The notes under the pieces: model-generated
What the model was told of the DNA's origin: nothing
Seen by the model: the letters and a program-made list of their open reading frames with translations, nothing else
Database searches by the model: none
Assembly (NCBI GenBank): GCA_045580165.1
Contig: JAZNNG010000077.1
Location: 1,810 to 65,809, forward strand
Direction: 5' to 3'
Length of the DNA: 64,000 nucleotides
From: Eubacteriales bacterium
GTDB lineage: Bacteria; Bacillota; Clostridia; Oscillospirales; CAG-272
Translations under genes and position numbers: made by a program
In this document: positions 1-64,000 of the stretch, in pieces
How positions within the stretch are numbered: the stretch's first letter is position 1
Layout of the letters: every line of letters begins with the position of its first letter

Positions 1-594
1 GCGGGTAAGATAATAAAGGCAGTAGTTGCTGCACAAAGTCTCCCCGTAACCGTAAAAATACGCGCAGGCTGGGACGAAAACAGTATTAACGCGGTAGAGC
101 TTGCTAAAATTGCCGAGGATAGCGGAGCGTCTATGATATGCGTACACGGACGTACACGCGAGGATATGTACGGTCCGAACGTCAGACTCGATGTTATCAA
201 GGCGGTGAAGGGAAGTGTTAACATCCCCGTTCTCGCAAACGGCGGCATAATGAATGCGGATGATGCGATAAGAACGCTTGAACTTACGGGCGCAGACGGA
301 GTTATGATAGCTCGCGGAGCAATGGGTAACCCGTGGATATTCGAGGAGATCGACGCACGGCTTGCAGGAAAAGCTTATACTCCACCTGAGCTTGATGAAA
401 GGATAGAGACCGCGCTTGAGCACGTTGCGCTTCTCATCAAAGAGAAGGGTAGTGTTACCGGTGTTCGCGAGGCAAGAAAGCACGTAAGCTCATACACCTC
501 GGGTGTAGTGGGCGGTGCGCAGGCGAGAGGCAGAATAAACTACGCAAACTCTTATGAAGAATTTGCAGAAATATTAAACGGACTCTTAAAATAA
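1..594 (+). CDS. dus: tRNA-dihydrouridine synthase, C-terminal part (5' end outside window)
   Basis: Frame 1 is open from base 1. The translation (ICVHGRTREDMY...NIPVLANGGI...GADGVMIARGAMGNPWIF) is typical of the Dus TIM barrel plus C-terminal helical domain. Confidence 0.85.
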   Translation, partial: AGKIIKAVVAAQSLPVTVKIRAGWDENSINAVELAKIAEDSGASMICVHGRTREDMYGPNVRLDVIKAVKGSVNIPVLANGGIMNADDAIRTLELTGADGVMIARGAMGNPWIFEEIDARLAGKAYTPPELDERIETALEHVALLIKEKGSVTGVREARKHVSSYTSGVVGGAQARGRINYANSYEEFAEILNGLLK

Positions 595-667
595 ACTGCC
601 AACTATATTTTGGGTTTACGTTGATCTGATTTGCTTAGGCGGTGTACAATTTTCATCATAGAAAGCA

Positions 668-702
668 ATTGAGGCTCCAACCATATTGGTTAGAGCCTCA
701 AT
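668..702. terminator. Bidirectional stem-loop between convergent genes
   Basis: ATTGAGGCTC...GAGCCTCAAT inverted repeat lies between the dus stop and the stop of the minus-strand gene. Confidence 0.55.
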
Positions 703-711
703 AATTAACAA

Positions 712-1293
712 CTATTCGGGAATTTCTGCCGTTATTTCATCTTCGGGATTGTTAAAGAAGATTGGTAGGGTGATATATTCTGCTACCGGTGCCAAATTAG
801 CTTTCGGATTCATAATTACATAATAATGAGTTGTTGTTACTGCCTCGCCTTTATCAAGAAATTTCAGAGCAACTGCTACATCGTTTGAAACTCCGGAAAT
901 AGAATAGATTTCACCACGAAGTTTCTCAGTGGAAGTATATTCGCCAGCAGCGTTCTTCCACCCTGCAGTTACAGAAACATCCGATAACTTGTCATTGATT
1001 TTGTCATTGGAAATAACTTTACCTCCAACGTAAGTGGAGAATGCTGACTCATCTACATTGTAAAAATATCCGGATTCGTATTTGTAGTCATTCTCTACGG
1101 ATGGAGTACCATTTTCGTTATCAAAAAACATTGGTATAGCAACAATGCTTGCCAGTAATATTACTAAAAAGGAAGCAACAAGTGAACACCATCTGGGCCA
1201 GACATTCTTTTTTGCTTTTTTCTCCTGTCCTGCTTCTTTGATGTGGTTTTCGTTAATATTCCCAAGGACTTCATAGAGTTTTTCAATTTTCAT
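712..1293 (-). CDS. Putative anti-sigma factor / single-pass membrane protein
   Basis: Its start overlaps the sigma gene stop (ATGA). It has a short cytoplasmic N-terminus (LGNINENHIKEA), one TM helix (LVASFLVILLASIVAIPMFF) and an extracytoplasmic domain of about 135 aa. Confidence 0.6.
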   Translation of the reverse strand: MKIEKLYEVLGNINENHIKEAGQEKKAKKNVWPRWCSLVASFLVILLASIVAIPMFFDNENGTPSVENDYKYESGYFYNVDESAFSTYVGGKVISNDKINDKLSDVSVTAGWKNAAGEYTSTEKLRGEIYSISGVSNDVAVALKFLDKGEAVTTTHYYVIMNPKANLAPVAEYITLPIFFNNPEDEITAEIPE

Positions 1294-1883
1294 AGTTCAA
1301 ATCCCCTTTCTAATAGGTATTTGTTTAATTTTTGGCGTATGCGTTTGAGTGTCATTGATACTGTACCTTCTTTCATACCGTGCTTAATAGCTATTTCTGT
1401 AATGCTATTAGTGTACCAATATCGGCAGACGAAGATCCTTCTTTTCTCTGGAGAAAGGGTGCCCAGAAATGTATCAATGGCCTTTACAAGTTCTTTTGTG
1501 TAAAATTCCTGTTCTACATCATCGTTGCCAGATACCAAATCGGACAGTTCATCAAGAACTGCAGGAAGTTCTCCCCCGCCTCGTTTGTCGGCGGTATTGT
1601 GTTTATATCTATTAAACGACAAGTTTCTGGTGATTTTTCCGAGAAATGTTGACAGTATGCTTGGCCTGTGCGGAGGCATAGAGTTCCAAGCGTGCAAATA
1701 TGTATCATTTACACATTCTTCAGCATCTTCTTTGTTTCCTAGTATGTTTATGGCAATTGAGGTACAGTAATTTCCGTATTTTTCCGAGGTAGCAGGAATG
1801 GCCTGTTCATCTCTATCCCAGTATAACTGGACTATTGTTGCGTCATTCAATACAATCACTTCCTTCCGTTTGTTCCCCTTCAC
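1290..1883 (-). CDS. RNA polymerase sigma-70 family ECF-type sigma factor
   Basis: Region 2 (DAEECVNDTYLHAW) and a region 4 HTH (ITEIAIKHGMKEGTVSMTLKRIRQKL) are present. The true start is probably an internal GTG/TTG near 1850-1859, after GGAAGGAAGTGA. Confidence 0.85.
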   Translation of the reverse strand: MKGNKRKEVIVLNDATIVQLYWDRDEQAIPATSEKYGNYCTSIAINILGNKEDAEECVNDTYLHAWNSMPPHRPSILSTFLGKITRNLSFNRYKHNTADKRGGGELPAVLDELSDLVSGNDDVEQEFYTKELVKAIDTFLGTLSPEKRRIFVCRYWYTNSITEIAIKHGMKEGTVSMTLKRIRQKLNKYLLERGFEL

Positions 1884-2010
1884 CTATATACACAACTTTT
1901 GAACAAAAATCTAACATATTTTTGGATTTTTTCGAATAGGTCTTTACCAAAAATACCATATTGTAGGTGAAATTTCATTATGACAATAAGCTCGATTTGA
2001 AATATAACAA

Positions 2011-2043
2011 AAGAAGTGCGACGGTCAGACCGTCGCACTTCTT
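2011..2043. terminator. Stem-loop terminator downstream of the SOS-regulated ORF
   Basis: AAGAAGTGCGACGG-TCAGA-CCGTCGCACTTCTT perfect hairpin, followed by a T-rich tract on the minus strand. Confidence 0.65.
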
Positions 2044-2055
2044 TTACCGTGAACC

Positions 2056-2367
2056 TCAAAGCACGTATCTTCTGTTGCCTACCTTGACTGCGAATTTAAC
2101 GAGCCTGTGGTGCTTTGAAAAGTGAGAAAGAAACTTGAAAAGTATATCTATTTTTGCTTTTCTTTCAGCGTAGTCAGCTTCGATTCCGCCTATCTCAACA
2201 ACTGTGGGACGCTTTGTGTTAGCAAGCTCATTTAAGCGGCGGATAAACGAGAAGAGAGTATAGTCGTCTGCTCCGATTGCTTTGGCAGCAATGCCTACAG
2301 TGGAGTTGCTTCTTCCGCTTCTGTATAAATTAGTTCTGTAGTATCTTATATTTGTTGTTGCTGTCAT
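2056..2367 (-). CDS. Hypothetical 103-aa protein, candidate SOS (LexA)-regulated gene
   Basis: ATG at 2367 is preceded by GAGGTG. The longer 132-aa track ORF would begin inside the promoter. I recognise no TM segment and no family. The unit has its own terminator. Confidence 0.65.
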   Translation of the reverse strand: MTATTNIRYYRTNLYRSGRSNSTVGIAAKAIGADDYTLFSFIRRLNELANTKRPTVVEIGGIEADYAERKAKIDILFKFLSHFSKHHRLVKFAVKVGNRRYVL

Positions 2368-2384
2368 TGTAATCACCTCGTAAT

Positions 2385-2461
2385 CGAACATTTGTTCTTT
2401 TGCAAATTCATTATACCAAACAAATGTTCGGTTGTCAATATAATTTCCGAACATTTGTTCG
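2385..2461 (-). promoter_or_regulatory. Consensus sigma-A promoter (TTGACA-17-TATAAT) with three LexA/Cheo boxes
   Basis: Read on the minus strand: CGAACAAATGTTCG (2448-2461), -35 TTGACA (2433-2438), CGAACATTTGTTTG inside the spacer (2417-2430), -10 TATAAT (2410-2415), AGAACAAATGTTCG (2385-2398). Confidence 0.7.
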
Positions 2462-2513
2462 ATTTGTTAAAAACTAACAAATTCGAGCTTGGATTTAGGT
2501 GAATATGACAAAA

Positions 2514-2537
2514 AGCGAGCCGCTTTTGCGACTCGCT
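2514..2537 (-). terminator. Rho-independent terminator of the prfB-tkt transcription unit
   Basis: AGCGAG...CTCGCT stem followed by a T run on the minus strand, directly after the tkt C-subunit stop. Confidence 0.6.
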
Positions 2538-2543
2538 TTCAAA

Positions 2544-3482
2544 TTATTTCTTTTCAATAGCCTCTTTAGCCTTAGCAACGAGGTTGCTTGCGGTAAGTCC
2601 GTACATTTCCATAAGCGGAGGTACCTTGCCCGAACGTCCGAACACGTCGCTTGTACCAACTCTGACAACGGGAGTGGGGAGCTCCTCTGCAAGAAGCTCA
2701 CAAACTGCGCTTCCGAGACCACCGATTATGTTGTGCTCCTCTGCAGTTACTATCGCGCCCGTTTCTTTTGCAGCCGCAAGAATTATTTCCTTATCAAGAG
2801 GCTTGATGGTTGCAATGTTGATAACACGCGCGCTGATTCCTTCATTTTTAAGAAGCTCAGCGGCGGTGAGTGCCTCGTGAACCATAAGACCCGTTGCAAC
2901 GATCGTTACGTCGTTACCGTCGGTGAGTTTTACACCCTTACCGATCTCAAACTTGTAGCTTTCGTCGAATATTACCGGGATAGCAAGACGTCCGAATCTG
3001 AGATATACGGGACCGTCAAAGTTGATAGCGGCTTCAACCGCAAGTCTTGCTTCGGTAGCGTCGGCGGGGTTGATAATGGTCATACCGGGGATGGAGCGCA
3101 TAAGCGCGATATCCTCAAGACATTGGTGCGTAGCGCCGTCCTCACCAACGGATATACCTGCGTGTGTAGCGCCTATCTTTACGTTGAGGTGGGGATAAGC
3201 GACTGAGTTGCGTATCTGCTCAAACGCACGGCCTGCGCTGAACATTGCAAACGAGCTTACAAAGGGGATCTTTCCCGTGGTTGCGAGACCTGCCGCAACC
3301 GACACCATATTACCTTCTGCAATTCCGCAGTCGAAAAATCTTTCGGGAAATACCTTTTTGAACTTGATCGTCTTTGTCGCTTCAGCGAGGTCGGCATCGA
3401 AAACGACGAGGTTTTCATACTTGGCGCCGAATTCTGCGAGAGCCGCGCCGTAGGCTTCTCTTGTAGCTATCTTATCTGCCAT
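2544..3482 (-). CDS. tkt: Transketolase, C-terminal subunit (split tkt)
   Basis: 312 aa with pyrimidine-binding and C-terminal transketolase domains (FFDCGIAEGNMV, HAGISVGEDGATHQ). Confidence 0.95.
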   Translation of the reverse strand: MADKIATREAYGAALAEFGAKYENLVVFDADLAEATKTIKFKKVFPERFFDCGIAEGNMVSVAAGLATTGKIPFVSSFAMFSAGRAFEQIRNSVAYPHLNVKIGATHAGISVGEDGATHQCLEDIALMRSIPGMTIINPADATEARLAVEAAINFDGPVYLRFGRLAIPVIFDESYKFEIGKGVKLTDGNDVTIVATGLMVHEALTAAELLKNEGISARVINIATIKPLDKEIILAAAKETGAIVTAEEHNIIGGLGSAVCELLAEELPTPVVRVGTSDVFGRSGKVPPLMEMYGLTASNLVAKAKEAIEKK

Positions 3483-3501
3483 TTGTGATTACCTGCCTTT
3501 C

Positions 3502-4320
3502 TTATGCGCCGAGCTCTTCGAGAGCGAGCTTGTACTGATCTTCCTTGGGTGCGGTGCCGTGCCAGGAAACCTGGTTTTCCATAAAGGAAACGCCCTTACC
3601 CTTAACTGTCTTCATAATAACCGCGGTGGGCTTGCCCTTTGTTTCCTTGGCAATTTTTACCGCGTTTCTTATTTCGTCGAAATTATGACCGTCTATTTCA
3701 ACCACGTTCCAGCCGAATGCCTCAAACTTTTCCTTGAAGGGAGCAGGTCCGATTATCTCGGCAACACTTCCGTCGATCTGAAGACCGTTGTAGTCGAGGA
3801 ACAGACAAAGATTGTCAAGCTTGTAGTGTGCCGCGAACATCGAAGCCTCCCAGACCTGACCTTCCTCTGATTCACCGTCACCGACGATGGTGTAGACTCT
3901 GTAATCGTCGCCCGAGATCTTCGCCGAAAGAGCCATACCGCATGCCGCGGAAATTCCGAGTCCGAGTGAGCCGGTAGACATATCAACACCGGGAGTACCC
4001 TTCATATCGGGGTGACCCTGGAGATAGCTCTCTATATTACGGAGAGTCTTCAAGTCGTTAACGGGGATAAATCCGCGATGAGCAAGTGTGGAATAAAGCG
4101 CAGGAGCCGCGTGTCCCTTCGAGAGAACGAAACGGTCACGGTCAGCCGCCTTGGGGTTCTTGGGGTCGATGTTCATTTCCTCAAAATAAAGGTATGTCAT
4201 AACGTCGGCAATCGAAAGAGAACCGCCGGGATGACCCGAGGCAGCATTGTAAACGCCCTCGATTATACCAACGCGTATTTTTCTTGCCTGCTCTGCGAGA
4301 AAAGTGTTTGTCTGTAGCAT
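3502..4320 (-). CDS. tkt: Transketolase, N-terminal (TPP-binding) subunit
   Basis: 272 aa with HPGGSLS, VLSKGHAAPALY and the GDGESEEGQVWEA TPP motif. Confidence 0.95.
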   Translation of the reverse strand: MLQTNTFLAEQARKIRVGIIEGVYNAASGHPGGSLSIADVMTYLYFEEMNIDPKNPKAADRDRFVLSKGHAAPALYSTLAHRGFIPVNDLKTLRNIESYLQGHPDMKGTPGVDMSTGSLGLGISAACGMALSAKISGDDYRVYTIVGDGESEEGQVWEASMFAAHYKLDNLCLFLDYNGLQIDGSVAEIIGPAPFKEKFEAFGWNVVEIDGHNFDEIRNAVKIAKETKGKPTAVIMKTVKGKGVSFMENQVSWHGTAPKEDQYKLALEELGA

Positions 4321-4341
4321 TTGTCTTATCCTTTCAACGAA

Positions 4342-5463
4342 TTAAATTTCGGAATTCTTGCTTGCGTTAGCCTTGAGGTAAGCGTTTATGAAGCCGTCGA
4401 TCTCGCCGTCCATAACCGCATTTATGTTACCGTCCTCGTAGCCTGTACGGGTGTCCTTTGCGAGTGTGTAGGGCATGAATACGTAGGAACGTATCTGAGC
4501 ACCCCACTCGATGTTGGTCTTGTTACCCTGAATATCCTCGATACGCTCAAGCTTTTCGCGTTCCTTTATCTCCATAAGTTTGCTCTTGAGCATTTTCATA
4601 GCCGTTTCCTTGTTCTGAAGCTGGCTGCGCTCGGTCTGACATCCGACTACTATACCGGTAGGTATGTGAACTATACGGATAGCCGAGTCTGTCTTGTTGA
4701 CGTGCTGACCGCCCGCACCGCTTGAACGGTGAGCAGTAACCTCAATGTCTTCCTCACGTATTTCTATCTTGCCGTCGTCCTGGAACTCGGGCATTACCTC
4801 GACGGATGCAAAGGATGTGTGACGTCTTCCCGACGAGTCGAACGGTGAAACTCTTACGAGTCTGTGAACTCCGTTTTCGCTCTTTAAGTAGCCGTACGCG
4901 TTCTCGCCCTCGACCATAATAGTCGCGCTCTTGAGACCTGCTTCTTCGCCGTCAAGCCAGTCAATAAGCTTTACGTTGTAGCCGTGCTTTTCGCCCCAAC
5001 GCGTATACATACGGTAGAGCATAAGCGCCCAGTCCTGAGCCTCGGTGCCGCCTGCACCGGGGTGGAACGAAACGATAGCGTTGTTCTGATCGTATTCACC
5101 CGAGAGCAAAAGCTCGATCCTTTGCTTTTCTTCTTCGGCGCAAATTGCTTCAAGCTCGCCCTCCACCTCGGGAACGAGAGATTCGTCGCCCTCGTCGATT
5201 CCAAGCTCTGCGAGAACTATTGCGTCCTCGAGTCTTGTTGCGAGGTCTTCAAATCTTTTTATCTTGTCTTTAAGCTGCTTTACCTTCTTGAGAACCTCCC
5301 CCGATTTTTCCTGATCGTTCCAGAAATCGGGTTCAAAGGTGATCTTTTCAAGCTCGTCGGCCTTTTCTCTCAGCTTTTCTATCTGGAGAGCGTTGCCGAG
5401 CTCCTTGATGCTTTCGCGCATACCTTGAAGCTTGTATTTAGCTTCTTCAAGTTGAATAATCAA
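4342..5463 (-). CDS. prfB: Peptide chain release factor 2 (single frame, no programmed frameshift)
   Basis: SPF tripeptide (RVSPFDS) and GGQ motif (SGAGGQHVNKT) are present. The likely start is TTG at 5463, five nt after GGGAGG. The track ATG at 5490 is an alternative. Confidence 0.92.
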   Translation of the reverse strand: MIIQLEEAKYKLQGMRESIKELGNALQIEKLREKADELEKITFEPDFWNDQEKSGEVLKKVKQLKDKIKRFEDLATRLEDAIVLAELGIDEGDESLVPEVEGELEAICAEEEKQRIELLLSGEYDQNNAIVSFHPGAGGTEAQDWALMLYRMYTRWGEKHGYNVKLIDWLDGEEAGLKSATIMVEGENAYGYLKSENGVHRLVRVSPFDSSGRRHTSFASVEVMPEFQDDGKIEIREEDIEVTAHRSSGAGGQHVNKTDSAIRIVHIPTGIVVGCQTERSQLQNKETAMKMLKSKLMEIKEREKLERIEDIQGNKTNIEWGAQIRSYVFMPYTLAKDTRTGYEDGNINAVMDGEIDGFINAYLKANASKNSEI

Positions 5464-5715
5464 TATTTCCTCCCGACGCTTAAGCGTCATATTACTTTAG
5501 CCTTTCATTTCATACACAATAAGTATAACAAATTTTCACTGTCAAGTCAATACGGATACAATACCTTTTTTAATCGAAACAAACATTTTTTCGTGTTTAG
5601 TTTTGTATTTTAATAAAATGTAAACTTTGTCAGAACGTAATTGTTTTTGCAATCGCACGGAGTTATAATTACTATGTATATTTATGTCCCCCGGGTGGGA
5701 GTTAGGAGAAGCAAA

Positions 5716-6927
5716 ATGAAATATCTAATACTTGTATGTGACGGAATGGCAGATTATCCTATTGACGAGCTTGGCGGTCTTACTCCTATGGAGAAGGCTG
5801 ATAAGCCGTTTATGGACAAGCTTGCGAAGGTTTCGGTGTGCGGAACTGTATCTAACGTGCCTGAGGGAATGGTACCCGAGAGCGACACCGCCAACATTGC
5901 TATTATGTCGTACGATCCGAAAATATATTCCAAGGGACGCTCGCCCCTTGAGGCCGTCAGTATGGGTCTTCACATGAACGACAACGATACTGCGTACCGC
6001 TGCAACCTCGTTACGCTCAGCGAGGAGGACTGCGACTACGATGACCGTACTATAATCGACCATAGCGCTGACGAGATAACGACCGCAGAAGCCGATGTAC
6101 TCATAAAAGCGCTTGAGGAGCATTTCGGACGCGACGGTATGCATTTCTATACAGGCGTCAGCTACAGACATTGTATGATTCTTGAAAACGGAATAGAGAA
6201 GTACGATTTTATGCGTCCTCACGATATTCTCACACAGAGAATAGGCGAGTATATGCCGAAGGACAAGGACGGCGAGATGTTCTATAAAATAATGCGCAAA
6301 AGCTACGATATTCTCGAAAACCATCCTATCAATGTAAAGAGACGCGAAAGAGGGCTCAAGCCCGCAAACTCCGCGTGGTTCTGGAGTCCGGGAAGAAAGC
6401 CCGCCCTTCCTAACTTCAAGGAGAAGTGGGGACTTGACGCGACCGTAATTTCTGCAGTTGACCTTATCAAGGGAATAGGACTTTGCGCAGGAATGGAATC
6501 TATCGACGTTGAGGGTGCTACCGGTAACGTACACACTAATTACACGGGTAAGGCAAACGCCGCGATAGACGCGTATAAGCGCGGTAAGGACCTCGTTTAC
6601 ATACACGTTGAAGCGCCCGACGAGTGCGGACACAGAGCAGAGCTTGATAACAAGATAATATCGGTAGAAAAAATTGATAAGCTCATTCTTGAGCCTGTTT
6701 ACAACCACTTAAAGTCAAGCGGAGATGACTTTACAATTCTTATACTCCCTGACCATCCCACGCCTATATGCAGAAGAACTCACACTATGGAGCCTGTACC
6801 GTTCGTTCTGTATTCATCCGATAAAGCAAGTGCCGGAATCGATATGTACAGTGAAAAGAACTGCGCGGCAACAGGCAACTATATTGCAGACGGATATACG
6901 CTTCTTGACACGGTTATAAGAAAATAA
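5716..6927 (+). CDS. apgM: Cofactor-independent phosphoglycerate mutase, archaeal-type (ApgM family; the proposed-homoserine-kinase subfamily is not excluded)
   Basis: MKYLILVCDGMADYP at the N-terminus and EAPDECGH metal motif. ATG at 5716 follows AGGAGA. The upstream part of the track ORF lacks support. Confidence 0.8.
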   Translation: MKYLILVCDGMADYPIDELGGLTPMEKADKPFMDKLAKVSVCGTVSNVPEGMVPESDTANIAIMSYDPKIYSKGRSPLEAVSMGLHMNDNDTAYRCNLVTLSEEDCDYDDRTIIDHSADEITTAEADVLIKALEEHFGRDGMHFYTGVSYRHCMILENGIEKYDFMRPHDILTQRIGEYMPKDKDGEMFYKIMRKSYDILENHPINVKRRERGLKPANSAWFWSPGRKPALPNFKEKWGLDATVISAVDLIKGIGLCAGMESIDVEGATGNVHTNYTGKANAAIDAYKRGKDLVYIHVEAPDECGHRAELDNKIISVEKIDKLILEPVYNHLKSSGDDFTILILPDHPTPICRRTHTMEPVPFVLYSSDKASAGIDMYSEKNCAATGNYIADGYTLLDTVIRK

Positions 6928-6941
6928 AACAGGAGATAAAT

Positions 6942-7535
6942 ATGGACAACAGAACTGAAAAGCGGAACGAGGCACTAAAGCCTGCAAGATCGGTATATGA
7001 GATAGTTGAAATGATCGTTCTCGCAATGGTCATAACGCTGACCCTGTTTATGTTTGCGGGTAGACTTACAACTGTTGACGGTCCCTCGATGAACAATACT
7101 CTTGCTGACGGTGAGGTGCTTCTCGTCACCAATCTCGGCAAGGCTCCCGAGAGAGGGGATATTATCGTGTTTCAGTCGCCCGAAAGCCACCTCAAGGACC
7201 CGATAGTAAAAAGAATTATCGCGACCGAGGGCGAAACGGTCGATATAGATTTCGAAAACTGGATAGTTTACGTTGACGGAGAGCCGCTTTATACTGATGA
7301 AAACGGCGATCCGGCGCGTGAGCCTTACGTCAATTACGAAAACACGCGTATGTACCAATATGACAGAGACTTTCCGTATACTGTACCCGAGGGCGAGGTG
7401 TTCGTAATGGGCGACAACAGAAATCACTCAAACGACAGCCGCGGTACTGATATAGGTACCATTGACACAAGATACATTTTCGGTAAGGTCATATTCAGAA
7501 TCAAGCCCCTTTCCAGAATGGGAACTGTCGCGTAA
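6942..7535 (+). CDS. lepB: Signal peptidase I
   Basis: N-terminal TM helix, catalytic Ser box (DGPSMNNTL), VKRIIATEGETV and GDNRNHSNDSR boxes. Confidence 0.9.
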   Translation: MDNRTEKRNEALKPARSVYEIVEMIVLAMVITLTLFMFAGRLTTVDGPSMNNTLADGEVLLVTNLGKAPERGDIIVFQSPESHLKDPIVKRIIATEGETVDIDFENWIVYVDGEPLYTDENGDPAREPYVNYENTRMYQYDRDFPYTVPEGEVFVMGDNRNHSNDSRGTDIGTIDTRYIFGKVIFRIKPLSRMGTVA

Positions 7536-7558
7536 CTTGTGATGTATCGGAGAACACT

Positions 7559-8149
7559 ATGGGATTCGGACTTTTATTTATAGGATATTTGCTCTCGCAC
7601 GGATTTACCTCGGGCGCAAACTACGTGGTTTCGCTCGTTGGTATAATCGGTGCGGTCATATTGCTTTTTGCCTGCAAAAAGCTTGCCGTATATTCAAGAG
7701 AATTCAAGTATGCGGGCATAGTGTCGGTCTTATTTGCTTTGTCGTACCTGTTTAACGGTATTCTTCAGCTTGTTGAGACCTATGGAACAGACGCAAGTGT
7801 ACCGTCGGTTTTACTTAATCTTTCCCGCGGTGCTATCATTGCGCTGGTATTCGGATTTAACTATTTTATGTACAGAGGAATTGCAGATATAGCAAGATTT
7901 GCCGAGGTAAGGGGACTTGCGGTGAGTGCCGTGAGAAACCTTGTGTTTATGATAATCTATTATCTTGATCTGATTTTTGCTATGATACTAAAGCCGTATT
8001 ACCCGAAGGTGTCGGGTGTGCTTGGACTTACGGGTGCAATAATCGGTGTAGTTTGGCTTATTCTCAGCGTATGGTGCGTGATGAGCGCATATATGAAGAT
8101 ATGCCTCGAGGGCGACGAGGAAATGCCCGACGCTCGCGGTAGAAAATAA
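7559..8149 (+). CDS. Hypothetical polytopic membrane protein (196 aa)
   Basis: About 6 hydrophobic helices, RBS GGAGAA, compact spacing after lepB. I recognise no family. Confidence 0.6.
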   Translation: MGFGLLFIGYLLSHGFTSGANYVVSLVGIIGAVILLFACKKLAVYSREFKYAGIVSVLFALSYLFNGILQLVETYGTDASVPSVLLNLSRGAIIALVFGFNYFMYRGIADIARFAEVRGLAVSAVRNLVFMIIYYLDLIFAMILKPYYPKVSGVLGLTGAIIGVVWLILSVWCVMSAYMKICLEGDEEMPDARGRK

Positions 8150-8170
8150 GATCTTGTAACGGAGAATTTT

Positions 8171-9493
8171 ATGAATTTAGCATTACTTTTAACCGCGCTT
8201 TTGTTTTTGGTAAACCCGTCGGTAGCGGTTTTTGACCTGTTACCGGACTTTTTTGTGTGGCTTATAATACTCAAGCTTATCAGACGGGTAAGGTATTTGT
8301 CCGTCAAGATGAATATTGCCGCCGAATACGCGCTCAAATCTGCGTGGGTGGGCTTTGGACGAATTGCGGCATTTTTTCTGATACCGTACGTAGACGGTAC
8401 GATGGAGCTTACACTAACGTTCGTTTTCTGCATTATGGAGCTTGTGTGGGGACTTCCCGCAATCAAGTTGATTCTCGGCGGAATAGTCGAGCTTTCCGAG
8501 CTTTACGGCGGAACTGCGGTGTATAAGCCTGTATACAGACTAAAATCAGAAGGAATACGCACGGTACAAACTATAACGGTCTGGTTCTGGTCCGCAAAGG
8601 CCGTGCTCAACGTGTTACCCGAGTTCTTTGAGCTCACTGGTCAGTCCTCCGATATTTTAAGTGAGGGAGTAAGACCGCTTATTTCCTTTAAGCCGCTTGC
8701 TTACTATTTTACCTTGGGAACAACCGCGTTACTCGGTATTGTTCTCATTGTTCTTGTAATGCCGCTTTTTAAACGAGTATTTTCCGACAAGCCTATGCTT
8801 GAAAAGGTAAATGCGACATATACCGAAAAATACGTTGACACGGGGATACATAATGCAAGACGCCTGATCGGTTCTCTTATGCTTGTTATCGTTGCAGGAC
8901 TGTTTGTTTTCAGCCTTATGCTTGACTCAATGAACGTAATGCCGAGATTTTTGTTCCCGATACTCGTTTTGTGGGCTACTGGCGGTATAAAAGCCTCGGG
9001 ATATAAAACTAAGGGTATTGTAATAACCTCGGTTGTGTCTACCGTTCTTTCGATAGCTTCGTATGCTTTAAGGTGGGTATTCGTTATAGTCCACGGATAT
9101 TTCGCCATCTCTCAAAGCTTTGAGGCTTACGACTTCTTTGCGCTTACATATACTTTCGTCTTTGCCGAAATGATCTCGTTTGCCGTGCTATACCTTATGA
9201 TTTCTCGTCTTATTATGAGAGTCGCCACTGATAATACTGCTGTCAAGGCGCTTACCGATTACCGTATTGACGCATATGAAAGGCGAGAGCTTAAGAAAAT
9301 TAAAATCAAAGCTGTTTTCGCTGCGGTCTTCTTTGCTATCGGAGCCATTATAACGGCAGATTCGTTTATTCTATACGCTACCTTCTCCGAGATATGGATG
9401 ATCGTGCTCGCTATTGACGTTATATGGTTCCTTTTGACTTATTCGACGTATATGGACGTAAAGGAAAGAATAGAGAATAAATACCTTATCTGA
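8171..9493 (+). CDS. Hypothetical polytopic membrane protein (440 aa)
   Basis: At least 10 hydrophobic segments, 21 nt after the preceding gene and 14 nt before topB. I recognise no family. Confidence 0.6.
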   Translation: MNLALLLTALLFLVNPSVAVFDLLPDFFVWLIILKLIRRVRYLSVKMNIAAEYALKSAWVGFGRIAAFFLIPYVDGTMELTLTFVFCIMELVWGLPAIKLILGGIVELSELYGGTAVYKPVYRLKSEGIRTVQTITVWFWSAKAVLNVLPEFFELTGQSSDILSEGVRPLISFKPLAYYFTLGTTALLGIVLIVLVMPLFKRVFSDKPMLEKVNATYTEKYVDTGIHNARRLIGSLMLVIVAGLFVFSLMLDSMNVMPRFLFPILVLWATGGIKASGYKTKGIVITSVVSTVLSIASYALRWVFVIVHGYFAISQSFEAYDFFALTYTFVFAEMISFAVLYLMISRLIMRVATDNTAVKALTDYRIDAYERRELKKIKIKAVFAAVFFAIGAIITADSFILYATFSEIWMIVLAIDVIWFLLTYSTYMDVKERIENKYLI

Positions 9494-9507
9494 AACGGAT
9501 TATAAAA

Positions 9508-11718
9508 ATGAAACTGATAATAGCCGAAAAGCCGTCGCTTGCCAGAAACATTGCCTCGAGTATCGGCAATATGAGCAAGCGTTCAAGCTACTTTGAAAAT
9601 AATGAATATATAGTGACGTGGGCGTTCGGCCATTTGTTTTCGCTTTGTGACATCGACGATTATAATCCTAATCCCGACGGCAGCAAGCGTTGGAGTATGG
9701 ACAATCTTCCGTGCTTTCCTGATAAGTTTATGTTCAGACTCAGACAGGATGAAAATAAGCAGACCGATTCCGGTGTCGAAAGACAGTTTAACGTTATTAA
9801 GGAGCTTTGCGAGAGGGCGGACGTTGACACCGTAATAAACGCTGGCGACTCTGACCGAGAGGGCGAGATCATAATCAGACTTTGCGTAAACAACACACGC
9901 GCGTTCGAGCTTGGCAAAGCCTTCAAGCGCCTGTGGCTTCCCGATCAGACCCCAGAAACCATACGCTCGGCGCTTGCCGAAATGAAGGATGAGAGCGAAT
10001 ACGAAAGCCTCGCAAACGAGGGCTTTGCGAGAACCTATATAGACTGGCTCTACGGAGTAAATCTTACTCGCTATGCAACCCTTAAATGCGGAACGCTTTT
10101 GCGTGTCGGCAGAGTAATAATCCCCATAGTCAAGGCAATTTATGACCGCGATATGGCGATAAGAAGCTTCAAGCCCGAAAAATATTACACCATTGCGAGC
10201 AAAACAGAGCGCGACGGCGAAAAGATAGAGCTTATAAGTAAGAATAAATACTCGGCAAGCGAGCTTGACCGCGCAAAGCGTGACTGTGAGCTTTATAATG
10301 CCGCCGAAACCGTTGTGGTCGGCAGAAAAAGCAAAAAGGACACAATGTCTCCGGGTAAGCTCTATTCACTTTCAAAGCTTCAGAATTACCTCGGCAAGAA
10401 GTTCAAGATGCCGATGGAAAAGAGCCTTGCAATAGTGCAGAAGCTTTACGAGGAGGGCTACGTTACCTACCCGAGAACAAACAGTGAATATCTTGCAACC
10501 GCAGAGCAGGATAAGATCAAAAAAATACTTGAGGGAATACGCAAGATAGGCTATCCCGTAAAGTTCAAATTCAGTAAGACAATATTTGACGACTCAAAGA
10601 TAGAATCCCACTCAGCGCTTACTCCTACGTATAAGATACCCGACAAGAATAAACTGTCACCCGAAGAAATGCATGTGTATTCTACCATACTGCGCCGCTT
10701 CGTTGCAGTATTTTGCGAGCTTGAATGTAAGGTTGAAAAGACCGAGATAAAGATCAAAACGGGAGATCTTGAGGAGTTTGTGCTCAAGGGTACGGTTATC
10801 GTCGAGCCCGGTTGGACTAAGTTTGACGATTATACTCAAAAGGACAAAATCCTGCCGAAGCTCGAAAATGGAGATATTATAGAAACCGCGTTTGAGCCTC
10901 TTGAAAAGGAAACCAATCCGCCAAAGCACTATACCATTGAGACACTTAACAACTATCTTAAAAATCCCTTTAAGGAAGAAAAAAGCCAGGCGTCAGAAAA
11001 CGAAAGCGACGAAGAAGATTACAAGGCTATCTTCGAGGGACTTGAGCTTGGTACCGAGGCAACGAGAACGGGCATTATCGAAAACGCAAGAAAAAGTAAT
11101 TACATAAAGCTTACTAAAGACGTATATACAATTCTTCCCGATGGGGAATATCTTATCGACGCCCTTGTCAGAATGAATATTTCAATGGATAAGTATAAGA
11201 CGAGCGAGCTTGGTAAGGCGCTCAAGGGAGTTTACCGAGGCGAGCTTACGGTTGACGATAGCGTTGAGCTTGCCGAGAGGGAGATAAGCGAGGTGTTTGC
11301 TCGCCGCGAGCTCCCCCCCGAAACAGATACGTACGACGGATTCTTCGGTGACGTTATCGGCAAATGCCCGGTATGCGCCAAGGAAATAGTGAAGGGTAGA
11401 TACGGCTACGGCTGCAGAGGCTACAAGGAAGGCTGTAAATTCAAGATAGGCGGAGTGATATGCTCTCGCGTGATCTCTGTAACGAATGCAAAAATGATAC
11501 TTGAAACAGGCAGATCCTCTAAAATTCAAGGCTTCGTATCAAAAAGCGGCAAACCGTTTGACGCATATCTTAAGCTTGAGGGCGATAAGGTTATTTTTGA
11601 GTTTGATAATGACCGTCCCCAAAAGCCTCAGTCAATCGTAAATGCTCCCGTTGGATTTACAAACAGACACATACCGTCAAGCGAGGATCTTTCGTTTCTT
11701 GACTCAATAACCGAATAA
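9508..11718 (+). CDS. topB: DNA topoisomerase III
   Basis: Toprim N-terminus (MKLIIAEKPSLARNIA, DSDREGE), catalytic Tyr region (YVTYPRTNSEYL) and C-terminal Cys-rich zinc-finger region (CPVCAKE...GYGCRGYKEGCKF). Confidence 0.93.
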   Translation: MKLIIAEKPSLARNIASSIGNMSKRSSYFENNEYIVTWAFGHLFSLCDIDDYNPNPDGSKRWSMDNLPCFPDKFMFRLRQDENKQTDSGVERQFNVIKELCERADVDTVINAGDSDREGEIIIRLCVNNTRAFELGKAFKRLWLPDQTPETIRSALAEMKDESEYESLANEGFARTYIDWLYGVNLTRYATLKCGTLLRVGRVIIPIVKAIYDRDMAIRSFKPEKYYTIASKTERDGEKIELISKNKYSASELDRAKRDCELYNAAETVVVGRKSKKDTMSPGKLYSLSKLQNYLGKKFKMPMEKSLAIVQKLYEEGYVTYPRTNSEYLATAEQDKIKKILEGIRKIGYPVKFKFSKTIFDDSKIESHSALTPTYKIPDKNKLSPEEMHVYSTILRRFVAVFCELECKVEKTEIKIKTGDLEEFVLKGTVIVEPGWTKFDDYTQKDKILPKLENGDIIETAFEPLEKETNPPKHYTIETLNNYLKNPFKEEKSQASENESDEEDYKAIFEGLELGTEATRTGIIENARKSNYIKLTKDVYTILPDGEYLIDALVRMNISMDKYKTSELGKALKGVYRGELTVDDSVELAEREISEVFARRELPPETDTYDGFFGDVIGKCPVCAKEIVKGRYGYGCRGYKEGCKFKIGGVICSRVISVTNAKMILETGRSSKIQGFVSKSGKPFDAYLKLEGDKVIFEFDNDRPQKPQSIVNAPVGFTNRHIPSSEDLSFLDSITE

Positions 11719-11725
11719 AGAGAAA

Positions 11726-11753
11726 GCATACACGCGGGAGGCCGCGTGTATGC
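11726..11753. terminator. Bidirectional stem-loop after topB
   Basis: GCATACACGCGG-GAGG-CCGCGTGTATGC perfect 12-bp stem. Confidence 0.65.
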
Positions 11754-11786
11754 TTTGCACAAATATAGGAGGGTATTTGATATACT

Positions 11787-11924
11787 TTATCTGTTGCTGT
11801 CCTGGTTGTTGCTATTCTTGTTCTGGCTATTGTTCTGATTCTTGTTCTGGTTTTTGTTCTGGTAGTTCTGATTGTTGTTTTCGTTCTTGTTCTGATTTTT
11901 GTTCTGGTAGTTCTGGTTCTGCAT
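11787..11924 (-). CDS. Candidate 45-aa Asn/Gln-rich tandem-repeat micro-protein
   Basis: My translation is MQNQNYQNKNQNKNENNNQNYQNKNQNKNQNNSQNKNSNNQDSNR. GGAAAGGA lies 10 nt upstream. All 10 Gln codons are CAG and 16 of 21 Asn codons are AAC. It ends 33 nt before the bidirectional terminator. It is below the ORF-track cutoff. Confidence 0.35.
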   Translation of the reverse strand: MQNQNYQNKNQNKNENNNQNYQNKNQNKNQNNSQNKNSNNQDSNR

Positions 11925-12051
11925 TGAAATTAATTCCTTTCCGCATATCACGAGTGTAAATGTGTTTCATTTACGGTATTATTGTTTCACGCGGCGCGAA
12001 AAGTATGCAGACGCAACGATACCATTATTTTCATTTTGTAAAGGTCATTTT

Positions 12052-12789
12052 ATGAGCGATTTATTTATAACCGAAATAAACGAAAAAATTAAAATTTATC
12101 AAAAAAAAGACGGACTTACCTTTGGAACGGACGCCTATTTGCTATACGCGTATATGAAAACGCGAAAGAATGCCATTGGAGCTGACCTCGGCAGCGGAAC
12201 GGGTGTAATATCTCTGCTTGCCGCGTCGAAGGGAAAGCTTTCGTATATCCACGCCATTGAAATACAAAAGGATTTTTGCGACATAATTGATAAAAATACC
12301 GAGTTGAACGCACTATCCCATAAAATCACCTCACACAACTGCGATGTTCGTGATCTTCCTGACACGCTTGTCGAAGCGCTCGACGTAGTCTTTACCAATC
12401 CGCCTTATATGAGGTCGGATAGAGGACTTTCAAATCAAGCAGACTGTAAAAACATAGCCCGTCACGAGCAAAACGGTACTATATACGATTTTGCGTCCGC
12501 AGGCGCGAGATTGCTAAAATTCGGCGGATACTTTTACGCGGTCTACCGTCCCGACAGACTTTGTGACCTTATTTGCGCTCTTCGAGAATATAAACTGGAG
12601 CCCAAGCGTATAACCTTTGTTTACCCGACGGTAAGCTCAAAGCCGTGCCTTGTGCTCGTTGAAGCAAAAAAAGGTGCAGGCGTATCGGCGGTTGTAACGA
12701 AGCCTCTTATAATGAACGGTGAGGACGGTAAATATACCCCCGAGCTTGACTATATTTACAATAACGGAGAATTTGATGAGCAGTATTAA
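12052..12789 (+). CDS. SAM-dependent N6-adenine methyltransferase, TrmN6/YfiC-like (tRNA m6A37 type)
   Basis: GxGxG SAM motif (DLGSGTGVISL) and NPPY motif (VFTNPPYM). ATG at 12052; the longer track ORF N-terminus is unsupported. Confidence 0.75.
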   Translation: MSDLFITEINEKIKIYQKKDGLTFGTDAYLLYAYMKTRKNAIGADLGSGTGVISLLAASKGKLSYIHAIEIQKDFCDIIDKNTELNALSHKITSHNCDVRDLPDTLVEALDVVFTNPPYMRSDRGLSNQADCKNIARHEQNGTIYDFASAGARLLKFGGYFYAVYRPDRLCDLICALREYKLEPKRITFVYPTVSSKPCLVLVEAKKGAGVSAVVTKPLIMNGEDGKYTPELDYIYNNGEFDEQY

Positions 12790-13663
12790 AAATCCCGACA
12801 GAAGCTATTCGGTTGAAAAAAACGCAATACTCAAGGGACACCTGTATCTCGTAGCAACACCGATAGGAAACCTTGCCGATCTCTCCGAGAGGGCGGTAAA
12901 GACCTTGTCTGAGGTCGATTTCGTAGCGGCAGAGGACACGAGAAACACGGCACTTTTACTGTCGCGCCTCGGTATAAAAAAGTCCCTTATCAGCTACTAT
13001 GAGCACAATAAGCGCGAGCGCGGCGAGGTTATATGCGAGAGAATCAAGGCAGGAGAGTCCTGCGCTCTCGTTACCGACGCGGGAACGCCTGCAATAAGCG
13101 ACCCCGGTGAGGATATTGTAAAGCTATGCGCCGAGATGGATATTCCCGTGACTGCGGTACCGGGTCCCTGCGCGGCAATAGACGCGCTTATATTATCGGG
13201 ACTTTTCACGGGCAGATTTGCGTTTGAGGGCTTCCTTTCGGCAAACAAAGCCGAAAGAAGACGCCGCTTTGAAGACGTTAAGAGCGAAAAGAGAACTATG
13301 ATTTTTTACGAAGCGCCACACAAGCTCAAGACAACCCTTGCAGATATGCTTGACGTTTTCGGAGCTGACAGAAAAATCACACTTTGCCGTGAGCTCACAA
13401 AGCTTAATGAGGAAATAATGCGTACAAGCCTCGGCGACGCCAACGAATATTATTCACATAACGAGCCGAGAGGCGAATACGTCCTCGTTCTTGAGGGAAT
13501 AAGCGACGATGAGCTTAATAAGGACGCGTTTTATGTCAATATGACCGTTAAGGAGCACGTAGAGGAATATATGTCGCGCGGGATGAGCAAAATGGACGCC
13601 ATGAAGGCGACTGCACGTGACAGAGGCGTGTCAAAGAGCGAGATCTATAAGGAAATGTGTTAA
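12776..13663 (+). CDS. rsmI: 16S rRNA (cytidine1402-2'-O)-methyltransferase
   Basis: LYLVATPIGNLADLSERA, TDAGTPAISDPG and the tetrapyrrole-methylase fold. The start overlaps the upstream gene end. Confidence 0.9.
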   Translation: MSSIKNPDRSYSVEKNAILKGHLYLVATPIGNLADLSERAVKTLSEVDFVAAEDTRNTALLLSRLGIKKSLISYYEHNKRERGEVICERIKAGESCALVTDAGTPAISDPGEDIVKLCAEMDIPVTAVPGPCAAIDALILSGLFTGRFAFEGFLSANKAERRRRFEDVKSEKRTMIFYEAPHKLKTTLADMLDVFGADRKITLCRELTKLNEEIMRTSLGDANEYYSHNEPRGEYVLVLEGISDDELNKDAFYVNMTVKEHVEEYMSRGMSKMDAMKATARDRGVSKSEIYKEMC

Positions 13664-13773
13664 TAAAAAACGGCTTCACAGTGAGTGAGGCCGTTTTTGT
13701 TTGAATTGGTATATTTGCAAAATCTGTCGGCAGGGAAGGGGGGTGAACCTGCCGAATCCCCCGTTTTTTTTGC

Positions 13774-14898
13774 TTATTCGATTGCCTTTTTCGCAAGCTT
13801 TATCGCAAAGTCGCATATCCTGCGCGTAGAATCGGGGTGAGCGTATATAGAAATACACTTTTTCATCGCTTCAAGCCGTCCGGGCACGTTGAAAAGAGTG
13901 AACACTATCTCCTCAAGTGTGTATGTAGGAGTGACCGCCATAGCGCACCCGTTGTTTACAAGAAACTCTGTGTTCCTGTCCTCTTGACCGGGAATGGGGT
14001 TGATTATTATCATCGGAAGACCTTTGGCGAGTGCCTCAGAGCTTGTAAGACCGCCGGGCTTTGTTATGATGCAGTCCGCCGCATCCATAAGCTCGTCTAC
14101 GTTAGAAGTAAAGCCGAAATTCAGAACGGTTTTGGAGTATGTTCTTGAGTCTATTTTTGCTTTGCTCGTCTTGTTGCTTCCGCAAACCGATATTATCTGA
14201 AAATCGCTCATAATACTGTCAAGCCTGTCAACGGTCTTTACAATGTTACCGTAACCCATAGAACCGCCCATAAGAAGTATCACGTTTCTGTCGGGGTCAA
14301 GTCCGAGGCGGAGCTTTGCTTCTCGTTTGTCAACTTGATTTTCAAACTTCGGACTTATCGGTATACCGAAGGGAAGTATCTGACCGTCGTGAAATCCTTT
14401 TTCTCTTGCTTTAAGATATAAGGATTCGTTTGGCACCACAACGTAGTCGAGGTCGTCGCCCTCCTCCCAATACGGGTGAAAAGCGAAGTCGGTGAGGATC
14501 GCTATTGATTTCGCGCGTAGCTTTTGCTCGCTTTTGATAACATCAACAAATATACCGGCGTATACGTGCGTGCATATGATCAAGTCGGGATCAAAGCTGT
14601 CTATGTACTTTTTTAGCTTTTGAGAAAGCATTTTAGCAGTTATCCTCGTAGGATTAAGCTCATCGATCGTTTTCTTTCTCATTTCAGCGAGTCTGTACGC
14701 ACCCTTGTACGCAAGCTTTGCGCGGCTTGATATAAAAAGGTAACCCTTGTCAACGGTTTTACCGAGAAGCTTGTTAATGTATCTCATGGTGTCGAGTACT
14801 CTTACCTCAGCGCCCAATCCCATAAGACGCTCCGAGAGCGCCTTTGCCGTAGAGTTGTGACCCTGACCGGCAGTAACGGATAAAATCAAAATTTTCAT
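13774..14898 (-). CDS. Diacylglycerol glycosyltransferase (MGDG synthase/UgtP-like, GT28)
   Basis: MKILILSVTAGQGHNSTAKAL N-terminus and C-terminal ITKPGGLTSSEA...PGQEDRN motif, as in B. subtilis UgtP. Confidence 0.85.
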   Translation of the reverse strand: MKILILSVTAGQGHNSTAKALSERLMGLGAEVRVLDTMRYINKLLGKTVDKGYLFISSRAKLAYKGAYRLAEMRKKTIDELNPTRITAKMLSQKLKKYIDSFDPDLIICTHVYAGIFVDVIKSEQKLRAKSIAILTDFAFHPYWEEGDDLDYVVVPNESLYLKAREKGFHDGQILPFGIPISPKFENQVDKREAKLRLGLDPDRNVILLMGGSMGYGNIVKTVDRLDSIMSDFQIISVCGSNKTSKAKIDSRTYSKTVLNFGFTSNVDELMDAADCIITKPGGLTSSEALAKGLPMIIINPIPGQEDRNTEFLVNNGCAMAVTPTYTLEEIVFTLFNVPGRLEAMKKCISIYAHPDSTRRICDFAIKLAKKAIE

Positions 14899-15003
14899 AT
14901 AAATCATCCTTTCGGGAATCATCTAAGCTTGATTATATACTCTATCTGTTAATAAACTAAAAATAAACGGATAATATTTTGCAATCAAAGAAAGTTTTTG
15001 CCC

Positions 15004-15032
15004 TTGATTTTTTAAATAAAGTATGGTATAAT
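15004..15032 (+). promoter_or_regulatory. Sigma-A promoter for mgtC-like gene
   Basis: TTGATT-17 nt-TATAAT with an extended -10 TGn. The leader is only about 25 nt, so there is no room for an M-box. Confidence 0.5.
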
Positions 15033-15061
15033 CATTAAATACAAATTTGAGAGGTATAGAA

Positions 15062-15769
15062 TTGAAGAACGAATTGATACAAATTTTCTATGAAAACGTA
15101 AATTTTGAACAGCTTGAGTATTTCATAAGAATACTCCTTGCCTGCATTTGCGGCGCGATAATAGGACTTGAGAGAAGCAGCAGGCAAAAAGAGGCGGGAC
15201 TTCGTACACACATTATTCTTGCAATGGGAAGCGCCATTACTATGATAGTGTCAAAGTACGGTTTTTTTGATCTGCTCAATACATACGGAATAGACGCAGA
15301 CCCCAGCAGACTTGCTTCAAACATCGTAACGGGAATCTCGTTCCTCGGTGCAGGTGTAATATTCGTAAGAACCGGTACGATAAAGGGACTTACAACAGCA
15401 GCGGGAATGTGGACTACCGCGGCTATCGGTATAACTCTGGGCGCAGGAATGTATTTTATAGGGCTATCCTGTACGTTGCTTCTTCTGATATTGCAGATAG
15501 TATTGCACAGATTTTTACCTGCATCCGAGAAGTATACAACAAGCGAGCTTTCTATGACCGCAAAGAATACGCCGGACATTGTAGAAAAAATACAAAAAGA
15601 GCTCACTGAAAAAAAGATGAAGATAGTCGGTATGAAAATGAGCTACGCAGACGAAGGAAACATTAAGCTCAAATTTACCGTAAAGGCAAAGAAGGACTCG
15701 GGAATGAACAATATTATGAGTATAGTAAAGGATTGCCCGGAAATAATCAGTATAAGCGGAGAATTTTAA
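15062..15769 (+). CDS. mgtC: MgtC/SapB family membrane protein with C-terminal ACT-like domain
   Basis: GLERSSRQKEAGLRTHIILAMGSA and FLGAGVIF motifs. TTG at 15062 follows GAGAGG; TTG at 15047 is an alternative. Confidence 0.85.
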   Translation: MKNELIQIFYENVNFEQLEYFIRILLACICGAIIGLERSSRQKEAGLRTHIILAMGSAITMIVSKYGFFDLLNTYGIDADPSRLASNIVTGISFLGAGVIFVRTGTIKGLTTAAGMWTTAAIGITLGAGMYFIGLSCTLLLLILQIVLHRFLPASEKYTTSELSMTAKNTPDIVEKIQKELTEKKMKIVGMKMSYADEGNIKLKFTVKAKKDSGMNNIMSIVKDCPEIISISGEF

Positions 15770-15800
15770 GAAAAGCAACGCGCAAGCGTTGCTTTTCTTC

Positions 15801-15829
15801 TTGACATAAGGTGAAAACTGTGCTATACT
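15801..15829 (+). promoter_or_regulatory. Sigma-A promoter of tRNA-Leu
   Basis: TTGACA-17 nt-TATACT lies about 38 nt upstream of the mature tRNA 5' end. Confidence 0.6.
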
Positions 15830-15866
15830 GTAACGGTATCCGAAAAGAGTGCAGATACACGAATAT

Positions 15867-15950
15867 GCGCCTGTGGCGAAACTGGCAGACGCGCTAGACT
15901 TAGGATCTAGTGTCAATGACATGGGGGTTCAAGTCCCTTCAGGCGCACCA
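15867..15950 (+). tRNA. tRNA-Leu (anticodon UAG), class II with long variable arm, encoded CCA
   Basis: Acceptor GCGCCTG/CAGGCGC, anticodon stem CTAGA/TCTAG with loop CTTAGGA, T-loop TTCAAGT, 84 nt. Confidence 0.88.
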
Positions 15951-15953
15951 AAA

Positions 15954-15988
15954 AGAACGGTTATTTTGATAAATAACCGTTCTTTTTT
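15954..15988. terminator. Bidirectional terminator
   Basis: AGAACGGTTATTT-TGAT-AAATAACCGTTCT followed by TTTTTT. Confidence 0.7.
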
Positions 15989-16680
15989 CATATAAAAAAC
16001 TTTCTTTCAAACGTGTCCCTAAGCGGACGGCTTATCGCAATTATCATAAGCATCATTCCAATTATGAACAATGCCGAGAACGGATACACCGACCATCCGA
16101 TAAGCCTGTCAAATTTGAAGGTTATCATAAGCAAAAATTCAATAAAGGGCATAAACAGGGAAAGGGCTAAAATTCCGCCCGAAACCACGAATAAACGACC
16201 TTTTCGTAAATACTTAAACAGGGTAACTGCCGTTGTTATTACCACTCCGACAAACACCACTATCGGGAAAGCAAACGTTAAGAACCAATCGCCGTTTTGA
16301 ACTTGGTTTATGTAAAGCAGATATAGCCCAACGGTACCAAATACGCACGGAGTGAATATAACAGGGTTCGGTTTTTTGAACCATAACGGTAAAGCGACGC
16401 TCATGTAACCGATAACGAGCGCACCCGCAACGTATCCCGACCACGTAATGCTTCCGCTGATCCTCAGATCACACAGTATAGTGATAACAAGCGGTATAAT
16501 AAACAGAAATGTTAGGATAAACTGGAAAATTTTACCGTCTTTGCTTTTGGGGTATTCGTTTAAGGGATATAGATTTTCGGCGGGCTCTCGTTTGATGTCG
16601 GGATGATAGGGAACTGTGCCGCATAGAGGACACTTGCTTTCTGTGTCGGCGAGCTTTACGCCGCATTTTATACAATACAT
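15988..16680 (-). CDS. Zinc-ribbon membrane protein (230 aa)
   Basis: N-terminal CxxC...CxxC (MYCIKCGVKLADTESKCPLCG) followed by about 6 TM helices. ATG at 16680 follows AGGAG and lies 1 nt after the upstream stop. Confidence 0.7.
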   Translation of the reverse strand: MYCIKCGVKLADTESKCPLCGTVPYHPDIKREPAENLYPLNEYPKSKDGKIFQFILTFLFIIPLVITILCDLRISGSITWSGYVAGALVIGYMSVALPLWFKKPNPVIFTPCVFGTVGLYLLYINQVQNGDWFLTFAFPIVVFVGVVITTAVTLFKYLRKGRLFVVSGGILALSLFMPFIEFLLMITFKFDRLIGWSVYPFSALFIIGMMLMIIAISRPLRDTFERKFFI

Positions 16681-16681
16681 A

Positions 16682-18034
16682 TTAAACTCCTTCTGTCTGA
16701 CTGTTGGTTTGAACCTCGGCTTTGAGTCCAAGGCTTTTGATCACCTGAAAAAACTCATACTCGAGGTCGGACTCGATAATATTTCTTACGAAATTCATAT
16801 ATAAGTCGTCGCCGAAAGAAATAACGGCGCAGTTGTTTGGAATGGTAGCCTGAACGCCTAAAATAAAATCAAAGCGTCGTGTATATTCCTTCATAACCTC
16901 GGGGATTTTTACAGCACCGAGGTTTGACATTGAAATGCAGGATTTCTTTTCTCCCACTACGTTGAAAACCGCCTTCATAACAACGTTTTTTATAAACAAC
17001 GGCATTAGTCTGACTATCATTGAACGCTCGTTTTTGACGTTTGCGGTTATCTTTGTTTTCATTACCTTTTCGTTGACGTTGAGCGCCATATGATGATGAA
17101 CTATACTGCATATTTCCTCAAATGAATAAGCGCCGAGACGCGGATCTATTTCGGGGGTAGTGTAGAATGCAAAGTTTCTGAGTGTTGTGGAGCCGAGTAT
17201 TCGGCGCAAGTTTATCGGCAGAAGCACCTTGACGGGCTTGAGTCGTTTTTTGTCATGTACCTTTTTAAATTGTAGATTCTGGAGCGCCATCATCAAGGCA
17301 GAAGCTAAAAGAGTGTTGACGCTTACACCGTACTCGTGTGCCTTGGATTTGCACTCGTTTACCGAGAGCTTAAAGCAGGTGAGATTCGTAAAATTTTTAG
17401 GCTCGGGTGTTCCCGAAATATGCCAAGCATTGCTTTCGCTTCTGTTTGCAGCAACGTTTCCGACGTGCTTTTGGAAGCTATCCTCCAGCTCCTCGTCACG
17501 GGGCTGTTCATAACGGTCAAGCACGCCGTTCTCACTCGGTATGTCAACACCGTATTTTTGAGTAAGATATTCCGCGGTAAGAGTTTTTAAGAAAATAGGC
17601 GCCCCCGTACCGTCTGTGAGAGAATGGAAAATTTCAACGGCAATTCTATTTTTGTATGCAATGACTCTGAACGCGCATTTTTTTGTTTCGGCGCGGCTGA
17701 TATTGGTTAAAGGATAACACTTTTCGTTCGAAATTTCGGGCGCTTCCGAGATCTCTTCGAGATAATACCAGAACAGTCCGCGGCGAAGACGTGCGGCAAT
17801 AGAAGGGAATCGTTTGATAGTAACGTCGAGCGCTGATTTGAGAATGCTACGATCGACTGTTTCGGTCAGCGTTACAGAAAGCCTGAAAATGCTGCTCCAA
17901 TTACGCCTTCGCGCAGCGGGGTAAATTTTAGCGGCGTTGTCAAGTCGCATCCAACGTAGACCGTTGACACCTGAACGCACCGAATAGGAGGTGGCGTTTT
18001 TTTCATTTTTTGTTTGATTTGTGTTGTGTTTCAT
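16682..18034 (-). CDS. HxxxD-motif acyltransferase (condensation-domain / alcohol acetyltransferase-like superfamily)
   Basis: 450 aa, soluble. HSLTDG at 17609-17626 matches the HHxxxDG catalytic motif class. RBS AAAGGAG. Confidence 0.65.
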   Translation of the reverse strand: MKHNTNQTKNEKNATSYSVRSGVNGLRWMRLDNAAKIYPAARRRNWSSIFRLSVTLTETVDRSILKSALDVTIKRFPSIAARLRRGLFWYYLEEISEAPEISNEKCYPLTNISRAETKKCAFRVIAYKNRIAVEIFHSLTDGTGAPIFLKTLTAEYLTQKYGVDIPSENGVLDRYEQPRDEELEDSFQKHVGNVAANRSESNAWHISGTPEPKNFTNLTCFKLSVNECKSKAHEYGVSVNTLLASALMMALQNLQFKKVHDKKRLKPVKVLLPINLRRILGSTTLRNFAFYTTPEIDPRLGAYSFEEICSIVHHHMALNVNEKVMKTKITANVKNERSMIVRLMPLFIKNVVMKAVFNVVGEKKSCISMSNLGAVKIPEVMKEYTRRFDFILGVQATIPNNCAVISFGDDLYMNFVRNIIESDLEYEFFQVIKSLGLKAEVQTNSQTEGV

Positions 18035-18061
18035 TGGCGTGCTCCTTTGTTTTTCACAAAA

Positions 18062-18158
18062 ATTATACCACGGATTTATTATCTTTGCAACCTACTGCTT
18101 TCCGAGAATTCTACTCGTAGTAGAGTGACATATCTACTAATTCTACGGGCGGCTCTAC
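18062..18158 (-). promoter_or_regulatory. Promoter of the acyltransferase operon plus an upstream cluster of GTAGA direct repeats
   Basis: Minus strand: TTGCAA (18085-18090)-17 nt-TATAAT (18062-18067). Pentamers GTAGG/GTAGA lie at 18091, 18110, 18133, 18142 and 18154 in the same orientation, and one inverted copy lies at 18120. Confidence 0.4.
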
Positions 18159-18258
18159 TGCGTGGAAAGCTTTTTTATTTATTGAGTATACTTAAAACAG
18201 TTGACACACACTTAAATATAAAGTATAATATGTATAATTATATTAAAATAGGTGTAAT

Positions 18259-18930
18259 ATGCTTAATATACTTGTCGACTTCGATGGAACTATATGTAAT
18301 TCCGCCGAGGGTGTTTTGAAATCGGTTGAATATGCGCTTGAAAACCTTGGCGTAAGACTCGACGTTTCGTATTCAGAGCTTTCCGCAATGTTTCTTGGTC
18401 CACCCTTATCTTTGCCTTACGGAGAGATCTTTAACGGAGATGAAGAAAAGATCTCTCTTGCTATAAAGTATTTCCGTGAACGTTACAACACGCTTGGGGT
18501 TTTTGAAAATGAGCTTTATGACGGCGTGGCGGAGTGTATGCGAAGGCTTTCCGAAAAGGGAATCAGAGTATGTATTGCATCGTCGAAGCCGGACGTTTTT
18601 ATTAAGAGCATTCTTGAAAGGAACAACGCGCTTGACTGCTTTGAGAAAATTTTTTCTCCGGGACTTGACGGAGAAAAGCTTTCCAAGCTTGACGTTGTAA
18701 ACAAGGCTCTTGAATACATTCAAAGCGTTGATCCCAATCCTCGTGTCTATATGGTGGGTGACAGAAAATACGATGTCGAGGGAGCTCATCTTGCGGGCAT
18801 TGAGTGCATCGGCGTTGAATGGGGATATGCTCAAGAAAACGAGCTTCGGGAGTACGGTGCCGAGTATATAGTAAAAAATATGAGAGAGCTTTATGACTTA
18901 GCCATAGAACTTTCACAAAAGGATCATTAA
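18259..18930 (+). CDS. HAD-superfamily hydrolase (phosphoglycolate phosphatase-like)
   Basis: DxDGT nucleophile motif (VDFDGTI), motif II S (IASSK) and motif IV (GDRKYDV). Own TTGACA-17-TATAAT promoter at about 18204-18232. Confidence 0.85.
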   Translation: MLNILVDFDGTICNSAEGVLKSVEYALENLGVRLDVSYSELSAMFLGPPLSLPYGEIFNGDEEKISLAIKYFRERYNTLGVFENELYDGVAECMRRLSEKGIRVCIASSKPDVFIKSILERNNALDCFEKIFSPGLDGEKLSKLDVVNKALEYIQSVDPNPRVYMVGDRKYDVEGAHLAGIECIGVEWGYAQENELREYGAEYIVKNMRELYDLAIELSQKDH

Positions 18931-21687
18931 ATGAAAAAGCAATGGTATAATATGTCCGACACAGAGCTTGAGAGCGAGCTTTCTACGAGCCTTGTCAACG
19001 GACTTTCCAAAAAAGAGGCGTCAGTGCGTATAAGAAAAAAAGGCGCAAACATCGTGTTCAGACTTCCGCACGGTAGCTTTTCAAGCTATCTCAAGGATAT
19101 ACTGACGGATTCCTCGTCCATCATACTTATTCTGACCGCTATAATTGCGACTGTATTTGACAGTAGTATTACTTCAACCGTTATCGTCTCCCTGATTGCA
19201 ATAAACTGCTTTGCATCGCTTTTTACCTATGTTAAGGCGCATAGGGTGTTTGAGAGTATGGGAGAATATTCACTCCCGGGCGCCAAGGTCGTCCGTGACG
19301 GTCACCTTTATCTTATGAAAATGACCTCTCTCGTTCCCGGTGACCTTATATACTTAAGAGCAGGAGATATAGTCCCGGCAGACGCCAAAATAATATATTC
19401 GGAGAATTTTTACGTATCCGAAAACGGAATAACGGAAAACGTGACCGCAATAAGGAAGGGTCCTCAGAATATATCTCTTGAAAACAATTCTCCCGAAAAT
19501 CTATTTAATATGGTTTTTGCAACGTCGGTAGTATTAAAGGGGAGCGCACGGGCGATAGTTGTTGAAACGGGAGTAGACACCTACGTAAAGGTTACGGGGA
19601 AAAGGAAGCTGTCCTTTGCAAGCGATAACCTTGAAATATTCTCAACTCTGAAAAGCTATGGCAGCAAGATAAGTACTCTGATGCTGTTTATGGTTATTAT
19701 CATAATGTTCCTTGAGATAATAACGGGACTTAAGGTGCGCGGCTTATACGAAATATTCTTGAACGGAATGTCGCTTGCCGTGGCAACCATGACCGAGTTT
19801 TATACTGCCTTCGGGCACATAGTTGTGGCGTGTGCTCTATTCGGCGCAAGGACCGATAAAAACAGAACGTTTGACAGTGCAGTCGTCAAGAACATAAAGT
19901 CGATAGAGACACTGCGTGACGTTGATTGTGTTATTTTTAAGAAGGACGGCGTTCTCGCGAAGTCCAAAAAGAATGTCAGCGGATTTTATTATTCCGGTCA
20001 CGTTTATGACGTAAAGAACTATGACAGAGCCGATATGTTTGCCGAGCTTGTTGAAGCGGCGGTTATCTCTACCGGACGTTACATGAAATCCTCACTTGAT
20101 ACTCCGGGTATGAGGGACGTGCGAGTTTCGGCGGAGGACACGGCTATCATTGAGACGGCAAGACGTTACGATTTATATAATATCGGACTTGACGGAAGAT
20201 ATCCAATGCTAATACACGTAAGCGCAGGAAGAAACTCCGAGTTTGATATGACCGCGGTAGAATCAAACAACAAGATATACGCCTACGTCAAGGGCAAAGC
20301 AAGTATACTTCTTGAAAAATGTAATAAGTGTAGGATCGGGAACAAGGACGAACGTATAGACACAAAGCTTCATATAACGCTTGAATCGGTAATTTCCGAA
20401 AGCGAAAGAGCCAACAACGGTGTCTGTGCGGTAGCGGTAGTCGAAACCGATATTGATACTCTTTCACTCGGTGTAGATGAGGTTGTTAAAAGGGGACTCA
20501 CGCTGATAGGATTTGTTGCAGTAAATTCGCCGCTTTACGATAGCTGCGCGCTTACTGTCGATAAGGTTATCAGCTCTGGGATAAAGCTTATACTTACTTC
20601 TCCCGATGCATCCCTCGAGGATGTTGCTATGGCGAGAACTCTTGGAATTTGTAAGAGCAAGCACGAGGTGCTTACCGAGCATGAGCTATCTGCATTGACA
20701 GATGAAGCGCTTGCTTCGGTTGCCTATGATTATTCGGTGTATTCGGGCCTTTCCAATGCGTCGGTAAGACGTGTTATGTCGGCACTTAAGCAGGGAGGTC
20801 ACAGAGTTGCATATTGTGCGAGTGCTCTTGAGGAAATAACGGTAATGGATAAAGCTGATATCGGTATTTCGCAATCGGCATTCTTTGAAAAGCAAACGAG
20901 AACCAAGAAGCTCGGAATAGATGCCGCCGTAAACTCGGACAACGATGCTCTCAGGTACAAATCCGACATTATAATTCCCTCGGCAGATGCAAAAAAAGAG
21001 GGCGGAATATCCGCAATTTTCAAGAGCATACTAACTTCAAAGCTCATATATAAGAATATTGCGAATATGCTTTCATACTTGCTTACGGTTCAGTTCGCAA
21101 GACTGTTTATCGTCATTTATTCCGTGTTCACACACGAGAACATTCTTACTCCCGTACAGATATTGTTCGGGGGACTTATAGTAGATTTGTTTGCCGTTCT
21201 GTCAATCGCCTTTTCAAGACCGGGGCCGAGAACTGTTAGAGAGTATAACCACTCCGAGAACGAGATGAAAAATCTGACTAGGTTTTATGTAAAGAATGCC
21301 TTGTTCGGTGTTTTCTGGGCGGCGATGACTATTTTCGTTCCTCAAATTATGAGGTTTTCCGGTATGAGTCTTGATTCCGAAGCGCTTATCGGCGCGTCGT
21401 TCGTTTCCTTCACCGCACTTCAGTATCTTATACTTGCAAATGCGCGAAGGGTAGACAGTATTTTCAGGTTGAGCTCGTTTAATCTTAACCCTTTTTATGT
21501 CGGAAGCGCGTTCGTTGTAGCTTTGTTTATGGGAATTGCGATCATCTTTCCCACGGTCGGTGCAATCATTGGCTTAACAACGCTTAACGCTACCGCATGG
21601 ATCGCAGTGCTTGTTATCATACTCACCGTAGTGGCCTTGTGTGAAACATACAAGGTTGTGGTGAGCAAAAACAACCCCAATACGTAA
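18931..21687 (+). CDS. P-type ATPase homolog (type II-like architecture) with degenerate catalytic motifs
   Basis: Cation_ATPase_N-like start (GLSKKEASVRIRKKGAN), A-domain (VVRDGHL...LVPGDLIYLRAGDIVPADA) and about 10 TM helices. DKTGT, TGES, PEGLP, TGD and GDGxND are all substituted. Confidence 0.85.
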   Translation: MKKQWYNMSDTELESELSTSLVNGLSKKEASVRIRKKGANIVFRLPHGSFSSYLKDILTDSSSIILILTAIIATVFDSSITSTVIVSLIAINCFASLFTYVKAHRVFESMGEYSLPGAKVVRDGHLYLMKMTSLVPGDLIYLRAGDIVPADAKIIYSENFYVSENGITENVTAIRKGPQNISLENNSPENLFNMVFATSVVLKGSARAIVVETGVDTYVKVTGKRKLSFASDNLEIFSTLKSYGSKISTLMLFMVIIIMFLEIITGLKVRGLYEIFLNGMSLAVATMTEFYTAFGHIVVACALFGARTDKNRTFDSAVVKNIKSIETLRDVDCVIFKKDGVLAKSKKNVSGFYYSGHVYDVKNYDRADMFAELVEAAVISTGRYMKSSLDTPGMRDVRVSAEDTAIIETARRYDLYNIGLDGRYPMLIHVSAGRNSEFDMTAVESNNKIYAYVKGKASILLEKCNKCRIGNKDERIDTKLHITLESVISESERANNGVCAVAVVETDIDTLSLGVDEVVKRGLTLIGFVAVNSPLYDSCALTVDKVISSGIKLILTSPDASLEDVAMARTLGICKSKHEVLTEHELSALTDEALASVAYDYSVYSGLSNASVRRVMSALKQGGHRVAYCASALEEITVMDKADIGISQSAFFEKQTRTKKLGIDAAVNSDNDALRYKSDIIIPSADAKKEGGISAIFKSILTSKLIYKNIANMLSYLLTVQFARLFIVIYSVFTHENILTPVQILFGGLIVDLFAVLSIAFSRPGPRTVREYNHSENEMKNLTRFYVKNALFGVFWAAMTIFVPQIMRFSGMSLDSEALIGASFVSFTALQYLILANARRVDSIFRLSSFNLNPFYVGSAFVVALFMGIAIIFPTVGAIIGLTTLNATAWIAVLVIILTVVALCETYKVVVSKNNPNT

Positions 21688-21707
21688 TTTTTTCAGTGAG
21701 GGAAAAC

Positions 21708-24700
21708 ATGAAAAAGTTATTGGCAATTTTAACTATTATTTTTGTTGCAGTGACCGCGCTTACCGTCGTGTCTTATGCAAACACAGAATACGTTTTCGAC
21801 GCAAACGATCTTAACTGTATGGTTGCGGAAAAATCTTCTATTGTAAAGACGGGCACAACCACCTCCGACGGGAAAACATATCTTCGGATAACTTCAAGCT
21901 CTCAAATCACAAATCCATCTAATACGTTCATAAGGTTTGATATTTTTGATGAAGCTCCGTTGTTTAACGTTGATGAATTTCCCTTTGTGGCAGTTGCATA
22001 CAAGACTAACATTCCGATGCAGTCTGACGGAATGCATATTAACGCCGGAATGAAAATTACGGATGATGATACTTATGTGCGTTGTTGGGGACTACACGTA
22101 GGCTCTGTAAATGACGGAAGCCGAGCACTCGCAATATATGACGTCAGAAGCTTTAGCGGAATTCCGGATAACGGTGAAGTGGGATATGCTGATATTGATC
22201 CGTCAGCGGGTATCAAGTTTGTTCGTATTCCTCCGTGGGCAAAAGCTACGGGTACGACATATAGTGACGTTCGCGACGATTATTTTGACATAGAGTACAT
22301 AGGCTTCTTTCAGTCACGTATGGATGCAGGCCTCTATTTCGAGGGTGACATTGAATATACGGTGACCTACTATGACAAATTCGGTAACGTTTATCAAACT
22401 GAAAAGGTGAACTCGTACACAATGTACGAGCCTATTGACGGACCCGAGGTGGACGGATTTGAGTTTACGGGATGGGTAAATTCAAGCGGTACGGCAGTTC
22501 CCGAAAGCTTCAGAATGGATACAAATTACGAATTTTTCCCGACGTATAAGTATTCACTCCCTCTTGATTGCTACGTTTATCCCGCGGGACATCTCAAAGC
22601 AAGAGGCTCAAAAATGACCGCTTCATCTGATTTGATTTCGGAAAAAGGATCAAATTGGGTGAGGTTTACCGTTAGTGAGGACGGTGTTCACGATAACAGT
22701 AACGCGATCACATTTACTTGTGATATTTCGATTCCCGCACACGACTATAAGTACGTAGCTATAAAATATAAGTCAAATATTTCCACCGCCCGAACGTCGG
22801 CTGTTAGTTCCGGACTTAAATATAAAGATCAATATTACAGATTCTGGGGATTATATCCCACTTTCTACGGTGACGGTGAGGAGCATCTGATGGTAGTGTC
22901 GATTGCCAACATTACCGGAGGAGATGCAAAGGAGGTGAAATCACTGTCCGATATCGATGCCGATTCCGGTATAGAATACATCAGACTAACACCTTGGGGT
23001 CAGCCGAATACAAGCATCAAGGTGTGGGCAGGAGAGTACATTGATATCGCATATATAGGCTTCTTCAAGAATGCAGAGGATGCGCAAAACTATTCTTTAT
23101 CCGAAGAAAGCATTCTTTTGCACAAGCCTTTTATGGAGCTTGACTCAGTAATTAAATTTAACCCCGACAATAATCTGACGAGAGGTGACGCTGCAAGCAT
23201 CATCACAAGGATAATTACCGATATAAACAAAATTTCGTATTTATATGAGTCATCATACAGTGATATTGATTATAACGATGATTGTTACAGCAGTGTAGCA
23301 TATCTTGAGAATATCGGATATCTTGAGGCGAAGGAGGGAACCTTTAACCCCGATGAGCCTATTGATACCTCCGATCTCGTTGAACTTATAAATAAGGCTG
23401 CCGAGGATTTTGATGAGCTTTCAGCCGTTGACGTTGAGGACATATCAACCGAATATATAACACGCGCGGAGGCGGCGGAGCTTTTCTGTAAGCTTCTTGG
23501 AAGAGTTCCGACAAAAAGCGGAATATCGTACGTAACATCCCCGGGTCCGATAGACGTACCTAAGGAGCATCCAAGCTTCGCGTATATACTCGAGGCATGC
23601 TACGCCCACAAGTATATGTTAAATTGGGACGATACAGAGCTATGGACGTACGTTAATGATAATAATTTCTATATGAAGAAAGCGCCCGACGGCATAATCG
23701 AGCAGCTTAATGATGAGCTTGCAAATCGCGCCGAAGAAATTCTTTCAACAGAAAGCGAGTGGACTTTGGCTTCGGGCGGAAGGATGTTTTACGTTTCAAA
23801 TAAAGGAAGCGACTTAAATGATGGCCTGTCGGAATCATCTCCGATTGCAACTATCGGAAAGGTTCACGAGCTTCAGAACAACAACACCATAATAGCAGGC
23901 GACGTTGTACTTTTTGAACGCGGAGGAGAATGGTATCCTACCGAAAGCCTCAACGAAAACGGCGAGATCGTGCAGGACAAGTACAAAGTAAAGGCGGGCG
24001 TTACCGTTTCCGCTTACGGAACGGGTGACAAACCGAGAATACTTGGTTCAGTCAATGCATCGGGTGCTTCCAATTGGTCTAAGGTTGAAGGATACGACGA
24101 TCTTTACGTATTCAATAAAAAGATTGGCGATGACCTCGACGTTGGAAACATTGTATTCAATGACGGCACTTTTACCTGGGAAGGCAGTGAACCCGTATAT
24201 ACAAACGGAAGCGCTTTCGGTATGCGTCTGATACTTGACCCGAATTCCGACCACGCTCTTCAGGCAGGACATGACGGAGATAGCGGAAACGGTGACTTTA
24301 TCGTATCAAACGGGCCTTCAAAATGGGTGTTCAACACTGAAGATTACATATTCACAAAATCAACCGACCTTCAGGCGATAGCCGATGCAATTCCGGAGTC
24401 TGACCTCTGGTATCATCACAATAAAGAGGATAGCAGGGTATATCTCATTTGTAAGCGCGGTAATCCCGGAGAGGTATTTGAAAAGATCGACCTTTGTACT
24501 AAAGTGAATACCATAAGAGCAAGCTCTAACGTTACACTTGATAACCTCTGTATTAAGTTTACCGGAAGCCACGGTGTTGGTGCAGGCTCTTGCGAAAATC
24601 TTGTTATCCGCAATTGCGAGGTTGGCTTTATAGGCGGTTCTATTCAAGGAAGTGAGCTTAGCGGTGAAACGGGTCGCTTCGGCAACGCCATAGAGATATA

Positions 24701-25553
24701 CGGAAAAGCTAACGGCTTTTACGTATATGACTGCTTTATATATCAGTGCTTTGACTGCGGACCTACCGTTCAGGTTGGTATTGACGAGCTCACCTGGGGA
24801 AATGACGTTATACAAAAGGACGTTCATTTCTATGGTAACGCACTTTGGAACGCTGCTCTTGAGGTTTGGCTCTCAACGAATCAGCCTAACTTCGGTAAAT
24901 ATCACGCAGCTCTTATTAACTGTAAAATGTACGACAATCTCGTAGCTTTCAACGGATACGGCTTCCAGGGGTATACTCATCAGAAGCACGATTATTGCGG
25001 ATTTTACGGTGCGGGAACCACGTACGCCGACTACATTGACTGTACGATGGAAAACAATACCTTCTGGAATTTGCGTATGAATATTCTAAAAGCTACTCCT
25101 ACCTCGGTTAACGACGGTGACGGCATTTATTGGAAGAATAATACAATAATTCACGAATATGACAAATATTTGGGACTTCTTGGTGAAAATCTCAAGGATG
25201 CCACCGGCAGAAGTGTAAGACACTATTATAACAATGCTACTGTAAAAAAACTTATCAGCGAGGGTGCGTTTGGCTATAATGAATTCTTATATTTGTTACC
25301 GGACGGAGCTGAGGACCCGGCAGAAAGCCGGCAACTGTCAGAAAACGGCATTGTTAGTGGGGATGCTAACGGTGACGGAGAACAATCGGCTCAGGATTTG
25401 ATCGTATTTTCAAGATATCTTGCTAAGTGGAACGGATATATTGACAGAATGAACGGTGCAAACAGCGACCTTAACGGTGACAAGCAGCTTACGAGCCTCG
25501 ACCTTGTAATTCTCGCAAGAAGACTTGCAAACTGGGTAGGCTATACAGACTAA
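21708..25553 (+). CDS. Secreted multidomain dockerin-containing protein with right-handed beta-helix module
   Basis: Signal peptide (MKKLLAILTIIFVAVTALTVVSYA). Two copies of an unknown domain of about 190 aa. A Listeria-Bacteroides-type repeat (YTVTYYDKFGN...GFEFTGW). SLH-like segments. Beta-helix repeats (NLVIRNCEVGFIGGS...). C-terminal type-I dockerin (DANGDGEQSAQD / DLNGDKQLTSLD). Confidence 0.85.
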   Translation: MKKLLAILTIIFVAVTALTVVSYANTEYVFDANDLNCMVAEKSSIVKTGTTTSDGKTYLRITSSSQITNPSNTFIRFDIFDEAPLFNVDEFPFVAVAYKTNIPMQSDGMHINAGMKITDDDTYVRCWGLHVGSVNDGSRALAIYDVRSFSGIPDNGEVGYADIDPSAGIKFVRIPPWAKATGTTYSDVRDDYFDIEYIGFFQSRMDAGLYFEGDIEYTVTYYDKFGNVYQTEKVNSYTMYEPIDGPEVDGFEFTGWVNSSGTAVPESFRMDTNYEFFPTYKYSLPLDCYVYPAGHLKARGSKMTASSDLISEKGSNWVRFTVSEDGVHDNSNAITFTCDISIPAHDYKYVAIKYKSNISTARTSAVSSGLKYKDQYYRFWGLYPTFYGDGEEHLMVVSIANITGGDAKEVKSLSDIDADSGIEYIRLTPWGQPNTSIKVWAGEYIDIAYIGFFKNAEDAQNYSLSEESILLHKPFMELDSVIKFNPDNNLTRGDAASIITRIITDINKISYLYESSYSDIDYNDDCYSSVAYLENIGYLEAKEGTFNPDEPIDTSDLVELINKAAEDFDELSAVDVEDISTEYITRAEAAELFCKLLGRVPTKSGISYVTSPGPIDVPKEHPSFAYILEACYAHKYMLNWDDTELWTYVNDNNFYMKKAPDGIIEQLNDELANRAEEILSTESEWTLASGGRMFYVSNKGSDLNDGLSESSPIATIGKVHELQNNNTIIAGDVVLFERGGEWYPTESLNENGEIVQDKYKVKAGVTVSAYGTGDKPRILGSVNASGASNWSKVEGYDDLYVFNKKIGDDLDVGNIVFNDGTFTWEGSEPVYTNGSAFGMRLILDPNSDHALQAGHDGDSGNGDFIVSNGPSKWVFNTEDYIFTKSTDLQAIADAIPESDLWYHHNKEDSRVYLICKRGNPGEVFEKIDLCTKVNTIRASSNVTLDNLCIKFTGSHGVGAGSCENLVIRNCEVGFIGGSIQGSELSGETGRFGNAIEIYGKANGFYVYDCFIYQCFDCGPTVQVGIDELTWGNDVIQKDVHFYGNALWNAALEVWLSTNQPNFGKYHAALINCKMYDNLVAFNGYGFQGYTHQKHDYCGFYGAGTTYADYIDCTMENNTFWNLRMNILKATPTSVNDGDGIYWKNNTIIHEYDKYLGLLGENLKDATGRSVRHYYNNATVKKLISEGAFGYNEFLYLLPDGAEDPAESRQLSENGIVSGDANGDGEQSAQDLIVFSRYLAKWNGYIDRMNGANSDLNGDKQLTSLDLVILARRLANWVGYTD

Positions 25554-25632
25554 TAAAAAAAGACTTCGGGATCAGACTCCGAAGCCTTTAACTAAGCAAA
25601 AATACCGCCGAATATCGGCGGTATTTTTAATA

Positions 25633-27027
25633 TTACTTCTCAATAACCGTGAGAACGAAGGAGTGCGGCTCAAGCGAGATTCTATACATAAGCTCGTCTC
25701 GGTGACCTGACGTAAGGAAGCCTTCCTTTGTGGGAACAAAGTCGCTGAGTGATTTGTCACCGGTCAAGCAGTTATTAAGCTCGTCCGTGCACTCATAGTG
25801 CTGATACTTGACAGAATAGCTGTTGAGATTGTTGATGGTGATTTTGTAGTTTTTAACCTCTTCGTCGGGGTTAGATATAAGGATCTTTATGTACTTGTCG
25901 TCTGCTGTTGCAACCGTTGTGTATTTGGTGTTTTCAACGATCTCTATCTCGTTCTCTGCAAGCATATGGAATGCAGTCATTGCGTTGCCGTTAGGTGTGG
26001 GAGCATAGCTTCCGTCTTCGCGCTGAATGAACTGCGTGAATGAAATCTGTCTGAGAGGGTTGTGGAAGGTGCACCACGGGAAAACGTGCGTTCTGTCAAG
26101 GTGAGAGGAAAGATTGATTCCCGTAATGATTCGCGTAGCATTCTTGATGTTATCGGCAGGATTACCTATAAGGGGATTTCCGCCTACCATAGGAATTCCG
26201 TACTCATCAAAGAGAATAACCGCATCGGGTATTCCGAGATTTCTTACCGCTTCCTTATGACGCATTACGAAATCCGCAATTCTGAATATATCGGGATCGT
26301 AATCGTGCATAGAGTAGAAGTCGATTCTCTTTTCGGGGTTGGTGTCCTCTGCGTAGCATCTGAGGAATTCAAACCATCTTGACCAGCTATCGATACAACC
26401 TGACATAGCGTATCCGCCGACCTTGAGAGGCTTTTCGTAATTGTGCTTTTGGTTGAGTCTGTTTACGATAGCATAAGCTCTCTTGTAGAACTCATAATAT
26501 TCCTTGATTTCAAGGCCGCCGAAGCAGAGATATTCAACCTCGTTACAGCATTCGATATAAACGATGTTGGGGAAGAGCTCCTTGTAGTGCTCGATAACCG
26601 TTTCAACGGCTTTTTCGTACTTGTCAAAGGAGAGAAGACCCTCCATAACCTCGCGCTCATAGCGACGGAAGTTGTATATAAGCTCGTCACCCTGTGCAGC
26701 GTACGAACTTAAGTATTCCATATACTTAGTACCGTAGCTTCTTCCAAGATTCCAGTCGTAGGGAGCAAAATCGGGGTCACCCTCGTGCTTGTTAACACCG
26801 ATATCGTAGTCCCAATCGAATTCATTAGTCTTGTAGTCCCATACTTCGTCAAGTGTTACGAACGTACGGAGAATCTTAGCTCGTCCGATCTTACTTGCAC
26901 AAAATTCGGGGAAATCACCGTGAGGAGTGCATCTGAGCGTTGTGTTCTGATAAGCCTCAACTCGGGGCCATTTTCTTGTTACAACGTTAGGATTGACGGT
27001 CAATTCAATAAATTTGTTCTGTTCCAT
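25633..27027 (-). CDS. Putative cytoplasmic glycoside hydrolase, clan GH-A (TIM barrel) like
   Basis: 464 aa with no signal peptide. Candidate acid/base motif CCNEVEY and nucleophile motif ILFDEYG. The family assignment is uncertain. Confidence 0.55.
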   Translation of the reverse strand: MEQNKFIELTVNPNVVTRKWPRVEAYQNTTLRCTPHGDFPEFCASKIGRAKILRTFVTLDEVWDYKTNEFDWDYDIGVNKHEGDPDFAPYDWNLGRSYGTKYMEYLSSYAAQGDELIYNFRRYEREVMEGLLSFDKYEKAVETVIEHYKELFPNIVYIECCNEVEYLCFGGLEIKEYYEFYKRAYAIVNRLNQKHNYEKPLKVGGYAMSGCIDSWSRWFEFLRCYAEDTNPEKRIDFYSMHDYDPDIFRIADFVMRHKEAVRNLGIPDAVILFDEYGIPMVGGNPLIGNPADNIKNATRIITGINLSSHLDRTHVFPWCTFHNPLRQISFTQFIQREDGSYAPTPNGNAMTAFHMLAENEIEIVENTKYTTVATADDKYIKILISNPDEEVKNYKITINNLNSYSVKYQHYECTDELNNCLTGDKSLSDFVPTKEGFLTSGHRDELMYRISLEPHSFVLTVIEK

Positions 27028-27214
27028 AATAATCTCCTTGCCGCTTAGGTTATAGCGGGAGCGTTTCGGCTTTTCTTTCGGGGGTCCGATACCCGTTTTG
27101 TTGTTTATGTTGCTCTGGTAATTCTACCCTAATTTGCCGAAAAAGTCAATACTTTTAGCTTTGTTTTTTGTGTTTTTTGTTTTGCGCCAAGGCAAAGCTT
27201 AAAAGTGTGTTATA

Positions 27215-27252
27215 AACCCAAAAAGGCAGACGTTGCGTCTGCCTTTTTGGGT
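27215..27252 (-). terminator. Terminator of glyQS
   Basis: AACCCAAAAAGGCAGACG-TTG-CGTCTGCCTTTTTGGGTT, 18-bp stem. Confidence 0.7.
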
Positions 27253-27254
27253 TA

Positions 27255-28646
27255 TCAGAATTCAAGTCTTTTTGAAATGTATTCAACAAGCTCGGACACG
27301 GGAATTCTTTCCTGTTCCATAGTGTCGCGGTCACGGACTGTAACCGCACCGTCCTCGAGAGAATCAAAGTCGAAGGTTACGCAGAAGGGAGTACCGATCT
27401 CGTCCTGACGGCGATAACGCTTACCGATAGAGCCCGATTCGTCGTACTCAACGTTGAAGTGCTTAGCAAGCATATCGTAAACCTCGCCTGCCTGCTCGCC
27501 GAGCTTCTTTGCGAGAGGAAGAACAGCAACCTTAACGGGCGCGATTGCGGGATGGAAGCGCATTACTACGCGAGTATCCTTTTCGTCGATAACCTCCTCG
27601 TCGTATGCTTCAACGAGGAATGCGAGCGTTACGCGGTCAGCGCCGAGCGAGGGCTCGATAACGTAAGGAACGTAGCGCTCGTTGGTTTCGGGATCGAAGT
27701 AGTCGAGCTTTTCGCCACTGTGGTTTGTGTGCTGCGAGAGGTCATAGTCAGTTCTGTCTGCAATACCCCAAAGCTCGCCCCAACCGAACGGGAAAAGGTA
27801 CTCAAAGTCTGTGGTAGCCTTTGAATAGAAGCAAAGCTCTTCTTTATCGTGGTCACGAAGACGGAGGTTTTCCTTCTTAATGCCGAGGTTATAGAGGAAG
27901 TTTTCGCAATAGTCCTTCCAGTATGCAAACCACTCAAGGTCTGTTCCGGGCTTGCAGAAGAATTCAAGCTCCATCTGCTCAAACTCTCTGATTCTGAATA
28001 TAAAGTTACCGGGAGTGATCTCGTTTCTGAAAGACTTACCGATCTGACCTACGCCGAAGGGAAGCTTCTTTCTTGTAGTTCTTGCGATGTTATTGAAGTT
28101 AACGAAAATACCCTGCGCGGTCTCGGGGCGGAGATAAAGCTCGGAGGATGAATCCTCTGTAACACCCTGATAGGTCTTGAACATAAGGTTGAACTTACGG
28201 ATATCGGTGAAATCGCTCTTTCCGCAGCTGGGACATACGATGTTGTGCTCCTTTATGAAGGCCGCCAGCATATCGTTAGACCAACCGTTAGGGTTGATAT
28301 CGAGATTGTTTTCGGCAATGTAGTCCTCAACCAGCTTGTCTGCTCTGTGACGCGTTTTGCAGGACTTGCAGTCCATAAGAGGGTCGGAGAAGCCGCCGAC
28401 GTGACCAGATGCAACCCAAACCTCGGGATTCATAATGATTGCCGAGTCAAGACCTACGTTGTACTTGGATTCCTGAACAAATTTCTTCCACCAAGCGCGC
28501 TTTACGTTGTTTTTGAGCTCAACGCCGAGAGGACCGTAGTCCCATGAGTTAGCGAGACCGCCGTAGATTTCCGAGCCGCTGTAAACAAAACCGCGGTTTT
28601 TGCAAAGAGCGACTACTTTTTCCATTGTTTTCTGCTTGTTATCCAT
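27255..28646 (-). CDS. glyQS: Glycine--tRNA ligase (homodimeric GlyQS type)
   Basis: 463 aa. [24 protein letters not shown]-terminus, class II motifs and C-terminal anticodon-binding domain. Confidence 0.95.
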
Positions 28647-28683
28647 TTTTAAACTCCTGTATATTAAAGTGATAAAAAATTAC

Positions 28684-29688
28684 TTATCTGTATGCGGCGT
28701 ATTCGCCGATAGCAGCCTTGATGTAGGGCTCAAAGCGTTGACTTCCGTTTATGGTTATATATTTGCCCGGATATACGGTCGTTACCTTGTTAAGCTCCTT
28801 GTAGAAGGAAAGAAGCTCAAGGTCGGCGGCAAGGTCCTCGACTGTGTAGTTGGTTGTTATATTTTCCGAAATTGCAGTAAAGAGGGTAGTTGCCTTTTTG
28901 ATAAAAGACGCGTCCGATATTTTGTCAGCAACCGCAAACATAAACTCGGCAGTTGTCTTTTCTCTTGAATTCTCGGAGCTTTTGTAATCCTTGAATCTCA
29001 AAAGCTGCTCGGCCTTTTCTCCGTCAAGCTTCTGCTTGCCCTTTTTGAGCTCGATGGTAAGCTCCTGCTCGAGGTCGGAGTATTCCATGTTTTCGGGTAC
29101 GTTAAAGGTTATCTCTCCAAGCTCATCGATAATAGGAGCGAAGTTTTTAACGTCGATCACTATGTACTTTTCAAGCTCAAATCCGGTAAGCGCGGTGAGC
29201 TTCTGCATAAAGAAGTCTATACCCTTACTGTAATAGATCTCGCCGAGAGTAGTGAAGCTTCCGTCAACCTTGAGTCTCATGTTTGAGGGGATCGTTGAAA
29301 TAAGAAGCGTGCGGCTATCCTTGTCGGCTCTGACGATTGCTATCGAGTCTGCGGAATAAGTGCGATTGCGGCGAAGCGGGAAGGAGTCAGTGTACTCATC
29401 CTCGATGTTGTAATCGGGAAGAATATCGGGCTGATAGTCCGTACCGATGATAGCAAAAGCAAACGAATTTCCTTTAAGCTCGACAAGATCGTCACCCTCA
29501 CCGTGATTACCGGTATTAGGTTCGGTTGACGTAACGATCTCAAGTGAAATCGGAGGAGTGCCCTCAATCGAATCCTGAAGAAGCTCTGCTACGAAATTGG
29601 TTATGAAATACGCGACCACCCCGAAAACAAGTAGAGAGGCGAAAAGCGTAATGAGGAAATTTCTGAGTGAAGTTTTCAAGCTAACCAT
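28684..29688 (-). CDS. LCP (LytR-CpsA-Psr) family cell-envelope phosphotransferase
   Basis: N-terminal TM helix followed by the LCP core (RTYSADSIAIVRADKDSRTLLISTIPSNM). The start is uncertain: ATG 29688 or GTG 29724. Confidence 0.8.
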   Translation of the reverse strand: MVSLKTSLRNFLITLFASLLVFGVVAYFITNFVAELLQDSIEGTPPISLEIVTSTEPNTGNHGEGDDLVELKGNSFAFAIIGTDYQPDILPDYNIEDEYTDSFPLRRNRTYSADSIAIVRADKDSRTLLISTIPSNMRLKVDGSFTTLGEIYYSKGIDFFMQKLTALTGFELEKYIVIDVKNFAPIIDELGEITFNVPENMEYSDLEQELTIELKKGKQKLDGEKAEQLLRFKDYKSSENSREKTTAEFMFAVADKISDASFIKKATTLFTAISENITTNYTVEDLAADLELLSFYKELNKVTTVYPGKYITINGSQRFEPYIKAAIGEYAAYR

Positions 29689-29881
29689 TCCTTTCAAGAA
29701 CAGTGTTTTTTTGCATAGGTACACGCATAATATACCATTTATACATTATACTACAACAAACGGCTTTTTGCAAGAGTTTCGGGGAATATTCTTTCAACAA
29801 CTTGATTATCGCATACACCTTGACACAGAACGAAAAAAGATTTATAATACTAACGTCCGCATATGCGGCACGGAGGTGCTT

Positions 29882-30811
29882 ATGGATTCGGAATACACTA
29901 TACCCTTAAAAAGTATCGTTGACGAGTTTGCGCTTGAAACGATATACGCTCCCGAAAATTTCGACGATATTCTTATACACAAAACCGAGGTAAACAGACC
30001 CGGACTTCAGCTTTCGGGCTTCTACGGTCACTTTGAGCCTACGAGAATTCAGATAATAGGAAGGGCAGAGCATAAATACCTCGAAATGCTGACGCCCGAC
30101 GAAAGAAAACAGGCTCTGACAAACTTTTTTGAAACAAGACCTATTGCTGTCGTAATCTCCTCGGGACTTGAGGTCTTTTCCGAAATGCTCGAAATTGCCG
30201 AGTATTTTGAATCTACTGTCTTGCGTACACAGGAGAGAACGAGCGCGTTTATGGCGTCACTCATTGCATCTCTCAACGTAAGTCTTGCTCCGAGAATTAC
30301 CAGACACGGAGTTCTCGTTGAGGTTTACGGCGAAGGTATGCTTATCCTCGGTGAAAGCGGAGTAGGTAAGAGCGAAACGGCTATCGAGCTTGTAAAGCGA
30401 GGACACAGACTTATTGCTGATGATGCAGTTGAGATCAAGCGAGTTTCTTCCAAAACGCTCGTCGGTACGGCACCCGAAATTATAAGACACTACGTTGAGC
30501 TCCGAGGCATCGGAATCGTCGACGTAAAGAGAATTTTCGGTGTGGGCGCAGTAAAAATGACCGAAAAGATAGATATGATAGTAAATCTCGAGCCTTGGGT
30601 GCAGGGTAAGATGTACGACAGACTCGGACTCGAGAGCGAAACGACTGAAATCCTCGGAATTGAAATTCCGACCACTGTTATCCCGGTGCGCCCCGGACGT
30701 AACCTTGCGATCATACTTGAGATCGCGGCAATGAACAACCGTCAGAAGCGTATGGGCTACAACACCGCGGTTGAATTTAATAAACGGCTTATGGCACAGT
30801 TTGAAGAATAA
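29882..30811 (+). CDS. hprK: HPr kinase/phosphorylase
   Basis: Walker A GESGVGKSE and signature HGVLVEVYGEGMLILG. ATG at 29882 follows GGAGGTG. The track ORF is extended upstream artifactually. Confidence 0.93.
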   Translation: MDSEYTIPLKSIVDEFALETIYAPENFDDILIHKTEVNRPGLQLSGFYGHFEPTRIQIIGRAEHKYLEMLTPDERKQALTNFFETRPIAVVISSGLEVFSEMLEIAEYFESTVLRTQERTSAFMASLIASLNVSLAPRITRHGVLVEVYGEGMLILGESGVGKSETAIELVKRGHRLIADDAVEIKRVSSKTLVGTAPEIIRHYVELRGIGIVDVKRIFGVGAVKMTEKIDMIVNLEPWVQGKMYDRLGLESETTEILGIEIPTTVIPVRPGRNLAIILEIAAMNNRQKRMGYNTAVEFNKRLMAQFEE

Positions 30812-30814
30812 AAA

Positions 30815-30842
30815 ATGAACCGAAGCGCAGGCTTCGGTTCAT
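30815..30842. terminator. Bidirectional terminator between hprK and the his operon end
   Basis: ATGAACCGAAGC-GCAG-GCTTCGGTTCAT flanked by A and T runs. Confidence 0.7.
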
Positions 30843-30845
30843 TTT

Positions 30846-31598
30846 TTAGTTACAGTGCTTTGAATACTCATCAAATCCGCAAAGCAGGTTTTCTTTTGAA
30901 TGACAGTCGGAGTTTATAATTACCTTTTTACCGAGTTTTTTTATCTCTCTAAGTATAAAGTCTTCCGGATAAGGAGTTGTTCTGTATCCGCGTGAAATGG
31001 CTCCTGTGTTTATCTCAAATGCAACGGGTGTGTCCTTGAGCTTATCAAGTGCAGACAGCGCAGCACTTCTGTACCGTTCGGAATTTGTGTCAAACAAAGG
31101 GGTTATCTCGTTGAATTTTGTAAGCAAGTCGAAGTGTGCTATAACGTCACAACCCGTCTTATTGTAAAGGTCACCGACAAGCTTGTAGTAATCCTCAGCA
31201 AAAGCGAGTGGGTCGCCGCCGTAATGCTTGTCAATCTTTGATGTCAGATAATCAAGACTCAAGTCAACGGCTATATATTCACCGTCCTTGTTGACCGCGT
31301 GTACCGCGCCGATAATATAGTCATAGCAGTCTGTCGGCTCCTCTGAGTAGTAATCGTACTCGATTCCTGCGTAGATCTTGAGCTTATCCGAATACTTGAT
31401 TTTGAGTTTTTTTATTTCATCGAGATATTTCGCGGTATCTTCACGGCTCATACAGTATTCTTCGTCGTACGCGGTGTAAGAGTGACCCGAAAAACCGAGC
31501 TCCGGACACCCGAGCTCAATAGCCCTGATTACAAGCTCCTCGGGAGTATCCTTGCCATCGCAGTAGATAGTATGTGTGTGAAAATTTGAGTATGTCAT
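30846..31598 (-). CDS. hisK: Histidinol-phosphatase, PHP family
   Basis: [10 protein letters not shown]-terminal PHP motif. It is the last gene of the his operon. Confidence 0.85.
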
Positions 31599-32245
31599 TT
31601 GGTCATCTTTTCCTGCTTGACCTTGTGGTCGATTATGTGACGGGAAGCAAGCTCGCGGTGTACGTCCTCAACGCTGATACCCATTTCAACCATAAGCACC
31701 ATTGCGTGATAAGCGAGGTCTGCAAGCTCGTATATGGTTTCCTTCTTGTCGTCAGCCTTACCCGCGATAATTACCTCGGTGCATTCTTCTCCGACCTTTT
31801 TGAGAATTTTGTCAATTCCTTTTTCAAAAAGATATGTTGTGTACGAGCCCTCGGGCTTGTCTTTTTTTCTGCCCTCAAGCAAAGTGTAGAGATCGCCGAG
31901 AGAGAAGTCCTTAAGCTCCGCACTCTCCCATACGGGCTTTGTGAAGCAGGAGTCTGTACCCGTGTGACACGCAGGGCCGTCCTTTTCGACCATTACAACA
32001 AGCGCATCGTTGTCGCAATCGGCGGCTATAGAAACTATGTGCTGATAATTGCCGCTTGTTTCCCCCTTGAGCCAGAGCTTGTTTCTTGAACGGCTGAAGA
32101 AGCAGGTAAGTCCCTTTTCCATAGATATTTCAAGACTTTCGCGGTTCATATACGCAAGAGTCAGAACCTTTTTTGTTATTGAATCAACAACTATTGCGGG
32201 AATAAGTCCCTTTTCATCAAATTTGAGTGTGTTTATATCTAACAT
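31595..32245 (-). CDS. hisI: Bifunctional phosphoribosyl-AMP cyclohydrolase / phosphoribosyl-ATP pyrophosphatase
   Basis: HisI domain (CHTGTDSCF) fused to a HisE domain (EECTEVIIA...ELADLAYH). Confidence 0.93.
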
Positions 32246-32247
32246 TT

Positions 32248-33006
32248 TTATGTCCTCACGATAATATTGTTTTTGTAAAGCTCGGCCTTCAGATCGGGAA
32301 TCTTTATCTCACCGAAATGGAATACCGACGCGGCAAGCCCTGCGTCTATATCGGGAATTTCCCTAAAAAGCTTAATAAAGTCGTCCACCTTGCCGGCACC
32401 GCCCGAAGCGATAACGGGGACGTTAACGGCAGAGCATACCGCTTTTAACATTTCAATGTCAAATCCGCCCTTTACACCGTCTGTGTCGATGGAGTTTACA
32501 ACAACCTCGCCCGCGCCGAGAGCAACGCATTTCTTGATCCATTCTATTGCCTCAAGGCCAGTGTCCTCACGTCCGCCCTTGGCAAATACTCTGAATTCTC
32601 CGTCGACACGCTTGATGTCGACCGAAAGCACGACGCATTGGTTTCCGTATTTTTTCGCCGCTTCGCGTACAAGCTCGGGGTTTTTAAGAGCTCCAGAATT
32701 CACGCTTACCTTGTCGGCACCGCATTTCAGAACGCGGTCAAAATCGTCAATGGTGTTTATGCCGCCGCCCACGGTAAGAGGTATGAAGATTTCCGATGCT
32801 ACCTCTTTTAGAATGTCGGTAAACAGGGCGCGCTCCTCGTACGATGCTGTAATATCGTAAAACACCAGCTCGTCAGCGCCGTTGTCTGAATAGTAACGTG
32901 CAAGCTCCTTCGGAGATGAAACGTCATTTAGCCCTTGGAAGTTAACGCCCTTGACTACACGTCCGTTTTTAACGTCAAGGCAGGGAATAATTCTTTTTGT
33001 AATCAC
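32248..33006 (-). CDS. hisF: Imidazole glycerol phosphate synthase, cyclase subunit
   Basis: [17 protein letters not shown] and SGGAG motifs. Confidence 0.95.
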
Positions 33007-33716
33007 CTTGCCACCTCTATTGCTTCCTTTAAATCGATCGCGCCCGTATAGTATGCTTTGCCGATTATTGCACCGTAAATGTTCATGCGTCTTAGCTCGG
33101 TGACGTCGTCTATTGATGAAACGCCGCCCGAAGCAATGATGTTCACCGAGAATTTTTCAGACAGACTTTTATATAGCTCAAGATTGGTGCCCTTCATTGC
33201 ACCGTCCTTTGAAATGTCGGTACATATAACGGTTTTAACGCCAAGCTCCTGCATCTGAGAGAAGAATTCGTTTGTTGTTAATTGGGATTTTTCTATCCAT
33301 CCCTTGATGGCTATATAGCCGTCCTTGATGTCTGCGCCTACCGCAACCTTTTCACCGTATTTGTCGACTGCAGCCTTAAGAAAAGTCCTGTCTGTAACAG
33401 CGGCAGTACCGAGTATAACTCTCGCTACACCTGCGTCGATATACGCGGCAACGGTTTTCATATCGCGTATTCCTCCGCCGATCTCAACCTTGAGAGTGGT
33501 TTCCTTTGCGATGCTTTTAACTATATCGATATTAGGCGTGGTTCCAAGCTTTGCGCCCTCAAGGTCTACCATGTGAATGAACTCGGCGCCAGCCGATTCA
33601 AAGTCACGTGCAACCTCAATCGGATTGTCGTTATATACGGTCATCTGATCATAGTCGCCCTTGAACAGACGGACCGCCTTGCGTCCGTATAGATCTATTG
33701 CCGGAAGTATTATCAT
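33003..33716 (-). CDS. hisA: ProFAR isomerase
   Basis: [20 protein letters not shown] at 33716 overlaps the hisH stop (ATGA). Confidence 0.95.
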
Positions 33717-34333
33717 TTTGTAGTCTCCGTTTCGCAAAACGCGCGCAGAATGTTAAGACCCACCTGCCCACTTTTTTCGGGATGGAATTGACATCCCATT
33801 ACGTTACCGTTTGCCACCGCCGCGCAAAGCTCCTTACCGTATTCGGCGGTAGCAATTACGCAGTCCTCGCAGTCGCTTGCAAAATAGGAATGAACAAAGT
33901 AAACGCAGTCAGTGTCGGTGAGGTATTTGAACAGATCGTGTTTCCTTTTGTATATAAGCCTGTTCCAACCGATGTGGGGTATCTTCAGACCATTTGGAAT
34001 ATATCCGTCCATCGGAATAACGCTTCCTTTTATAAGTCCAAGTCCCTCGTGTTCTCCGTATTCAAAGCTTCTTTCAAAAAGCAGCTGCATGCCGAGGCAA
34101 ATTCCCATAAGAGGCTTTCCGTTTGCCGCTTCTTCGCAGATGACTTTGTCAAGACCGCTGTCACGAAGCTTTTTCGCGGCATCTGCAAAAGCACCGACAC
34201 CGGGTAGAATAAGCTTGTCGGCTGCGCGAATTTCGTCCGCATCGGACACGATTTTTGCGTCAGCGCCGATAAATTTCAGTGATGAGCATAGCGAAAACAG
34301 GTTTCCTACGCCGTAGTCAATAATTGCTATCAT
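33713..34333 (-). CDS. hisH: Imidazole glycerol phosphate synthase, glutaminase subunit
   Basis: Class I amidotransferase with GICLGMQ nucleophile elbow and FHPEKS. Confidence 0.95.
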   Translation of the reverse strand: MIAIIDYGVGNLFSLCSSLKFIGADAKIVSDADEIRAADKLILPGVGAFADAAKKLRDSGLDKVICEEAANGKPLMGICLGMQLLFERSFEYGEHEGLGLIKGSVIPMDGYIPNGLKIPHIGWNRLIYKRKHDLFKYLTDTDCVYFVHSYFASDCEDCVIATAEYGKELCAAVANGNVMGCQFHPEKSGQVGLNILRAFCETETTK

Positions 34334-34920
34334 TATAAAGTACCTTTTGTTGAGGGAATGTCATCCTTGTGGGCGTTGTCGATGGCAAAAGCCTTGGCAA
34401 GACTTCTTGCAACAGACTTGAATGCGCCTTCAATGATGTGGTGTGAATTTTTGCCGCAAAGCAATGCTATGTGAAGAGTTATATCCGAGCATCTTGCGAG
34501 AGCTGAGAAAAACTCCTCGGCAAGCTCGGTATCAAAGTCTCCAACCTTTTCTGCAGGTATGGGGAGATCGATGTAAGCACCGCCCCTGCCCGAAACGTCA
34601 ACTGCAGAGAGAATGAGCGACTCGTCCATGGGGAGAGTGATGTCACCGTAACGGCAGATACCGCGCTTGTCACCGAGAGCCTGTGCTATCGCTTTACCCA
34701 GACAAATGGCAATATCCTCGGTAGTGTGGTGGTAATCTACGTTTGTGTCGCCCTTACACTTTACGTCAAGGTCGAACCTTCCGTGCTTTGAAAAAAGGGT
34801 CAGCATGTGGTCGAGAAAGCCGCATCCCGTGTCGATGTTTGATTTTCCTGAGCCGTCAAGATCGATTTTTAGCGAAATGTCAGTCTCGGCCGTTGTTCTT
34901 TTGATTTCGGAGTATCTCAT
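34333..34920 (-). CDS. hisB: Imidazoleglycerol-phosphate dehydratase
   Basis: RTTAETDI, GFLDHML and HHxxE motifs. Confidence 0.95.
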   Translation of the reverse strand: MRYSEIKRTTAETDISLKIDLDGSGKSNIDTGCGFLDHMLTLFSKHGRFDLDVKCKGDTNVDYHHTTEDIAICLGKAIAQALGDKRGICRYGDITLPMDESLILSAVDVSGRGGAYIDLPIPAEKVGDFDTELAEEFFSALARCSDITLHIALLCGKNSHHIIEGAFKSVARSLAKAFAIDNAHKDDIPSTKGTL

Positions 34921-35981
34921 AAGGCTTCCTCCAATATTTTTTTAACAGTAGTTATGAATGTTCTCATTTGTTCTTCCGTGCCGACGGTTATGCGGTTGTA
35001 ATCGGATATAAGTGCCTTGTCAAAATGTCTGACGAGAATGCCGTTTTCACGAAGCTTTAAGTAAAGCTCCTTGCCGCCGATCTTTGGAGATTTTGCAAAA
35101 ACAAAATTTGTTTTCGAGTCGGTAAGCTCAAAGCCGAGCGCTTTAAGCTCTCTTACCGTGTACTCACGGTTTTTAATTATCTTGCGGCAGTTTGACATAT
35201 AGTATTCGTTGTCAACGAGCGCCGCAACACCTGCCGACGACGTCATTTTGTTGACGTTGTAGGGGTTTGTGGAGTATCTGAGTGTGTTAAGGTCGGCAAT
35301 CAGAGCTTTGCTTCCGATAGCGAAGCCAAGCCTTGCTCCTGCCATAGATCTTGATTTCGAGAAGGTCTGGGTTACGAGCAGATTGTCATACTTTTCAACA
35401 AGACAAACAGCGCTTTCAGCGCCGAAATCAACGTAAGCCTCGTCTATGATCACCACGTTATTGGGATTAGACGCTACGACTATTTCTATTTCGTCAAGAG
35501 TGAGAGCAATTCCCGTAGGTGCGTTCGGATTGGCAATTATAATGTTTTGGTTTATGCCGACGTAATCATTAACGTCGATTGTAAAATCATCCTTAAGCGG
35601 TATTTCTGTGTAAGGAATGCAGTTGACCTCTGCAAAAACGGGGTAAAAGCCGTACGAAATATTAGGAAATACAATCGGATGATTCTCGTCACAAAACGCC
35701 ATAAACGCGAAATTGAGGACCTCGTCCGAGCCGTTGGTCATAACTACCTGATCCGATGAAACTCCGTAAACCTCTGCGAGCTTGCGTGTCAAATCAAAGC
35801 ATTCAGGGTCTGAATATAGTTCGAGCCTGCCCGCTTCCGATAAAACCGCATCGATCACTCCTTGCGACGGCGGAAACGGTGACTCGTTCGTGTTTAGCTT
35901 GATATATACGTTGTCCTTTGGCTGTTCACCGGGAGTGTACGGTACAAGCCTTTTGTATTTATTACTGAAAAATCTGCTCAT
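34917..35981 (-). CDS. hisC: Histidinol-phosphate aminotransferase
   Basis: LNTNESPFPPS and TFSKSRSMAGARLG (PLP Lys). The true ATG is at 35981. The 448-aa track ORF runs into hisD in another frame context and is an artifact. Confidence 0.93.
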   Translation of the reverse strand: MSRFFSNKYKRLVPYTPGEQPKDNVYIKLNTNESPFPPSQGVIDAVLSEAGRLELYSDPECFDLTRKLAEVYGVSSDQVVMTNGSDEVLNFAFMAFCDENHPIVFPNISYGFYPVFAEVNCIPYTEIPLKDDFTIDVNDYVGINQNIIIANPNAPTGIALTLDEIEIVVASNPNNVVIIDEAYVDFGAESAVCLVEKYDNLLVTQTFSKSRSMAGARLGFAIGSKALIADLNTLRYSTNPYNVNKMTSSAGVAALVDNEYYMSNCRKIIKNREYTVRELKALGFELTDSKTNFVFAKSPKIGGKELYLKLRENGILVRHFDKALISDYNRITVGTEEQMRTFITTVKKILEEAL

Positions 35982-35988
35982 TGAATTA

Positions 35989-37266
35989 TTAGTCCTCAAA
36001 ACGAATTGTTGCGCTCCTTGCGTGCGCGTCAAGTCCTTCCTTTGCGGCAAAATACGCGACCTTGGAATAAACATCACCGAGAGCGTCCTTGGTGTAGTAG
36101 GTAAACTGTGATTTCTTGACGAAATCGTCAACCGAAAGCGGAGAAGAGAAGCGCGCCGTTCCGCTTGTGGGTAAGGTGTGGTTTGGGCCTGCAAAGTAGT
36201 CACCGAGCGCTTCGGGACAGTATTTGCCCATAAATATTGAGCCTGCGTGCTTGATCTTGTCAAGGTAGTCGAACGGGTTGTCTACGCAAAGCTCGAGATG
36301 CTCGGGAGCGATCTCGTTTGCAATATCAATAGCGAGCATAAGGTTGTCCTTTGCAACTATTATCTTACCGTTCTTATCTATCGATGCGCGTGCAATATCT
36401 GCTCTCGGTAGCAGGGGGATCTGGCGTTCTAGCTCTACACTTACCTTTTCTGCAAATTCGCGGCTATCGCATACCAGAACGGCACTTGCCATTCTGTCGT
36501 GCTCTGCCTGAGACAAAAGGTCTGCTGCAACGAACTTCGGTTCACACGTTGAATCCGCAACAACCAGAATTTCACTTGGCCCTGCTATCATATCAATCGA
36601 AACTCTGCCAAACACCTGCTTTTTTGCCTCAGCAACGTATGCGTTGCCGGGGCCTACGATCTTGTCGACCTTCGGAATTGCTTCGGTACCGTAAGCGAGC
36701 GCCGCAACCGCCTGCGCACCGCCTACCTTGAATATTCTGTCAACTCCCGCGATTTTAGCCGTAGCAAGTATAACGGGATTTACCTTTCCGCTTGCAGACG
36801 GAGGGGTTACCATCACAATTTCCTTGCATCCTGCGATCTTAGCGGGAACGCTGTCCATAAGAACGGTAGAGGGATAAGCGGCAGTTCCACCGGGAACGTA
36901 AAGCCCCACCTTTTCGATAGGTGTTATTTTCTGGCCCGTAACAACGCCGTCCTTTTCGTTTATTATGAAGTTTGTTCTTACCTGCTTTTCGTGGAAGGCG
37001 CGTATGTTTGCCGCAGCCTCGCGTATTATTCCGATAAATACATCGTCTACTGCTTCAAACGCTTCGTCGATCTCCTCGGAGGTAACCTCAAGCGTCTTGA
37101 GCTCAGCCTTGTCGAATTTGAGCGAATACTCAAACAGTGCAGAGTCGCCGTTTGCCTTTACGTTTTCAATAATTGACGTAACAATATCGGCAACACTTGT
37201 AACGGAAGCGTCGCGTGCGAATATTTCCTCGTTTGAAACCTCACCGTAATTGTATATTTTTATCAT
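35989..37266 (-). CDS. hisD: Histidinol dehydrogenase
   Basis: 425 aa with QAEHD and GDYFAGPNHTLPT motifs. Confidence 0.95.
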   Translation of the reverse strand: MIKIYNYGEVSNEEIFARDASVTSVADIVTSIIENVKANGDSALFEYSLKFDKAELKTLEVTSEEIDEAFEAVDDVFIGIIREAAANIRAFHEKQVRTNFIINEKDGVVTGQKITPIEKVGLYVPGGTAAYPSTVLMDSVPAKIAGCKEIVMVTPPSASGKVNPVILATAKIAGVDRIFKVGGAQAVAALAYGTEAIPKVDKIVGPGNAYVAEAKKQVFGRVSIDMIAGPSEILVVADSTCEPKFVAADLLSQAEHDRMASAVLVCDSREFAEKVSVELERQIPLLPRADIARASIDKNGKIIVAKDNLMLAIDIANEIAPEHLELCVDNPFDYLDKIKHAGSIFMGKYCPEALGDYFAGPNHTLPTSGTARFSSPLSVDDFVKKSQFTYYTKDALGDVYSKVAYFAAKEGLDAHARSATIRFED

Positions 37267-37267
37267 T

Positions 37268-37888
37268 TTATCGTACCTGCGCTTTCAGCCCTGAAACTAT
37301 GGCTTCAATCTCTTTGTTTTTGAATTTGTAGCTCGCCTGGTTTACTATAAGTCTTGCGCTTATCGGAACTATCGTTTCATACACCTCGAGATTGTTTTCC
37401 TTGAGGGTAGTTCCCGTTTCGACTATATCGACTATTACGTCGGACAAACCGAGTATGGGTGCAAGCTCTATCGAACCGTTAAGCTTGATAATGTCAATAT
37501 CACGTCCAATGCTTGAATAGTATTGACGTGCTATATTTGTAAATTTTGTCGCCACCTTGAGCGTGCGTTTTCCGTCGTCGTAAAAGCCTGCTTTAGCGGC
37601 AACTGCCATTCTGCATTTACCCATATTAAGGTCGAGAAGCTCGTATATCTGCGGCTCGTACTCAATAAGAATGTCCTTACCCGCAACACCGATATCTGCG
37701 GCGCCGCGCTCAACGTATATGGACACGTCAGAGGGCTTTACCCAGAAAAACCTGATCTGCTTGTCGGTATTTTCAAATATAAGCTTTCTGTTGTTTTCCT
37801 TTATGGAAGGGCAGTCGTAGCCTGCCGACTCAAACATTGCGTAAACCTTTTCTCCGAGTCTGCCCTTCGGGAGTGCTATGTTAATCAC
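37268..37888 (-). CDS. hisG: ATP phosphoribosyltransferase, short form
   Basis: 206 aa. MINIALPKGRL, DIVETGTTLKEN. Confidence 0.95.
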   Translation of the reverse strand: MINIALPKGRLGEKVYAMFESAGYDCPSIKENNRKLIFENTDKQIRFFWVKPSDVSIYVERGAADIGVAGKDILIEYEPQIYELLDLNMGKCRMAVAAKAGFYDDGKRTLKVATKFTNIARQYYSSIGRDIDIIKLNGSIELAPILGLSDVIVDIVETGTTLKENNLEVYETIVPISARLIVNQASYKFKNKEIEAIVSGLKAQVR

Positions 37889-38987
37889 GGTTTTCTCCTC
37901 TCAGATCGAGAATTTCCTTGAATCTAATTTTTTCGGGTATGCATTTTTGTGCGCTTACACTTTTGCCGGATGCGGCTATTTTATTCGTTGCATCGCTGAC
38001 TCGTTTAATGTCGGTTTTGTCATCGTATATAACGAGGGTGTGAACGTCGTATTCGCTCTCGCTTGACTCAAGGTCTTCAAGCAGGTCAAGATATATAGCA
38101 AATCCTATAGCACCCGAGCGCCTGCCCATCTTCTGCATAAGCTTATCGTATCTGCCGCCTGCAAGAACGCCCTCGCAGATACCGTTGAGATATCCCTTGA
38201 AAACTATTCCGTTGTAATAGCTCATATCGTTTACTATTGAAAAATCAAAGAATATTCTGTTTTCTAGCTCGGTTCCCGAAATATGCTCACGCAGAGCCTT
38301 TATCTCGTCAAGCGCAGCTGATGCCTCGACCGACTCGCATACGGGCTCAAGCAACTCGATAATATCGGTAAGGCTTCCATATGCTCCTGCAAGAGTCGCG
38401 AGAAGGTCGGATTTGCTTGAATCTACTCCGCTTTCTGCGCATATTCTCATAAGATCGTGAGTGTTTTTTTCAGCTATATAATGCGCCGCGAGTCTTGTAA
38501 ATGCGGGATCACGGTTTATTGAGTCAAGTATTGACGTGAGTATTCCTAGGTGTGAAATATCAAGAACGTATTCGTTTGAGATAAGCGACAGACTCTTTGC
38601 TGCAAGCGTGATGATCTCGAAAACGTCGTAATCGTCAATGTCGCCTATACATTCGATACCGGTTTGCATTATTTCCTTATACTGATGTGTGCTGCCTGAA
38701 ACCCTGTAAACGTTTTCATTGTAGCAAAGTTTTTGCTTGAAGCCTTCGATATCCTCGCAGTTTTTTATTATTGAGAGGGTAACGTCAGGCTTTAGCGCCA
38801 TCAGCTTACCGTTAGTATCGTTAAACGTAATTATACGGTCGCTTACCAAAAAGTCTTTGTTTTTAAGATAAAGCTCGTATTCCTCGAACTTGCTCATTTT
38901 AAAGGGAAGATAACCGAATTTTGAATAAAGTGAGCGAAGGGAAAATATTGCTTTTTCCTCGCTTTTAAGAAGGTTTGTATCGATCAC
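37881..38987 (-). CDS. hisZ: ATP phosphoribosyltransferase regulatory subunit
   Basis: HisRS-like catalytic core without an anticodon domain. The likely GTG start at 38987 is 10 nt after GGAGGAG and 1 nt after the upstream stop. Confidence 0.9.
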   Translation of the reverse strand: MIDTNLLKSEEKAIFSLRSLYSKFGYLPFKMSKFEEYELYLKNKDFLVSDRIITFNDTNGKLMALKPDVTLSIIKNCEDIEGFKQKLCYNENVYRVSGSTHQYKEIMQTGIECIGDIDDYDVFEIITLAAKSLSLISNEYVLDISHLGILTSILDSINRDPAFTRLAAHYIAEKNTHDLMRICAESGVDSSKSDLLATLAGAYGSLTDIIELLEPVCESVEASAALDEIKALREHISGTELENRIFFDFSIVNDMSYYNGIVFKGYLNGICEGVLAGGRYDKLMQKMGRRSGAIGFAIYLDLLEDLESSESEYDVHTLVIYDDKTDIKRVSDATNKIAASGKSVSAQKCIPEKIRFKEILDLRGENRD

Positions 38988-38988
38988 G

Positions 38989-39279
38989 TTATTTTTTCTC
39001 CTCCGTACGTTCAATAACTGTCTTGTAACCGCCGTTTCCGTATTCAAGACACTTGCTTACTCTGCTTATGGTCGCGGTACTGACACCAACGTCCTTGCTT
39101 ATCGCGGTGTAGCTTGCGCCCGATTTAAGCATTTTTGCAACCTTGAGTCTTTGCGCAATTTCGATAATTTCCTTAATAGTACACGCGTCTTCAAAAAAAT
39201 CATAGCATTCCTCGATGGTTTCGAGGGTGAGTATTGCCTCGAAAAGCTCGTCGGTCTGCTCGCTGTGCCACTTTGTCAT
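38989..39279 (-). CDS. yerC: TrpR-like YerC/YecD family DNA-binding protein (candidate his operon regulator)
   Basis: 96 aa with the characteristic RLKVAKMLKSGASYTAISKDVGVSTATISRV HTH. It is the first gene of the his transcription unit. Confidence 0.8.
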   Translation of the reverse strand: MTKWHSEQTDELFEAILTLETIEECYDFFEDACTIKEIIEIAQRLKVAKMLKSGASYTAISKDVGVSTATISRVSKCLEYGNGGYKTVIERTEEKK

Positions 39280-39314
39280 AATTACCTCCGTTATCATTGA
39301 TCTGATTAGTCAAA

Positions 39315-39384
39315 TCGCTTTAACGCTTTAGCGAAGTAATGCGATGTCGTGATTGATTATATCACTACTTTTATGGCCTGTCAA
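39315..39384 (-). promoter_or_regulatory. Sigma-A promoter of the yerC-his operon with repeat element in the leader
   Basis: Minus strand TTGACA (39379-39384)-17 nt-TATAAT (39356-39361). The leader contains CGCTAAAGCG-TTAAAGCG (plus strand CGCTTTAACGCTTTAGCG, 39315-39335). Confidence 0.5.
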
Positions 39385-39449
39385 GAGGTTTTGAAAATAA
39401 AAATTGCGTTTTTTATATAAAAGAAACGCCGCTTTTACGGCGTTTAGTA

Positions 39450-40682
39450 TTATTTATCATTTTTTCTTGATTTAGGCAATGTCAGCATCAGTATCAACAT
39501 GACGAGGGGGAATAGTCCCGATACCAATATTCCCAGTCTTAAAGCTGCATTTTCGGGTGTAAACCCGAGATGAGTGAGAAACTGAAGACTCGTAAATTCA
39601 TTTGCCGCATCGTTAACTATTCCGTTTACCCACGGACCAACGGAGCAACCGAGGTCACCGGCGAGCGCCAGAAGTGCGAACATCGAGGTTTTTCCCTTGT
39701 CGAATATTGAGGAGGTTGCGGCGAGTGTACCCGGCCACATAACGCTGACAGAAAGACCTGCCAATGCAAATGAGCATATAACTGCCAACGGGCTTTCCAA
39801 AACCGAAATTCCAACGTACGCAAGAGTAGCGAAGAGCGCGCACAGGTGAAGCGCCTTTACTATTGGAATTTTATGTCCGAAGAAGCTGTACAGCGTGCGA
39901 CCGACCGCCATCATAAACGCAAAGATACAAGGGCCCATAAGGTCGCCTACCACCTTGCTGACGCCGAGTCCGGTTTCGGCAAAATATGACGCCCACTGTG
40001 AAATAACCATTTCAGACGAGCCAACGCATATCATAACCACAAAAAGCATAACGAAAGATGTGGATCTCAGTAGATTTTTGATATCTGCCTTTTCATTTGT
40101 TTGCTGAACCTCGACGGTAGGGGCTACGATGAATAAAACTGCGTTTGCAAGAGGTATGATCGACCATATAACGGGGATAAAAAACCAGTTACCTTCGCCT
40201 ACGAGAAAAATCAAAAAAGTTGATATCAGAATAACCGCGGTTTGTCCCCAACAATAGAACGAGTGAAGAATAGTAAAAGTAACGGCGCCGTTTTCTGTGG
40301 GGAATGAGTCCATTATTGCGTTTATTACGACTTCAACGAGACCTGCGCCCACACTGTATAGAAACGACGACACGATAAGTGCGGGGAAAATCGGAATAAA
40401 GCGCGGAAGCACACTTAACAGTACGAGTCCGATAAAAGCCGTCAAATTGGCTGATACTGCAGATTTCTTGTATCCCAAGGATTTTATAAGCTTTATGGAT
40501 GCAACGTCGGTTATAAGCTGTATTATGAAACTGAAAAGAACGAGAAAAGCTATGTCCGTAACCTTGAGACCGTAGTCGCGTTTGAATATAACGAAAAACA
40601 GTGGCGCAATATTTATACAGAGCGCCTGTACCGTATAAGATATGTAACACGCTTTGCGAGTAAGAGAATAGCTGCTTGTCAT
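39450..40682 (-). CDS. MFS transporter
   Basis: About 12 TM helices over 410 aa. ATG at 40682 follows AGGTGA. A terminator hairpin at 39424-39445 follows the stop. Confidence 0.8.
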   Translation of the reverse strand: MTSSYSLTRKACYISYTVQALCINIAPLFFVIFKRDYGLKVTDIAFLVLFSFIIQLITDVASIKLIKSLGYKKSAVSANLTAFIGLVLLSVLPRFIPIFPALIVSSFLYSVGAGLVEVVINAIMDSFPTENGAVTFTILHSFYCWGQTAVILISTFLIFLVGEGNWFFIPVIWSIIPLANAVLFIVAPTVEVQQTNEKADIKNLLRSTSFVMLFVVMICVGSSEMVISQWASYFAETGLGVSKVVGDLMGPCIFAFMMAVGRTLYSFFGHKIPIVKALHLCALFATLAYVGISVLESPLAVICSFALAGLSVSVMWPGTLAATSSIFDKGKTSMFALLALAGDLGCSVGPWVNGIVNDAANEFTSLQFLTHLGFTPENAALRLGILVSGLFPLVMLILMLTLPKSRKNDK

Positions 40683-40821
40683 TTTTTCACCTGTATAGTC
40701 GAACTTATTGTAAATAATAATACTTTTTTTAAAAAATGTCAATACAGTACGCTGAAACGATTGACTACGACGGTTTAATTTGATATAATACCGATAAAGA
40801 AATATATGTGAGGTGTAAACT

Positions 40822-41295
40822 ATGGTACTCATCGAAATGCAAAACGGTAAACAGATAAAGATCGAGCTTTATCCCGAGATTGCTCCCGAGACTTGCGCAA
40901 ACTTTGAATCACTTGTAAGGTCGGGCTTCTATAACGGAATAATTTTCCACAGAGTTATAGCAGGCTTTATGATACAGGGCGGCGACCCCGAGGGAATGGG
41001 ATATGGCGGAAGCGGCAAAAACATCAGAGGTGAATTTGCGGTAAACGGCTTTGAAAACAACCTTAAGCACGAGCGCGGAGTTATCTCGATGGCAAGAAGC
41101 ATGGACTTCAACAGCGCAAGCTCCCAATTCTTTATTATGCACGCGGATGCTCCTCATCTTGACGGTCAGTATGCCGCATTCGGACGCGTAATTGAGGGAA
41201 TGGACACGGTTGATGAGATCGCAAGCGTTAAGACCGATATGAGAGATAAGCCTTTGCGTGATCAGGTAATGAAGTCTGTTACTTGGATAGACTAA
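40822..41295 (+). CDS. ppiB: Peptidyl-prolyl cis-trans isomerase, cyclophilin type
   Basis: FHRVIAGFMIQGGDP and SQFFI motifs. TTGACT-17-TATAAT promoter at 40761-40789. Terminator at 41302-41325. Confidence 0.93.
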   Translation: MVLIEMQNGKQIKIELYPEIAPETCANFESLVRSGFYNGIIFHRVIAGFMIQGGDPEGMGYGGSGKNIRGEFAVNGFENNLKHERGVISMARSMDFNSASSQFFIMHADAPHLDGQYAAFGRVIEGMDTVDEIASVKTDMRDKPLRDQVMKSVTWID

Positions 41296-41417
41296 TGAGT
41301 GAAAAGGCGGTTCTTCCGCCTTTTTATTTTGAATTGGGAAATTTCTTAAAAACGATTGCAGAATTGCTAATAATATGATATAATATTTGGTAATGATTTG
41401 ATTTCAATGAGGTAGTT

Positions 41418-43007
41418 ATGATGAACAGACCCTTCAGCTTACTCTATCCCGATCCCGAAAAGATTGATAGCATAAAGACCGACATTTCGGGTGAGGTCAT
41501 AGAGGCGATAGAGCTTGACTATCTGATAAGCCTTAAAAACAGTACGCTTTCGGAGCTTTTTACAACTGACCCCGAAACCATACGTTACCGTCAGGCGACT
41601 GTCAGAGATATGATAAACAATCCCGAGCTTGGCGAAACCCTGCTTGCAGCTTTGCCGCTTCTTTCTGACATAACCGAGCTTCGTAAAATACAGAGTGAAA
41701 CGGGAGTAACCGAAAATTATCTATACAGCATCACCGAAATTGAGCTTTATATCGAATGTATAGATAAAATGAAGAAGGGCTTTTCGGGCATTCACGGAAG
41801 ACTTGAAAGCGAAGCCTTCTGCCGTATGGCAGAAACCGTGAAGGAGCTTTCAGAGAGCGACTACTACAAGGAGCTTAATAAAAAGCTCGGCGAGCTTACG
41901 TCAAAGGTGCACGAGGTCAAGAGTATTGCTATAGGAGTAAACCTTGATAACGAGCTCAGACCCTGCGAGGCGGGCGTTATAAGCCTTAACCCCGAAAAAT
42001 TCAAGTCGGGAACTGTAATTGACAAGATACTGCGTCTTGACTTCAAGGACGATGATTATACCTGTATTGCCCCTCTCGTTCCTTTCCAGAAATCAAACAG
42101 TGACAACCAGAAGATCGCTCTTACACACGCATTTAATAACGCGCTTTCGGACATATTTAAGTCCTCGGTAAAATCCTGGCGTAACATAGTAAGAACGTAC
42201 ATACTTGATAACACGGATTTCCTTCTTCGCATTATGCCCGAGATTGAATTTCTTATCAAGAGTGTTAAGCTGCTCAACGCGCTCAAAGCGAAGGGGCTCG
42301 AGCTTGCGTATCCCGACATTTACCCGATGTGCGATAAAAAATGCGAGCTTTACGGTCTGTATAACCCTTGTGTTGCAATGAAGACCGATGCCGCTATGGT
42401 CAAGAATGACCTTGTTTTTGATGAAAACGGTATGATATACGTTCTTACAGGACCTAACAGAGGCGGTAAGTCGGTAATAACCTGCGCTCTCGGAATAATT
42501 CAGTCTATGGCGCAGCTTGGTCTGCCCGTTACCGCAGACAGAGCCGCAATAAGCCCCGTTAGCTCCATTTATACGCATTTCCCGACCGAGGCAGAGGATA
42601 CAATAGATAAGGGACGTCTTGGCGAGGAGTGTGAAAGACTTAACGCGATATTTGATAAGATAAACGAGTATTCGCTCGTCCTTCTTGATGAATCCCTGTC
42701 CTCAACAGGCTCGTACGAGGCGTCCTATATAGCTTCCGAGGTGCTTGCGGGCTTCTCGCTTGCAAGGTGCAGATGCTTGTTCTCGACTCACCTTCACGAG
42801 CTCTCTGCTTCAATTCCCGATATCAACAGAAAATGCGCCGAAGAGGGCGGTGTTAAGATCGACACTCTCGTTGCGGGAATAAAGGGCAGCGAGCGTAGCT
42901 TTGAAATTGTAAGAGCGATACCCGACGGTAAGTCGTATGCCCGCGACATTGCGGAGAAGTACGGTCTTTCCTCGGAAAAGATCAGAAATAAAGTAATAAA
43001 AAACTAA
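41418..43007 (+). CDS. MutS-related ATPase (MutS domain V only)
   Basis: Walker A GPNRGGKS, Walker B LVLLDE and FSTHLHEL. No mismatch-recognition domain I is recognisable. Confidence 0.8.
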   Translation: MMNRPFSLLYPDPEKIDSIKTDISGEVIEAIELDYLISLKNSTLSELFTTDPETIRYRQATVRDMINNPELGETLLAALPLLSDITELRKIQSETGVTENYLYSITEIELYIECIDKMKKGFSGIHGRLESEAFCRMAETVKELSESDYYKELNKKLGELTSKVHEVKSIAIGVNLDNELRPCEAGVISLNPEKFKSGTVIDKILRLDFKDDDYTCIAPLVPFQKSNSDNQKIALTHAFNNALSDIFKSSVKSWRNIVRTYILDNTDFLLRIMPEIEFLIKSVKLLNALKAKGLELAYPDIYPMCDKKCELYGLYNPCVAMKTDAAMVKNDLVFDENGMIYVLTGPNRGGKSVITCALGIIQSMAQLGLPVTADRAAISPVSSIYTHFPTEAEDTIDKGRLGEECERLNAIFDKINEYSLVLLDESLSSTGSYEASYIASEVLAGFSLARCRCLFSTHLHELSASIPDINRKCAEEGGVKIDTLVAGIKGSERSFEIVRAIPDGKSYARDIAEKYGLSSEKIRNKVIKN

Positions 43008-43022
43008 TTTTGGAGGATAATT

Positions 43023-43502
43023 ATGGATAAGTTACTCAAGCTTCTTGAAAATGATAGCTCACTTACTGCCGAGCAGCTCGCAGTAATGCTTGACAAAGAG
43101 GTAGGCGATATTAAAAAGCTCATATCAAAATACGAAAAGGAAGGCGTTATTCTCGGATATAAGACACTTATTGACTGGGATAAGACCGAGCGTGAATACG
43201 TTAGCGCGCTTATCGAGCTCAAGGTTATTCCTCAGCGCGACGGCGGCTTTGACAGTATTGCCGAAAAGATCTATAACTACCCCGAGGTGCAGTCGGTATA
43301 TCTTATGTCGGGTGGCTTTGACCTTGCTCTGATTATCGAAGGACGCACTATGAAGGAGGTTGCATACTTCGTAGCGCAGAAGCTTGCTCCGCTTGAAAAC
43401 ATCAGCTCGACCGCAACGCATTTCGTTCTTAAAAAATACAAGGATAAGGGCGTAGTTTATGACAAGCCCGAAATAGACGTTAGAGGAAACTTGATGATAT
43501 GA
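43023..43502 (+). CDS. Lrp/AsnC family transcriptional regulator
   Basis: N-terminal HTH (LSLTAEQLAVMLD-like) and C-terminal RAM domain, 159 aa. Confidence 0.88.
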   Translation: MDKLLKLLENDSSLTAEQLAVMLDKEVGDIKKLISKYEKEGVILGYKTLIDWDKTEREYVSALIELKVIPQRDGGFDSIAEKIYNYPEVQSVYLMSGGFDLALIIEGRTMKEVAYFVAQKLAPLENISSTATHFVLKKYKDKGVVYDKPEIDVRGNLMI

Positions 43503-44683
43503 TGGATTACAGTAAAATAATATCGAAACGGGTGGCTGACATCAAGCCGTCCGGAATCAGAAAGTTTTTCGATATGCTCACCGATATGGAGGACGTAATA
43601 TCCTTGACTGTCGGTCAGCCGGACTTCGTTACTCCCTGGCATATCAGAGAAGAGGCAATCGAAAGCTTGAAGCAGGGAAAGACCTACTATACGGGAAACA
43701 GCGGTCTGCCCGAGCTAAAAAAGTCAATACGCGATTATCTTAATCGACGCTTTGCGCTCGACTATGCGCCATCAAACGAGATCATAGTAACAGTCGGAGG
43801 AAGCGAGGCTATCGACCTTGCCGTACGCGCTCTTATAGACACAGATGACGAGGTTATTATTCCAATCCCGTCTTTTGTTTGCTACGGACCTATCACAGAG
43901 CTTGCCCACGGCAAGCCTGTGTTTGTGGAAACGAGAGTTGAGGACAAATTCAAGCTGACGCCCGAGGCTCTTAAAAAGGCCATTACTCCGAAAACCAAGC
44001 TTATCGTATTGCCTTTCCCGAATAATCCCACGGGAGCTATTCTTGAAAAGCATGAGCTTGAGGCTCTTGCAAAGGTGATTCTCGAAAGCAACGCGATGGT
44101 ACTTTCCGACGAGATATACGCAGAGCTTACTTACGGTCATAATCATACATCAATCGCGTCTATTCCCGGTATGCGAGAGAGAACAATACTTGTAAGCGGA
44201 TTTTCCAAGGCTTACGCAATGACGGGCTGGCGTCTCGGTTACATAGCGGCTCCGCACGAGCTATGCGAGCAAATGCTCAAAATACATCAGTATGCAATAA
44301 TGTGCGCGCCTACCGCAAGTCAGTTTGCCGCTATCGAGGCTATGAAAAACGGTGACGAGGACGTTCTTGAAATGACGGCTGAGTATAACCGCAGACGTAC
44401 GTTCATAATAGACGGCCTTAATAAGATAGGACTCGACTGCTTTGAAGCGGAGGGCGCGTTCTATGCGTTCCCCAATATAGGTAAGTTTGGACTTACAAGT
44501 GAGGAATTTGCCGAAAAGCTGCTTTGCAGTAAGCACGTTGCAATAGTTCCCGGCACCGCTTTCGGTGACTGCGGAGAGGGATACGCAAGAATTTCCTACG
44601 CGTATTCGGTAAAGCATATTACTACCGCACTCGAGCGAATCGAGGAGTTTATAACGGAGCTTAAATCAGGTAAGATAAAGTGA
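43499..44683 (+). CDS. Class I/II (aspartate-type) PLP aminotransferase
   Basis: NNPTGA and SGFSKAYAMTGWRLGY (PLP Lys). It overlaps the Lrp gene stop. Confidence 0.9.
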   Translation: MMDYSKIISKRVADIKPSGIRKFFDMLTDMEDVISLTVGQPDFVTPWHIREEAIESLKQGKTYYTGNSGLPELKKSIRDYLNRRFALDYAPSNEIIVTVGGSEAIDLAVRALIDTDDEVIIPIPSFVCYGPITELAHGKPVFVETRVEDKFKLTPEALKKAITPKTKLIVLPFPNNPTGAILEKHELEALAKVILESNAMVLSDEIYAELTYGHNHTSIASIPGMRERTILVSGFSKAYAMTGWRLGYIAAPHELCEQMLKIHQYAIMCAPTASQFAAIEAMKNGDEDVLEMTAEYNRRRTFIIDGLNKIGLDCFEAEGAFYAFPNIGKFGLTSEEFAEKLLCSKHVAIVPGTAFGDCGEGYARISYAYSVKHITTALERIEEFITELKSGKIK

Positions 44684-45918
44684 ACAACAGTATGATAAAG
44701 CGGCCCGAGCTATTGTCGCCCGCGGGCAATTTTGAAAAAATGAAAAGCGCTATACTTTACGGCGCCGACGCGGTATATCTTGCCGGCAATAGCTTCGGTA
44801 TGCGTGCCGCCGCAGACAACTTTTCAAACGATGAGCTTGTTTGTGCGATTGACTACGCACACGAGCGCGGTGTAAAGGTTTATATTACACTTAACACCAT
44901 GCCTCACCCCGACGAGTATAGTGAGCTTGAAAGGTATATTGATTTTCTTGCAAAGAATCCGCCCGATGCGGTGATATGCGTTGACCTTGGTGTGATTTCA
45001 CTTGTTAAAGAGAAGATGCCGGGGGTTGACATCCATATTTCAACTCAGGCGAGTGTTGTCAGCGCGAGAGCCGCAACAGAGTGGATGAAGCTCGGAGCGA
45101 GCAGGGTAGTCCTCGCACGCGAGCTTACCTTTGACGAGATCATAAAAATACGCCGTGAGATTCCCGCAGAGCTTGAGCTTGAGGCATTTGTTCACGGATC
45201 TATGTGTATTTCATATAGCGGCAGATGTCTTCTTTCTCAGCATTTCACGGGAAGAGACGCAAACAGAGGAATGTGCGCTCAGCCCTGCAGATGGAATTTC
45301 GAGGTGTATGAAGAAAAGCGTCCCGATGACGTTCTACCTCTTCAACAGGACAATAACGGCACGTTTATTATGAGCTCAAAGGATATGTGTATGATAGAGC
45401 ACATTCCCGAGCTTATAAGGTCCGGTATCACCAGCTTCAAGATAGAGGGCAGAATGAAAAGCGCTTACTATACCGCGGTTGTCACAAATACGTACAGAAT
45501 GGCGATAGATAAGTATCTGACATCTCCCGAGACCTACGAGTTTGACGACAGATGGAACAAGGAGCTTGACAGTGTCAGCCACCGTGAATATGCAACGGGA
45601 TTTTATTTCGATAAGCCTATTGACGATGCAAAAACCTGCACGACTCCGGGATACATTCGTGAGAAAGCCTATCTTTCAATAGCCGAAAGCTATGACGCAG
45701 AAACGGGTCTCGCGCTTTTTGTTCAAAGAAATAAAGCGGTAAAGGGAAGTGCTGTTGAAGTGATTTCTCCCGGCATTTGCGGACGGGGATTCGTTGTGGA
45801 GGAAATGTACGATGAAGCTATGAATTCCATAGAGTCTGCCCCCCACCCGTTTATGAGATTTTTTGTTAAATCACCATTTGAGATAAAGCCCGGCGACATA
45901 ATGCGTTCGGGTGACTAA
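44680..45918 (+). CDS. Peptidase U32 family protein
   Basis: PELLSPAGN..AILYGADAVY and the E-x-F-x-H-G-x-M-C-x-S-Y-S-G-R-C signature (EAFVHGSMCISYSGRC). Confidence 0.88.
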   Translation: MNNSMIKRPELLSPAGNFEKMKSAILYGADAVYLAGNSFGMRAAADNFSNDELVCAIDYAHERGVKVYITLNTMPHPDEYSELERYIDFLAKNPPDAVICVDLGVISLVKEKMPGVDIHISTQASVVSARAATEWMKLGASRVVLARELTFDEIIKIRREIPAELELEAFVHGSMCISYSGRCLLSQHFTGRDANRGMCAQPCRWNFEVYEEKRPDDVLPLQQDNNGTFIMSSKDMCMIEHIPELIRSGITSFKIEGRMKSAYYTAVVTNTYRMAIDKYLTSPETYEFDDRWNKELDSVSHREYATGFYFDKPIDDAKTCTTPGYIREKAYLSIAESYDAETGLALFVQRNKAVKGSAVEVISPGICGRGFVVEEMYDEAMNSIESAPHPFMRFFVKSPFEIKPGDIMRSGD

Positions 45919-45929
45919 AGGAGTAAATA

Positions 45930-46748
45930 ATGCTTGAAATTATCAAATCGGTCATACTCGGTATAGTCGAAGGTATAACCGAGTGGCTTCCCATAAGCTC
46001 AACGGGACATATGATCCTCGTTAACGAGTTTATCGGAAATTCGGGCTTTACAAGCTCGGATTTATACTTATACGTAATTCAGCTCGGCGCAATCCTTGCC
46101 GTAGCAACCCTTTACTTCAGAAAGCTTAATCCGTTTGCACTAAGCAAGACTCCGGATGAGAAAAAAGCGACTTGGAGTATGTGGTTCAAGGTAATAGTTG
46201 CGTGTATGCCCGCCGCAGTTATTGGTCTACTTTTTGACGATTATATGGATAAGATCGAAAATTGGCAGATCGTATCTCTTACACTTCTTATCTACGGTAT
46301 AGCATTTATTATTATCGAGAACAGAAAAAAACAGGCAAGCATAACCACGATAAATGACCTTACCTACAAGACTGCACTTATAATAGGCGCTTTTCAGGTT
46401 TTGTCAATAATCCCCGGAACCTCACGTTCGGGTGCAACCATACTCGGCGCTATAATTATAGGATGCTCCAGAGAGGTCGCGGCTGAGTTTTCGTTTTTCC
46501 TTGCCGTTCCCGTAATGGTCGGAGTGAGCTTCCTCAAAATTGTAACTAACGATACACCCATTGGCGGATTTGACGTACTTGTCCTTGCAATAGGAATGGT
46601 GATCGCGTACGTAGTTTCGCTTGTTTCCATGAAGCTGCTTGTTGACTATGTTAAGCGTCACGATTTCAAGGTGTTCGGTATATACAGAATAGTTCTTGCG
46701 ATAGCGGTCGTTGCATTCTTTACGGTAAAGTCCTGTTTAGCGATTTAA
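45930..46748 (+). CDS. uppP: Undecaprenyl-diphosphate phosphatase
   Basis: GIVEGITEWLPISSTGH and PGTSRSGATI motifs. Confidence 0.93.
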   Translation: MLEIIKSVILGIVEGITEWLPISSTGHMILVNEFIGNSGFTSSDLYLYVIQLGAILAVATLYFRKLNPFALSKTPDEKKATWSMWFKVIVACMPAAVIGLLFDDYMDKIENWQIVSLTLLIYGIAFIIIENRKKQASITTINDLTYKTALIIGAFQVLSIIPGTSRSGATILGAIIIGCSREVAAEFSFFLAVPVMVGVSFLKIVTNDTPIGGFDVLVLAIGMVIAYVVSLVSMKLLVDYVKRHDFKVFGIYRIVLAIAVVAFFTVKSCLAI

Positions 46749-46920
46749 CCAATGTATATAAGGTAAAAACCTTGATAAAATAGTAAATAAACTGAAATTT
46801 TGAAAATTGACACTTTTTTAACAAAAATACTTGTAAAACACGGCATTTTGTGGTAAAATGTCGAGTGGACAAAAATAACGTCCTTTAATATTGTAAATTT
46901 TTATTTCAGAGGTGAATATA

Positions 46921-48219
46921 ATGTACAACAAGAAATCCATTGAAGACATCAGCGTAAAGGGCAAAAAGGTCCTCGTTCGTTGCGACTTCAACGTACCGCT
47001 TAAGGACGGTGAAATCACCAGCGACAAGAGAATCGTAGGCGCTCTTCCCACGATCAAGTACCTTCTCGATAACGGTGCAAAGGTAATTCTTTGCTCTCAC
47101 ATGGGTAAGCCCCACGGTATCTTTACCGAAGGCTTCGGACTCAACAAAAAGGAAAAGGCAAAGATCGCAGAGCTTCCCGAGGCAGAGCAGGCAGCTGCAA
47201 AGGCTGAAATGCTTAAAAAGGCTCTCGAGGGCGATGCTAAGAAGTTCACACTCAAGCCCGTTGCTGACAGACTCAACGAGTATCTTGACGGCAAGGTAAC
47301 CTTCGCTACAGATATTATTGGTGAAGATGCAAAGGCTAAGATCGCAGCTCTCAAGGAAGGCGAAGCCGTTCTTCTTGAAAACGTTCGTTTCGATGCAAGA
47401 GAAACAAAGAATGACGAAACACTTTCCAAGGAGTTTGCTGCTCTTTGCGAAGTATACGTAAACGATGCTTTCGGTTCTGCTCACAGAGCTCACTGCTCGA
47501 CAGCCGGCGTTACCGACTACGTTGATACCTGCGTATGCGGTTACCTCATTCAGAAGGAAATCACAATAATGGGTAAGGCTCTTTCCGACCCCAAGCGTCC
47601 CTTTGTTTCCATCCTCGGCGGCGCTAAGGTTTCCGATAAGATCGGCGTTATCAACAACCTCATCGAAAAGGTTGATACACTTGTTATCGGCGGTGGTATG
47701 GCTTATACCTTCCTCCGCGCTCTCGGCAACGATATCGGTACCTCCATCTGCGAGGAAGACAGACTCGAGCTTGCTACCGAGCTTATGGAAAAGGCTAAGG
47801 CTAAGGGCGTTAAATTCCTTCTTCCCGTTGACAATACGATCGGTAAGGAATATGACGAAAATACCGAGTTTGCTACAGTTAAGTCAAGTGAGATTCCGGC
47901 TGACTGGATGGGACTTGACATCGGACCCGAAACACGCGAGATATTTGCTGACGCTATAAAGGGTGCTGGCACAGTTGTATGGAACGGCCCGATGGGCGTT
48001 TCCGAATGGAAGAATTTCGCTGCAGGTACAGAGAGCGTTGCAAAGGCAGTAGCTGAAAGCGGTGCTATTTCCATCATCGGCGGCGGAGACAGCGCAGCTG
48101 CAGTTGAAAAGCTCGGCTACGCAGACAAGATGACACATATTTCCACAGGCGGCGGCGCATCTCTCGAGCTTCTTGAGGGTAAGGTACTTCCCGGCATCGC
48201 ATGCCTTGACAATAAATAA
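46921..48219 (+). CDS. pgk: Phosphoglycerate kinase (with an insertion of about 36 aa after the SHxGxP motif)
   Basis: [24 protein letters not shown] and GGGDSAAAV motifs. ATG at 46921 follows AGAGGTGA. Confidence 0.95.
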
Positions 48220-48239
48220 TCTATAAAGAGGAAATTCAA

Positions 48240-49007
48240 ATGAATAAGACACTCAGAAAGCCTGTTATCGCAGGTAACTGGAAAATGAATATGACACCCT
48301 CCAAGACCACTGCATTCATCGAAGAGCTTGCAGGCAAGGTTGAGGGAAAGAACGCTTGCGATATCGTGCTTTGCGTACCCTTCGTTGATATTGCGCCTGC
48401 AGTTGCAAGCGCTAAGGGCACTAACATCAAGATAGGTGCACAGAACGTTCACTTCAAGGAGAATGGCGCGTATACAGGCGAGATTTCCGCTGAAATGCTT
48501 CTTGAATGCGGTGCTGAATACGTTGTAATCGGTCACAGTGAAAGAAGACAGTACTTCGGCGAGACAGACGAAACCGTAAACCTCAGAGTTCTCGCTGCTC
48601 TTAACGCGGGACTTAAGGTTATCCTTTGTGTAGGCGAGCTTCTTAACGAGCGTGAGCTCGGTATTACCGAGGAGATCGTAGGCAAGCAGACAAAGATCGC
48701 TCTTAACGGAGTGACAAGCGCTCAGCTCAAGAACGTAATAATTGCTTACGAGCCTGTTTGGGCAATCGGAACTGGCAAGACCGCTACCTCGGCTCAGGCT
48801 GAAGAGGTTTGTGCGTTTATCAGAAGCGTTATCGCAGGTCTTTACACAAAAGCAGAGGCAGACGCAACCGTTATTCAGTACGGTGGCTCTATGAACGCAG
48901 GTAATGCGGCTGATCTTCTCTCCAAGGAGAATGTTGACGGTGGTCTCATCGGCGGCGCATCTCTTAAAACTGCAGACTTTACAGTTATTGTAGACGCTGC
49001 GCAGTAA
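48240..49007 (+). CDS. tpiA: Triosephosphate isomerase
   Basis: AGNWKMN, IGHSERR and AYEPVWAIGTG motifs. Terminator hairpin at 49022-49051. Confidence 0.95.
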   Translation: MNKTLRKPVIAGNWKMNMTPSKTTAFIEELAGKVEGKNACDIVLCVPFVDIAPAVASAKGTNIKIGAQNVHFKENGAYTGEISAEMLLECGAEYVVIGHSERRQYFGETDETVNLRVLAALNAGLKVILCVGELLNERELGITEEIVGKQTKIALNGVTSAQLKNVIIAYEPVWAIGTGKTATSAQAEEVCAFIRSVIAGLYTKAEADATVIQYGGSMNAGNAADLLSKENVDGGLIGGASLKTADFTVIVDAAQ

Positions 49008-49070
49008 TTTCATATATAATCAACGTCGGGCATTTTAATATGCCCGACGTTTGATATGACAGGGATATGA

Positions 49071-49973
49071 ATGAAAAAATTAACTAATAGCTTTTTGCTC
49101 TTATTGACCGCGCTTATTTGGGGTGTGGCATTCCTTGCACAAAGTGTGGGGATGGATTACGTCGGACCGTTCACCTTTAACGGAGTTCGCTCGTTTATAG
49201 GAGGACTTGTTCTTGTCCCTTGTATTTTTTTAATCAATGCGATTAAGAAAAGAAGCGGTGAGTCACAAAGCTCTGACAATAAAACGGTCATAATCGGCGG
49301 CGTTATCTGCGGAACGCTTTTGTTTGCAGCATCAACGCTTCAACAATTCGGACTTTTGTATACGAGCCCCGGCAAAGCGGGATTTATTACTGCATTATAC
49401 ATAATTCTCGTTCCTGCGGCAGGAGTTTTCCTTGGCAGACGCCCGGGAATCAAGCTCGTGTTTGCGGCAGTCGGCGCGCTCATAGGCTTGTATTTTCTTT
49501 GCTTTACGGGCGATAGCTTTACGCTTGAGCTTGGAGACTTGCTTATCTTCCTGTGTGCTATCGTATTTACTGCTCACATTCTTGTTATTGACCGCTTTTC
49601 GCCAAAGGTTGATGGCGTTAAGATGTCGTGTATTCAGTTTTTTGTCTGCGCGGCTTTGTCGTTTTTGCCAATGATAATATTTGAAGAACCGAGCTTTTCC
49701 ACGATATATGCGGCAAAAATACCGATACTATACGCAGGCGTAATGTCTTGCGGAGTCGCGTATACGCTTCAGATAATTGGACAGAAGGGAGTTAATCCGA
49801 CTCTTGCATCCCTTATACTGAGTCTTGAGTCATGCTTTGCTTTGCTTGGTGAATTTGTTTATCTAAAGCTTACGGGTGCTGATAGCTTTATGTCAACACG
49901 TGAAATTATCGGATGTGTTATAGTCTTTGCGGCAATAATCTTAGCACAGCTTCCCGACAAGAAAAGTAAATAA
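49071..49973 (+). CDS. DMT superfamily (EamA-type) transporter
   Basis: 10 TM helices in two EamA repeats, 300 aa. Confidence 0.8.
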   Translation: MKKLTNSFLLLLTALIWGVAFLAQSVGMDYVGPFTFNGVRSFIGGLVLVPCIFLINAIKKRSGESQSSDNKTVIIGGVICGTLLFAASTLQQFGLLYTSPGKAGFITALYIILVPAAGVFLGRRPGIKLVFAAVGALIGLYFLCFTGDSFTLELGDLLIFLCAIVFTAHILVIDRFSPKVDGVKMSCIQFFVCAALSFLPMIIFEEPSFSTIYAAKIPILYAGVMSCGVAYTLQIIGQKGVNPTLASLILSLESCFALLGEFVYLKLTGADSFMSTREIIGCVIVFAAIILAQLPDKKSK

Positions 49974-50025
49974 AAAAAGCACTCAACCGTGTGTGTTGTG
50001 CTCCATTTTGTGCGGACAGCACAAA

Positions 50026-50076
50026 AAGAACCCCCTATGGTATAATTAAGAAAAACCATAGGAGGGTTCTTTTTTT
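50026..50076. terminator. Bidirectional terminator (long hairpin)
   Basis: AGAACCCCCTATGGT...ACCATAGGAGGGTTCT followed by T7. Confidence 0.7.
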
Positions 50077-50101
50077 CATTGTCCGTTTTTAACGGTTCGG
50101 T

Positions 50102-50557
50102 TCATTTATTATGAAGAAAGTTTTCAATTTCTCGCATAAAGGTTTCAACGTCCTTGAATTCTCTGTATACTGAAGCAAATCTTACATAAGATACCGCGTC
50201 TATATCCTTGAGCTTGTCCATAATAAGCTCTCCGATTTTAGTGGTAGGAACCTCGTTGTTGAGCGAGTTCTGAAGCTCGCTCTCAATATCATTGACTATT
50301 TTTTCGATTTGCTCAATGCTTACCGGGCGTTTCTGACAGGCTCTTATGATACCGTTCATCACCTTGTTTCTGTCAAACGGCTCTCTTGAGTCGTTTTTCT
50401 TTATCACCATAAGCGGTATGTTTTCAACTACCTCGTATGTATTGAAACGTCTTTGACACGCAGTACATTCACGCCTTCTTTTTATAGACTTTCCTTCATC
50501 AGATGCACGGGAGTCAATAACCGTGCTTTTCATATGACCGCAAGCAGGACATTTCAT
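50102..50557 (-). CDS. nrdR: Transcriptional repressor NrdR
   Basis: MKCPACGH...[12 protein letters not shown] zinc ribbon plus ATP-cone, 151 aa. Confidence 0.93.
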
Positions 50558-50563
50558 TAGTAA

Positions 50564-52702
50564 TCACCTCTTAATTATAACCTTGCAGGTAGTGTTTTCG
50601 TCTTCTGAAACAACCTTTACGTCTTTGCTTCCGCCGTAAACGTTGATGATAAATTCACGCGTTTCGGGTTTTCCGTTGTAATCGCCAATTGCTTTACCTA
50701 CTGTAATTACGGTTGACTCGTCATTTGCGTCACAAGTAATAAGAGTATGGCACGAGGACTTGTTTTCATATTCAAGTGAGATCATATCGTCCTCACGGAG
50801 AATAAATTCGCTCTTGCCCTCGGGATATACGTCAATTTCGAGAGTTGTCTTGTCATAATCGCGGATACAGTCAACCTCATTTGCCATACAAGGAATTATT
50901 GCGCCTCTCTTGATATAGAGCGCTCCGCCTCTGTCGGCAGGAATAACAGGCTTAACGTCACAAGGACCTTCAATTATCTCGCCTGTCCAATAGTCTTCCC
51001 ATTTACCCTCGGGAAGATTTACCGTATCAGAATAAGCGCATACCATAAATGAAGGACCAAACATATACTGACAAGTATTGTCGAATCCTTTTTCAAATTC
51101 AGGGAATACAAGCGGCATAGGACGAACTATCGGCATTGCATCCTCGTGCGCTTCAAGCGCTGATGAATAGATGTAGGGGTAGAGTCTGTATCTGAGACGG
51201 TTGTAGAATTTGAAGAGCTTGTAGTTGTTTTCACCTGCCCACCAAGGCTGGTTAATACCCTGCCAGGTATTGAGATGAGCCCACGGAACGAAGAAGCCGA
51301 AATGGAGGCTTGAGGGTGTGTGTACGTTCATATCGATCGTAGAGTTGGAGAAACCGGTCATAGCAAGCGTCAATAGCCATATCATAGCGCCGTGCTCACC
51401 GCCGTTGTCACCTGTTGTTGCCGCACCCCATTTCTGAGTTCCGATATAACCGCCCGAATAGTGGTGCATCGGACGCATACCCGTCTGCTTTGCAAAGCCC
51501 TCGTAGGTCTGCTTTGTTACAAGCACCTGATTTAAGTTGTGCATTAAAGTCTGAGGCAAGCCGTTCGCGTAAACGACCCAGTCCTCGATCCTACCGAGAG
51601 TATCAGACGGGTCTATCTTGAACGCGTCAACACCGCAGTGGGTGAATCTTCCCATATGCTCGTACCAAGGCTCAAATTCGTTGTAGTCGTCGCCTCTGAA
51701 TACGCGCTCTGCTTCATCTGAATAGTCGTAATAGTCGCAGAACCACAGGGAAGTGTGGAATCCCATTCTTCTGAGAGCTGCAATAAAGGTTTCTTCGGTC
51801 TTGCGGCCTCTTTTAACAAGCCATGCAGGCATGTGGAATTTTTCAAGATTCCATTGGGGATCCATAGAATAGTCATAGAAGGTTTCCATCCAGCGAGGCT
51901 CAAGGCTGATCATATCACATCCGATCTTTTCTTGACGGATACGTTCTGCCTGACGCATTACCTCAAACTGGTCGGCATTGATAGGTGCTATGTAGTTAAG
52001 ACCGTATGCCCAACCGGGTAATACCATAGATTTACCCGTAAGCTTTGCGTTGTATTTTAGCATTTCGGGCATTGTTCCGTAAAGGACAAACATATCGAGG
52101 TAATCGTTGTCACCGCTGATTATAAGCTTATCATTATATCTTTCTCCAATGTCAACGAAGTGTCTTGCGTATGCGTTAACAAATACGCCCCATCCCTCAC
52201 TTGACATAAAAAAGGGAATCGGGATCTCGTCGAATTGATAAGACGCCCAGTTCTGATATGATTTTCCGCGAAGCTCAATTCTATCGGTTGCTGCTTCTCC
52301 AAGGCCGTAAAACCGTTCTTTTTCGGAAATTTCAAAAATCACGCCGAAGCTTACGTCGGGAATATCCTCGCGCATCTTTCTCTTGGGTAATATTGGGTGA
52401 TCCTCGATTGAACCCTCAACAAAACCGTTTCTGAGGTAATGATTCTCGAACTTCTTTGTAAAATATTCCGAATTATCCTTCCAGAATTTATCATCGTCTG
52501 TCTTGAAGGATATTTTAAGAGTCCGTCCGTTCGGCAAAGTTAAAGTGCTTGTTTCCTCATTAAACTCAATACCATCAGAAGATTCTTCTTTCTCCGCATT
52601 AACAAGACCATACCTTTCTGTCATGGAAAGAGCATCTGAGTATTTGGCATCTCTGATTCTGATTATTCCGTTTGATATTTTTTCTACTTTAAGCTTTAAC
52701 AT
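50564..52702 (-). CDS. Glycoside hydrolase family 31-like (alpha-glucosidase/alpha-xylosidase type), cytoplasmic
   Basis: 712 aa. GVDAFKIDPSD resembles the YicI nucleophile region GVDCFKTDFGE. No signal peptide. Confidence 0.7.
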   Translation of the reverse strand: MLKLKVEKISNGIIRIRDAKYSDALSMTERYGLVNAEKEESSDGIEFNEETSTLTLPNGRTLKISFKTDDDKFWKDNSEYFTKKFENHYLRNGFVEGSIEDHPILPKRKMREDIPDVSFGVIFEISEKERFYGLGEAATDRIELRGKSYQNWASYQFDEIPIPFFMSSEGWGVFVNAYARHFVDIGERYNDKLIISGDNDYLDMFVLYGTMPEMLKYNAKLTGKSMVLPGWAYGLNYIAPINADQFEVMRQAERIRQEKIGCDMISLEPRWMETFYDYSMDPQWNLEKFHMPAWLVKRGRKTEETFIAALRRMGFHTSLWFCDYYDYSDEAERVFRGDDYNEFEPWYEHMGRFTHCGVDAFKIDPSDTLGRIEDWVVYANGLPQTLMHNLNQVLVTKQTYEGFAKQTGMRPMHHYSGGYIGTQKWGAATTGDNGGEHGAMIWLLTLAMTGFSNSTIDMNVHTPSSLHFGFFVPWAHLNTWQGINQPWWAGENNYKLFKFYNRLRYRLYPYIYSSALEAHEDAMPIVRPMPLVFPEFEKGFDNTCQYMFGPSFMVCAYSDTVNLPEGKWEDYWTGEIIEGPCDVKPVIPADRGGALYIKRGAIIPCMANEVDCIRDYDKTTLEIDVYPEGKSEFILREDDMISLEYENKSSCHTLITCDANDESTVITVGKAIGDYNGKPETREFIINVYGGSKDVKVVSEDENTTCKVIIKR

Positions 52703-52861
52703 AGATTGTCCTTCCTGTATAGCATTATTTACTATAAATACTTGAGTTTAAAAAATTAAGGTATATTTTTATTATATCACAAAATCGATTTCTTGCAATA
52801 TCTTTTAACTATTTTATAACAAAAAATGAAAAGCCGATCGAAATAATCGGCCTTTCGTTTT

Positions 52862-54865
52862 TTATTCAACTGTACCGTTGTTGGTGGTGTCGGTTTCACT
52901 AACGTCACCGACAGGTTCATCCTTCGTCGTTGCCTCTTCATTTTTGGCATTCGCCTTGGATTCTGCCGCTTCTTTAGCACGAAGATTTTCAAGCTCACTC
53001 TTTTTGCGCTTTTCGGATTTCATTTCCTCAAGCTCCTCAAAGGTTGGGTTTCCATTCATGGCTTCATTGAACTGACCTTCATCCATGGTTTCATATTTTA
53101 TAAGAAACTCTGCAATAAAGTCGAGCTTATCTCTGTGCTCTTCAAGGACGGACTTGGCTCTTTCGTAAGCTGCTGAGATTATACGCTTGATTTCATTGTC
53201 AATAGAGGATGCCGTAGACTCTGAGTAATTCTTCGTATTGCTGAAATCTCGTCCGAGGAATACCTCGTCGTTACCGTGCTCTGAACCGTAAACGATGGGG
53301 CCGAGCAGATCACTCATACCGTATTTGGTAACCATATTGCGAGCGATATTTGTTGCTCTTTGGATATCGTTGGATGCGCCGGTAGAAATATCTCCGAGAA
53401 CGATTGATTCTGCAACGCGTCCGCCGAGAAGCGTAACGATTTCATTCTGCATATCGGTCATAGACATATACGATCTGTCTTCAACGGGAAGAGAGAGAGT
53501 ATATCCGCCTGCTCTGCCACTTGCTATTATTGAAATTTGATGGACGGGGAAATCGGGCTGAACGAATTTGGTAACAACAGCGTGTCCCGCTTCGTGGAAT
53601 GCGGTAAGTCGCTTTTCCTTTTCGCTAATAACCTTTGAGGTCTTCTGAGGACCTACCATACATTTGATGGTCGCATCCTCGATATCGTTCATACCGATAA
53701 GGTGCTTACCGCGTCTTGCGGCGAGGAGCGCAGCTTCGTTAAGAACGTTTGCAAGGTCTGCTCCCGTAAATCCGACCGTAGTTTTTGCCACAACCTCGAG
53801 GTCAACGTCTTCTTCAAGAGGCTTATTTTTTGCATGTACCTTAAGAATAGCGTGTCTGCCGCGAGTATCGGGATAATCAACGGTAACTTGTCTATCGAAA
53901 CGACCGGGTCTGAGGAGAGCAGGGTCAAGTATGTCGGGACGGTTAGTTGCCGCGATTACTATTATTCCTGTATGTGAACCGAATCCGTCCATTTCAACAA
54001 GGAGCTGGTTGAGAGTCTGTTCGCGTTCGTCGTGACCGCCGCCGAGACCTGCGCCTCTGTGACGACCTACTGCGTCGATTTCGTCGATGAAAATAATACT
54101 TGCAGGATGCTTTCTTGCTGTGTCAAACAAATCTCTTACTCTCGATGCACCGACACCTACGTACATTTCTACAAAGTCAGAACCTGAGATAGAGAAGAAC
54201 GGAACGCCTGCTTCGCCTGCTACGGCCTTTGCAAGAAGCGTCTTACCTGTACCGGGAGGGCCAACGAGAAGGACGCCGTGAGGAATTTTAGCACCAAGCT
54301 TCATAAATCTCTGGGGATCTTTAAGATAATCCACGATTTCCTTAAGCTCTTCCTTTTCCTCGTCAGCACCTGCTACGTCATTGAAAGTGACCTTATTTTT
54401 GTCATCCGTTATAATTCTCGCTCTGGATTTGCCGAAAGAATTGATTTTGCTTCCGCGACCACCCGACTGATTCATCATAAAGAACCAGAAAAATACGAAC
54501 AGGAGTATAACGACTACATAGGGGATGAACATAAACCACCAAGGCATATTGACCGGCGGCTCAATGTCATAGCTCTCGATGATTCCGCTTTCAACCTGTG
54601 AATCAATAAGCTCTCCGTACTTATCCATGAAATCAGAATAGTCTCTGAGAACGTATGTCAAAACACGGTTATCCTTGGTATGGATTTTGATCTCATCGGT
54701 ATTGGAGATCTGGAATTTGGTGACCTCTTCATTTTTGAACATCTGAATTATGTCACTGTATTCAAGAGGCTCTGTGCCGGGATCGGAAAGTATGAGAGCT
54801 GAAACCGTAAGTATTACTGCAATAAGTATTCCGTAAAACAGTAATATCTTCATATTGTTTTTCAT
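52862..54865 (-). CDS. ftsH: ATP-dependent zinc metalloprotease FtsH
   Basis: Two N-terminal TM helices, AAA+ Walker [12 protein letters not shown], and HEAGH zinc motif. Confidence 0.96.
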
Positions 54866-54894
54866 ATAAAAAGGTACCTCGTAAATATTATATG

Positions 54895-55437
54895 TTATTT
54901 TGTATATACTTCAGGCTTAAGGACTCCTATATAGGGAAGAGCTCTGTATGACTCGTCGAAGTCAAGCCCGTATCCTATCACGAACTCATCGGGAACGATC
55001 TTGCCGCAATAATCCGGAGCAAAGTCTACCTCGCGTCTTGACGGCTTGTCAAGCATCGTGCATGTCTTGACACTGCGTGCACCCTTGAGCTTGAGATAAT
55101 CGACAAGATACGAAAGCGTACGTCCGCTGTCGATTATGTCTTCAACGATAAGAATATCGAGGCTTGAGAGATCTTTGCGGTGAAGATCAAGGACGATATT
55201 TACCGTTCCGCTTGTTTTTGAACCGCTTCCGTAAGAAGAAACCTTCATAAAATCAATTTCAGTCGGAATTGAAATATTCTTCATAAGGTCGCCCATAAAA
55301 ACTACCGCGCCCTTAAGGATGCAAAGCAAAAGAAGCTTTTTGTCCCTATAATCATTGTTTATCTCGCTTGCAAGCCTTTTAATGATTTCATTGATTTCGT
55401 CCTCTGAAACCAAAACCTTTAATACGTCGCTATGCAT
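54895..55437 (-). CDS. hpt: Hypoxanthine phosphoribosyltransferase
   Basis: PRPP-binding motif [14 protein letters not shown], 180 aa. Confidence 0.93.
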
Positions 55438-55455
55438 TTTTATCTCCTATTGTGA

Positions 55456-56868
55456 TTATTTGTTGTCTTTGTTATATGAGTAAAGCAGAATTTCTGCATC
55501 TTCGCCCGCTTTTGAGTACGTCCCGGTCCTTGATCTTGCGCCCGGCACCCAAAGTATACCGTCTTCATCACGAAAAATCGGCAAAGAAGCTCGTCTTTCG
55601 AGATCCGGTTCGATTTCGTTCAAAAGCTTTTTTAGCTTTCTGTTTACTCCGTTTATGTTGACTGCGTCGCCGGAGTGCCTTGAAGTTGCGAACAAAGCAC
55701 CTTTAATTTTAGCAGAATAAATAGGTGTCTGTGTTGATATTTTGTAAATATTTTCAAATTCCGAAATGTTTTTTACATCGGTTGAATTGTATCTGCCGAT
55801 CACACCGTTTGGAATTTTTGTGATCCCCGTGCTGACTGCAACACAGTAGGTAGAAGATACAAGCGAGCCCTTTTCCTTTAACGTAAGTCGGCCACTCTCG
55901 ATTCTTGCGCAAAATTCACCCGTAAAATGAAATTCCGAATGCTTTATTGCCGACTCGCAAAGCTCAATTATTCCGCGTACGTGCTTTTCTTCAAGTAAAA
56001 CGCCGACCGATACTTTAACGAATTCAAAAATGATGCGCCTTTTAAGCGAAGGATGTGCTGTATTGAGCTCTGTAAGCTTGATACCGTCTGCGTCCGAGTG
56101 AGTCTTTAGAAAATTCTTGGCGCATTGACTTATGAACTGTTCGTCCTCGGTTAGATTTTCCGTCATGCGAGAAATTGCCGCAGGCAGGGAAGGATTGATG
56201 CCCTTTAAGATTGGTATAAGATCGTGACGTATCCTGTTTCTTGTATAAGCAGTATCGATATTTGTGCTGTCAGTTATATATTCTATGCAGTTTTCGTCAC
56301 AATAACCGAGTATATCGTCTTTACTGCTGAGAATTATCGGTCTGATCACGTTTTCACGCATCGGTTTGATCCCACAGAGTCCGTTAAGCGCCGTGCCTCT
56401 CGTCATATTAAATATAACGGTTTCGGCGTTGTCGTCTGCGTTGTGAGCTGTAGCAACGAATGTTGGAAGCCCGTTCTTTGAAACTTCAGCCGCATATTTT
56501 GCGAACTCGCTATATCTTACGTTTCTTGCAGCTTCTTCAATACCCGTTTTGTTTTCTTTGGAAAGTGCGGGAACGTCTATTCGACGCGACTTAAAGGGTA
56601 TTTCTCTGATTTCACAGACCCTTTTGCAGAAGTCTTCATCTCTGTCAGCTTCCTTGTGTCTTATCAGATGATTTATGTGAATTGCGTATAGATTATAGCC
56701 TAATTCAGACGCATGCGTATGCGCAAGATGAAGTAAAGCCGATGAATCCGCACCGCCGGAAAAACCAACTATAAGGTTGAAATTTTCGGGCAGAGCGAAA
56801 CGCTTCATCATTTTGAGAAACTGCGAGGTTACAGAGCTTGTGAATTTATTCTCCACCTTGAATTTCAT
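55456..56868 (-). CDS. tilS: tRNA(Ile)-lysidine synthase
   Basis: PP-loop VGFSGGADS and HINH motif. The start at 56868 overlaps the dnaB end by 23 nt. Confidence 0.9.
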   Translation of the reverse strand: MKFKVENKFTSSVTSQFLKMMKRFALPENFNLIVGFSGGADSSALLHLAHTHASELGYNLYAIHINHLIRHKEADRDEDFCKRVCEIREIPFKSRRIDVPALSKENKTGIEEAARNVRYSEFAKYAAEVSKNGLPTFVATAHNADDNAETVIFNMTRGTALNGLCGIKPMRENVIRPIILSSKDDILGYCDENCIEYITDSTNIDTAYTRNRIRHDLIPILKGINPSLPAAISRMTENLTEDEQFISQCAKNFLKTHSDADGIKLTELNTAHPSLKRRIIFEFVKVSVGVLLEEKHVRGIIELCESAIKHSEFHFTGEFCARIESGRLTLKEKGSLVSSTYCVAVSTGITKIPNGVIGRYNSTDVKNISEFENIYKISTQTPIYSAKIKGALFATSRHSGDAVNINGVNRKLKKLLNEIEPDLERRASLPIFRDEDGILWVPGARSRTGTYSKAGEDAEILLYSYNKDNK

Positions 56869-58216
56869 CCTTTTGAAGTGTAAGGAACTTGGTATATTTA
56901 CCTATCCATTTCATTTTTACCGTATCGGTAGATCCGTGCCTGTTCTTTGCAACGATAACTTCAGCCACGTTCTGATCCTGCTCCTTGTCGGTGTTATAAT
57001 ACTCACTACGATAAAGGAACATAACAACGTCTGCGTCCTGCTCGATAGATCCCGAATCACGAAGGTCGGAAAGCATAGGCTTTGCATCCTTTCTTTGCTC
57101 GGCGCCACGCGAAAGCTGAGCGCAGCATACTATCGGAATTTCAAGCTCTTTGGCGAGAAGCTTCAGATCTCTTGAAATTGCGGCTACCTCTTGAACTCTG
57201 TTTTCAGACTTTCTGTCAGACTGCATAAGCTGAAGATAGTCGATTACAACAAGACCAAGGTTGTCTATTTTGCGAAGCTTGGCTTTCATTTTTGCGACAG
57301 ACATACCGCTGGTGTCGTCTATATAAATATTACATTTACTGAGCTGACCTGCAGCATGGGTGAGCTTCACCCAATCTTCTTTTTCTATTTTACCGGAACG
57401 CAACGCATAGCTGTCCACCAAAGCTTCACTCGATAACATTCTGAGCACGAGCTGCTCTGCCGACATTTCAAGGCTGAATACGCATACCGCCTTACCCGTA
57501 CCGTTTGATGATACCTGTGACGCAATGTTGAGCGCAAAGCTCGTTTTGCCCATACCGGGACGTGCGCCGATAAGTATAAAGTCGCCGGGGCCCATCCCGA
57601 CAAGGACTCTGTCAAGGTCGGAATATCCGGTTTTTGTACCTGTAGCACCTTCCTCACTTTGAGAAAGCCGCCTTAAATTGGTAAGAGTAGATACAAGCAC
57701 GTCCTTTATGTGAATGTAGTCGTTTTTGTCGTTCGTCTGGATGAGTCTGAAGAATTTATCTGCCGACTCGTGAAGCACGTCGTTGACGTCGTCATAAGCG
57801 CCCGTAAGAACGGTATCTGAAACCTCCTCGGAAGCTTCAAGAAGCATACGCAAAAGGCTGTTTTCTCTGACTATCTGAGCATAATCCTTAATGTTTTTTG
57901 CGGAGGGAACCACTTGTGCAATAAGCTTTATGTACTCGCTTATATCCTTGTTTTGGAGAACACCGTTCTTTTTAAGAGCCTCTATAAGAGTAACGACGTC
58001 GATGCTTTTACTGTTTATAAACAGTTCGCTCATCGCAAGATAAATCTTTGCGTGGTCGTCAATATAAAAGTCCGACGAGGTGATTATCTCCGTTATTTCC
58101 TCGATAGATCTCGGGTCGATAAGTATCGAACCGAGGACTGATTGCTCAGCCTCAAGAGAGAATGGGACCTTCCTCTCGGAAACACTCGGCGTTTTGCTAA
58201 AATCTGCGGAATTCAT
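56846..58216 (-). CDS. dnaB: Replicative DNA helicase
   Basis: PFSLEAEQSVLGSIL, Walker A GARPGMGKT, and the IDYLQLM and SRGAEQR motifs. Confidence 0.96.
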   Translation of the reverse strand: MNSADFSKTPSVSERKVPFSLEAEQSVLGSILIDPRSIEEITEIITSSDFYIDDHAKIYLAMSELFINSKSIDVVTLIEALKKNGVLQNKDISEYIKLIAQVVPSAKNIKDYAQIVRENSLLRMLLEASEEVSDTVLTGAYDDVNDVLHESADKFFRLIQTNDKNDYIHIKDVLVSTLTNLRRLSQSEEGATGTKTGYSDLDRVLVGMGPGDFILIGARPGMGKTSFALNIASQVSSNGTGKAVCVFSLEMSAEQLVLRMLSSEALVDSYALRSGKIEKEDWVKLTHAAGQLSKCNIYIDDTSGMSVAKMKAKLRKIDNLGLVVIDYLQLMQSDRKSENRVQEVAAISRDLKLLAKELEIPIVCCAQLSRGAEQRKDAKPMLSDLRDSGSIEQDADVVMFLYRSEYYNTDKEQDQNVAEVIVAKNRHGSTDTVKMKWIGKYTKFLTLQKDEIQGGE

Positions 58217-58234
58217 ATATTTATCCCTTCAAAA

Positions 58235-58684
58235 TTACTTAATGTTAGAAACTACAACGTTTAGCTTTCCGATAACCTCTGAATAAAGCTTGACATCAAT
58301 TGTGTATGAGCCGTAGCTTTTAATGGGCTCGTCAAGAAGGATTTTCTTTTTATCAATAGAAATACCTGTAGACTTTTCAAGCTCCTCTGCAATATCCTTT
58401 GATGTGACCGAGCCAAAGAGTCTGCCGTCGGGTCCCGCCTGAAGCATCAGCTTTACTACAACGGGAGCAAGCTTTTCGGCAAGCTTTTTTGCTTCCTCGC
58501 GCTCAACCTCAATTTTGTGCTTCTGTGCTGCCTCTTTATTTTTTATATCGTTAAGTGCCTTACTGTCTGCAACGACTGCAAGTCCCTTAGGGAACAGGAA
58601 GTTGCGTGCATAACCGTCTGATACGTTGATTATCTGACCCTTTTTGCCCTGAGCCTTAACGTCTTGTGTGAGAATTACTTTCAT
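58235..58684 (-). CDS. rplI: 50S ribosomal protein L9
   Basis: [30 protein letters not shown]. Confidence 0.96.
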
Positions 58685-58717
58685 TGTTTTACTCCAATCC
58701 TTAAGATTAATAATTTG

Positions 58718-60745
58718 TTATTTCTTTGTATTTGTACTGTCGATATATCCGTCGATCTGCTCCTTAAGGGCAATGAGCGTCTGATCGAGAGTTGCATCCT
58801 TGATTTGAGCGCCTGCAGACTCGTAATATCCGCCGCCGCCCACGCCTTCAATGATAGAGGCAACGTTGATCTTTCCTGCAGAACGTGCTGATATGTGGAT
58901 TATATTGTTGATTTCAAAAACTGCAAACGATGCGTGAACACCCTTCAGGTCAAGCAAAATATCAGCAACTCTTGCCGCAGTGATTTTGTCGTCCGGGTTG
59001 TCCGATGCTCTGAGAGCCGCAATAGCAAAATGCTCTCGGTAAATTTTAGCATCTGCCGCGCAAACGGCAGAGCGTTTGTAATCGTCGAGGGAGCTTTCGA
59101 AAAGCACCTGCGCTTCCGCAGGGCTTGCGCCCTCGCAACGCAAGTATTGAGCCGCGCTGAAGGTTCTGATACCCGTGTTTCTCGTAAACTGCTTTGTATC
59201 GAGGATGATACCCGACATAAGAAGGAGTGCTTCCTTCGGGGGGAGGGTGCCGAGCGTCAACGTGTGCTCGAGGAATTCCGCGACAAGCTCTGACGCGGAG
59301 GATGCGTAAGGCTCAATGTATTCGATTTCCGTCTTATAGACTGGTACGTCCTTTGCTTTGTGCTTGCTGTGGTGGTCGATTATTATAAGCTTACCGCTAT
59401 TTGCCGCAACGTCCTGTGACTCGAATCTGAGCGCATTGTTAGCATCAACTACAATGGCAAGTGAGTCACTTCTGACCAGATCCTGGGCGCTTACCGAATC
59501 GATGAACCAGGCATTATATTCGTCTGATGACAGATAGTCAAGGCATAGCTTTGTGTTTATGCTTTCCTTGTCAATGATGATCTTGGGAGTCTGTCCGCAG
59601 CTTACCGCGAGACGCGCCATACCAACGCACGCGCCTATTGAATCGTAGTCGGGGTTTTTGTGACCCATTATAAGCACGTTTCCTGCGGATTTCATCATTT
59701 CGCATATTCTTGCAGCAGTCATCCTTGCCCTTACCTGGGTCGATTTAGACGTAGTCTTGACTCTTCCGTCAAACGAAACGTTCTCGTTACCGTTGTTATA
59801 AACGGCAGTATCTCCACCACGCTTTAGTGCAAACTCAAGTGCGGCTCGAGCGCCGTTTTCTTTCTGTGCAAGAGTGCCGGGGAAGCGCGCAGCGCCGATC
59901 GATATAGTAAGCGACAGATTGGTTTCGCCAACTTTAATCTCGTGTATCTTCTCACGGATCCTGAACTTGTCCTCAATAAATCTGTCGAGATATCGCGATT
60001 CAAAAACGAAGATATATTTGTTCTTTTCGAATTCCTTGATTATTCCGCCAACCTCGGACGCCCATTCCTTGAGGGTGACCTCTACCTGATGGGAAGCTTC
60101 GCGCGTTTTTTCGTTAACGGCCTGACTGAGCTCATCAAGGTTATCTACAAGAATGTAAGCAACTACCGTTTGCTCATCCACAATACGCTTGTTAAGCTTT
60201 ACATAGTCGGTTCTTTCGTTCCAAATTGTGATGTAATACGGACTGTGCTGAGCTTCTATTCTGTAGCCTTTGATGTTAAAAACCTTATTAAAAGCTGTGG
60301 CTTCAACGCCCTCGTTTGCTTCGCTTGCTACTATCGTACCAATATCCGTATTGCATATTTCCTCAATGTTTTTCGGGAACTGAGCACCGCTTTTAATGGG
60401 AACGTGTCTGTAAAGCGAATCGTTGCAGTAAATTATTTTGCCCGATTCAGAGCATATAAGAATAGGGAGGTATAGCTCCTTGATAAACTGAAGTGTTATA
60501 TTCTGGAGAATAGGGTCGTTAAGGTCGCCCGATTTTCCCGTAAACTTCAGACAGAAGAATTCATAAAGCTTGTCGGAAATCAACCATAAAGCGGCGTTTA
60601 AAGCAAACATTACGATTGCAAGAAGGAATACGTTCATTTCCTTTGAACGTGACATTGCGGCAAAAATTACAAACACCGCAAGGGTAAGAGCCGGCTTTAT
60701 CAAAAGCTTTACATTAACTTTTTTGTTTTCTTTATTTTTGATCAT
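58718..60745 (-). CDS. gdpP: DHH/DHHA1 phosphodiesterase GdpP (cyclic-di-AMP phosphodiesterase type)
   Basis: Two N-terminal TM helices, PAS-like and degenerate GGDEF regions, DHH (IIIDHH) and DHHA1 (GGGGH-like GVGGGGY). ATG at 60745 follows GAGGAGG. Confidence 0.88.
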   Translation of the reverse strand: MIKNKENKKVNVKLLIKPALTLAVFVIFAAMSRSKEMNVFLLAIVMFALNAALWLISDKLYEFFCLKFTGKSGDLNDPILQNITLQFIKELYLPILICSESGKIIYCNDSLYRHVPIKSGAQFPKNIEEICNTDIGTIVASEANEGVEATAFNKVFNIKGYRIEAQHSPYYITIWNERTDYVKLNKRIVDEQTVVAYILVDNLDELSQAVNEKTREASHQVEVTLKEWASEVGGIIKEFEKNKYIFVFESRYLDRFIEDKFRIREKIHEIKVGETNLSLTISIGAARFPGTLAQKENGARAALEFALKRGGDTAVYNNGNENVSFDGRVKTTSKSTQVRARMTAARICEMMKSAGNVLIMGHKNPDYDSIGACVGMARLAVSCGQTPKIIIDKESINTKLCLDYLSSDEYNAWFIDSVSAQDLVRSDSLAIVVDANNALRFESQDVAANSGKLIIIDHHSKHKAKDVPVYKTEIEYIEPYASSASELVAEFLEHTLTLGTLPPKEALLLMSGIILDTKQFTRNTGIRTFSAAQYLRCEGASPAEAQVLFESSLDDYKRSAVCAADAKIYREHFAIAALRASDNPDDKITAARVADILLDLKGVHASFAVFEINNIIHISARSAGKINVASIIEGVGGGGYYESAGAQIKDATLDQTLIALKEQIDGYIDSTNTKK

Positions 60746-61727
60746 GTTTTGCCTCCTCATTTTTTTGGAGATTGCTATACTTAAATGAATATTTTACTCC
60801 GGAGAGAGCAAGGTAAAAGATAAATATGGGGAACGCGCCGAATATTGACGAAATGAAAGCGAGAATCAGTACAAAGGGACTTGAATGCTCAACCTTGAAT
60901 TTGATCGTCAGAATATAATAAATTCCCGAAAAGATAAGCACGGGTGTGAGAATAAGAAGAAGATTCTGAGCGAGCATACTGTTATATTTTATGGTTTCGG
61001 AAGGAGCTTTAATGAACAATGTAAACGCAAGCGAAATAACGTAGACCGATGAGGTTATTCTCGAAGGCATAACGTCAAATAAGCTTCCGTTATACACCTC
61101 TGAATTTGCTCCGGTGATCTTAAAGGTGAGTGCCGTAGCTATATAGATAAAGCATGATTCAACAACTGTTGAGGAGATATACGTTCCCACAGCCAGCACC
61201 TTGAGGATCGATGACACATATTCCGTGCTTGAATAGCTATTGCCCATTATTGCGGAATATGCTTCCATCAATTGCTGAGCGTTTTCATCAATGCTCGAAG
61301 ATATTGCTTGCAGCTCATCTTTAAACGAAAAACTGCCTGTTGTAATCAAAACCGTTATAACGTATGCTAAAATACAGTAAAGCAAGTAAGAAACGGTAAT
61401 GGAAACAATAACCGAAATCGGCTTACTTTTGTTTCTGAACGCAAAGCCGGCAGTGAGTGCAGGAAGCAAAAACGCAATCGCATTAATTGCAGAAATGGGA
61501 TTTTCAAAAAATAATACTGCTAAAAAAATGAGCGTTGCGGGTATAAGAGAATAAATTCCCGTGTAAAACACTACGTAGCTGAAGCAAGCAACGGATATAG
61601 CAACAGAAACCAAAGAAACGAACGGTACAAAGGATACTCGAGTGAGAAGAACGGCGAAAATGCCTGCAAGCAAAACGATTATAAGCTTTATAATCGGTAT
61701 TTTTTTGTCCGATAGAAGTAAGTTCAT
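60732..61727 (-). CDS. yybS: YybS-family (DUF2232-like) membrane protein
   Basis: Polytopic membrane protein in the conserved position upstream of gdpP-rplI-dnaB, as in B. subtilis yybS-yybT-rplI-dnaC. Confidence 0.7.
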   Translation of the reverse strand: MNLLLSDKKIPIIKLIIVLLAGIFAVLLTRVSFVPFVSLVSVAISVACFSYVVFYTGIYSLIPATLIFLAVLFFENPISAINAIAFLLPALTAGFAFRNKSKPISVIVSITVSYLLYCILAYVITVLITTGSFSFKDELQAISSSIDENAQQLMEAYSAIMGNSYSSTEYVSSILKVLAVGTYISSTVVESCFIYIATALTFKITGANSEVYNGSLFDVMPSRITSSVYVISLAFTLFIKAPSETIKYNSMLAQNLLLILTPVLIFSGIYYILTIKFKVEHSSPFVLILAFISSIFGAFPIFIFYLALSGVKYSFKYSNLQKNEEAKHDQK

Positions 61728-61850
61728 TGTTTTCCTCGATTGATACGCATATTTATATTATTTTATTATAATATTATATACTAAAAGGAGTCTAAAAGAA
61801 AATTTTTTGTTAACATTAAAAGCAGACGTCATATAAACGTCTGCTTCTTG

Positions 61851-62399
61851 TCATTTTCTAGGCCCTTTGCTGAGTCCGAGAAACACCAAAATTCTGAAAT
61901 TTTTGCTTCCTGCATAATAAGATAGTCCCGATACTGCTATCGCAGGTAAAACGAAAGCCGCAAGTACTATAAACTTATGAATATGCGCCTCGAACAGTGT
62001 AAAGAAAGAGGCGTACATACCGTTAAGAAGGGTAGAGACAGTGTAAGCGGTAGCGCTTATGCCGGATGCCCATTCCCAAAAGCTTAAAAAGTAAAAGAAT
62101 ATATTAATAAACGATAAGATTATATATAGGCTGTTAGCCGCTACTCCGAGCAGCATGCCTTTGTAATCGCATCTATCCATCCTTCCGCCGTCGACCTTGA
62201 TTTTGTCCTTGGCTCCGATTTCCCATCCTGTACAGTACACAAGATAGAGATAAAAGAGTGCCGACAAAAGCCCCGTTGCGATTTTCAGATCTGTTTTGAA
62301 GGTAGCAGCAAAGAGAAGGTGACCGAAAATCGTCATGCCGAGCTGGTTAACGAACAGCTTAACGATAGAATCTGAATTGTTCTTGTAGAATGAAAACAT
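61851..62399 (-). CDS. Hypothetical membrane protein (182 aa)
   Basis: About 5 TM helices, followed by its own terminator (61820-61846). I recognise no family. Confidence 0.55.
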   Translation of the reverse strand: MFSFYKNNSDSIVKLFVNQLGMTIFGHLLFAATFKTDLKIATGLLSALFYLYLVYCTGWEIGAKDKIKVDGGRMDRCDYKGMLLGVAANSLYIILSFINIFFYFLSFWEWASGISATAYTVSTLLNGMYASFFTLFEAHIHKFIVLAAFVLPAIAVSGLSYYAGSKNFRILVFLGLSKGPRK

Positions 62400-62565
62400 A
62401 TATATACCTCGTTTCTTTAGGTAATTCTACACTAAGCGGTATTATTTTTCAAGCGCGAAGTCTAAAAATTTACAGTTTATATAATTTTAGTTTTTATATT
62501 TCTTCCTTGACATGCACAAGGTAATTTATTATAATTGAATCAGAAAACAGAAAGGAGGTGTCATT

Positions 62566-63576
62566 ATGCCGGTGGATATCAGCTCAAAGCTATCCGGACT
62601 ACCGTCTGTTGTACGAGAATACTGTATGAGTAAGCTCGTTATCGAAAACAAGTCACCGAAAACGGTTGAGGAATATGCAAGCGACCTTAGGATATTTTTC
62701 AAATTTATGATGATCCATAAAGGACTCTCGTCTGCACGGATTACAGATTATGAAGAATTTTCTACGGTTGATATTAGTCGCATTGACGTATCTTTTCTGA
62801 ACTCTATATCTACTGTGGACGTATACGAATATCTTATATATGCTCAAAGCGTGCGCAAAAACGAATGGTGTGCAAGAGCAAGAAAGCTATCAGCAGTAAA
62901 GAACTTTTTCAAATACGTTACTGTAAAAATGCACTTGACGGACCACAATCCCGTAAAGGATATAGAAAGCCCCAAGCCTAAAAAGACACTTCCTAAGTTT
63001 TTAACGCTCGAGGAGGCGCAACTTCTGTTAAATGCAGTTGCAGAAGATAAAGAATCTCCGTTTCTCGACAGAGATTACGCTATTATAACGCTTTTCCTCA
63101 ACTGCGGAATGCGTTTGTCCGAGCTTGTTGGAATAAACAAAACCGACATAAGCGCTGATCTTGCCACTGTCAGAGTAGTCGGTAAGGGTTCTAAAGAAAG
63201 AGTCCTTTATCTCAATAACGCTTGTAAGGTCGCCATCACTTCGCATCTCAATATACAAAACAAAAGACTTGATATTAAGGACACGAACGCTCTATTTTTA
63301 AGCAGGCTCGGTACAAGGATAAGTGTTAAAACCGTACAGTGGGTAGTAAAAAAATACCTCGAGAGGGCAGGACTTGAAAACAGGAAAATGTCTGTTCATA
63401 AATTGAGGCATACTGCGGCAACTCTGATGTACAGAACGGGAAAGGTTGACGTAAGAGTTCTCAAGGATATACTTGGTCACGAACAGTTAAATACTACACA
63501 GATCTATACACACGTAAGCGACGACTCAATGAGAGCCGCTGCAGAAGCAAACCCTATGGCAGACATAAAAAAATGA
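62566..63576 (+). CDS. Tyrosine recombinase, XerC/XerD-like
   Basis: SAM-like N domain. Catalytic core has R (GMRLSEL), HKLRHTAAT, GHEQLNTTQIYTHV (catalytic Tyr). TTGACA-17-TATAAT promoter at about 62507-62535. Confidence 0.85.
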   Translation: MPVDISSKLSGLPSVVREYCMSKLVIENKSPKTVEEYASDLRIFFKFMMIHKGLSSARITDYEEFSTVDISRIDVSFLNSISTVDVYEYLIYAQSVRKNEWCARARKLSAVKNFFKYVTVKMHLTDHNPVKDIESPKPKKTLPKFLTLEEAQLLLNAVAEDKESPFLDRDYAIITLFLNCGMRLSELVGINKTDISADLATVRVVGKGSKERVLYLNNACKVAITSHLNIQNKRLDIKDTNALFLSRLGTRISVKTVQWVVKKYLERAGLENRKMSVHKLRHTAATLMYRTGKVDVRVLKDILGHEQLNTTQIYTHVSDDSMRAAAEANPMADIKK

Positions 63577-63603
63577 CCCTCGCACGACTGCGAAGGTCAT
63601 TTT

Positions 63604-64000
63604 TTATATGGTAGAATCTATGTATTCTATAAGTCCCGCGACCGCGCCGTTATCGTTGGAGCAAACGACAACGTCGGAATAAAGCTTAACTTCCTTTAGT
63701 GAGTTTTCGGGACAAGCCGCTACGTCAGATTGCTTGAGCAAATCAATATCGTTTTCGTAATCGCCGATTCCGTACATGCAAATAGGACCGTGCTTAGCCT
63801 CAAGCATATGCTTGACCTCAAGAGCACCGACGCCTTTAGTTGCTTTAAGATTGAACAATTCGAGCTGAGTAGGTGAGGAGCGCGCAATCTGATAAAGCCC
63901 CTCTGCTTTAACTTTTATAAACTTTGAAGCAAGATCAAGGTTATCCTCATCCCCCACAAAAACCACCTTGTGCCAATCGTACGTCGGGAGATTCTCTATA
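63604..64000 (-). CDS. Cof-type HAD phosphatase, C-terminal part (start outside window)
   Basis: KGVGALEV...GIGDYENDIDLLK...NGAVAGLIE is typical of the HAD-IIB Cof subfamily. The frame is open to the window edge. Confidence 0.75.
   Translation of the reverse strand, partial: IENLPTYDWHKVVFVGDEDNLDLASKFIKVKAEGLYQIARSSPTQLELFNLKATKGVGALEVKHMLEAKHGPICMYGIGDYENDIDLLKQSDVAACPENSLKEVKLYSDVVVCSNDNGAVAGLIEYIDSTI

Follow-up and report, generated by a model that had tools for sequence, protein, structure and literature searches.

The locus described here raises the question of what kind of protein a bacterial cell would keep behind a consensus promoter that is enclosed by three LexA-type operators. 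The window, i.e. the whole stretch of 64,000 nucleotides that was analysed, carries such a promoter on its minus strand in front of a gene for 103 amino acids, and the original prediction took this unit for a self-contained SOS cassette encoding a tightly silenced orphan effector. Nearly every SOS regulon includes effectors that evolve rapidly, are specific to a lineage and link DNA damage to an arrest of growth. The characterised Gram-positive SOS effectors cited in this work (YneA, SosA and ChiZ) are small membrane proteins encoded beside lexA.

All elements of the cassette are located on the minus strand, where the control region from 2470 to 2365 reads TTAACAAAT-CGAACAAATGTTCG-GAAATTATA-TTGACA-AC-CGAACATTTGTTTG-G-TATAAT-GAATTTGCAAA-AGAACAAATGTTCG-ATTAC-GAGGTG-ATTACA-ATG. 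The -35 hexamer TTGACA (2433..2438), which is invariant across orthologues, and the -10 hexamer TATAAT (2410..2415) are separated by 17 nt and scored 12/12 in a promoter scan. A TG ahead of the -10 adds an extended -10 element (TGGTATAAT, 2410..2418), and this TGnTATAAT is kept in all promoter layouts. The transcription start is predicted at 2401..2403, 7-9 nt 3' of TATAAT. Around these elements lie three Cheo boxes, GAAC-N4-GTTC palindromes with 0-1 core mismatch each. Box 1 (CGAACAAATGTTCG, 2448..2461) is found 9 nt 5' of the -35 and, counted from the predicted start, spans about -58 to -45, box 2 (CGAACATTTGTTTG, 2417..2430) occupies the 17-nt spacer and shares its 3' TG with the extended -10, and box 3 (AGAACAAATGTTCG, 2385..2398) covers about +6 to +19 of the predicted transcript. 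Both the perfect TTGACA-17-TATAAT promoter and the placement of the boxes, upstream of the -35, in the spacer and near +1, were therefore correctly described at the outset. Directly 5' of box 1, a flank (AACAAAT/ACAAAT, 2462..2468) is kept in all promoter layouts including that of a relative with 38% protein identity, and looks like an extra half-site. The ribosome binding site GAGGTG (2374..2379) is located 6 nt 5' of the ATG, and GAGGTGA is invariant in the orthologue alignment.

With up to two mismatches allowed, the Cheo consensus was matched five times in 64 kb compared with 0.93 expected matches, and 0/100 shuffles reached five; four of these five match rows are the three boxes, as box 1 was counted on both strands. 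Perfect Cheo cores were found only at the promoter of the 103-aa gene within 290 kb comprising the window and related loci. Exact consensus promoters, on the other hand, are common in the source genome, which tempers the finding. The promoter had been called the strongest possible one, and this holds insofar as it is an exact consensus with TGn, but with five exact 12/12 matches in the 64-kb window it is not rare.

Judged from the operator sequences, control of the 103-aa gene by LexA and the SOS response is highly likely. The boxes closely fit the Firmicutes LexA consensus, and they agree with the published LexA motifs of two Clostridia. The recA operator of C. difficile is AGAACAAATGTTTG (PMC4234289), and the DAP-seq motif of C. 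thermocellum LexA equals the B. subtilis motif (PMC8457756). A metagenome scan with the pattern TTGACA-NN-CGAACNNNNGTTYG-N-TATAAT yielded at least 120 loci. Among the matches listed, the downstream genes included about a dozen lexA genes (Pfam LexA_DNA_bind and Peptidase_S24) and several Y-family polymerases (IMS), next to recG-like, SbcD-like, FtsK-like, IrrE-like and radical-SAM/HHH genes, transposases and several small orphans. The spacer-box design is thus present at lexA itself in other metagenomic Firmicutes. Because lexA and repair genes lie downstream of spacer-box promoters, and autoregulated lexA uses the same arrangement, a Cheo box within the spacer of a consensus promoter is, on this comparative evidence, a general SOS promoter module.

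It is extremely improbable that the palindromes are operators of another repressor or repeats without a role in the SOS response. Such a reading could draw on the absence of lexA from the 64-kb window, in which neither lexA nor recA was found by tblastn; likewise, the orthologous loci, with gene calls covering up to 10 kb of either flank (less on short contigs), contained no LexA-type gene. It is opposed by the close match to the Firmicutes LexA consensus, by an exact CGAACATATGTTCG in one orthologue, by the identical promoter design at lexA and dinB-type genes elsewhere and by the agreement between the C. thermocellum and C. difficile motifs.

Comparison of orthologous loci gave an idea about which parts of the control region matter. 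Ten orthologous promoters were aligned, the proteins of which are 57-94% identical to that of the window. The three boxes, both hexamers, the TGn and the ribosome binding site were invariant or nearly so among them, while the 9-nt spacer between box 1 and the -35, the spacer between the -10 and box 3, and the leader drifted. By this footprint, the operators are under selection. Two or three boxes are present in each of the intact promoters that were examined from orthologues, even where protein identity falls to 38%, and this retention holds across differing upstream contexts and alternative layouts. Box 1 is present in every layout and a downstream box in every intact orthologue examined, including L023 and L030. 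One clade (L009-L012 and L030) is without the spacer box; besides the downstream box, it carries another upstream box, 26 bp (2.5 turns) away from box 1. In L023, the relative with 38% identity, box 1 and an exact CGAACATATGTTCG downstream box are followed by a 200-nt leader, the structure of which was not significant (z = -1.6) and in which no convincing upstream open reading frame was found. L006 lacks the whole promoter, owing either to a 63-bp box-to-box deletion or to an assembly collapse. The contigs L008 and L013-L016 end just upstream of the gene and stood outside the promoter comparison.

The boxes had also been proposed to be phased on one face of the DNA. Within the window, their start-to-start distances are indeed 31 and 32 bp, but the spacing in orthologues is looser, with 32-34 bp from box 2 to box 3 and 62-66 bp from box 1 to box 3. 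Since the spacing varies over 62-66 bp and the extra box of one clade is 2.5 turns off, same-face phasing is not a conserved requirement. The single 'defect' of box 2, GTTTG compared with the canonical GTTCG, is invariant and creates the TG of the extended -10, and this base seems to be used by LexA as well as by RNA polymerase.

The open reading frame itself (103 aa; 2056..2367 on the minus strand, stop included, with the ATG at 2367) is maintained together with its operators. Nei-Gojobori estimates of dN/dS compared with the window gene were 0.06-0.2 in most pairs and 0.34 at maximum, and dS was near or past saturation for most orthologue pairs, from which it follows that the frame is translated and constrained. 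Loss of the boxes or of the frame among orthologues had been set beforehand as a ground for giving up the prediction; the promoter footprint and the dN/dS values show that both are kept. Several database models of the family (P0001, P0004, P0005 and P0019) are annotated with 132 aa. Their start is an ATG inside box 1 and their N-terminal extension is translated promoter, so this gene model was rejected. A 1-nt indel in the inter-box spacer of some orthologues abolishes the extension, and the MTA... start plus the GAGGTG ribosome binding site are invariant in orthologues. By these alignments, the correct gene call is 103 aa and the 132-aa models are wrong.

A search among 5.8 billion proteins identified six close relatives of the 103-aa protein, and an exhaustive HMMER search of 1.84 billion representatives added five distant ones, down to 39% identity. 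The family saturated at around 30 clusters after two profile iterations. All of these clusters are unnamed or annotated as 'hypothetical protein', and they come without exception from metagenome-assembled genomes labelled Eubacteriales, Oscillospiraceae, Ruminococcaceae or Clostridia. The designation as an orphan is therefore justified insofar as the protein has no recognised family, but it is a member of a clade-restricted family of around 30 clusters and not a singleton. Scans of the window protein against Pfam, PHROG, NCBIfam and PADLOC gave no meaningful match, and neither did a Pfam scan of 23 family members. The models of SulA, DinI, RecX, YolD, YebG and SymE were matched neither by the window protein (E <= 10) nor by the 23 members (E <= 1). 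A protein-pattern scan of JGI metagenomes for the family gave no match, and no relatives were found in IMG/VR, INPHARED phages or PLSDB plasmids (the latter two searched by tblastn). A description of the gene was not found in the literature searched. A 2014 survey of the gut SOS meta-regulon covered COG-assigned genes only (PMC3998124) and because of this restriction could not have seen it. The regulatory architecture was already known, whereas the effector family is new and its fold class is not recognised.

The cassette is bounded by two terminators and forms a monocistronic unit. Its 5' boundary is the terminator of the transketolase C-subunit gene (2510..2537, minus strand; 10-bp stem AGCGAGTCGC/GCGGCTCGCT, AAAA loop, T-run), which is conserved in orthologues. 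At the 3' end, an intrinsic terminator of its own (1999..2046, minus strand) comprises an 18-bp perfect stem (2046-2008), a 3-nt loop and a U-run, with a dG of -30.7 kcal/mol and z = -7.2; it is kept in L020, where it adjoins the dus stop. Where this terminator abuts dus in relatives, it is bidirectional. In the window, the neighbours are the transketolase C-terminal subunit gene upstream and an ECF sigma factor gene downstream. A monocistronic gene with a strong ribosome binding site (GAGGTG) and its own terminator, wedged between the tkt terminator and an ECF sigma gene, is what had been read from the sequence at first, and the analysis agreed on every point. Co-transcription with the sigma factor gene was considered and rejected, as a strong terminator lies between and the sigma/anti-sigma pair is an insertion: this 1.4-kb pair stands between terminator and dus in the window only and is missing from L020, a relative with 94% identity.

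The gene and dus, which encodes tRNA-dihydrouridine synthase, are convergent in 14/14 distinct loci that were recovered. The upstream neighbours differ among loci and include tkt, a PHP-domain gene, AraC-type regulators and an FtsX/ABC pair. No conserved partner gene (antitoxin, toxin or nuclease) was found in any orthologous locus. From the fixed site at dus and the absence from phages, plasmids and viral contigs it follows that the gene is vertically inherited, chromosomal and stand-alone. On the same negative searches and the fixed chromosomal site, an origin as mobile element or antirepressor was rejected. The one match of an Rfam scan at gathering thresholds was a tRNA in another part of the window, a permissive Rfam scan of the cassette gave only sub-threshold matches driven by the terminator hairpin, and no antisense promoter was found by the promoter scan in 1800-2700.

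A hint on function came from the number of boxes. Among the 120 metagenome matches listed, 92 had the spacer box alone, 21 had one additional downstream box (mostly lexA), three had one additional upstream box and four had at least three boxes. The multi-box promoters all (4/4 among the matches listed) drive YneA-type proteins, 121-245 aa long, in which a basic N-terminus is combined with one transmembrane helix and a C-terminal LysM domain, an association that comprises only four cases in a sample conditioned on a perfect promoter. In two of these loci, the two long enough to judge, lexA is located divergently upstream. The multi-box layout can be written as box-8/9-TTGACA-2-box-1-TATAAT-8..13-box; the same cage is found in the window, and L075 and L141 match the three-box layout. 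Some of the boxes in yneA loci do double duty for the divergently oriented lexA promoter, which inflates the count and weakens the 4/4 association. The combination of triple operators with a maximal promoter had been interpreted as the logic of a silenced effector, and the YneA-type products behind all multi-box promoters among the 120 matches listed support this interpretation. The 103-aa cassette thus seems to be regulated like a division inhibitor, which is the best functional clue at hand. As a practical rule, at least three Cheo boxes caging a consensus promoter flagged division-inhibitor-type genes among the matches listed, and this criterion might lead to more effectors.

The protein does not resemble those membrane-bound products. 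No transmembrane segment was found, the maximal Kyte-Doolittle value in a 19-aa window being 1.04 compared with 2.68 in the neighbouring anti-sigma-like protein, and the product is predicted to be soluble and cytoplasmic. It is strongly basic, with a pI of 10.4 (9.6-10.3 in relatives), 19 Lys+Arg compared with 8 Asp+Glu and a net charge of about +11. The N-terminal segment is rich in Arg and Tyr and conserved in the family. An AF2 model from an alignment of 23 sequences reached a pLDDT of 84.9 and a pTM of 0.76, and a model from 11 sequences a pLDDT of 79.2. The predicted topology is β(8-13)-α(23-30)-α(38-49)-β(55-60)-α(63-68)-α(70-86)-β(90-96)-β(99-102). With two AF2 models as queries, Foldseek gave no match at E < 0.001 in PDB or BFVD, and a profile search of PDB sequences only gave noise at E > 0.2. 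The absence of a transmembrane helix and of a recognisable family, both part of the original prediction, are in line with these results, as neither the family libraries nor Foldseek gave a significant match.

The best full-length structural resemblance was to barstar (TM 0.53/0.59, rmsd 4.1 Å, probability 0.77), with an E of 0.26 that is not significant; generic Rossmann/AAA+ cores were also among the weak matches. Barstar presumably shares the secondary-structure order β-α-α-β-α-α-β with the AF2 model. The modelled fold is described as a small parallel α/β domain, possibly similar to barstar. Membership in the barstar family was dropped as a candidate because hhalign to barstar gave a probability of only 0.2. 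In the Pfam scan, PF01337 (Barstar) was matched weakly in 1/23 members at E = 0.19. We consider it quite improbable that the protein is a barstar-fold inhibitor or immunity protein that neutralises an endogenous nuclease or toxin during the SOS response. The structural likeness is the point in its favour, but Foldseek E values of 0.2-0.3, the hhalign result and the single Pfam match are all below significance, barstar is acidic whereas the 103-aa protein is basic, and the neighbourhood contains no conserved gene for a toxin or nuclease partner.

From these observations, the gene very probably encodes a new emergency protein for DNA damage. The explanation of the locus as a whole, namely that LexA represses a monocistronic SOS gene through a triple-operator promoter of the yneA type and that this gene encodes a checkpoint or arrest effector, is put forward tentatively and with somewhat less than even confidence. 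In undamaged cells, LexA dimers on the three Cheo boxes would keep the maximal sigma-A promoter silent: occupancy of box 1 would block the UP/-35 approach, that of box 2 would fill the spacer and abut the -10, and that of box 3 would cover the first transcribed bases. Upon DNA damage, RecA would stimulate LexA autocleavage, and all three sites would have to clear. Firing would be late and switch-like and would need a deep or prolonged depletion of LexA. The consensus extended -10 promoter and the strong ribosome binding site would then lead to a burst of product, which might act stoichiometrically in the cytoplasm, by binding and not by catalysis. A role as a binder would fit because the basic pI of about 10 is conserved, the protein is small and it has no match to a catalytic family.

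That the product is a growth or cell-division checkpoint effector is plausible but somewhat short of probable, and some findings count against it. Nothing links the protein to known division inhibitors, i.e. it has no transmembrane helix, no LysM domain and no similarity to SulA. Characterised Gram-positive SOS division inhibitors all adjoin lexA (PMC6851548), whereas the 103-aa gene is not beside lexA, which also speaks against a checkpoint. Related Clostridia have a yneA-like gene at lexA (PMC8457756), and the host clade may also have one, in which case there would be less need for another division inhibitor. A more far-reaching proposal is that the protein represents a new class of soluble, cytoplasmic SOS checkpoint of Gram-positive anaerobes, which would halt division or growth from within the cell at a target unlike that of the membrane-anchored YneA, SosA or ChiZ and would replace or supplement YneA in an uncultured Oscillospiraceae clade; this is possible but rather doubtful.

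Other roles within the SOS response were considered as well. The product might be a nucleic-acid-binding protein that is induced to coat, protect or process DNA or RNA, e.g. as a nucleoid-associated, end-binding or ssDNA-binding protein, without arresting division. The net charge of about +11, the pI of 9.6-10.4 conserved in the family and the conserved Arg/Tyr-rich N-terminal segment would suit such a protein, and the maximal promoter and ribosome binding site imply the high copy number expected of a coating protein. No nucleic-acid-binding family or fold was matched, however, and repair and protection genes among the metagenome matches listed typically have one or two boxes and not three, which makes this role unlikely. 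An action on the SOS machinery itself, as a functional analogue of DinI or RecX on RecA filaments or LexA cleavage, is improbable. A small soluble protein under SOS control would be in keeping with it, and RecX-like regulators are known to be basic, but DinI works via an acidic DNA-mimic helix, the Pfam scan gave no match to DinI or RecX, the gene is unlinked to recA and triple operators are unusual for modulators of this kind.

Tight silencing by multiple operators is also typical of SOS toxins and bacteriocins, and a stand-alone toxin in the style of TisB or SymE was therefore weighed, which would lead to cell death or persistence and might be paired with an RNA antitoxin that escaped notice. 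Loss of the promoter in L006 by a box-to-box deletion would suit a costly gene, but L006 may be an assembly collapse. The cassette contains no antitoxin open reading frame, no antisense promoter in 1800-2700 and no Rfam element, and the protein has no similarity to toxin families or PADLOC models. Together with the stable inheritance at one chromosomal site and the absence from phages, plasmids and viral contigs, these findings leave a toxin with a low probability.

If the checkpoint reading applies, the locus would point to a new intracellular target or mechanism of damage-induced arrest, and the gene could serve as a marker of SOS activity in metatranscriptomes of these Clostridia. The hosts are abundant yet uncultured gut- or rumen-type Clostridia, and the tight promoter logic known from yneA is found here on an unrelated, soluble and basic protein away from lexA. 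As a tempering point, lineage-specific SOS genes without an assigned function are not rare, and the hosts are uncultured.

Among known systems, the promoter is closest to that of YneA and the clostridial YneA-like proteins (TM+LysM), which share the same promoter cage and are likewise encoded by a small, lineage-specific and monocistronic gene. For lexA/yneA of both B. subtilis and C. thermocellum, three LexA sites have been reported (PMC8457756). The proteins, in contrast, are unrelated in sequence, and the 103-aa protein is without the transmembrane helix and the LysM domain, the latter having no match in 23/23 family members in the Pfam scan; yneA genes are divergent from lexA, whereas the 103-aa gene lies between tkt and dus. 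SosA of Staphylococcus aureus is short, SOS-induced, LexA-repressed and lineage-restricted (PMC6851548), and the 103-aa gene is also short, lineage-restricted and predicted to be LexA-repressed. SosA differs in having 77 aa, an N-terminal transmembrane segment, an extracellular C-terminus and a position beside lexA, none of which is true of the 103-aa protein.

In colicin and bacteriocin promoters, tandem LexA boxes delay and sharpen the SOS induction of a costly product, and the cassette resembles them in the stacking of operators. These promoters differ from it by a Gram-negative box type, two overlapping boxes, plasmid-borne genes and operons with immunity and lysis genes. Barstar is of similar size and presumably has the same order of secondary structures, but it carries the opposite net charge, there is no profile similarity and the 103-aa gene is without a partner toxin gene. 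SulA of Escherichia coli has 169 aa and a single CTGT-N8-ACAG operator and shows no sequence or fold similarity to the 103-aa protein. It is a soluble, cytoplasmic, SOS-induced protein that acts stoichiometrically and is tightly repressed by LexA, and it is the closest model for how the 103-aa protein might work.

Directly 5' of LexA box 1 of the SOS gene lies an ACAAAT motif (window 2462-2468, minus strand) that is invariant and kept at the same position in all orthologues, even in the relative with 38% identity. The resulting sequence reads ACAAAT-CG-AACAAAT, and the motif resembles an extra LexA half-site. Box 2, which lies in the promoter spacer, carries one non-consensus base, GTTTG in place of the canonical GTTCG, which is also invariant (window 2417-2418, minus strand). 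Since the GTTTG variant supplies the TG of an extended -10, this single base appears to have a double role and to be shared by operator and promoter.

The same promoter region has been translated in part of the public gene models. Four models of 132 aa (P0001, P0004, P0005 and P0019; window 2056-2454, minus strand) start at an ATG within LexA box 1 (CGAACAAATGTTCG), and their N-terminal part is translated promoter. The conserved start of the SOS protein is the MTA... codon at window 2367, with GAGGTG as RBS. Other database members of the family are short forms of 66-78 aa (P0009, P0011 and P0027) that start at about residue 26-40 of the family alignment; possible explanations are gene calls cut short, pseudogenes or paralogues with a shortened N-terminus.

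At one locus of a relative (L006, 1340-1400), box 1 is joined straight onto the sequence 3' of box 3, and box 2 and both promoter hexamers (-35 and -10) are lost in a 63-bp deletion. Either recombination between boxes produced a natural allele without a promoter, or the assembly collapsed at the repeated boxes. In the most divergent clade, that of P0010, a leader of about 200 nt separates the LexA-boxed promoter from the gene (L023, 5795-6000). No obvious SD was found in this leader, and its structure in L023 was not significant (z = -1.6). The Logan contigs of this clade (L013-L016, position 1-20) all end 20 nt upstream of the gene start.

Between the SOS-gene terminator and dus, the window carries a 1.4-kb insertion (596-2002) consisting of an ECF sigma gene (1290-1883, minus strand) and a transmembrane anti-sigma-like gene (712-1293, minus strand); in L020, the closest relative (94% protein identity), the terminator directly adjoins dus. 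In one relative (L001, 6737-9527), genes for a serine recombinase, a ParB-like protein and a Mob_Pre relaxase lie just past dus, which suggests that a mobilisable element has integrated beside the SOS-gene locus in this genome only.

Besides the SOS-gene promoter, the window holds four more exact TTGACA-17-TATAAT promoters (18201-18229, 29820-29848 and 62507-62535, plus strand; 39356-39384, minus strand), a count far above shuffled expectation. Near-consensus sigma-A promoters are in frequent use by this organism.

In metagenome loci (L031-L150), spacer-box SOS promoters also stand repeatedly ahead of several other families of small proteins that lack annotation. Among the matches listed, these families include a DUF6809 protein of 86-88 aa (about seven loci), a 90-aa orphan beginning MEFSTNVD... 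(about five loci) and a 56-aa zinc-ribbon protein (three loci), and TnpB/IS605, IS30 and IS1595-like transposases were also found behind such promoters.
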